In this document: piece after piece, positions 1-41,834 of the stretch | Layout: each line of letters opens with the position of its first letter | Numbering within the stretch: the stretch's first letter is position 1 | Source: Octopus sinensis | Taxonomy: Eukaryota | Reading direction: 5' to 3' | Assembly: GCF_006345805.1 (NCBI RefSeq) | Contig: NW_021835196.1 | Span: 1 to 41,834 of the forward strand | DNA: 41,834 bases | Made by a program: the position numbers and the translations under genes | Notes under the pieces: model-generated | What the model was told of the DNA's origin: nothing | Seen by the model: the letters and a program-made list of their open reading frames with translations, nothing else | The model's database searches: none

Positions 1-144
1 ATCGATATAGGAAAATTCGCAAAAAAAAGACGAAGACAGTTGGTTTTGCCATATATATATATATATGTGTGTGTGTGCATATTCAAATACATAGACTGAC
101 TGATAGATAAAGAGAGAGTAATGGATGAATGGATGGACAGAGAA

Positions 145-248
<104 letters not shown>

Positions 249-560
249 AGATAGATATGATATATAGCATGATTATACTGTATACACATATGCTATCATA
301 AGTGCTTGTATGTGTGTGCAGCCATTATGTGTAAATACTATACACGCGTATATCGAGAACTTCAGAATTTCAATACGGTTTGCATAAAAAAATTCGTGGA
401 CATGTTACTCGCCCAAATGAACAAGATTAACTTATTTCACTTCGCCATTTTTAGAGTAATTATCACACACACACTCACGCATTCACACACACACATACAC
501 ACTTACGCATTCACACACTCACACACACTCATACACACACACACACATATACACACATGT

Positions 561-1053
561 ATTCTTTTATTCGTTTGAGTCAGTAGACTACGCCCATGCT
601 GGAAGAAAATTAGTTGAGCGAGTCAACCCCAGCACATTTCTTCGCGAACTGCTATGGAACACGTAGAGCTTCTTTGCTTTGGTTACTATAGAAACAGATT
701 TCTTCGCCACGGTGATGTCTAAAATACTCGCTTCGGATTGGCTAAAATAACCAAATTTTGTATAAATTTTAAAGGCTAATAACTTTTTTATTCTATCGGT
801 CATTTTTGCCGAGCGGCTAAGCTAAGAAGACGCAAACACACCAACACCGGTTGTCAAGCGTGGTGGGTGGAGAATAAACTTACACACACGCGCAATGTAT
901 ATACGACAGGTTTCTTTCAGTTTTCGTCTACCAAGATCATTTACAAGGCTTTGGTCGGCTCAGGGCAGTAGAAAAAGATACTTGCTCAAGATGCTAAACC
1001 CTGAACCCTGTTGTTGGGAAGAAAACCTCTTACCACAAAGTCACGCCTGCACC
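561..1053 (-). mobile_element. tRNA-derived SINE, family A, degenerate, with an internal insertion (~630-790)
   Basis: Reverse complement matches the head, body and tail of the intact copy at 1273-1668. Confidence 0.8.
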
Positions 1054-1084
1054 TATATAATTTTTTATTCGCTCCAGTCAATAA

Positions 1085-1250
1085 CCTTTGGCGATCAGTA
1101 TCACTCTTGAACAGTTTTCGCCGAACAAATCAACCCTGTTACTTACGTATTCAAGTCTATCGAAGTCTTCGCTGAAACGCTAAGTTACAATTACGTACAC
1201 AAAACAACACCGATTGTCAAACGGTAGGGGCACACACGCTAATACAATGA
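1085..1250 (-). mobile_element. SINE family A tail fragment, degenerate
   Basis: Contains 'ttcgccgaac...gctaagttac...caacaccgattgtcaa', matching the family A tail in reverse complement. Confidence 0.6.
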
Positions 1251-1272
1251 CAAACGCACACATGCACATATA

Positions 1273-1668
1273 GGCGCAGGAGTGGCTGTGTGGTAAGTAG
1301 CTTGCTTACCAACCACATGGTTCCGGGTTCAGTCCCACTGCGTGGCATCTTGGGCAAGTGTCTTCTGCTATAGCCCCGGGCCGACCAATGCCTTGTGAGT
1401 GGATTTGGTAGACGGAAACTGAAAGAAGCCTGTCGTATATATGTATATATATATGTGTATGTGTTTGTGTGTTTGTCCCCCTAGCATTGCTTGACAACCG
1501 ATGCTGGTGTGTTTATGTCCCCGTTACTTAGCGGTTCGGCAAAAGAGACCGATAGAATAAGTACTGGGCTTACAAAGAATAAGTCCCGGGGTCGAGTTGC
1601 TCGACTAAAGGCGGTGCTCCAGCATGGCCGCAGTCAAATGACTGAAACAAGTAAAAGAGAGTAAAGAG
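1273..1668 (+). mobile_element. tRNA-derived SINE, family A, near full length
   Basis: A-box-like TGGCTGTGTGG, B-box-like GGGTTCAGTCC, central (TA)/(TG) tract, tail ending 'gactgaaacaagtaaaagag'; many homologous copies in the window. Confidence 0.9.
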
Positions 1669-1699
1669 ATATACCGTGACCGTTAGATACACGTGTGCT

Positions 1700-2098
1700 C
1701 CTCTCTCCATTTCACTTTCCATACATTTTTATCCTTGTGCATTTTTTGAAAAGGTGTTTATACTCGAAACAAAAGATTTCTCCTGAGCATAAAACTATAT
1801 ACACAGTGTTTCTTAGTTTTTTTTTATTTCCCACGTGTTCCTGTTATATGTTTTTGCACCATATCTATCTAACTATCTATCGACCTATTTCAATATGCGG
1901 CCGCGTGTGTATCGTTGGCGATTTTTTCCTCCGTCTTCCCTTCCTTGGATCTTTCCTTTTCCTATGTTTCTGACAAAGTGCTCCGCTCGAAACGTTAAAT
2001 CCTCCTTCTTTCTTTCCTTTCCTGGGCGTCCAATAAAACTATACTTGTTCCATGTCCTCGCGTTGTTGTGTTTTCTCTTTGTTAATGCTTGGATTAAC
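1700..2098 (+). mobile_element. Penelope-like element terminal (pseudo-LTR) remnants
   Basis: Two 'ctcgaaac' modules (1766-1773 and 1986-1993), the second inside a hammerhead-like core, followed by an AATAAA and a microsatellite. The family assignment is inference. Confidence 0.5.
1966..2000 (+). ncRNA. Degenerate minimal hammerhead-like motif
   Basis: GTTT-CTGACAA-AGTGCTCCGCTC-GAAA-CG-T-T-AAAT: core CUGANGA with G8>A, stem II G(T)GC/GCTC, palindromic ACGT as stem III, stem I GTTT/AAAT. Confidence 0.45.
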
Positions 2099-2100
2099 TA

Positions 2101-2199
<99 letters not shown>

Positions 2200-2240
2200 A
2201 TATCTATCTATCCATGTATCCATCTATGTATCTATCTATC
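2098..2240 (+). repeat. (TATC)n microsatellite
   Basis: Direct inspection. Confidence 0.95.
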
Positions 2241-2693
2241 TGTATATGTGTATGTATATGCTCCGACGCATAATTCTCAGAGTCTTCCGGCGGCTCATAT
2301 CCTCCACCTCCGCCTTGCACATCTTCCCTAATTTACCACCCTCCTCACACCAAGCTCTCCATCCCCTACTCCCAATTCCTCCCTCTACGTTGGCTCTGCA
2401 TTGACGACCATGACTTTCAGACTCAGTCTAAACTCATAGCTTGCCACTTAATCCTACATCGATGTCCCCCTCACCATTATCCACACTGCCCTTGCCTGGG
2501 CACGATCTGCGCACCGTGCCTCTGCTCCTTCTCCTCGCACTCGCCCCACCCTCACCCGTCTCCCCGGTATATATATATATGTACATATACATATATATAT
2601 ATATATATTATTTTCCTGAGCGCTTATTAATAATAATACTGTAATTGTTCCATTGTTGTTGTTTTTTGTCCCGTTTGGATTAAAATATATATA

Positions 2694-2726
<33 letters not shown>

Positions 2727-2732
<6 letters not shown>

Positions 2733-2887
2733 GACAGGTTTCTTTCAGTTTTCGTTCTACTAAATCCACTCACCCACTCACAAGGGTTTGATCGACCCGA
2801 GACTATACTAGAAGACACTTGCGGAACGTGTCACGCTGTGGGACTGAACTCGGAATCATGTGGTTGAGAAGCAAACTTCTTACCACG
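2727..2887 (-). mobile_element. SINE family A, 5' half
   Basis: Reverse complement matches the head/body of 1273-1440. Confidence 0.8.
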
Positions 2888-2896
2888 TATATATAT

Positions 2897-3430
2897 ATGT
2901 TTCTTTATTAGCCACACACGGTTGCACACAGACGGGACAGAATACAAAGTAGAGCTTTTCTTTTTGGGGAGAAAAAAAAAGAAAAAAAAAGTGGGGTAGG
3001 TTTTCGATCAAAAGGGATCGTAAAAGGGAAAGGTAAAAAAAAAATGATCAATACGGATCGTGTATCACAGAAATGTCATGATGTAAAGTGTAAAGGGGGA
3101 AGCAGATACGGTTTATTCGTGGAAAGAAAAGCCTACGGAAAAGGCCATGGTAACCTTGGTCAATAATGTCACATGTTAATACATTTGTTTTCGAGTAGGT
3201 AATCCTCTGTTTTAAATTTTTCCGGGTTCATGGGATTATGCTCAAGGTGGCTTCGTCATTGAAATGTGCTATCCTTGCTACATTCACCCATCTTTTTTTG
3301 AAACATTCGCTAGACAAGACTTGCCTCTCTACTCTCACTTTCCTTTTCAAGTGATACTTGAAGAAGTTGATGAGAGATTGACCAGAGAGGAAAGTGTGTA
3401 TCTCGAATCCTTTCAGACGCGTCCACCATA
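2897..3430 (-). mobile_element. 5'-truncated LINE 3' end, probably Tx1/L1 clade (ORF2 C-terminus + 3' UTR)
   Basis: Minus frame WWTRLKGFEIHTFLSGQSLINFFKYHLKRKVRVERQVLSSECFKKRWVNVARIAHFNDEATLSIIP* (stop at 3228) resembles the Tx1-type ORF2 C-terminus; the pyrimidine-rich 3' UTR ends in AATAAAGAAAC + (AT)n. Confidence 0.65.
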
Positions 3431-3569
3431 TATATATACACACACACAAATATATATGCATACATATGAGCATACCACACATATATATATATATATATAT
3501 ATGAGCATATATAGATATCGTAGAACTCCAGTATAACTGCGTCTAATGACGCAACGTAGTAGATATATA

Positions 3570-3637
3570 CAATATATTTTCATTCTTATATATATATAAT
3601 ATATTATAATATTACATACATACATACAAATATAATG

Positions 3638-3669
<32 letters not shown>

Positions 3670-3697
3670 TATATTATATATATATATATACATACAT

Positions 3698-3734
<37 letters not shown>

Positions 3735-3798
3735 TATATATAGATAATATATATATACGTATACATGTGTGTGCGTGCGTACGTGTGTGTGTGGTGTA

Positions 3799-3831
<33 letters not shown>

Positions 3832-3880
3832 GCGTGCGTGTGTGTGTGTCTGTGTGTGCTAGTGTGTGCGTCTGTGTGTA
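3570..3880. repeat. Compound (TA)n/(CA)n/(TG)n microsatellite
   Basis: Direct inspection. Confidence 0.95.
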
Positions 3881-4003
3881 CATATTCTTCTATTTTATAC
3901 AAATCACCGCTTCTCAACTTACGACGCCTCTCATATACCCTCAACTCGCCAGTCCATGCTTTCATGCACCCGCTTACGTTGTAGTCTATATATTCTTATC
4001 CAC

Positions 4004-4240
4004 ATGAAGGCGGCGAGCTGGCAGACACGTTAGCGCGCCGGACGAAATGCTTAGCGGTATTTCGTCTGCCGCTACGTTCTGAGTTCAAATTCCGCCGAGG
4101 TCGACTTTGCCTTTCATCCTTTCGGGGTCGGTAATAAAGTACAGTTCGTTCGCGCACTGGGGTCGATGTAATCGACTTACCCGTTTGTCTGTCCTTGTTT
4201 GTCTCTCTATGTTTAGCCCCTTGTGGGCAATAAAGAAATA
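4004..4240 (+). mobile_element. tRNA-derived SINE, family B, full length with 17-bp TSD
   Basis: Head aaggcggcgagctggcag, B box GAGTTCAAATTCC, tail aataaagaaata; TATATATTCTTATCCAC duplicated at 3987-4003 and 4241-4257. Confidence 0.92.
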
Positions 4241-4740
4241 TATATATTCTTATCCACCCTTAAAAAGCTGGTTAACTACCCGCTCATCTACTATTCAATG
4301 CTTGCCTCTACGTACAATGTTTGCTACCCGCTTTCCTGTGGCGATTACGGGTGACAGACTAGAGGTCAATATATGTAAATTTACATTGATATAGAGGTCT
4401 GGTGATCAGGATCGAATCACATCAGATCTAAGCAAGAAAGCAAAATGAGAGAAAAGACAAAAAATGAATGATAAAGAAAGAAAGAAGCAAAGCAAGAGTA
4501 AAATCAAATTTTCGGAGTTTGGAACCCGACATCCTGTTCATTGGCCCATACTACACCTTCCTATGTATACTTTATGCGTGTGTGTGTGTGCTTCTACGAA
4601 ATCATGTATGCTTGTATGTATACATACATATGAGTAAACATAAGCACGCGCGTAAGCGTACGCACAGAGAAACACACGCACACACATACACACATGCATA
4701 TTAAATGCAAATGTATGTATACATATGTACATAGCGATAT

Positions 4741-4886
4741 GCGCAGGAGTGGCTGTGTTGTAAGTAGCTTGCTTACCAACCACATGGTTCCGGGTTCAGT
4801 CCCACTGCATGGCACCTTGGCCAAGTGTCTTGTACTATAGCATCGGCCGACCAAAGCCTTGTGAGTGAATTTGGTAGACGGAAACT
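4741..4886 (+). mobile_element. SINE family A, 5' half, truncated by the adjacent family B copy
   Basis: Matches 1274-1420. Confidence 0.85.
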
Positions 4887-5885
4887 AGCGAGCTGGCAGA
4901 AATCGTTAGCACGTTCAAAAAGCTTAGCAAAATTTCGCCTGTCTTTACGTTCTGATTTCAAATTCTGATGAGGTCGACTTTGCCTTTCATCCTTTCGGGG
5001 TCGATAAATTAAGTACCAGTTACCCTCTGGAGTCGATGTAATCGATTTACTCACACCCCCGAAATTGCTGGTCTTGTACCAAAACGTTGGAACTATTAGT
5101 GTTAGTATTATCATTGTGTAAGTGGCATACTATCAGATTTGTTAGCAAGCCGGACAAAATTCTAAATGGCATTCTCTCCGACTCTTTCCATTCTGATTTC
5201 AAATCATGCTGAGATCAAAGTTGCTCTTCATCTTTTTCGGGGTCGATAAAATAAAGTACCCGTCAAATAATGACATCGATATGATATACTTGCACCTCCT
5301 CTCAACATTGCTGGCTTTGTATGAAAAATAGAAAGAATTATTATTATTGTGGTTTTTGATTTAGATACAAAGCTAGAAATTTTGAAGGAAAGACCCAATT
5401 TCGACAAAAATACAATATTAATCTAGTACTCGTATCGAAGGAATCCATTAACTCTTTGGGCTCAAAATTACTGGCCCTGTGCCTACAAGTCAGCAAGCGG
5501 GCAGAATCATTAGCGCATCGTGCAAAATTCTTTCTGGCGTTTCTTTCGACTCTTTTACGTTCTGAATTCAAATCCCACCAAAACAAACTTTGACTTTCAT
5601 CCTTGCTGGTCGCTAAAATATCGTACCAGTCAAGTACTATGTTCAATGCAATTGACTTGCCACCTTCCCTCAAAAATTCCTGGCCTTGGGTTGAAACTTA
5701 GAAGGCGGCGAGCTGGTAGAATTATTAGTGCGTGGGACAATATACTTAGCGACATTTCTTCCGATGCTTTACGTTCTGAATTCAATTCCCGACATGGTCA
5801 GCTTTGTTTTTCATCTTTTCAGGGTCATTAAATAAAGTACCAGTTTAGAATTTGAGCCGAGAAATTTGACTAACCCACTTCTCCT
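4887..5885 (+). mobile_element. Cluster of four same-orientation family B-like SINEs (~4887, ~5125, ~5495, ~5701), variably degenerate
   Basis: Each contains 'ttagc...acgttctga.ttcaaat...ttttcatc.ttt..ggtc...aataaagtacc'. Confidence 0.75.
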
Positions 5886-5890
5886 AGAGT

Positions 5891-6204
5891 GGAGGTAACA
5901 TGGCCTAGTGGTTAGAGCAGCTGACTCGCGGTCGAGGGATCACGAGTTCGAATCTCAGACCGAGCGATGTGTGCGTTTATGAGCGAAACACCTAAGCTCC
6001 ACGCTGCTCCGGCAGAAGGTAATGGCGAACTTCTGCTGACTCTTTCGTCACAACATTCTCTCACTCTTTCCTCCTGCATCTTGCAGCTCACCTGCGACGG
6101 ACCGGCGTCCCGTCCAGGTGGGGAACCTATACGCCAATGAAACCAGGAAACCGGCTCTTATGAGCCAGGCATGGCTCGAGAAGGAACAAAACAACAACAA
6201 CAAC
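5891..6204 (+). mobile_element. tRNA-derived SINE, family C
   Basis: A box TGGCCTAGTGG, B box GAGTTCGAATCT, tail ending in (AAC)n. Confidence 0.85.
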
Positions 6205-6974
6205 ACTTCCCTCTACAATTGCTAGCCTTGTGTCAAAATTCGAAAGAATTATTATTACTCTGTTTATTGCTAAGGTCGTTGTGCGTATTGGTGTTGTTAT
6301 TACTGTTTAGTCCCTGGTCGAGCATATATATTTATGATCACAGTCGGTCCATCTATGGCCACTCGTCATTTTTCCAAATACTACGAACCCTAGCACCGCA
6401 TCAAGTAACCTATCCATTTCTTCTTTAAAGACGACAGGGCGTGATTTGAGGGTGGTTTAGCTGTCGTTTCTAAAAGAAAGAGTGACCACGCAAAAACTCC
6501 TTTATTGGTTCGTACTGTGACTTTTGTTTTATGGGGTGTGAAAATAGATTTGGCATGCGGGATTGAAATGAACAGAATGTACGTGGACAGTTATATTAAA
6601 ATGCGTTGCTGAGGGATAATTTTTGTGAGATATAACATACTAGATTAATTTTATTGGGTGCGTATACATTTATGAATACGGTAGAGAGGGCGCTATAAAG
6701 TCTTTAAAAAAGAAATTAAAAAATAGAATATATGTATGTGCTGACATGCTGGATAAATTTTATTAGAAACTGGGAGGGTGGTTCATTTAAGCTGTCGGGA
6801 ATCCCATATTGCTTTATGGCCATATGTATGTGGGCAATAAACTGTGATTCCATTTCGTGTAAAGTGGGAGGTGTTTGACAGTGGCACAGTGTTTTGTGAT
6901 TGAATATTTGTGTATTGAGCAAATGCTGGAGTGACCGGTAGTGGCTGGAGAGGAACATTTCTTTAAGGTTTTGT

Positions 6975-7690
6975 ATATAAGTTAGTTAATTTTTTGGCTC
7001 AAAAAGCAAAAAGCAAGACCATGTAGGGGGACATGGAGTTATGTACAGGGTGGTGTCCATGTAAAGAGTTCAGGCCACTTGAGGTCAAGGGAGACTTTGA
7101 ACCGAGCGGTCGTCGGCATCTTCACCATCTCGTCTGGCAGATTATTCCACGGATCCGCAACCCGGACGGAGAAAGCCCCTCTCCTTCGATTGAGATGAAA
7201 TCGTCGCAGATAGAGCTTTTCGGAATGACCCCCGCAGTCGACGCTCTGGAGTAGGAGTGAAGAACAGCTCTTTCAAGAGGTTACACTTTCCGCTTATGAT
7301 GTTGTGAGCAAGAATGAGATCTCCACGGCGTCGTCGTTTTTCTAGAGAATAAAGGTCGAGCGTCTTCAGCCTTTCTTCATAAGACAGATTCTTGAGACCA
7401 AGAACCATGCGGGTAGCCAGCTTCTGGACTCTTTCGAGATACTGTATGAATTTGAGGAGATAAGGAGAAGAGGCTTGAATCCCGTACTCCAATATGGGTC
7501 TCACCAGCGTGACATAGAGCGGTAGGAATATGGCTGCTGTGAGCATTCCGAATGACCGTCGAATCAAGAACAGAATTCCGCGTGCTTTGTTGGCAGCATG
7601 GACGCACTGGGCCGAAGGCAAAAAGGAGGAATCCACCAAGATACCTAGGTCCTTTACCTGATCGGTCCTCTCCAGCAGCAGACGACCCGG
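6975..7690 (-). mobile_element. CR1-clade LINE 3' fragment (C-terminal part of the RT ORF), frameshifted
   Basis: QVKDLGILVDS...LVRPILEYG...LERVQKLATRMV.GLKNLSYEERLKTLDLYSLEKRRRRGDLI are hallmark CR1 motifs. After a 1-nt frameshift near 7230 the reading continues HSEKLYLRRFHLNRRRGAFSVRVADPWNNLPDEMV...FKVSLD. Confidence 0.93.
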
Positions 7691-7789
7691 CTCGAAATCA
7701 TGTTGAGTTGCAGGAGGAGAGCCAACGGGCATTACAGGTTAATAATTTTAGAAAGTGGGTTGTGCTTCTGTATTGCAAAATGGTCAGCA

Positions 7790-8079
7790 GCTGAGCATTT
7801 CTTTATTAAGGACAAAGAATCAAATCAGATCAGACGTACTCTTTTAAATCATAGGCAGGTAAGGGTGGTTTACCGGATTTTGTGGAGTATATATTTCCAT
7901 ATCATACACGGGACACAGATTCAATGCAAGGTTACTCATTTTTACCTGCTGAGTAGACTGGAGCAACGTGAAACAAAGCGTTCTTATCAAGGACACGACG
8001 AATTGCCCGATCCCGGGATCGAAACCACAATATTACGGTCATGAGTGCAACACTCTAACAACTAAGCCACGGGCGTCCA
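7790..8079 (-). mobile_element. tRNA-derived SINE related to family E
   Basis: Reverse complement 'gtggcttagttgttag...gtttcgatccc...gtgtccttgataagaacgc...cacgttgctccagtctactcagc' matches the head and core of 33494-33630; the tail extent is approximate. Confidence 0.75.
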
Positions 8080-8301
8080 CGTTTTCAAGGGTATGGGGTT
8101 ATAATCTTTGTGAGGTCTTGTGTAAATTAATATCGGTTATATTTTGTAAAAGCTCACTGAGAGTGAGATTTTGTGTGGGTTTATAATCGATAATTGGTTA
8201 TTATACATACATACACACATATAGTTATGTATGTACATATATATATATATATATGTGTGTGTGTGTATGTATATATATATATATGTATGTATGCATGTAT
8301 G

Positions 8302-8418
<117 letters not shown>

Positions 8419-8520
8419 TTATATATAACGTAAAGTATACTAGCCATCTCAAAATGGCTAACCACTAAGGGTGGGTGTTACTGTAGCTTTTAGCCCTAGG
8501 AGATCATCGTCTCCAGCTGG

Positions 8521-8711
8521 CTTTAGGCACACTTTCTGTGCTCTTATTGCATTTGCAAAGGGAGGTCATCCCTCTCTCGTAAACCTAAGCGATACGCACG
8601 GACTGCAGTTTCGAGGTATTTGCCTCTTGTCCGTGCGTATCGCATAGGTTTACGAGAGAGGGATGACCTCCCCTTGCAAATACCATAAGGGCACAGAAAG
8701 TGTGCCTAAAG
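8521..8711. repeat. 83-bp-arm inverted repeat (5 mismatches, 25-nt spacer)
   Basis: Arms aligned by hand. Confidence 0.93.
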
Positions 8712-8764
8712 ATTTATTATTGCTAAATATATATATATATATATATTATTTATTTTATAGAAGG

Positions 8765-8812
8765 AGCTTCTACAGGACTAGAACTGTTTCATTCAGAAAT
8801 CATCAGGAAGCT
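8765..8812 (-). ncRNA. Type I hammerhead-like motif, copy 1 (3-nt deletion in loop II)
   Basis: Minus strand: AGCTTC-CTGATGA-TTTCTGAAT-GAAA-CAG-TTCTAGTC-CTGT-A-GAAGCT. Confidence 0.6.
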
Positions 8813-8859
8813 CTTCTGATGATTTCTTTTGAATGAAACAGTATAGTCCTGTAGAAGCT
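8811..8859 (+). ncRNA. Type I hammerhead-like motif, copy 2 (stem I disrupted at the inversion junction)
   Basis: CTCTT-CTGATGA-TTTCTTTTGAAT-GAAA-CAG-TATAGTC-CTGT-A-GAAGCT. Confidence 0.5.
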
Positions 8860-9053
8860 CCTTCTATAAAATAAATTAATTTACTCTGCTATGTATTGAG
8901 TACCTTATTTACTGTGGTTAACCCCGACTCAACCCGGGACCTACCTATATATATATATATATATATATGTAGGTCCCGGGTTGAGTCGGGGTTAACCACA
9001 GTAAATAAGGTACTCAATACATAGCAGAGTAAATTAATTTATTTTATAGAAGG

Positions 9054-9106
9054 AGCTTCTACAGGACTAGAACTGTTTCATTCAAAAGAAATCATCAGGA
9101 ATAGCT
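9054..9106 (-). ncRNA. Type I hammerhead-like motif, copy 3 (2-nt insertion in stem I)
   Basis: Minus strand: AGCTATTC-CTGATGA-TTTCTTTTGAAT-GAAA-CAG-TTCTAGTC-CTGT-A-GAAGCT. Confidence 0.6.
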
Positions 9107-9138
9107 AAAAGCTACAGTAACACCCACCCTTAGTGGTT

Positions 9139-9410
9139 AGCCCAATGGTTAAGGGAGCCTACTTGCGATCGTAGGATCTCGGTTTCGATTCCCAGACCAG
9201 GCGTTGTGAGTGTTTATTGAGCGAAAACACCTAAAGCTCCGGCGGTCCCTGCTGTGCTCTTTCGCCACAACTTTCTCTCACTCTTACTTTTGTTAGCCTG
9301 CTCGCTTAGCCAGCGGGGTGGCGTCATTTGAAGGCTAAAACAATGCGAAGCGCATTGTGACCAGCGATGTGTAGCAACATCTGATAGCCTGCTCAGTCAC
9401 AGTGATCACG

Positions 9411-9414
<4 letters not shown>
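9139..9414 (+). mobile_element. tRNA-derived SINE, family D
   Basis: tRNA-like head (agcccaatggtt...ggtttcgattccc); central segment shared with family C (gagcgaaa.cacctaa.gctcc...ctctttcg.cacaac.ttctctcactct); different tail. Confidence 0.8.
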
Positions 9415-9448
<34 letters not shown>

Positions 9449-9461
9449 ATTTTATAGAAGG

Positions 9462-9512
9462 AGCTTCTACAGGACTAGAACTGTTTCATTCAAAAGAAAT
9501 CATCAGGAAGCT
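9462..9512 (-). ncRNA. Type I hammerhead-like motif, copy 4 (intact, 51 nt)
   Basis: Minus strand: AGCTTC-CTGATGA-TTTC-TTTT-GAAT-GAAA-CAG-TTCTAGTC-CTGT-A-GAAGCT; 6-bp stem I, 4-bp stem III, GUA cleavage triplet. Confidence 0.75.
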
Positions 9513-9729
9513 TGCTGTCAAAATAAGTTTTGGCATTTATACATTTAGGCAGATTTAATGGGGTGGTGGTGGGGGACATTTTTGGGTAAGCAGGGCACAA
9601 ACTGTCATTCTTAGGGGAGTGGTCAAAAGAATCAGTGATAAAGTAGATAAATGAATAAATTGAATAATAGAATAAAGTTTTAGGTAAATAAGAACTATCG
9701 CTTATATATTATATATATATATATTATAT

Positions 9730-9772
<43 letters not shown>

Positions 9773-9873
9773 ACATATACACATACTCATACATTCACAC
9801 ACACATATATACATACACACATATACATACATATACAGATACACATACACATACATGCCAACATGCAAGCACA

Positions 9874-10010
9874 ACAGCAAGCTTCCTGATGATTTCATTT
9901 GAATGAAACAGTTCTAGTCCTGTAGAAGCTCCTTCCATAAAATAAATTAATTTACTCTGCTATGTATTGAGTACCTTATTTACTGTGGTTAACCCCGACT
10001 CAACCCGGGA

Positions 10011-10012
<2 letters not shown>
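9874..10012 (+). mobile_element. Probable Penelope-like 3' terminal fragment (hammerhead + AATAAA + ~70-nt tail ending in (TA)n)
   Basis: Near-identical to 8816-8944 (+) and 8968-9098 (-); always abuts (TA)n. The PLE assignment is inferred from the hammerhead plus the inverted arrangement. Confidence 0.6.
9880..9930 (+). ncRNA. Type I hammerhead-like motif, copy 5 (intact, 51 nt)
   Basis: AGCTTC-CTGATGA-TTTC-ATTT-GAAT-GAAA-CAG-TTCTAGTC-CTGT-A-GAAGCT. Confidence 0.75.
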
Positions 10013-10052
<40 letters not shown>

Positions 10053-10328
10053 TTTATACATGCATATATATGCACACACACACACATACACACACACACA
10101 CAAAGGATTATATATACATGCACCTAGATATGTATATGCCTGGGGTTTCTAACCCCAGGAGTTTACTCTGTTAAGCCGAACCTTGTCTATAGGCTATCAG
10201 ACAGTCTGTAAACTGGAGATGGTTTGTTCTACCAAACCCAAACATATGAAAATTCCATGAAGTTCCATAGAGTTTCATACTGACGAATGAGAAGACTGGA
10301 GCGAACATATTTTACTACTCATATGTCA

Positions 10329-10361
<33 letters not shown>

Positions 10362-12144
10362 CTATATATATATATATATTATATATATATATACTATATG
10401 TTTATTTGTCTGTACATATATATAAATATGTGTGTGTGTTTGTGTGTCTATACACACACACACACATATATATATATTTACATGTTATATAGGGGTCGTA
10501 TTTTTAAGGGTTTGCGTGTAATAAACACCGGATATATTTAGTGGAAAGTGGGCGGTATTTGACAGCAGGCCATAAAAACCGCTAATTCAGCATTTATGTA
10601 TAGTGTGTCGTGTATGGGCGCCATATTTCTTTTCACTCACGTGCCTCATAAACTCATAAACAACGGTTAAATTTAATGAAAAGCAAGGGGAAAAGACGTT
10701 TGACAGGGACAATATGATCAATAATTAGGCATTTATTTGTGTATAAAGTGTTTAGGGGGTCTCACAATCCCTTTAGGGTTCTTCTTACGTGTAATAAACA
10801 ACAGTTAAATGACGTGGAAAATAAAGATGGCTATTTTTGTAATTTTAGTTGTTGTTTTTGTTTTTAGCCCTGGGTCACAAAACAATTGAGCAGAACTATG
10901 ATAAAGGTATTCCATCCGTGATACTCGCGACATTTTTATTTCGTTGTTAGTGGAGATGGAGAATATACGGAAAGAATTGCATTATCCGATACGTTCTTAA
11001 ATTAAAAGAAGATTGAGTGTAAATTGAGGATATTTGATTGCTATTTCTAGCAGATTGAGAAGCCATGCAAGAGTTCGTAGCTGGCTAGGTTGTAGCTGTT
11101 GGTCTTTTAATCTCACCGCCACCAACTCTACCACTTCATCCCAGGTCAGTCCTGATCGTGCAGAGCTATAATAAACAAAAATCCATCGGTGACCATTCCA
11201 ACTCATATTTTCCATCTACAAGAAACCAGAGCCGCATTATGCTATACTTCTTTTTCTAAGCAGAGCAGGATTTAGCTTTAAGCAAAGTTGGCTGCTATGT
11301 CTAGCGTTTTGAGCAAATGCCTAAGAAGTTTCACCCTGCTCGTTGACTCCATTATAAACCTAGTGTGAAATGGATACAATCTTCGCGAGTGACAAAACAA
11401 TTAGCGATTGGACATTTATGTTCAAAATAAAGTAATGAAATATTACAGAGGTGGGAGTGCAATAATTTATTTAGGGGACTCGTGTATCACGAACACCGTG
11501 TGTAACAGTAAGATGTGAAAGTTAGGTGGGTGCTTGGTTGACTGGAGCAAAATGGTTAGCAATTGGGCATTTGTTTTATAGGGGGTGTGTCGGGTTGGGT
11601 AGACTGGAGTGAGATAGGGGCCGGCAGTTGGGATCATCATTTTTTTTTAAAGGGGGTTTTACTTGTGTCTAATAAACACCGTGTATAGTTTCATGAAAGG
11701 GAAGTAGGTGGGTGTTTGTTGGCTGACAAAGACTGACGAAAACATAATAATGATAATAATAATAATAAATTTACCAGACAGACAGTGCTAATTCGTTTGA
11801 CACTACGGTATGGTCTATAAATTTCCTGTGCGGTTGGGGCAGAGAGAGAAAAGGAAAGGCTTTTTTTTATTGGAGAGATGAGAGGACCAAATGAGATGCC
11901 TGTTTTTCGATTTGTGCTTGATTTTTTTTATTTATTTCGTATTTTGTTTTTGTTTGGTTTGTTTTGCGAGGATTGGTGAGAGGAAGAGAGACACATAGAC
12001 AGAGAGAGAGAAAGAAAAAAACCCATTTATTTTTATTTAATGATTTAAGGGAGAATTATTCTATTCGAGTTTGTGTTTCTGTGTGTGTATGAGATAGAGA
12101 GAGAGGAGAGAAAGAAAGAGAAAAACTAACAAACGCACATTCAA

Positions 12145-12226
<82 letters not shown>

Positions 12227-12309
12227 GTTATGTGTGTATGTATGTATTATATAAGTTTATATGTATGTATATGTATATATATATATATGCATATATATAT
12301 GCATACATA

Positions 12310-12341
<32 letters not shown>

Positions 12342-12361
12342 TATATGAATGTATGTGTTGT

Positions 12362-12435
<74 letters not shown>

Positions 12436-12763
12436 AATATATAATATATATATATATGCACACGCACACACGTACGTTTGTATGTATGTATGTATGTATA
12501 TATGTATGTATGTGTATGTATGTGTATGTATGTAGTATGTGCGTATGTATGGTATTATGTATGTGTGTATGTATGTATGTATGTTGTATGCATGTATGTG
12601 CGTATGTATGTATGTATGTATGTATGTATGTATGTATGTATGAATGTATGTGTGTATGTATGTATGTACGTATGTATGTATGTATGTATGTATGTATGTA
12701 TGTATGTATGTATGTATGTGTGTATGTATGTATGTATGTATGTATGTATGTATGTATGTATGT
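12145..12763. repeat. Compound (TA)n/(CT)n/(TATG)n microsatellite
   Basis: Direct inspection; (TATG)n occupies ~12478-12763. Confidence 0.95.
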
Positions 12764-13184
12764 GACAAGCGTTGCTTATTCTCAAAGGTAAGTGTGTGTG
12801 AATTTCTCACTGGGGGTTTCTCGTTAGGGCTAGGAGATTAACAAAGTTTGAGCAGCATCAAATGCCAACATATGCTTACATGCGATTCCGCACTTCCATT
12901 CATATAATATATGAATTTTTTGCGTAGGGATATTATTATTAATTAATATTCTAGAAACAGCTAGAAGACCTTCTATCTATAAATGTTCTAATATCTATAC
13001 AGCCTTGGTTTTTTTTATCTCATTACACAAAAAATTAATATATACACACGCTGACATAGAGCCAACGTTGAACCCCTTATTCGAAATATTACCGAATCTG
13101 GAACTTAACTATGGTCTGTTTATAGCACTTATTCAGCATTACCTGACACCTTTGGGTCTCAATGACACCATTATCTCTTATAAT

Positions 13185-13227
<43 letters not shown>

Positions 13228-13394
13228 TCTCTCTCTCCCTCCTTATATATATAGATACCAGCCGAAATTGCTAGGATGATCCGGTTCCTGACTGAAGATT
13301 AGAGGATTCGAATGACCCGTCCGTTTTTTGCGTCATCTCTTTGTGTGTTTTGCGTTCTTGTCCCATTTTGTATTTATATATATAATTTTTATAC

Positions 13395-13435
<41 letters not shown>

Positions 13436-13669
13436 TATATTATGTATGTATGTATGTATCCTCCCAACAATCTTCGGAATTAAACTTCAACAGCAAAATA
13501 AAAAGGAAATGTAAAGGAAAAGATCAAAGGAAAACAAATGAGAATAATAACAACTATTTTTGTGGTTTTTAAGAATTTAAATATTGCTGGTGAGGAGAAA
13601 GAGTTATCGATAATATATCGATGTTGTTAATTGATTGCTTTTCTATTTTATTTCATTAAAACAAATAAT

Positions 13670-13843
13670 GCCACTATCACCACCACTATCACTACTACTA
13701 ACAAAACCCTTTGCATCACCACTACCACCACTACCACCACCACCACCACCACCATCATCATCATCACCATTTCTGCTAGTACCACCAGCAATATCATCAC
13801 CAGCACCATCAGCAGCACTGCCATCGTGAGCAACACTACCACC

Positions 13844-13877
<34 letters not shown>

Positions 13878-14275
13878 TCATCACCACCGTCATCATCAAC
13901 AACATTATCATTGCCAACACCACCCCAAACCATTACCAGAAACACCACCATCACCACCAGAACTAGCACCACTACGACCAATAGAAACATCCCAACCACC
14001 AACACTGCCACTACTAGCACCACTACATTGCCAGCTGCACTGCCACCACCACTTCTACCACCAGCGCCAACACCACTACCACCACCACCAACAACACCAC
14101 CACACCACCATCACTACCACAACCACCACCACCACCACAACCACCACAACCACCACTACCACCACCAGCACTGCTACTACTACTACTACTACTTCTAATT
14201 TCACTACGACCACCATCAATACTCGTCCTACCACGGCTACCACTTCTTCAGCGGGCTGGCCGCCACCGCCGTCGC
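13670..14275 (+). repeat. Degenerate (ACC)n/(ATC)n/(ACT)n trinucleotide low-complexity tract
   Basis: Direct inspection; produces the poly-Thr/His/Pro/Val ORFs. Confidence 0.9.
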
Positions 14276-15204
14276 CACAATCACCAATATACAATCATAT
14301 AAATTGTTAAAAGTTGGTGTTGTTGTTCATATTGCACGAAAACAATATGGCGTCGTTGACAGTTTTACGATCGGACAACCAAAGCTTAAAATATATTCAT
14401 CTACGCCATAAATTTTGAATTTATTCATTCTTTCTTCTTTATTTTTGTCTCAGTTTATTTCTACACATGTGTGAGTGTGTATGTGTATTAGTGTCTATGT
14501 TTTCTGTGTGTTAGCCTTAGTGCTGGTATGTGTGCGCATTTGAGTAATGGCATACCCAAAGCCAACACGGTAGGGGCTCACATGCATAAAATTGTGAGTT
14601 GAATGTAGAACACCGATCAGTTGAGATTATCCTTGTAATTATTGCGCAAAATCTCCCCTGGGGTGTTAAAATATAAAAAAAAGAACATAGAGCAATGGGG
14701 AGCACTCTTGTAAGATCAACTGATTGAAACTTTTAGGCAATATTACCAATGCATTTTGGAGAATATTGATTAGCAAACAGGAAAATTGAGGAATATGTTC
14801 TAAAGCTATAAATCATTTCATTTTATTTCGAGCTAATTTCGTTTTCTACTCAACTTTATTCCCCATTAATTCTAGCCTCCATCTTAAAAATGTATTTAAG
14901 AACAAAATATCTAAATGCTAAAAAGTAATCATCCAACTAATTTGATGATATTTTAAAATATGCTACCAGTCAATTTAACTTGCTTAAATCCTCTAAAAAA
15001 CGTTATTAATTTTAATTCACTGAGTATTAAGTAATTCCTCTGTTAGCGTGTACTGTTATGCAAATTAGACCAATCAGGTTATCTGAGTCTTGTATTAACT
15101 CCTATAATGGTTGTAAACTATTAATCTCTCCCTAGACAGAAAACAAGAAACTAATCCGATTGGGCCCACTGATTTTGTCCTGCAGGGGATAAGTATTCAG
15201 TCAG

Positions 15205-16258
15205 TTACACTTTCAGTCATTTGACTGTGGCCATGCTGGAGCACCGCCTTTAGTCGAGCAAATCGACCCCAGAACTTATTCTTTGTAAGCCTAGTACTTA
15301 TTCTTTTGGTCTCTTTTGCCAAACCGCTAAGTTACGGAGACGTAAACACACCAGCATCTGCTGTCAAGCGATGTTGGGAGACAAACGCCGACACGCAAAC
15401 ACACACACACATGTATATATATATATATACGACGGGCTTCTTTCAGTTTCCGTCTACCAAATCCACTCACAAAGCATGGCTATGTGGCAAGAAGCTTCTA
15501 AACAAACAAATTTGTTCCAGGTTCAATTGCACTGCATCGCAAATTGGGCCAGTATCTTCTACTATAGCCTCGGGCCGATTTGTGCGTGGATCTCGTAGAC
15601 GGAAACTGAAATATGCCTGTCGTATATATATATGTATATGGGTTCAGTCCCACTGCGTGGCAACTTGGGCAAGTGTCTTCTATTATAGCCTCGGGCCGAC
15701 CAAAGCCTTGTGAGTGGATTTGGTAAAGGGAAACTGGAAGAAGCCCGTCGTATATGTATATATATGTGTGTGTGTGTGTTTGTGTGTCCGCGTTTGTCCC
15801 TCCCAACATCACTTGACAACCGATACTGGTGTGTTTACGTCCCCGTAACCTCGCGGTTCGGCAAAAGAGAGTGATAAAATAAGAACTAGGCTTACACAGA
15901 ATAAACTCTGGGGTCGATTTGCACGACTAAAGGCAGTGCTCCAGCATGGCCGCAGTCAAATGCCTGAAACAAGTACAAGAAAAAAGAAAAAGAAAGAATA
16001 TATATGCATATATCTATGTGTGTGTGCCTTTGCGTTTGTTTTTGTCTTCACTAGCGCTTGACAACCGGTATTATGCTGTTTACGTCCACATAACTTAGCA
16101 GGTCGGCAAGCGAGTCTGACAGAACACGTACTAGGCTTTAAACAATACATCCTAGGGCCCATCTATTCGACTACAAAAAACAAAATGAATAAAGGTCTTC
16201 AAGATGGTGCTCCAGCAAGGCCGCAGTCAAGTGACTGAAGCAAAAAAAAAGAAATAAA
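15205..16258. mobile_element. Cluster of SINE family A pieces: 15205-15475 (-), 15476-15639 (+), 15640-15997 (+), 16020-16258 (+, tail)
   Basis: Each piece aligns to part of 1273-1668. Confidence 0.85.
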
Positions 16259-16291
16259 GTTGGACGGACCGATGGCCAGACTACTCGCCGG

Positions 16292-16296
16292 GTGGA

Positions 16297-16347
<51 letters not shown>

Positions 16348-19300
16348 ATGGATGGATGGATGGATGGATGGATGGATGGATGGATGGATGGATGGGTGGA
16401 TAGATGAATGTATGGATGGGTACATAGATGGATGGAAGGATGGATGGATGGATGGGTGGACGGATGGATGGATGGGTGGATGGGTGGATGGATGGGTGGA
16501 TGGATGGGTGAATGGATGGATGGATGAATGGGTGGATGGGTGGAAGGATGGTTGAATGGATGGGTGGATGGATGGATGGATGGATGGATGGATGGATGGG
16601 TGGACGGATGGTTGAATGGGTGGATGGATGGATGGATGAATGGATGGATGGATGAATGGATGGGTGGATGAATGGATGGATGGATGGATGGATGGATGGA
16701 TGAATGGATGGATGGATGGATGGATGGAGGATGGATGGATGGATGGATGGATTGGTGGATGGATGGATGGATGGATGACTGGATGGATGGATGGAAGAAT
16801 GGATGGATGGATGAATGGATGGATGGAAGGATGCATTGATGGATGGATGGATGGATGGATGGATGGGTGGGTGGATGGATGGTTGAATGGATGGATGGAT
16901 AGATGGTTGGATGGATGGATGGACGGATGAATGGATGGATGGATGAATGGATGGTTGGATGGATGGATGGATGAATGGATGGGTGGATGAATGTATGGAT
17001 GGATGGAAGGATGGATGGAAGGATGGATGGATGGATGGATGGTTGGATGGATGGATGGATGGATGAATGGATGGGAGGATGAATGGATGGATGGATGGAT
17101 GAATGGATGGTTGGATGGATGGATAGATGGATGGATGGATGGATGGATGGATGAATGGAAGGATGGATGGATGGATGGATGGATGGATGGATGAATGGAT
17201 GAATGGAAAGATGGATGGATGGATGTGTGGGTGGATGAATGGATGGATGAATGGATGGACGAATGGAAAGATGGATGGATGGATGGGTGGATGAATGTAT
17301 GGATGGATTGACGGAAGGATAGATGAATGGATTGATGGATGGATGGATGGATGGATAGATGAATGGAATGGGTGGATGAATGTATGGATGGATTGACGGA
17401 AGGATAGATGAATGGAAGGATGGGTGGATAAATGGATTGATGGATGGATGGATGGATGGATAGATGAATGGAATGCGTGGATGAATGGATGGAAGGATGC
17501 ATGGATAGATGGATGGATGGATGGATGGGTGGATGGATGGATGGATGGATGGGTGGATGAATGGATGGATTGAAGGATGCATGGATGGATGGATGGATGG
17601 ATGGGTGGGTGAATATATGGATATATGGATGGATGGATGGGTGGAAGAATGGATGGATGGATGGAAGGATGGAAGGATGCATGGATGAATGGATGGATGG
17701 ATGGATGGATGAATGGATGGATGGATGGAGGGATGGATGGGTGGATGGGTGGATGAATGGATGGATTGATGAATGGATGGAATGAGTGACGGAGGGAAGG
17801 ATGGATGAATGGATGAATGGATGTAATGAGGGATGGATGGATGGATGAATGAATGGATGAATGAATGGATGGATGAATGGGTGGATGGATGGATGGATGG
17901 ATGGGTGGATGGATGGATGGATGGATGGGTAGATAGATGGATGAAAGGATGGATGGATGAATGGATGGATGGATGGATGGATGAATGGATGGGTGGATGA
18001 ATGGATGGATGGATGGATGGAAGGATGGATGGATGGATGGGTGGATGTATGGATGGATTGGTGGGTGGATGGATGGATTGGTGGATGGATGGATGGATTG
18101 GTGGATGGGTGGATGGATGGATGGATGGATTGGTTTATGGATGGATGGATTGGTGGATGGATGGATGGATGGATGGAAGGATGCATGGATGGATGGATGG
18201 ATGGATGGATGGATTGAGGGATGAATGAATGGATGGATGGATGGATAGATGGATGAATGGATGGGTGGATGAATGGATGGATGAATGGATGGATGGATGA
18301 ATGGATGGTTGGATGGATGGGTGGATGGATGGATGGATGAATGGATGGATGGATGGATAGATGAATGGATGAATGGATGGGTGGATGAATGGATGGATGG
18401 ATGGATGGAAGTTTGGATGGATGAATGGATGGATGGATGGATGGGTGGACGGATGGATGGATGGATGGGTTGGATTGTGGGATGGTTGGATGGATGGTTG
18501 GATGGATGGGTGAATGGATGGATGGAACGATGGGTGGATGGATGGGTTGATGGATGGGTGAATGGATGGATGGATGGATGGATGGGTGAATGGATGGGGT
18601 AATGGATGGATGAATGGATGGATGGATGGATGGATGGATGAATGGTTGGGTGGTGAATGGATGGAATGATGGATGGATGGATGAATGGATGGTTGGATGT
18701 ATGGATGGATGGATGGATGAATGGATGGTTGCATGGATGGATGGATGGATGAATGGATGGATGGATAGATGGATGGATGGATGGTTGAATGGATGGATGG
18801 AAGGATGGATGGATGAATGGATGGATGGATGAATGGATGGATGGATAGAAGGACGGATGGATGAATGGATGGGTGGATGGATGGATAGATGGATGGATGA
18901 ATGGATGGATGGATGGATGGATGGGGTAATGGGCGGATGAATGGATGGATGGATGGATGTATGGAAGGATGGAGGATGGATGGATGAATGGATGGGTGGA
19001 TGAATGGATGGATGAATGGAAGGATGGATTGATGGATGGATGGATGAATGGATGGATGGATGGATGAATGGAAGGATGGATGGATGGATGGATGAATGTA
19101 TGAATGGAAGGATGGATGGGTGGATGGATGGGTGGATGAATGGATGGATGGATGTATGGAAGGATGGATGGATGGATGGGTGGATGAATGGATGGATTGA
19201 CGGATGTATGGGTGAATGGATGGATGGATGGATGAATGGGAGGATGAATGGATGAATGGATGAAAAGATGAATGGAATGGGTGGATGAATGGATGGATGT

Positions 19301-22300
19301 AAGGATGCATGGATGAGTGGATGGATGGATGATGGATGGTGGATGGATGGATGGTTGGATGGGTGAATGATGGATGGATGAAAGATGCATGGATGATGGG
19401 TGGATGGATCGTGGATCGATGGATCGAGGATCGATCGGTCGTTGAATGGATGGGTGGATGAATGGATGGATGGATGGATGTATGGTGGAGATGGAATGGA
19501 TGAATGGATGGTTGGATGGATGGATGGATGGATGGATGGGTGGATGGATGGATGGATGGATGGAGAATGGATGGATGGATGGTGGATGGGTGGATGAATG
19601 GATGGTGGATGGATGAATGAATGGATGGATGATGGATGGATTGATGGGTGCTGAATGATGGATGGATGTATGGATGAATGGATGGATGGATGGATGAGGA
19701 TGGATGAATGGGTGGATGAATGGATAGATGGATGGATGGATGGATGAATGGGTGGATGGATGGATGGATGGATGGGTGGATGGATGGTTGAATGGATGGA
19801 TGGATGGATGGGTGGATGGGTGGGTGGATGGATGGGTGAATGGATGGATGGATGGATGGAAGGATTGATGGGTGGATGAATGGATGGATGGATGGATGGA
19901 TGAATGGATGGATGGATGGATGGATGGATGAATGGGTGGATGAATGGATGGATGGATGGATGGATGGATGAATGGATGGATGGATGGATGGATGGGTGGA
20001 TGGATGGTTGAATGGATGGATGGATGGATGGGTGGATGGGTGGGTGGATGGATGGGTGAATGGATGGATGGATGGATGGATGGTAGATGGATGTGGTAAT
20101 GGATGGATGAATGGATGGATGGATGGATGTATGGATGGATGGATGGATGGATGGATGGATGGATGAATGGTTGGGTAGATGAATGGATGGAATGATGGAT
20201 GGATGGATGGATAAATTGATGGTTGGATGGATGGATGGATGAATGGATGAATGGATGGATAGATGGATGAATGGATGGATGGTTGAATGGATGTGTGGAT
20301 GGAAGGATGGATAAATGGATGGGTGGATGAATGGAAGGATGGATGGATGGATGGATGAATGTATGAATGGAAGGATGGATGGGTGGTTGGATGGGTGGAT
20401 GAATGGATGGATGGATGTATGGAAGGATGGATGGATGGATGGGTGGATGAATGGATGGATTGACGGATGTATGGGTGAATGGATGGATGGATGGATGAAT
20501 GGGAGGATGAGTGGATGAATGGATGGATGGATGAAAAGATGAATGGAATGGGTGGATGAATGGATGGATGTAAGGATGCATGGATGAGTGGATGGATGGA
20601 TGGATGGATGGGTGGATGGATGGATGGATGGATGGGTGAATGAATGGATGGATGGAAGGATGCATGGATGGATGGGTGGATGGATGGATGGATCGAGGGA
20701 TCGAGGGATCGATCGGTCGTTGGATGGATGGGTGGATGAATGGATGGATGGATGGATGTATGGGTGGATGGATGGATGGATGAATGGATGGTTGGATGGA
20801 TGGATGGATGGATGGATGGGTGGATGGATGGATGGATGGATGAATGGATGGATGGATGGGTGGATGGGTGGATGAATGGATGGATGGATGGATGAATGAA
20901 TGGATGGATGGATGGATGGATGGATTGATGGGTGGCTGAATGGATGGATGGATGGATGGATGGATGAATGGATGGATGGATGGATGTGGATGAATGGGTG
21001 GATGAATGGATGGATGGATGGATGGATGGATGAATGGGTGGATGGATGGATGGATGGTTGATGGGTGGAGGAGTTGACTGGATGGATGGATGGATGGGTG
21101 GATGGGTGGGTGGATGGATGGGTGAATGGATGGATGGATGGATGGATTGGATGGATTGATGGGGGTGGATGAATGGATGGATATGGGATGGATGGATGAT
21201 GATGGATGGATGGATGGATGAAGGGTGGATGAATGGATGGATGGATGGATGGATGGATGAATGGATGGATGGATGGATGGATGGGTGGATGGATGGTTGA
21301 ATGGATGGATGGATGGATGGGTGGATGGGTGGGTGGATGGATGGGTGAATGGATGGATGGATGGATCGATGGGTAGATGGATGTGGTAATGGATGGATGA
21401 ATGGATGGATGGATGGATGTATGGATGGATGGATGGATGGATGGATGGATGAATGGTTGGGTAGATGAATGGATGGAATGATGGATGGATGGATGGATGA
21501 ATGGATGGTTGGATGGATGGATGGATGAATGGCTGAATGGATGGATAGATGGATGAATGGATGGATGGTTGAATGGATGGGTGGATGGAAGGATGGATAA
21601 ATGGATGGGTGGATGAAAGGAAGGATGGATGGATGAATGGATGGATGGATGGATGGATGGATGGATGGATGGATGGATGGATGGATGGATGTTTGAATGG
21701 ATGGGTGAATGGAGGGTTGGATGGATGGATGGATTTATGGATGGATTGATGGATGGGTGGATGAATGGATTGAAGGATGGATGAATGGATGGGTGGATGA
21801 ATGGATGGATGAATGGAAGGATGAATGGATGGATGGATGGATGAATGGAAGGATGGATGGATGGATGGATGGATGAATGGATGAATGGAAGGACGGATGG
21901 ATGGATGGATGGGTGGATGAATGGATGGATGGATGGATGAATGGAATGATGGATGGATGGATGGGTGGATGAATGGATGGATGGATTGACGGATGGATAG
22001 ATTAATGGATGGTTGGATGGATGAATGGAAGTATGGGAGGATGAATGGATGGATGGATGAATAGATAAATGGAATGGGTGGATGAATGGATGGATGGAAG
22101 GATGCATGGATGGATGGTTGGATGGATTTATGGATGGATGGATGGATGGGGTAATGGATGGATGAATGGATTGATGAATGGATGGATGGATGGATGGATG
22201 AATGGATGGGTGGATGAATGGATTGAAGGATGGATGAATGGATGGATGAATGGATGGGTGGATGAATGGATGGATGAATGGAAGGATGAATGGATGGATG

Positions 22301-25300
22301 GATGGATGAATGGAAGGATGGATGGATGAATGGATGGATGGATGGATGAATGGATGAATGGAAGGATGGATGGATGGATGGATGGATGGGTGGATGAATG
22401 GATGGATGGATGGATGGACGAATGGAAGGATGGATGGATGGATGGGTGGATGAATGTATGGATGGATTGACGGATGGATAGATGAATGGATGGCTGGATG
22501 GATGAATGGAAGGATGGGTGGATGAATGTATGGATGGATGGATGGATGGGATGGATGGATGATGGATGGATAGATGAATGGAATGGGTGGATGAATGGAT
22601 GGATGGAAGGATGCATGGATAGATGGATGGATGGATGAGTGGATGAATGGATGGATGGGAGGATGCATGGATGGATGGATGGATGGTTGGATGGGTGGGT
22701 GAATGGATGGATGGATGGATGGATAAATGGATGGATGGATATATGGATGGATGGATGGGTGGAAGAATGGATGGATGGATGGAAGGATGGAAGGATGCAT
22801 GGATGAATGGATGGATGGATGGATGGATGAATGGATGGATGGATGGAGGGATGGATGGGTGGATGAATGGATGGATGGATGAATGGATGGGTGGATGAAT
22901 GGATGGAATGAGTGACGGATGGAAGGATGGATGGATGTTTGAATGGATGTAATGAGGGGTGGATGGATGGATGAATGAGTGGATGAATGAATGGATGGAT
23001 GAATGGATGGATGGATGGATGTATGTATGGATGGATGGATAGATGGATGGATGGATGAATGGATGGGTGGGTGAATGGATGGAAGGATGGATGGATGGAT
23101 GAATGGATGGTTGGATGGATGGATGGGTGGATGAATGGATGGATGGATGGATGGATGGATGGATGGAAGGATGCACGGATGGATGGATGATGGATGGATG
23201 GATGAATGGATGGGTGGATGAATGGATGGATGGATGGAAGGATGCATGGATTGAGGGATGGGTGGATATATGGAAGGAGGGATGGAAGGAGGGACGGATG
23301 GAAGCATGGATGGATAAATGGAAGGATGGATGGATGGATGGATTGATGGATGGATGGATGGATGGATGGGTGGGTGGACGGATGGATGGATGGAAGGAGG
23401 GACGGATGGAAGGATGGATGGATGGATGAATGGATGGAATGATGGATGGATGGATTGATGAATGGATGGAATGATGGATGGATGGATGGATGATTGGATT
23501 GGTGGATGAATGGATGGATGGATAGATGGTTGGATGGATGGATGGATGAAAGGATGGATGGATGGATGGTTGGATAGATGGATGGATGGATGGTTGAATG
23601 GATGGATGAATGGATGGTTGGATGGATTGATGGATGGATGAATGGATTGATGGATGATGGATGGATGGATGGATGGATGGATGGGTGGATGAATGAATGG
23701 AAGGTTGGATGGATGGATGGATGGATTGATGGGTGGATGAATGGATGGATGGATGAATGGATGGATGCATGGATGGATGCATGGATGGGTGGATGAATGG
23801 ATGGAATAATGGATGGATAAATGGATGGGTGGATGTATGGATGGATGGATGGGTGGATGAATGGATGGAAGGATGGATGGATGAATGGATTGATGGATGG
23901 ACGATGGATGAATGGATGGATGGATGGATGGATGGAGGGATGGATGGGTGGATGAATGGATGGATGGATGAATGGATGTGTGGATGAATGGCTGGAAGGA
24001 GCGACGAGTGGAAGGATGGATGGATGGATGGATGGAATGATGGATGGATGGATGGATGAATGGATGGATGGATGTATGGATGGAAGGACAGATGGTGGGA
24101 TGGATGGATGGATGAATGGATGGATGGATGGATGGATGGATAGATGGATGGATGGATGGTTGAATGGATGGATGAATCGATGGTTGGATGGATGGATGGA
24201 TGGATGGATGAATGGAAGGATGGGTGGATAAATGGGTGGATGGATGAATGGATGAATGGAATGGGTGGATGAATGGATGGATGGATGGATGGATGGATGA
24301 AGGGAAGGATGGGTGGATGATTGGATGGATGGATGAATGGATGGATGGATGGGTGGATAGATGGATGGATGAATGGATGGGTGTTGAATAAATGCGTGGA
24401 TGAATGGAAGGAAGGATGCATGCATGGATGGATGGATGAATGGATCGGTGGATGGATGGATGGATGGATGGATGGATGGGTTGGTGAATGGATGGAGGGG
24501 AGGATGCATGGAAGGATGGATGGATGTATGGATGGTTGGATGGAAGGATGCATGGATGGATGGATGAATGGATAGATGGATAGATGGGTGGATGGATGGA
24601 TGGATGAATGGATGGATGGTGAATGGATGGGTGGATGTATGGATGGAAGGATGCATGGATGGATGGATGGATGGATGGATGGATGAATGGGTGGATGGAT
24701 GGATGGATGGATGGATTGGGGATGAATGGATGGATGGGAGGATGCATGGATGGATGGAAGAATGGATGGATGGAAGGATGGTTGAATGGATGGATGGATG
24801 GATCGATTGATCGATCGATCGATCGATGGATGGGTGGATGAATGGATGGATGGATGGATGGGTGCATGAATGGATGGATGGATGGATGGGTGGAAGGTTG
24901 GATGAATGGATGGATGGATGGATGGATGAATGGATGGATGGATGGATGGATTGATTGATGGGAGGATGAATGGTTGGATGGTTGGATGGATGGATGGATG
25001 GGTGGATGAATGGATGGATGGATGAATGGATGGATGGATGAAAGGATGGATGGATGGATGGATGGGTGGATGAATGGATGGATGGATGGATGGAAGGATG
25101 CATGGATGGATGGATGGATGGATGATGGATGGATGGATGGATGAATGGATCGGTGGATGAATGGATGGATGGATGGATTGATGGAAGGATGGATGGATGG
25201 ATATATGGAAGGAGGGATGGAAGGAGGGACGGATGGAAGCATGGATGTATGGATGGATAGATGGATGGATGGATTGTTGGATGGATGGATGGATGTATGG

Positions 25301-28195
25301 ATGGATGGGTTGACGGATGGATGGATGGATGGATGGGTGGATGGGTGGATGGTTGGATGGATGGATGGATGTATGGATGGATGGTTGGACGGATGGATGG
25401 ATGGATGGGTGGATGGATGGGTGGATGGATGGGTGGATGGATGGGTAAATGGATGGATGGATTGATTGATGGATGGTTGGATTGGTGGATGGATGGATGG
25501 ATAGTTGGATGGATGGATGGTTGGTTGGATGGATGGATGGATGGATGGATGGTTGGATGGTTGGATGAATTGATGTTTGGATTGATGGATGGATGGATGG
25601 ATGGATGGGTGGATGTATGAATGGTTGGGTGGAAGAATGAATGGAATGATGGATGGATGTATGGATGGATGGATGGATGGATGGATGGATGTATGGTTGG
25701 GTGGATGAATGGATGGAATGATGGATGGATGGATGGATGAATGGATGGTTGGGTGGATGGATGGATGGATGGATGGATGAATGGATGGATGGTAGATGGA
25801 TGGATGGATGGATGGTTGAATGGATGTATGGATGGATGGATGGATGGATGAATGGATGGTTGGATGAATGGATGGATGGATGGATGGATGAATAGATGGA
25901 TGGATGGATGCATGGATAGATGGATGGATGGATGGATGGTTGAAAGGATGGATGAATGGATGGTTGGATGGATGGATGGATGGATGGATAGATGGATGAA
26001 TGGATGGATGGATGGATGGATGGGGTAATAAATGGATGAATGGATGGATGGCTGGATGTATGTATGTATGTATGGATGGATGGATGGATGGATGAATGGA
26101 TGGGTGGATGAATGGATGGAAGTATGGATGGATGGTTGGATGAATGGATGGGTGGGTGAATTGATGGATGAATGGAAGGAATGATTGATGGATGGGTGGA
26201 TGAATGGATGGATGGATGAATGGAAGAATGGATGGATGGATGGATGGATGGTTGGATGAATGGATGAATGGAAGGATGGATGGATGGGTGGATGAATGGA
26301 TGGATGGATGAATGGAAGAATGGATGGATGGATGGATGGATGGTTGGATGAATTGATGAATGGAAGGATGGATGGATGGATGGATGGATGGATGGGTGGA
26401 TGAATGGATGGATGGATGAAGGGAAGGATGAATGGGTGGAATGATGAATGGATGGATGGATTGATGGATGGATGGATGAATGGATGGATGGATGGATGAA
26501 TGGAAGGTTTGGTGGATGAATTGATGGATGGATGAATAGATGAATGGAATGGGTGGATGAATGGATGGATGGATGGATGAAGGGAAGGATGGGTGGATGA
26601 ATGGATGTATGAATGAATAGATGCATGGAATGGGTGGATGAATGGATGGATGGATAGATGGATGAATGGATGTATGGATGGATGGATGGATGGATGAATG
26701 GATGGGTGGATGAATGGATGGATGGATGGATGGATGGATGAATGGATGGATGGTTGGTCGGATGGATGGATGAATGGAAGGGGTGGATGGATGGTTGAAT
26801 GTATGGATGAATGGATGTTTGGATGAATGGATGGATGGATAGATTGATGAATGGATGGATGGATGGATGGATGGGTTAATGGATGGATGAATGGATGGAT
26901 GGATGGATGGATGAATGGATGGGTGGATGAATGGATGGATGAATGGAAGGATGGATTGATGGATGGATGGACGAATGGATTGTGGATGGATGGATGGATG
27001 AATGGATGAATGGAAGGATGGGTGGATGGATGGATGGATGGATGAATGGATGAATGGAAGGATGGATGGATGGATGGATGGGTGGATGAATGGATGGATG
27101 GTTGGAAGGATGCATGGATGGATGGATGGATGGATGGATGGATAAATGGATGGATGGATGGGTGGATGAATGGATGGATGGAAGGATGGATGGATGGATG
27201 GATGGATGGATGAATGGATGGATGGATGGATGGATGGGTGGATGAATGGATGGATGAATGGATGGATGGATGGAGGGATGGTGGGATGCATGAATGGATG
27301 GATGGATGGATGGATGATGGATGAATGGATGGATGAATGGATGGATGGATGCATGGAAGGATGCATGGATGGATGGATGGATGATGGATGAATGGATGGA
27401 TGGATGGATGGATGGATGGATGGAAGGAGTCATGGATGGATGGATGGATGGATGGATGGATGGATGGATTGATCGATGGATGGGTGGACGGATGGATGGA
27501 TGGTTGGATGGTGGGATGTTTGGATGGATGGTTGGATGGATTGGTGAATGGATGGGTGGATGGATGGGTGAATGGATGGATGGATGGATGGATGGATTTT
27601 TGGATTGGTGGATGGATGGATGGATGGTTGGATGGGTGGATGGATGGTTGGATGGATGATTGCTGGATGTATGTTTGGATGGTTGGATGAATTGATGGTT
27701 GGATGGATGGATGTATGGATGAATGGTTGGGTGGGTTGATGGATGTTTGGATGAAAGAATGGATGGATGGATGGGTGGACGGATGGATGGATGGATGGTT
27801 GGATGGATGGATGGTTGGATGGATGGGTGGATGGTTTGATGGGTGGTGTGTGGATGGATGGTTGGATCGATGGATGGATCTATCGATGGATGGATGAATG
27901 GATGGCGGATGGTTGGATGGATGGATGTTTGGATGGATGGATGGATGGATGGATGGATTGTTGGATAGGTGGATGAATGGTTGGATGTTTGGATGAATGG
28001 ATGGTTGGATGGATAGATGGATGGATGGTTGGATGTGTGGATGGATGGATGGGTGGATGGATGGATGTTTGGATGGATGGATGGTTGGATGGATGGTTGG
28101 ATGGATGGATGGATGTTTGGATGGATGGGTGGATGGATGGATGGATGGAAGGATGGATGGATGGATGGATGGATGGATGGATGGATGGATTGATG
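16292..28195 (+). repeat. ~11.9-kb imperfect (GGAT)n tetranucleotide array, led by (GGCT)n at ~16298-16345
   Basis: Direct inspection; variant units GAAT, GGGT, GGTT, AGAT, GCAT. Confidence 0.98.
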
Positions 28196-28462
28196 GGGGT
28201 TTGTTTTGGTAGATGGGAGATTGGCAGAACGAAAAGGGAGAAAATGAAAGAATGAAAGAATCGACGAAACAGAAGAATGAGTTTCGATGTTCTTGTTTGT
28301 TTATTTGGAATCGGTTATAAGGTGTGTGAATGGGTGGGACAGGAGTGGAAGAATGGAAGAATGTGAATGAAATGAGTGTTTGGAAACGTTGACAAGAGAA
28401 CCTCGTAAATCATCCATTCCACTCAATTTGCTGCCACCTCTCTCTCTCTCTCTTTCCCTTCC

Positions 28463-28494
<32 letters not shown>

Positions 28495-28586
28495 ACGGAA
28501 GACGATGCCAGAGAAACAACCAAAAGTTGTACGGAAGCTGTTAATGATATCATCAAGCTTAATATTAGGTCTTCGGTCGGTCGATC

Positions 28587-28650
28587 GGTTGGCTGGCTGG
28601 CTGGTCGGTTGGTTGGCTGGTTGGCTGGCTGGTTGGCTGGCTGGCTAGTT
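28587..28650 (+). repeat. (GGCT/GGTT)n short tract
   Basis: Direct inspection. Confidence 0.9.
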
Positions 28651-28739
28651 GATGGCGGTTACGTGTCGTAATGATGACGATGCTGAAGGATTTGGATGTA
28701 GATGTATTATTATATGGTGGTGATGCGTTTATGTCGCTG

Positions 28740-29303
28740 CTGTTGTTGTTGTTGTGGTGGTGGTGGTGGTATTACACACGCGCGTGTGTCTGTGTGGTTC
28801 TGGTTGTGGTGATGGGTGATGGTTGATCATATGCATTCAGTGATGGTCTTTATGTGTGGCGGTGGTAATGGTAGTGGTGGTGGCGTTGATGGTGGTGACA
28901 GTGGCAGTGGTTATTGTCTGTGGTGGTGAGGGTGCTGGTGGTGCTGGTGGTGGTGGTGTTGGCCGATGGTGGTGGTGGTGGTGCTGCTGCTGCTGCTGGT
29001 AGGGGTTAGTGTGGTGATGGTTGTGGTGGAGACGGATGTGGTGGTGACAGTGGCTGTGGTTATTGCTTCTTGTTGTGGTGGTGGTGGTGGTGGTGGTATG
29101 GCATCATGTGCTTGTAATGGTGGTGGTGGTGGTTGCTGTTTGTGGTGGTGATAGTGACGGTGGTGTTAGTTGTGGTGGTGGTAGTGGTGTCATGTGTTTG
29201 TGATGGTAGCGGTAGTTGTTGTTTGTGATGTTGGTGGTGGTGGTGCTGCTGCTACTGCTGCTGCTGCTGCTACTGCTGCTGCTGCTGCTGCGCTAACTGC
29301 TAC

Positions 29304-29338
<35 letters not shown>

Positions 29339-30680
29339 CTGCTGCTGCTGGTGTTTAATGCTATTGCTGTGCGAAGATAGCGGTGTTGTTGTTATAGGAC
29401 GTTGTTGTGAGGTGACTGTGGAATTTGTGTAGTGTTGTTTGTTGTGAGGTTGGTATGTCATATGGAGGTGCTGTTGGCAAAATGGTGGAGGAGTCGTGTG
29501 GTGGCGGTATTAATGTGTGGTAACGCTGTCTCGTAGTGGAGTTTTTTTGTTTTGTAGAGTTGCCGTGAGGTAATGGGATGCTCTATGGCGATGGTGATAT
29601 GCAGTGGTGGTGGTGGTGGTGGCGGTGGTGGTGGTGATAGTTGTGGTGGTGATAGTTGTGGTGGTGGTAGTGGTGGAGACGGTGATAGCTGTGGTGGTTG
29701 TGAGCGTAGCGGTGATGGTGATGGTGGTGGTATTGGTGCTGAAGATAGTTGTGGTGGTAGTAGTGGTGATGAGGATTGTGATGGTGGTGGTGGTAGTGGT
29801 GGTAGTGATAGTGGTGATAATAGTGGTGATGATGGTCGTGACGCCGGTGGTGGTGATGGTAGTGAAGGTGGTGGTTCTGGTGTGCTGGTATTAATTAATG
29901 GTGGTTGTGGTTATGGCAATGATGACGGTGGTGAAGATGATACAGCAGTGGTGATCGTGGTGGTGGTGGTGACAGTGGTGGTGACGGTGGTGGTGGTGGT
30001 ATTGGTGGTGGTGACAGTGGTGGTTGTGGTGGTGACGGTGGTGGTGGTGGGTATTTAGAGGTGAAAGGTGATGTGTTGTGATTGAAGGAGTGGTGTTCGA
30101 ATTTACTAGATGGTGCGTGGCGGTTGTAGTACAAGGACTAGGTAGAGGTGTTTGTGGTGGCGTAAAGGGTGGAGTGGTGGAGTAGTGATTTGGGTGCTTT
30201 GTCGGGGGTTAGGGTGTATTAGGTCGTATGGGTGATGATTGATGGCAGAGTGCCTCGTGGAATGCGTTGGTAGTGGTAGCGGCGGTGTTTGGTGGCAACG
30301 TTTATGGTTAGAGTTGATGGTGGTGATGTTGGTTGAGGTGGTGGTGGTGAGAGTGGTGGTTGAGGTGGTGGTTGAGGTGATGGTGATTATCGTAGTGGTG
30401 GTGGTAGTGGTGATAGTAGTGGTAATGATGATGGTGGTTGAGGTGGTGGTAGTGGTAGTGGTGGTTGATGTGATGGTGGTGGAAGTGATGGTGGTGATGG
30501 TAGTGGCGTTGATTGTCGTAGTGGTGGTGGTGGTGATGGTGGTGGAGGTGGTGGTGGTGATGGTAGTGAAGGTGGTGGTTCTGGTGTGCTGGTATTAATT
30601 AATGGTGGTTGTGGTTATGGCAATGATGACGGTGGTGAAGATGATACAGCAGTGGTGATCGTGGTGGTGGTGGTGATGGT
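28740..30680 (+). repeat. Interrupted (GGT)n/(GAT)n/(CTG)n low-complexity region containing a 127-bp direct duplication
   Basis: (CTG/CTA)n at ~29245-29350; 29846-29972 repeated at 30550-30676. Confidence 0.9.
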
Positions 30681-31028
30681 ATATGACAGAATGGGGTTAA
30701 GGGTGTGCAGGTTCAGGGGTAGAGAGAGAGAGAGAATGGTGTGAGGTTACAGATGATTGGAAGTTGCTGGTTAAGTGCGATGGTATGGAAATTATCGCAT
30801 TGGTGATAGTACTCGTTGGTTCCGGCAATGGTTGTCGCTGATGTTATTTACTCCAGGTGAGCTTGGATTAAGCTGACTTATAATCAAAGGCTATCAAGCC
30901 ATGATCATACTGCTTACCAATCTACAGGAAAGTCAAACCAACATTACCTAACTTTAGAAGGCAATGTGCATTTGAGAGAAAGAGAGAGGGGTGGGAGGAG
31001 AGGGAGAGAGATTTGGCTGTTATGTCTA

Positions 31029-31608
31029 ATTTCTTTATTGCCCACAAAGGGATAAACATAGAAGGGATAAACAAGGACAGACAAAGGAGTTGAGTCGATA
31101 ACATCGACCCCAGTGCGTAACGGGTACTTAATTTATCGAACCCGAAAGGATGAAAGGCAAAGTCGACATCGGCGGAATTTAAACACAGAACGTAACGGCA
31201 GACGAAATGCCTATTTCTTTATGACCCACAAGGGCCTAAACACAGAAGGGACAAACAAGGACAAAGGGATTTAGTCGATTATATCGACCGCAGTGAGTAA
31301 CTGGTACTTATTTAAAATCGACCCCGAAAGGATGAAAGGCACAGTCGACCTCGGCGGAATTTGAACTCAGAACATAACGGCAGACGAAATACCTGTTTCT
31401 TTATTACCCACAAGGGGCTAAACATAGAGGGGACAAACAAGGACAGACATAGGTATTAAGTCGATTACATCAACCCCAGTGCGTAACTGGTACTTAATTT
31501 ATCGACCCCGAAAGGAAATAGAGGCACAGTCGACTTCGGCGGAATTTGAACTCAGAACGTAAGCATTTCGCCCGGCGTGCTAATGATTCTGCCAGCTCGC
31601 CGCCTTAA
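31029..31608 (-). mobile_element. SINE family B trimer (one head + three ~183-bp bodies) with an 18-bp TSD
   Basis: Units start at 31029, 31213 and 31395; head at 31561-31606; ATTTGGCTGTTAT(G/T)TCTA at 31011-31028 and 31609-31626. Confidence 0.9.
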
Positions 31609-31824
31609 ATTTGGCTGTTATTTCTACAACATTGCACAACAAGGTACAGGCTACCGTATGGCAGTGTTAAGCTAGGTTATAGATACTGGAGGAGGTGGGG
31701 CAGATAATAGTGGTAGTAATGGGGATGTATGGTGCTCGGAGGTGCGTAGTTACGGTGGTGGGGGTCATAAAATGGTAGTAGTAAGTGTGTGCTGGTAACA
31801 TTTGGGTGTAGTAATATAAGTGAT

Positions 31825-31985
31825 GGTGGTGATGGCGATGGTGGTGATGGTTGTGGTGATGGTGGTGGTGGTGGTGGTGGTGGTGGTGATGGTAGTGATG
31901 ATATGGCGGTGATGATGGTGGTGTTCATAGTGGTGGTGGTGGGCTAGTGCTGGTGGTAGAGAAGGTTGGCGAGGTGGTGGAATTG
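31825..31985 (+). repeat. (GGT)n-rich tract
   Basis: Direct inspection. Confidence 0.85.
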
Positions 31986-32571
31986 TCTGGTGGCGAATTT
32001 TGCTGGTCGTAGAATGACGTTTGTGTGTGTGTAAGGGGATAATACTATGAGATGGGGGTGGTGAAAGAATGGTTGGCAGCGAAGTGGGGAGAAGCGGAAT
32101 GAATGGTAGTAAATTTGGGAAAAAGACATGGTGCTTCAGGAAGAAAGAGAAAGCGAAACAGAAACACAAATAGAGTAAAATGGAAGAAAAGAGAAAGGAA
32201 AGAAATGAGAGAGACATACTAAGAAAGAAGGAAGTGTAATGAAAAGAAAAGAGAGAGAATAACAGTGAGAACAAAGGAAGGTCTGTTAGAGAGAAAGAGA
32301 CTTTGTATGGATGTATGTATGTAATAAACCTTAGAACGCTAGAGAAGTGAGACGCAAAAGTGAGATGTAATTCCATATGGTAGCAGCTGTCCTTATTCAT
32401 TTTCGCTTAAAAATGAATTATGAAACGGCTGTAACCATACGTATAAATGTATATATTATCGTTTACTCGTTTCGGTCAATATACTGCGCCCATGCAGGCA
32501 TACCGTGGAAGTAAACAATGCAACACTGATAAGTTTGTGGTGGAAGGAAGCAAACACACATAAAGACACAA

Positions 32572-32992
32572 TCATACATACATACATACATACATACATA
32601 CATACATACATGCATGCATATATACATACATACATACTACATACATACAATACACTAACATACATACATACATGCCTGCATACATACATAATACATACAT
32701 ACATACATACATACATACATACATACATGCATACATACATACATGCATACATACATACATACATTACATACATACATACTACATACATACAACATGCATG
32801 CATATATACATACATACATACTACATACATACAATACACTAACATACATACATACATGCCTGCATACATACATACATTACATACATACATACATACATAC
32901 ATACATGCATACATACATAACATGCATACATACATAACTACATACAACATACATACATACATCATACATACATACATACATACATACATAAT
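32572..32992 (+). repeat. (CATA)n microsatellite with an internal ~85-bp duplication
   Basis: The variant block 'catgcatgcatatatac...caatacactaac...catgcctgc' occurs twice, ~190 bp apart. Confidence 0.93.
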
Positions 32993-33004
32993 ATATGCAA
33001 ATCT

Positions 33005-33145
33005 TCTCTAAGTTTCCGTCTACCAAATCTATTCAAAAAGATTTAGTCGATCCGTGGTCTATAGTAGAAGACAATTGTCTAAGGTGCCACGCAGTGAAAG
33101 TGAACCCGGAACCATGTGCTTGGGAATCAACAGTCTCACCACGCA
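33005..33145 (-). mobile_element. SINE family A, 5' half, degenerate
   Basis: 'agtttccgtctaccaaat...agtagaagaca...tgccacgcagtg...gaacccggaaccatgtg'. Confidence 0.7.
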
Positions 33146-33266
33146 GTATATATTATAACATATGGTATATTATTCTATCATATATTTCATTATGATTTCT
33201 GAATTAAGAAAAATAGTTTTTACTGCTGTAGAGAAACGTGTTACTCATCATATTAAGTGGCGGTAT

Positions 33267-33299
<33 letters not shown>

Positions 33300-33487
33300 A
33301 GTTCAGCAAAAATTTAGATTCAGATGAATATGGTACTTAAGTTAAAGGCACCAGAATTTGGTATGGTATTTATCCATATAAATCAAATGGAATTAGTATA
33401 AACATGGACATTGTCAATTTAATTTTAAAAATTCCATATGTGGCTGAAGCGTACTCTACATTTTAAAACTGATGTAATACATTGTTA

Positions 33488-33817
33488 TGATGTGAGGGCG
33501 CGTGGCTTAGTGGTTAGGGCATTCGGCTCATGATCGTAAGGTTGTGAGTTCGATTCCCGGCGACGCGTTGTGTCCTTGAGCAAGACACTTTATTTCACGT
33601 TGCTCCAGTCCACTCAGCTGGCAAAAATGAGTTGTACTTGTATTTCAAAGGGTCAGCCTTGTCACTCTCTGTGTCACGCTGATTATCCCCGAGAACTACG
33701 TTAAGGGTACACGTGTCTGTGGAATGCTCAGCATTTGCACGTTAATTTCACGAGCAAGCTGTTCCGTTGATCGTATCAGCTGGGAACCTCGTCGTCGTAA
33801 CCGGCGGAGTCTTTTTT
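33488..33817 (+). mobile_element. tRNA-derived SINE, family E, full length with 13-bp TSD
   Basis: A box TGGCTTAGTGG, B box GAGTTCGATTCC, T-rich end; TAATACATTGTTA at 33475-33487 and 33818-33830. Confidence 0.92.
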
Positions 33818-33907
33818 TAATACATTGTTAATCAAATGAAGTAGCATGAAACGATTGTACTACACTACCTTTGGATATCCTTGTTGCTTATTTTGAGTAT
33901 ATATCAT

Positions 33908-33999
<92 letters not shown>

Positions 34000-34216
34000 C
34001 GAGGGGCAGAAACATTTCTGGTTTTAAAGGTATCGCGAAAGGCCTCCTTGAAGGACCAAATTTACGAGTTCTTTTACAGGTCTCAGGAGTTCTTTTACAG
34101 GACTGCTGCAATAAGTGCGTGAATCTAAGAGGAGAATATGTTGAATAAAATCGTAATTAACTGATCCTCCTTTATTTCCTTTTACCCAATACCAAGAACT
34201 TTTCAGCAGTCCCTCG
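34000..34216 (+). mobile_element. Internally deleted mariner (non-autonomous, 217 bp)
   Basis: TA|CGAGGG...CCCTCG|TA termini with TA duplication; retains the transposase C-terminus NKCVNLRGEYVE* (~34110-34148). Confidence 0.88.
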
Positions 34217-34347
34217 TATACACATATACTAATAAAACAATAAATATATGCAAATATGTTTAAATATATCTACACACACTGATACACATGCACACACGCA
34301 TACACACACACACACTCACACATACACTCACACACACACACACACGC

Positions 34348-34386
<39 letters not shown>

Positions 34387-34457
34387 TGAGATGCCGGAGC
34401 AGTTTTTCGCCTCGACATCCGAAACTCAGAGATTTATTATGTGAACCGAATAATTGT

Positions 34458-34505
<48 letters not shown>

Positions 34506-34614
34506 GATAAGAGTAATAATTTCTATAAAGGCTTTTAAAAAACCCCAATTATTTACTGGTAGAATTCGGTATGTAAATATAGCCGATTACCGGCAGAACT
34601 TCTGTAAAGTTCAG

Positions 34615-34827
34615 TATATATATTGTATATAAGAAAAAGGGACAGCAAAACAGGTTGCTTGACCGCATACCGAAAAAATAGAAATAGCAGTCAAGAATGC
34701 TTATTTCTATCAAAGTTGGACTCCAACTTTGATAGAAATAAGCATTCTTGACTGCTATTTCTATTTTTCGGTATGCGGTCAAGCAACCTGTTTTGCCTGT
34801 CCCTTTTTCTTATATACAATATATATA
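34615..34827. repeat. Near-perfect 213-bp palindrome (106-bp arms, 1-nt spacer at 34721)
   Basis: Arms differ only by two 1-nt indels. Confidence 0.95.
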
Positions 34828-34830
34828 TAT

Positions 34831-35007
34831 ATATAAGAAAATAGTAAAGAGTGAAAAAACGACAGAAGGCTTAAATGTTAAAGAATATATATATTTGCGT
34901 CAATATGTCTGGAGAATATTGGAAAAAATTTTTTTTCCCTTCTTATAGTGACATAATTTTATAATTTTTAAAGAAAGACCGGTTTCGCATTTACTATTTT
35001 CTTATAT
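34831..35007. repeat. 177-bp segment bounded by perfect 18-bp inverted repeats
   Basis: ATATAAGAAAATAGTAAA (34831-34848) and TTTACTATTTTCTTATAT (34990-35007). Confidence 0.8.
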
Positions 35008-35749
35008 ATTCACCCACGTGCTTTCACAAACAAACTTTCTTATCTATATATTGTTTAATCTATATATTGTTTAATCCTTGTCAGGCCATGCCTTCCCCGA
35101 CAGATAGGCCACTTGATGAGGACAGATTTGTGCAATTTCTGGCAAAAATCTTCGTTGAGGATTTTTTTTTCCTTTTTAAATTGTTTACAGGTCTGTTCGA
35201 CTGTTCCACATGACTTTATTCATTAAACTTCAGAATTTCTTATAACGTTGGTCATCGTAATACTTTGCTTTTGTTTGTTTAATAAAAGTTCCTCCTCGTA
35301 ATTATTTTGCTTTCATTTGATGATAGACAGCGATCATGCAGAAAATGTCAGATTCCAAATCCTGTTTTGCTGATTAGGTAAAACTGATTAAACTTAAACC
35401 TCTGTAATATTTTTCTGCAATTTTTCTGGAACAAATAAAGAACAAAATCGGATTTGACGTCAAAAATTATTTCAATATACCGAATTTGAAAATTTTGATG
35501 TAATTCTAAAATTTCACATGTGACAGCAACACGAAAGACCCTACAAAAGTAGAGTGACAGACATTTATAGAATGTGACAAACACACACACACACATACAC
35601 ACACACACGCTCGCGCACACACGCTCGCGCACACACAAATATACAAACACACACAGAAACACACACACACGTTTACGAGCGTACACGCAAGTAATAATGA
35701 GTTTTTAAAATGCTGTATAGTAGACATATATATATATCTATGTATATAC

Positions 35750-35981
35750 AAGGCGGCGAGCTGGCAGAAACGTTAGCACGTCGGGCGAAATGCTTAGCGG
35801 TATTTCGTCTGCCGTTACGTTCTGAGTTCAAATTCCGCCGAGGTCGACTTTGCCTTCCATCCTTTCGGGGTCGATAAATTAAGTACCAGTTACGCACTGG
35901 GGTCGATGTAATCAACTTAATCCGTTTGTCTGTCCTTGTTTGTCCCCTCTGTGTTTAGCCCCTTGTGGGTAATAAAAAATA
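35750..35981 (+). mobile_element. SINE family B, full-length monomer
   Basis: Close match to 4007-4240; possible ~23-bp low-complexity TSD (atatatatat[c/g]tatgtatataca). Confidence 0.92.
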
Positions 35982-36178
35982 TATATATATGTATGTATAT
36001 ACATGTATGTATGTGTGTGTGACTTTGAGAGCATTTCTTTGCGATTGACTGCAAAAAATGCCACCAGTGAACAACTGTTGTCATCTTACTCCTCTCTCCT
36101 TAAAGCCACGTATTCCTCACACCATTCTTTCTTTCCTTTCCTCGGCGTTTTAAAAGTTATTTATATGTATGAGCGTGT

Positions 36179-36226
<48 letters not shown>

Positions 36227-36519
36227 GTGTGTGTGTATCTATGTATTTACGAAAGTATGTATGCAGCGTCGCGTGTACCTGACTGAATGTCAGTGGTATT
36301 AACGTTACCATTCCATTGCCACTCCACATTTGTCTCTTACACTACTTTGTTCTCCCCTTCGCTGATATCAGTCACACTCACAATGTCACCGCATTTCCCT
36401 CACGCTAACAGTCTTGCACCCTTCTCAATATATCAAATAATAGCCGAAACCCGCAAGTGGGGGAGGCCCATTGTATATTTTTATTGAAATTCAATTAGCC
36501 TATAATTGAACTGGATGTG

Positions 36520-36635
36520 AGCTTAATATATATATGCAAAGTTTCGTCAAGATTGGTTCACTGGTGTAGGCAGCAAGATGGCAACAGACAGGGAGAGACA
36601 AACAAATATTGACGCTTATGTATAATATATATATG

Positions 36636-36666
<31 letters not shown>

Positions 36667-36780
36667 ATTATATAAAATCCGTTCTGTCTGTCTGTGTGTC
36701 TTCTAGGATCTCGGGCATCCTCCATCCGATTCCGCTCAAATTTGATATGTAGATACCGACGGTATCAGGGCGTGTATAAG
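36520..36780. mobile_element. Two opposed Helentron/DINE-1-like non-autonomous element ends around a (TA)n tract
   Basis: Plus strand: 'gcaaagtttcgtcaagattggttcactggt...acagacag..agacaaacaaat...tataatat'. Minus strand: 'caaatttgagcggaatcggatg...acacacagacagacagaac...tttatataatat'. The architecture resembles HINE/DINE-1 ends (recalled). Confidence 0.4.
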
Positions 36781-37279
36781 TCTTTTAAAAATAACAAAAC
36801 TCGATTCCAGGTGAGGATGCGATCGATAAAACCACGGGAACGTGCATTTGTATGCGCAAGTACATCAGCTCTTGCGATCGATACTACACATACGCGAGAA
36901 AAATGCACGTGCAGCTTGCGCAAACAAAGCCAGCTGTCTTGAAATTATGCCACAAAATGCAGTATATATAAGAGACCAAAAAAGTAAAATGCAAAAGAGA
37001 TATTTTCTTCAAATTTCGCATGAAGGAAGGAAAGACTATTTGGTTTCTTAAGAAGTTTTTTTTTTGCCTTAACTTTCTATCTTTATTTCTTCTTTCGCTG
37101 GTGTCTCAAATTTAGGTTAAAACAGGGTTTCTCAAAGGAAAGGCCTATGGGACGGTCGGACAAGTTGTTTTGAGAAAATTTGGTTTAAATATTTGACATA
37201 TCTGCACCCATTGGACGGGGGCCATTTTGCTCGTATATATAGGTAGAGATTATAATGTGTATGTGTGTGCGCATATATA

Positions 37280-37286
37280 TATTCAG

Positions 37287-37368
<82 letters not shown>

Positions 37369-37594
37369 ATATACATACATACATACACACACAATGTACA
37401 TATATATGTGTACCTAACCACCTTCCTTTTCTCACCCTCTTTCACTCTATTTCTTTTCCCACCCTCACCTATCTCTCTCCCCCTCTCATCTCTCTATATA
37501 TATACACATACATACAAACGTATGTACGTGTGTGTGCATGTATATGTGTAAATACACATACTTGTATATATACATCTGAACGAATATAACTATA

Positions 37595-37638
<44 letters not shown>

Positions 37639-37992
37639 TACAGGCACACACATAGAAATAGTGAGATACCTACATTTCCTAAAGCGCGGCGTACACACCA
37701 AGGTGATGTAATTCCCAGTATAATAGTAGCTATCCCCCAAAAAACACATTTGATGCATGGGTTGTAACGTTGGAACTAATTCACAGTTCACTGCTATGTA
37801 CCAAACTAATATCAGGTTTTCGCAATATAGTCCATACTTATTATATTTCCCTCCTTGTGTGTGTGTGCCTTTGTGTATGTATTTATACAAACACACACAC
37901 ACACACACACATATATATAAAATTGTAATACTGATATATACATATACATATGCATATATATATGTACATGTACATATATCTATACATAAGTG

Positions 37993-38042
<50 letters not shown>

Positions 38043-38242
38043 AATATGTATATATTCATATATTTATATATGCATATGTAAACATATATATGCACGCATG
38101 TATATATATATATATATGAACATGTATATACATATATATATATATACACACATTTATATGCATGGGTGTGTATATGCATGTATATGTCTATTGTTTATAT
38201 AATATATACACATATATGCATATATTTCGCACACACATATAA

Positions 38243-38281
<39 letters not shown>

Positions 38282-38386
38282 ATATATTATATATATAGAA
38301 TATATATATATTATATATATACATAAATGTATATACACATAAATGCATGTGTGTGAAAATGTATACTATGTATGGTACTTTGTACC

Positions 38387-38444
<58 letters not shown>

Positions 38445-38545
38445 GTGTGTGTGTGTATATATATATTATATATAGTTACATATATGTGTGTGTGTGTGTG
38501 TGTGTTTGTTTGTGTGTGTATGTGAGTCTGTGTGTGTGTGTTTGT
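37280..38545. repeat. Multiple (TA)n/(CA)n/(TG)n tracts interleaved with short unique spacers
   Basis: Direct inspection. Confidence 0.9.
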
Positions 38546-38696
38546 GTGTACAGGGAAAATATCAACCTATATTATTGCAGAAAAGACTAGCTTTACAATT
38601 TGGTCTCTCACGTGGCAGTTTGATATTCTTAAACTTTACTCAGTATATTTATCAGATAACCCACCGTCGGTTCTAAATGGTATATCTGTGCGTGAC

Positions 38697-39113
38697 AAGG
38701 CATCGAGCTGGCAGAAACGTTAGCACACCGGACGAAATACGTACCCGTATTTCGTCTGCTGTTACATTCTGAGTTCAAATTCCGCCGAGGTCGACTTTGC
38801 CTTTCATCGTTTCGGGGTCGATAAATTAAGTACCAGTTACACACTGGAGTCGGTATAATCGACTTAATCTATTTGTCTGTCCTTGTTTGTCCTCTCTGTG
38901 GTTAGCCCTTTGTGCGTAGAAAAGAAATAGGTATTTCGTCTGTCTTTACGTTCTGAGTTCAAATTCCGCCGAGGTCGACTTTGCCTTTCATCTTTTCGGG
39001 GGTCGATAAATTAAGTACCAGTTACGCACTGGGGTCGATATAATCCACTCAATCCATTTGTCTGTCCTTGTTTGTCCTCTCTGTGTTTAGCTCCTTGTGG
39101 GTAGTAAAGAAAT
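38697..39113 (+). mobile_element. SINE family B dimer (one head + two bodies)
   Basis: Junction aaagaaata|ggtatttcgtctg at 38929/38930. Confidence 0.9.
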
Positions 39114-39129
39114 ATGTATGTATGTATGT

Positions 39130-39354
39130 ATATGTTTGTGTGTCTGTGTTTGTCCACCTCTCCAACATAGCTTGACAACCAATACTGGTCTGTTTGCAAT
39201 TGCGTATAAAAGCAGTTCGACAAAAGAGACCGACAAAATATGTACTAGGCTTACAAAGAATAAGTCCTGGTGTCGATTTGCTCGACTGAAGGGCAGTCCT
39301 CCAACATGGCCGCAGTCAAATGACTGAAACAAATAAACGAATAAAAGAATAAAG
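39130..39354 (+). mobile_element. SINE family A, 3' half
   Basis: Matches 1460-1665. Confidence 0.8.
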
Positions 39355-40026
39355 TTTTGAATGGGCATACGTCCCTCCTTTAAATGGCTAGCCGTAAATT
39401 TTATCTGTCACCTTCAATAAATTATGACCATCACTTTATACTAAACTGTTACTTTATTTTTTTCTTTTCCAACCACTGAATTCCATCCATGGCGCACATC
39501 ACCGTTTCTCCCACCCTAGTCTTCTTAGAACGTCACCCATCAACAGTAGGATACGCTGGTGGGTTTTTATGGCTTTTGATCGGGCTATAAAATTCAGTCG
39601 AATGGCACACGTATACTCCCATATACATACATACATACATATACATACACGTACATCCTTGTACGTGCACGTACATGTCCGTATACTCATACACATAGCA
39701 GAAGGCACTAACACACGGACGCAAGTAAGAGGCGCGCTTTCTGTTCTTCACGTATATGTGATGTGCATTCAAGTATCTTGTCCCATTTCATGCTCATTGC
39801 ATACACACACACACAACACACACAACACACACACACATTTTACTTGCTTCAGTCATCTGATAGCGCCTTAAAATATTTTAGTCGAACAAACCCCATTCCC
39901 CCCGCTTAGAAAGATTTTATAGCCTAGTGCTTTTTCTATCAGTCTCTTTTGCCGAACTTCATCAATGTATATGTCCAGCCCGCAGCTACTCTTTGTAATA
40001 ACTTTATGGCAAATTTATATGAAATA

Positions 40027-40407
40027 AAGTAGCTTGCTTACGAACTACATGGTTCCGGGTTCAGTCCTACAGCGTGGCACCTTGGGCTAGTGTTTTCTAC
40101 TATAGCCTCGGGCCGACCAATGCCTTGTGAGTGGATCTGGTAGACGGAAACTGAAAGAAGCCTGTCGTATATATGTATATATATATATATGTACGTGTGT
40201 GTATGTGTTTGTGTGTGTGTGTTTGTTCCCCAGTATCGCTTGACAACCGATGGTTGTGTGCTTACGTCCCCGTAACTTAGCGGTTCGGCAAAAGAGACCG
40301 ATAGAATAAGTACTAGGCTTACAAAGAATAAGCCCTGGTGTTGATTTGCTCGACTAAAGATGGTGCTCCAGCATGGCCACGGTCAAATGACTGACACACG
40401 TAAAGAG
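40027..40407 (+). mobile_element. SINE family A, near full length (lacks the first ~25 nt)
   Basis: Close match to 1295-1668. Confidence 0.9.
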
Positions 40408-41095
40408 TATACATACATACATGGTGGCTGCCCCCACGTTATCGAATATGGCCATTGTAAGAAGCTTTATCAATGTTGTTTTCGTGCTATGCTTGTGCAA
40501 GAAGATTTTTTTTTAAAGTGAGGAAAGGCTGTGCACTGAGTCAATCCCTCTCACTAAGCAACAGCAGCCATAATCCGAAAAGAAGAACAAGTCAACATCA
40601 TCGGTAACCACTGAGCCGCAGGTTTTAAGTAGACGTTATCCCAGTTACCTGAGTTACCTTCTCCTAGAAGGATGCCCTAACAAAGGCTAGGAGTCCTTCA
40701 CTCCCAATGGTTTAACCACGCGATCGGGTATTCAGTCCGATTATTTCTATGTCCCTGCGCATGATACAGCCTTAAGCCTTAAGACAAAAAAAAAAACTAC
40801 ACATGTTTCGACCAAAAATTGGCCCAGGCCATGTCTAACTCAATAGCACCACCTGATAGGATTTGCTAAATCCTTTTTAAGCGAAGATTTGTGGTATCAT
40901 AACCCATTCGAGTAGGGAGATCTAATTGGGGTGAGTTGTATCCAGGTATAGGAAGCTAATCTTGTATGCCTTAAAGAAATTTGTCCGGATTCGCTTACTG
41001 GTGATGAGACGGTGTTAAATAGGGCAGGGTTTGTTGAGGAAAAGAAATTGTGTTGCAGTGTCATTGTGCGTGAATACATACATATGTGTGTAGTC

Positions 41096-41482
41096 TTTTA
41101 TTCTTGTTTCAGTCATTTGATTGCGACCATGCTGGAGCACCACCTTTAGTAGAACAAATCGACTCCAGGACTTATTCTTTGTAAACCTAGTGCCTATTCT
41201 ATCAGTCTCTTTGCTGAACCGCTAAGTCACAGAGACGTAAACACTCCAACATCAGTTGTCAAGCGATCGTGGTGGGACAAACACAGACACATAAATACAC
41301 ACACATACACACACACATACAACGTGATTCGTTCAGTTTCCGTCTACCAAATCCACTTACAAGGCTTTGATCGGCCCGAGGCTATAGTAGAAGACACTTG
41401 CCCAAGTTGCCACGCAGTGGGATCGAACCCGGAACCATGTAGTTGGAAAGCAAGCTTTTTACCACACAATCACACCTTGTGC
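41096..41482 (-). mobile_element. SINE family A, near full length
   Basis: Reverse complement matches 1273-1668. Confidence 0.88.
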
Positions 41483-41834
41483 ATTTTTAAGCATTATGAA
41501 TCGAAATTTCAAAATATTAAAAAAAAAAAAAACTGTGAAAGAGAAAGGGTTTTCAAATGGAAAATTGAAGAAAGAAAAAAACGTAAAGACTTACAAAACA
41601 CAAAACCAGTAAAAGATATACAAGCAGTCAGACAAACAGAGCGACAAACAGACAGACAGGCAGATTGGCAATCAATCAGGCAAGCAGTCAAACTGGCTGA
41701 AGGAAAGGACAGATATAAATAAATATATAAATAACTTTATAAATAAATAAATAAGCTTAAAACCCGAATAAGAAGTAATCAAAAAAATAAACGAAATAAA
41801 TATAGAAAATAAGATAAGGCGGCAACCATGGAAT

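What the first reader, a model, noticed from the sequence alone, without database searches (positions are those of the whole stretch)
8765..9930. Five copies of a minimal type I hammerhead ribozyme motif, on both strands, within 1.2 kb
Seen: the unit AGCTTC-CTGATGA-TTTC(TTTT)GAAT-GAAA-CAG(TTCTAGTC)CTG-T-A-GAAGCT occurs at 8765-8812(-), 8811-8859(+), 9054-9106(-), 9462-9512(-) and 9880-9930(+). It has the full catalytic core (CUGAUGA, GAAA, GUA cleavage triplet), a 6-bp stem I, a 4-bp stem III whose loop contains the palindrome CUAG, and an AATAAA shortly after the cut site. Known: Penelope-like elements and retrozymes carry minimal type I hammerheads with palindromic stem III loops that can act as dimers. 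Inference: these are ends of a non-autonomous PLE/retrozyme-like family. The three minus-strand copies would cut at 9468/9467, 9060/9059 and 8771/8770, releasing ~408-nt and ~289-nt RNAs; the 408-nt piece contains an antisense SINE.
Basis: partly seen in the sequence, partly recalled or inferred. Interest (0 to 1): 0.85.

Follow-up and report, generated by a model that had tools for sequence, protein, structure and literature searches.

The report
Octopus hammerhead ribozyme repeats in (TA)n
A short repeat carrying a type I hammerhead self-cleaving RNA motif has landed five times, in both orientations, in one (TA)n microsatellite of an octopus genome; it looks like debris of a Penelope-like retroelement, a known kind of thing, and only two or three copies still look able to fold as a ribozyme.

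Summary
The five copies sit at the stated coordinates, and no other copy occurs in the 41.8-kb window. All five keep the hammerhead core (CUGAUGA, GAAA, GUA). Only three (9880+, 9512-, 8812-) keep an unbroken 6-bp stem I. Copy 8812- has lost 3 nt of loop 2. Copies 8811+ and 9106- have a broken stem I.

Stem II is weak: 3 bp plus a U.U mismatch at 10.1/11.1. Rfam does not call the motif. However, the cleaving axolotl retrozyme ribozyme HHR_Amex2 has the same U.U mismatch. A covariance model I built from four experimentally active animal type I hammerheads ranks these five sites first in the window.

The host is an octopus. Each copy has its 3' end against a (TA)n tract, and the copies lie head-to-head. 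There are two alternative 3' ends, and the long one ends in an AC-rich segment 88 nt after the cut site. All of this matches published Penelope-like element (PLE) insertion signatures.

No RT/GIY-YIG ORF and no tandem array is present. This is therefore not a retrozyme array, and the PLE link is inferred. The predicted 289-nt and 408-nt cleavage products are unlikely.

Verdict: new member of a known kind, moderate-to-low interest.

The parts
8726..8746 (.). (TA)n tract abutting the 3' end of copy 8812-
   Evidence: sequence
8747..8812 (-). Short copy. Hammerhead at 8765-8812: core intact, stem I 6-7 bp, loop 2 shortened by 3 nt so stem II is 2 bp. The 3' end lies ~23 nt after the cut site (8771/8770) and runs straight into (TA)n.
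   Evidence: 19.9 bits with model R1
8809..8946 (+). Long copy, joined head-to-head to 8812- at the AAGCT(T) palindrome of stem I. Hammerhead at 8809-8859: core intact, stem I 5' strand altered (bulge/mismatch), loop 3 UAUAGUC (CUAG lost).
   Evidence: 95% to 9874-10012; 15.3 bits
8947..8968 (.). (TA)11 between the tails of 8811+ and 9106-; centre of a 113-nt-arm, 99% perfect palindrome (8844-9069)
   Evidence: (I2)
8969..9103 (-). Long copy, 5'-truncated inside the stem I 5' strand (TA-TTCCTGATGA...). Hammerhead remnant at 9054-9103; cut site would be 9060/9059.
   Evidence: fails descriptor; 98.5% to 9880+ copy; 12.1 bits = noise level
9104..9414 (+). tRNA-derived SINE relative. Its 5' end is joined head-to-head to copy 9106-, and its 3' end lies against (TA)n.
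   Evidence: 70% match to the tRNA-like SINE at 5903-6068; its 3' half is found 5'-truncated between two (TA)n tracts in O. vulgaris (L008 20162-20282)
9415..9445 (.). (TA)n tract between the SINE 3' end and the 3' end of copy 9512-
9446..9518 (-). Short copy with the best-preserved hammerhead (9462-9512): stem I 6 bp, stem II 3 bp + U.U, stem III 4 bp, loop 3 UUCUAGUC, cut site 9468/9467. Its 5' boundary ACAGCA is shared with 9880+.
   Evidence: 22.2 bits, E~2e-4; dimer cofold forms trans helix III
9519..9873 (.). 355-nt spacer between the heads of 9512- and 9880+: unique sequence 9519-9700, then (TA)n/(CA)n-type microsatellite
   Evidence: (I8)
9874..10012 (+). Long copy, 139 nt. ACAGCA, then hammerhead 9880-9930 (intact; loop 2 AUUU; cut 9924/9925), AAUAAA, and an AC-rich 3' end (TTAACCCCGACTCAACCCGGGACC) that stops 88 nt after the cut site.
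   Evidence: 22.1 bits
10013..10040 (.). (TA)n tract abutting the 3' end of copy 9880+

Best explanation
The repeat is the 3'-terminal module of a hammerhead-bearing retroelement of the Penelope-like (PLE) lineage. It is either an extremely 5'-truncated PLE or a short non-autonomous PLE derivative (a 'solo' pLTR/retrozyme-type unit). It has been copied repeatedly into one (TA)n microsatellite of an octopus genome.

Shown:
- The unit carries a complete type I hammerhead: core CUGAUGA/GAAA/GUA, 6-bp stem I, 3 bp + U.U stem II, and 4-bp stem III with a centred CUAG.
- Every copy has its 3' end against (TA)n.
- The copies lie head-to-head.
- Two 3' ends exist, about 23 nt and 88 nt after the cut site.

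Inferred mechanism:
- An element RNA is bound in trans by a PLE RT/GIY-YIG protein.
- The endonuclease nicks both strands of the AT-rich (TA)n target, and each nick primes reverse transcription from one of two internal start sites. This gives the short and the long 3' ends.
- The two cDNAs are joined head-to-head, sometimes at the AAGCUU palindrome of stem I.
- In the RNA, the hammerhead would process multimeric or read-through transcripts at GUA|G. It most likely acts as a dimer through the palindromic loop 3, or with protein help.

At this locus only 9512- and 9880+ (and marginally 8812-) keep a foldable ribozyme. The others are decayed, and the inverted arrangement favours long hairpin RNA over ribozyme folding.
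For: Motif:
- Five hits against 0 in shuffles.
- The descriptor is passed by 3 of 5 copies.
- No comparable motif appeared in 42 Mb of simulated sequence at stems >=5/3/3.
- Model R1, built from the coral, mussel and two axolotl ribozymes that cleave in vitro (sequences from the PMC7229834 supplement), gives 22.2/22.1/19.9/15.3/12.1 bits for the five copies. The window background tops out at 11.8 bits.
- The U.U at the base of helix II has an active precedent: axolotl HHR_Amex2 has ~60,000 copies and cleaves 22% per hour as a monomer, more as a dimer (PMC7229834).
- The identical helix II (UUUC-NAAA-GAAU) occurs in three metagenomic type III hammerheads whose helices I and III covary.
- The dimer cofold MFE builds a 4+4+4-bp trans helix III.

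Context:
- The host is an octopus.
- O. vulgaris has 31 recently active PLE families (PMC13282606).
- PLEs prefer (TA)n or AT-rich targets, carry the hammerhead near the 3' end in the pLTR, and often have an inverted 5'-truncated copy head-to-head (PMC8557442).
- The Anolis PLE protein nicks and extends both strands and starts reverse transcription at two internal sites in an AC-rich stem-loop 85-92 nt past the hammerhead cut (PMC11167929).
- Here the long form ends in an AC-rich segment 88 nt past the cut, and a short form also exists.
- Three successive (TA)n-to-(TA)n intervals each hold a head-to-head pair.
Against: - No RT or GIY-YIG ORF lies in the 41.8-kb window. The only RT fragment is a CR1-like C-terminus at 7142-7732.
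- No copy extends upstream of the hammerhead into PLE sequence.
- Rfam does not recognise the motif: nothing at gathering score, and only a truncated Hammerhead_3 match of 12.1 bits against a threshold of 48.5 at E<=10.
- The monomer fold is not more stable than shuffles, and the hammerhead structure has only 0.4-4% ensemble probability. UUUC can pair with the GAAA core instead.
- The stem dimensions differ from the PLE 'min-HHR' consensus (helix II 6-8 bp, helix I 4-5 bp, G10.1-C11.1; PMC4209133).
- Model R1 scored up to 17.6 bits on control loci that had been selected for the same core string, so the margin is only about 4.5 bits.
- The copies are too similar (94-98%) for any covariation test.
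- The 66-nt difference between the short and long ends is larger than the published 30-40-nt PLE 'tail'.
- The perfect palindrome centred in (TA)11 could be a DNA-level fold-back duplication rather than two retro-insertions.
Confidence: 0.6

Rival explanations
1. Solo monomers of a non-LTR retrozyme. The unit would come from a tandem, circRNA-producing hammerhead repeat array elsewhere in the genome, and these copies are dead-end 'solo retrozyme' insertions.
For: The stem dimensions (I = 6 bp, II = 4 positions with a 4-nt loop, palindromic helix III) fit the canonical retrozyme-type hammerhead better than the PLE min-HHR. Helix III ACAG/CUGU is the same as in the coral retrozyme ribozyme. Solo monomers are described for vertebrate retrozymes, which themselves derive from PLE pLTRs (bioRxiv 10.64898/2026.07.22.740005). 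Molluscs (mussel) have thousands of retrozymes.
Against: There is no direct tandem repeat of the unit anywhere in the window. The unit is 139 nt, below the 170-400 nt reported range. All copies start within ~10 nt of the hammerhead's 5' edge and end at (TA)n, which looks like a linear element with defined ends rather than a permuted slice of a circle.
Confidence: 0.15
2. The hammerhead resemblance is a chance feature of a fold-back or MITE-like repeat, or of a sequence palindromised by hairpin-mediated repair at a fragile (TA)n tract. In that case no ribozyme function was ever selected.
For: - Extrapolating from the simulation, about ten chance hits of this looseness are expected per octopus-sized genome, and one of them inside a repeat would be amplified.
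- Rfam is silent.
- Folding gives no thermodynamic signal.
- There are perfect palindromes centred in (TA)n (I2) and another unrelated 83-nt-arm hairpin next door at 8521-8711 (I3).
- The strongest Rfam sub-threshold hits are MITE-type miRNA hairpins.
Against: - Chance expectation for this one window is ~2e-4.
- The motif also has the canonical 6/4 stem sizes and a centred loop-3 palindrome, neither of which was required by the descriptor.
- It sits in the sense orientation at the same distance from the 3' end as in a biochemically studied PLE.
- Head-to-head pairs include a SINE partner, which fold-back duplication does not explain.
- No TIR/TSD structure could be defined.
Confidence: 0.2
3. 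A C/D-box snoRNA-like or miRNA-precursor gene.
For: SNORD102 scores 17.9-19.3 bits on the motif (terminal stem AGCUU/AAGCU plus UGAUGA). MIR7723 and MIR6217 score ~101-108 bits on the 8844-9069 palindrome.
Against: All of these are far below the gathering scores (47; 200 and 110). The D box is CUGU, not CUGA. The miRNA-model hits simply reflect a long perfect hairpin on both strands.
Confidence: 0.03

Closest known systems
Canonical metazoan type I hammerheads of non-LTR retrozymes (coral Amil224, mussel Mg353, axolotl HHR_Amex1/Amex2; Cervera & de la Pena 2020, PMC7229834)
   Same: Type I topology; full core; 6-bp helix I; 4-position helix II with a 4-5-nt loop; palindromic helix III/loop 3 that allows dimers; U.U at 10.1/11.1 exactly as in the active HHR_Amex2; AT-rich small non-coding unit.
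   Different: Not arranged in direct tandem arrays. The unit is 139 nt rather than 170-400 nt. The rest of helix II is A-U rich (UUC/GAA) instead of G-C. Helix III has a long 8-nt loop. No loop 1/loop 2 tertiary contacts are evident.
Penelope-like elements and their pLTR hammerheads (Cervera & de la Pena 2014, PMC4209133; Craig et al. 2021, PMC8557442; Frangieh et al. 2024, PMC11167929)
   Same: Hammerhead in sense orientation near the 3' end of the inserted unit; (TA)n/AT-rich target; head-to-head inverted 5'-truncated copies; alternative 3' ends; AC-rich 3' terminus ~88 nt after the cut (85-92 nt in Anolis PAc); weak monomer fold with the palindrome expected for dimer or protein-assisted cleavage.
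   Different: No RT/GIY-YIG ORF or pLTR-ORF-pLTR structure is present here. The stems are not the min-HHR type (no 6-8-bp helix II, no G10.1-C11.1, no bulged base after A9). The two 3' ends differ by 66 nt, not 30-40 nt.
Schistosoma Sm-alpha / newt satellite 2 / cave-cricket pDo500 hammerhead repeats
   Same: Short non-coding repeats of animals that carry type I hammerheads and need dimers or cofactors.
   Different: Those are SINE-like or satellite tandem families with G-C helix II. This one is dispersed or inverted inside a microsatellite.

Membership tests
Hammerhead ribozyme, type I | Conserved core C3-U-G-A-N-G-A9, G12-A-A14, A15.1-U16.1, H17 (not G) | tested here: met
   All five copies carry CUGAUGA ... 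GAAA ... U-A
Hammerhead ribozyme, type I | Three helices around the core, with helix I open (type I order) | tested here: met
   Met in 3 of 5 copies (9880+, 9512-, 8812-) with stems 6-7 / 2-3 / 4. Copies 8811+ and 9106- fail on helix I.
Hammerhead ribozyme, type I | G10.1-C11.1 pair closing helix II (highly conserved, PMC4209133) | tested here: not met
   U.U in all copies. Precedents: the active axolotl HHR_Amex2 and three metagenomic type III hammerheads.
Hammerhead ribozyme, type I | Score at or above Rfam gathering threshold (RF00163 / clan CL00010) | tested here: not met
   No hit at gathering. The best clan hit is Hammerhead_3, truncated, 12.1 bits against 48.5. Rfam also misses the hand-verified type III examples L001-L003 at gathering.
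Hammerhead ribozyme, type I | Match to a covariance model of experimentally active animal type I hammerheads | tested here: met
   R1 gives 22.2, 22.1 and 19.9 bits (E 2e-4 to 1e-3, rough) for the three intact copies, against a window background of 11.8. Pattern-selected control loci reach 17.6, so support is moderate.
Hammerhead ribozyme, type I | Compensatory changes in stems and core conservation across diverged copies | tested here: inconclusive
   There are only five copies at 94-98% identity. All ~6 differences lie in loops or at stem I junctions, with P~0.17 by chance.
Hammerhead ribozyme, type I | Site-specific self-cleavage giving 2',3'-cyclic phosphate and 5'-OH | not testable with these tools
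   Needs in vitro transcription or RNA end mapping.
Non-LTR retrozyme | Direct tandem repeats (about 150-450 bp), each unit with a type I hammerhead; at least two consecutive complete units | tested here: not met
   TRF and the repeat finder show no tandem array of the unit. Same-strand copies are 289 and 408 nt apart with unrelated filling.
Non-LTR retrozyme | Expression as monomer-length linear and circular RNA | not testable with these tools
   No transcriptome access.
Penelope-like element (autonomous) | ORF with telomerase-like RT plus GIY-YIG endonuclease | tested here: not met
   Six-frame ORF survey of the whole window finds only a CR1-like RT C-terminal fragment at 7142-7732.
Penelope-like element (insertion signature) | AT-rich / (TA)n target preference | tested here: met
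   All five 3' ends abut (TA)n. Literature: PMC8557442, PMC11167929.
Penelope-like element (insertion signature) | Inverted 5'-truncated copy head-to-head with another copy | tested here: met
   8812-|8811+ are fused within stem I; 9512-|355 nt|9880+; 9106-|SINE.
Penelope-like element (insertion signature) | Optional 30-40-bp 'tail' from two internal reverse-transcription start sites | tested here: inconclusive
   Two 3' ends exist (+23 and +88 nt from the cut), but they differ by ~66 nt.
PLE 'min-HHR' (Cervera & de la Pena 2014) | Helix II 6-8 bp, helix I 4-5 bp, extra base between 9 and 10.1, helix III absent or minimal | tested here: not met
   Here helix I is 6 bp, helix II is 3 bp + U.U, and helix III is 4 bp with an 8-nt loop.

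The most novel reading that the evidence does not exclude
The locus is a natural record of dual-strand target-primed reverse transcription at a (TA)n microsatellite. Each (TA)n-to-(TA)n interval holds two cDNAs joined head-to-head. In one interval the partner of the hammerhead module is a tRNA-derived SINE. This would mean that an octopus PLE (or another (TA)n-specific RT) mobilises both a hammerhead mini-element and a SINE in trans. It would also make this the first cephalopod hammerhead family.
Probability: 0.15. Interest if true: 0.6.

Novelty: new member of a known kind. Interest (0 to 1): 0.35.

Why it matters
Hammerhead ribozymes tied to Penelope-like elements and retrozymes are already known in thousands of copies across invertebrates, molluscs included. 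A cephalopod example extends the list rather than changing the picture.

It has some value in three ways:
- It is a second natural case, after axolotl HHR_Amex2, of a type I hammerhead with a U.U base in helix II.
- It shows that Rfam thresholds miss such variants.
- The tidy head-to-head, (TA)n-flanked pairs, one of them with a SINE, offer a genomic test of the both-strands-primed insertion model that so far rests on in vitro work with one lizard PLE.

Tried and rejected
1. Rfam at gathering score on the window, and at E<=10 on 8500-10300 and on 9870-9940. There was no hammerhead call. The strong sub-threshold hits were miRNA-hairpin models on the palindromes.
2. Looking for more copies:
   - Pattern scans of metagenome contigs and genome contigs returned only unrelated DNA, although three real type III hammerheads with the same helix II turned up.
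   - A protein-word search with the antisense ORF that spans the hammerhead found nothing.
   - Exact-protein look-ups of two window ORFs found nothing.
   - A literature full-text search for sequence strings gave only primers.
3. I hoped the O. vulgaris locus of the best RT homologue (L008) would be orthologous to the window. It is only a paralogous TE copy and has no hammerhead.
4. Supplements of the PLE papers are not held as text.
5. Monomer MFE folding gave no signal. That is expected for dimer-type hammerheads, so it is not decisive.
6. A snoRNA reading (SNORD102, ~18-19 bits) was rejected because there is no D box.
7. I could not obtain a PLE protein query from within the session, so the linkage test to an octopus PLE ORF was not run.
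Full report
**Observation.**
Reading 8600-10200 and pattern searches confirm five copies of CTGATGA...GAAACAG...CTGTAGAAGC, at 8766-8806(-), 8816-8858(+), 9055-9098(-), 9463-9506(-) and 9886-9929(+). There were none in 100 shuffles. Only one other CTGATGA occurs in the whole 41.8-kb window.

BLAST of the 139-nt unit against the window finds these five sites and nothing else, at 94-98% identity. They are therefore one repeat family, not five independent observations.

The alignment shows two length classes:
- Long units (8811+, 9106-, 9880+) run from the hammerhead to ...GGTTAACCCCGACTCAACCCGGGACCTA and then into (TA)n.
- Short units (8812-, 9512-) run into (TA)n about 23 nt after the cut site, just past AAUAAA.

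**Anatomy of the motif.**
On its sense strand the consensus reads as follows:
- AGCUUC (stem I 5' strand)
- CUGAUGA (core)
- UUUC-UUUU-GAAU (stem-loop II)
- GAA (core)
- ACAG-UUCUAGUC-CUGU (stem-loop III, including A15.1-U16.1)
- A17 | GAAGCU (cut site, then stem I 3' strand)

The core is complete in all five copies. A descriptor scan passes only three:
- 9880+ with stems I/II/III of 6/3/4
- 9512- with 6/3/4
- 8812- with 7/2/4, because 3 nt of loop 2 are deleted

Copy 8811+ has a changed stem I 5' strand and has lost the CUAG in loop 3. Copy 9106- is cut inside the stem I 5' strand where a SINE abuts it.

Canonical hammerheads have G-C at that position (PMC4209133).

**Is it more than chance?**
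In 42 Mb of first-order Markov sequence modelled on the window, no site reached stems >=5/3/3, and nine reached >=4/2/2. My extrapolation gives about 2e-4 expected per window, but of the order of ten per octopus-sized genome. Chance cannot be dismissed on the descriptor alone.

Rfam gives no support. There is nothing at gathering score. At E<=10 there is only a truncated Hammerhead_3 match of 12.1 bits against a threshold of 48.5.

Monomer folding is no better than shuffles. The hammerhead fold has 0.4-4% ensemble probability, partly because UUUC can pair with the GAAA core instead.

Four results speak for a real hammerhead:
1. The U.U at the base of helix II is exactly what Cervera & de la Pena describe for axolotl HHR_Amex2. 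That ribozyme has ~60,000 copies and cleaves 22% in an hour as a monomer, much better as a dimer (PMC7229834; sequence).
2. A metagenome scan for CTGATGATTTC-N-GAATGAAACAG returned three sites. By hand they are textbook type III hammerheads, with different, fully paired helices I and III and the same UUUC-NAAA-GAAU helix II. Rfam scores them 31.7 and 18.9 bits, also below gathering. Rfam's silence is therefore weak evidence.
3. I built a covariance model (R1) from four type I hammerheads that cleave in vitro: coral Amil224, mussel Mg353, and axolotl Ax353 and Ax330. With filters off, its top five hits in the window are exactly the five copies, each aligned over the full model. The scores are 22.2, 22.1, 19.9, 15.3 and 12.1 bits, and the background starts at 11.8. 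Control loci that I had selected for the same core string reach 17.6 bits, whereas unselected octopus DNA reaches 11.8. The support is real but moderate.
4. Loop 3 has CUAG exactly centred. Cofolding two copies of the consensus gives an MFE with a 4+4+4-bp trans helix III, which is the dimer architecture of newt, retrozyme and PLE hammerheads.

**Host and neighbourhood.**
The window is extremely microsatellite-rich. The ORF at 7142-7732(-) is the C-terminus of a CR1-like RT. It is 89% identical in protein to an Octopus vulgaris entry and 93% identical in DNA to a paralogous copy on an O. vulgaris chromosome (L008). SINE copies match that locus at 80-92%. The host is therefore an octopus.

A six-frame survey finds no RT/GIY-YIG ORF in the window.

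The element at 9104-9414 is a diverged relative (70%) of the tRNA-derived SINE at 5897-6100. In O. vulgaris its 3' half lies 5'-truncated between two (TA)n tracts. It therefore also targets (TA)n.

**Layout.**
From left to right the region reads:
- (TA)n 8726-8746
- <-8812 short | 8811 long->
- (TA)11
- <-9106 long | SINE->
- (TA)n 9415-9445
- <-9512 short | 355 nt | 9880 long->
- (TA)n 10013 onward

Three successive (TA)n-to-(TA)n intervals thus each hold two elements head-to-head, with their 3' ends against the microsatellite. The first junction lies in the AAGCUU palindrome of stem I. All five hammerhead copies begin within about 10 nt of the ribozyme's 5' edge, and 9512- and 9880+ share ACAGCA.

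**Comparison with the literature.**
PLEs carry hammerheads in their pLTRs near the 3' end. They prefer (TA)n or AT-rich targets, often have an inverted 5'-truncated copy head-to-head, and show an optional tail at one end (PMC8557442).

The purified Anolis PLE protein nicks and extends both DNA strands. It starts reverse transcription at two internal sites in an AC-rich stem-loop 111-118 nt into the ORF. The hammerhead cut lies 26 nt into the ORF, so the start sites are 85-92 nt past the cut. That ribozyme needs the protein to cleave (PMC11167929).

Here the long unit ends in an AC-rich stretch 88 nt past the cut, and a second, shorter 3' end exists. O. vulgaris has 31 recently active PLE families (PMC13282606). 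A 2026 preprint argues that animal retrozymes are pLTR derivatives and that solo monomers are common.

**Interpretation.**
The best reading (about 0.6) is a PLE-lineage 3' module. It is either a severely 5'-truncated PLE or a short non-autonomous derivative, inserted repeatedly by target-primed reverse transcription into one (TA)n tract. The hammerhead would be its RNA-processing motif.

The steps from 'PLE-like signature' to 'mobilised by a PLE' and from 'motif' to 'cleaves' are inferred, not shown.

The main rivals are:
- a solo retrozyme monomer (0.15), which the stem dimensions favour but the missing tandem array does not;
- a chance motif in a fold-back or palindromised repeat (0.2).

The middle minus-strand ribozyme (9106-) has no stem I. 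A minus-strand RNA from 9110 to 8765 folds into a ~140-bp near-perfect hairpin of -247 kcal/mol (z = -39) that buries it. The inverted pairs are more likely to give hairpin or double-stranded RNA than ribozyme products.

**Verdict.**
This is a new member of a known kind, and the score of 0.85 is too high.

Noticed in passing
window 16293-28196: A ~12-kb (TGGA)n microsatellite, 2984 copies at 79% matches. It creates mechanical ORFs of 3731 and 3475 aa on the minus strand and skews base composition (G 11757 against C 5549).
   Followed up: no
window 7142-7732 (-): A 196-aa ORF that is the C-terminal part of a CR1-like non-LTR reverse transcriptase. It is 89% aa identical to an Octopus vulgaris entry and 93% nt identical over 650 bp to a paralogous copy in O. 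vulgaris chromosome OX597823.1. This identifies the host as an octopus.
   Followed up: partly
window 8726-10040: Three consecutive (TA)n-to-(TA)n intervals each contain two elements joined head-to-head, with their 3' ends against the microsatellite. One pair is hammerhead unit + tRNA-derived SINE (junction 9103/9104). This is the pattern expected if both strands of the target prime reverse transcription.
   Followed up: partly
window 8456-8494 and 9104-9142; L008 20162-20282: The first 39 nt of the SINE-like element recur 100% identical and inverted at 8456-8494. In O. vulgaris the SINE's 3' 120 nt lies 5'-truncated between two (TA)n tracts, so this SINE also targets (TA)n.
   Followed up: partly
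window 8521-8603 / 8629-8711: An unrelated hairpin with 83-nt arms (94% complementary, 25-nt loop) sits in the neighbouring (TA)n-flanked interval. It may be another head-to-head pair, or a fold-back duplication.
   Followed up: no
window 8844-9069: A 113-nt-arm, 99% perfect palindrome centred in (TA)11. It draws ~100-bit but sub-threshold hits from several plant and animal miRNA-precursor models in Rfam on both strands. It is a hairpin-RNA candidate, not a member of any miRNA family.
   Followed up: partly
window 31029-31562 and 38747-39119: Tandem repeats of 182-185 bp (2.9 and 2.0 copies) built from octopus SINE-like sequence. Many further SINE copies are scattered through the window.
   Followed up: no
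L001 11482-11536(-), L002 184-236(+), L003 about 3480-3560(-): Three metagenomic type III hammerheads with helix II UUUC-NAAA-GAAU (U.U at 10.1/11.1) and covarying helices I and III. All are below Rfam's gathering score (31.7 and 18.9 bits measured for two of them).
   Followed up: partly
L001 13700-13770 (-): A second, canonical type III hammerhead (helix II GACU/AGUC) lies 2.2 kb from the first on the same metagenome contig UEXM01002163.1. There may be a third near 13180-13212.
   Followed up: no
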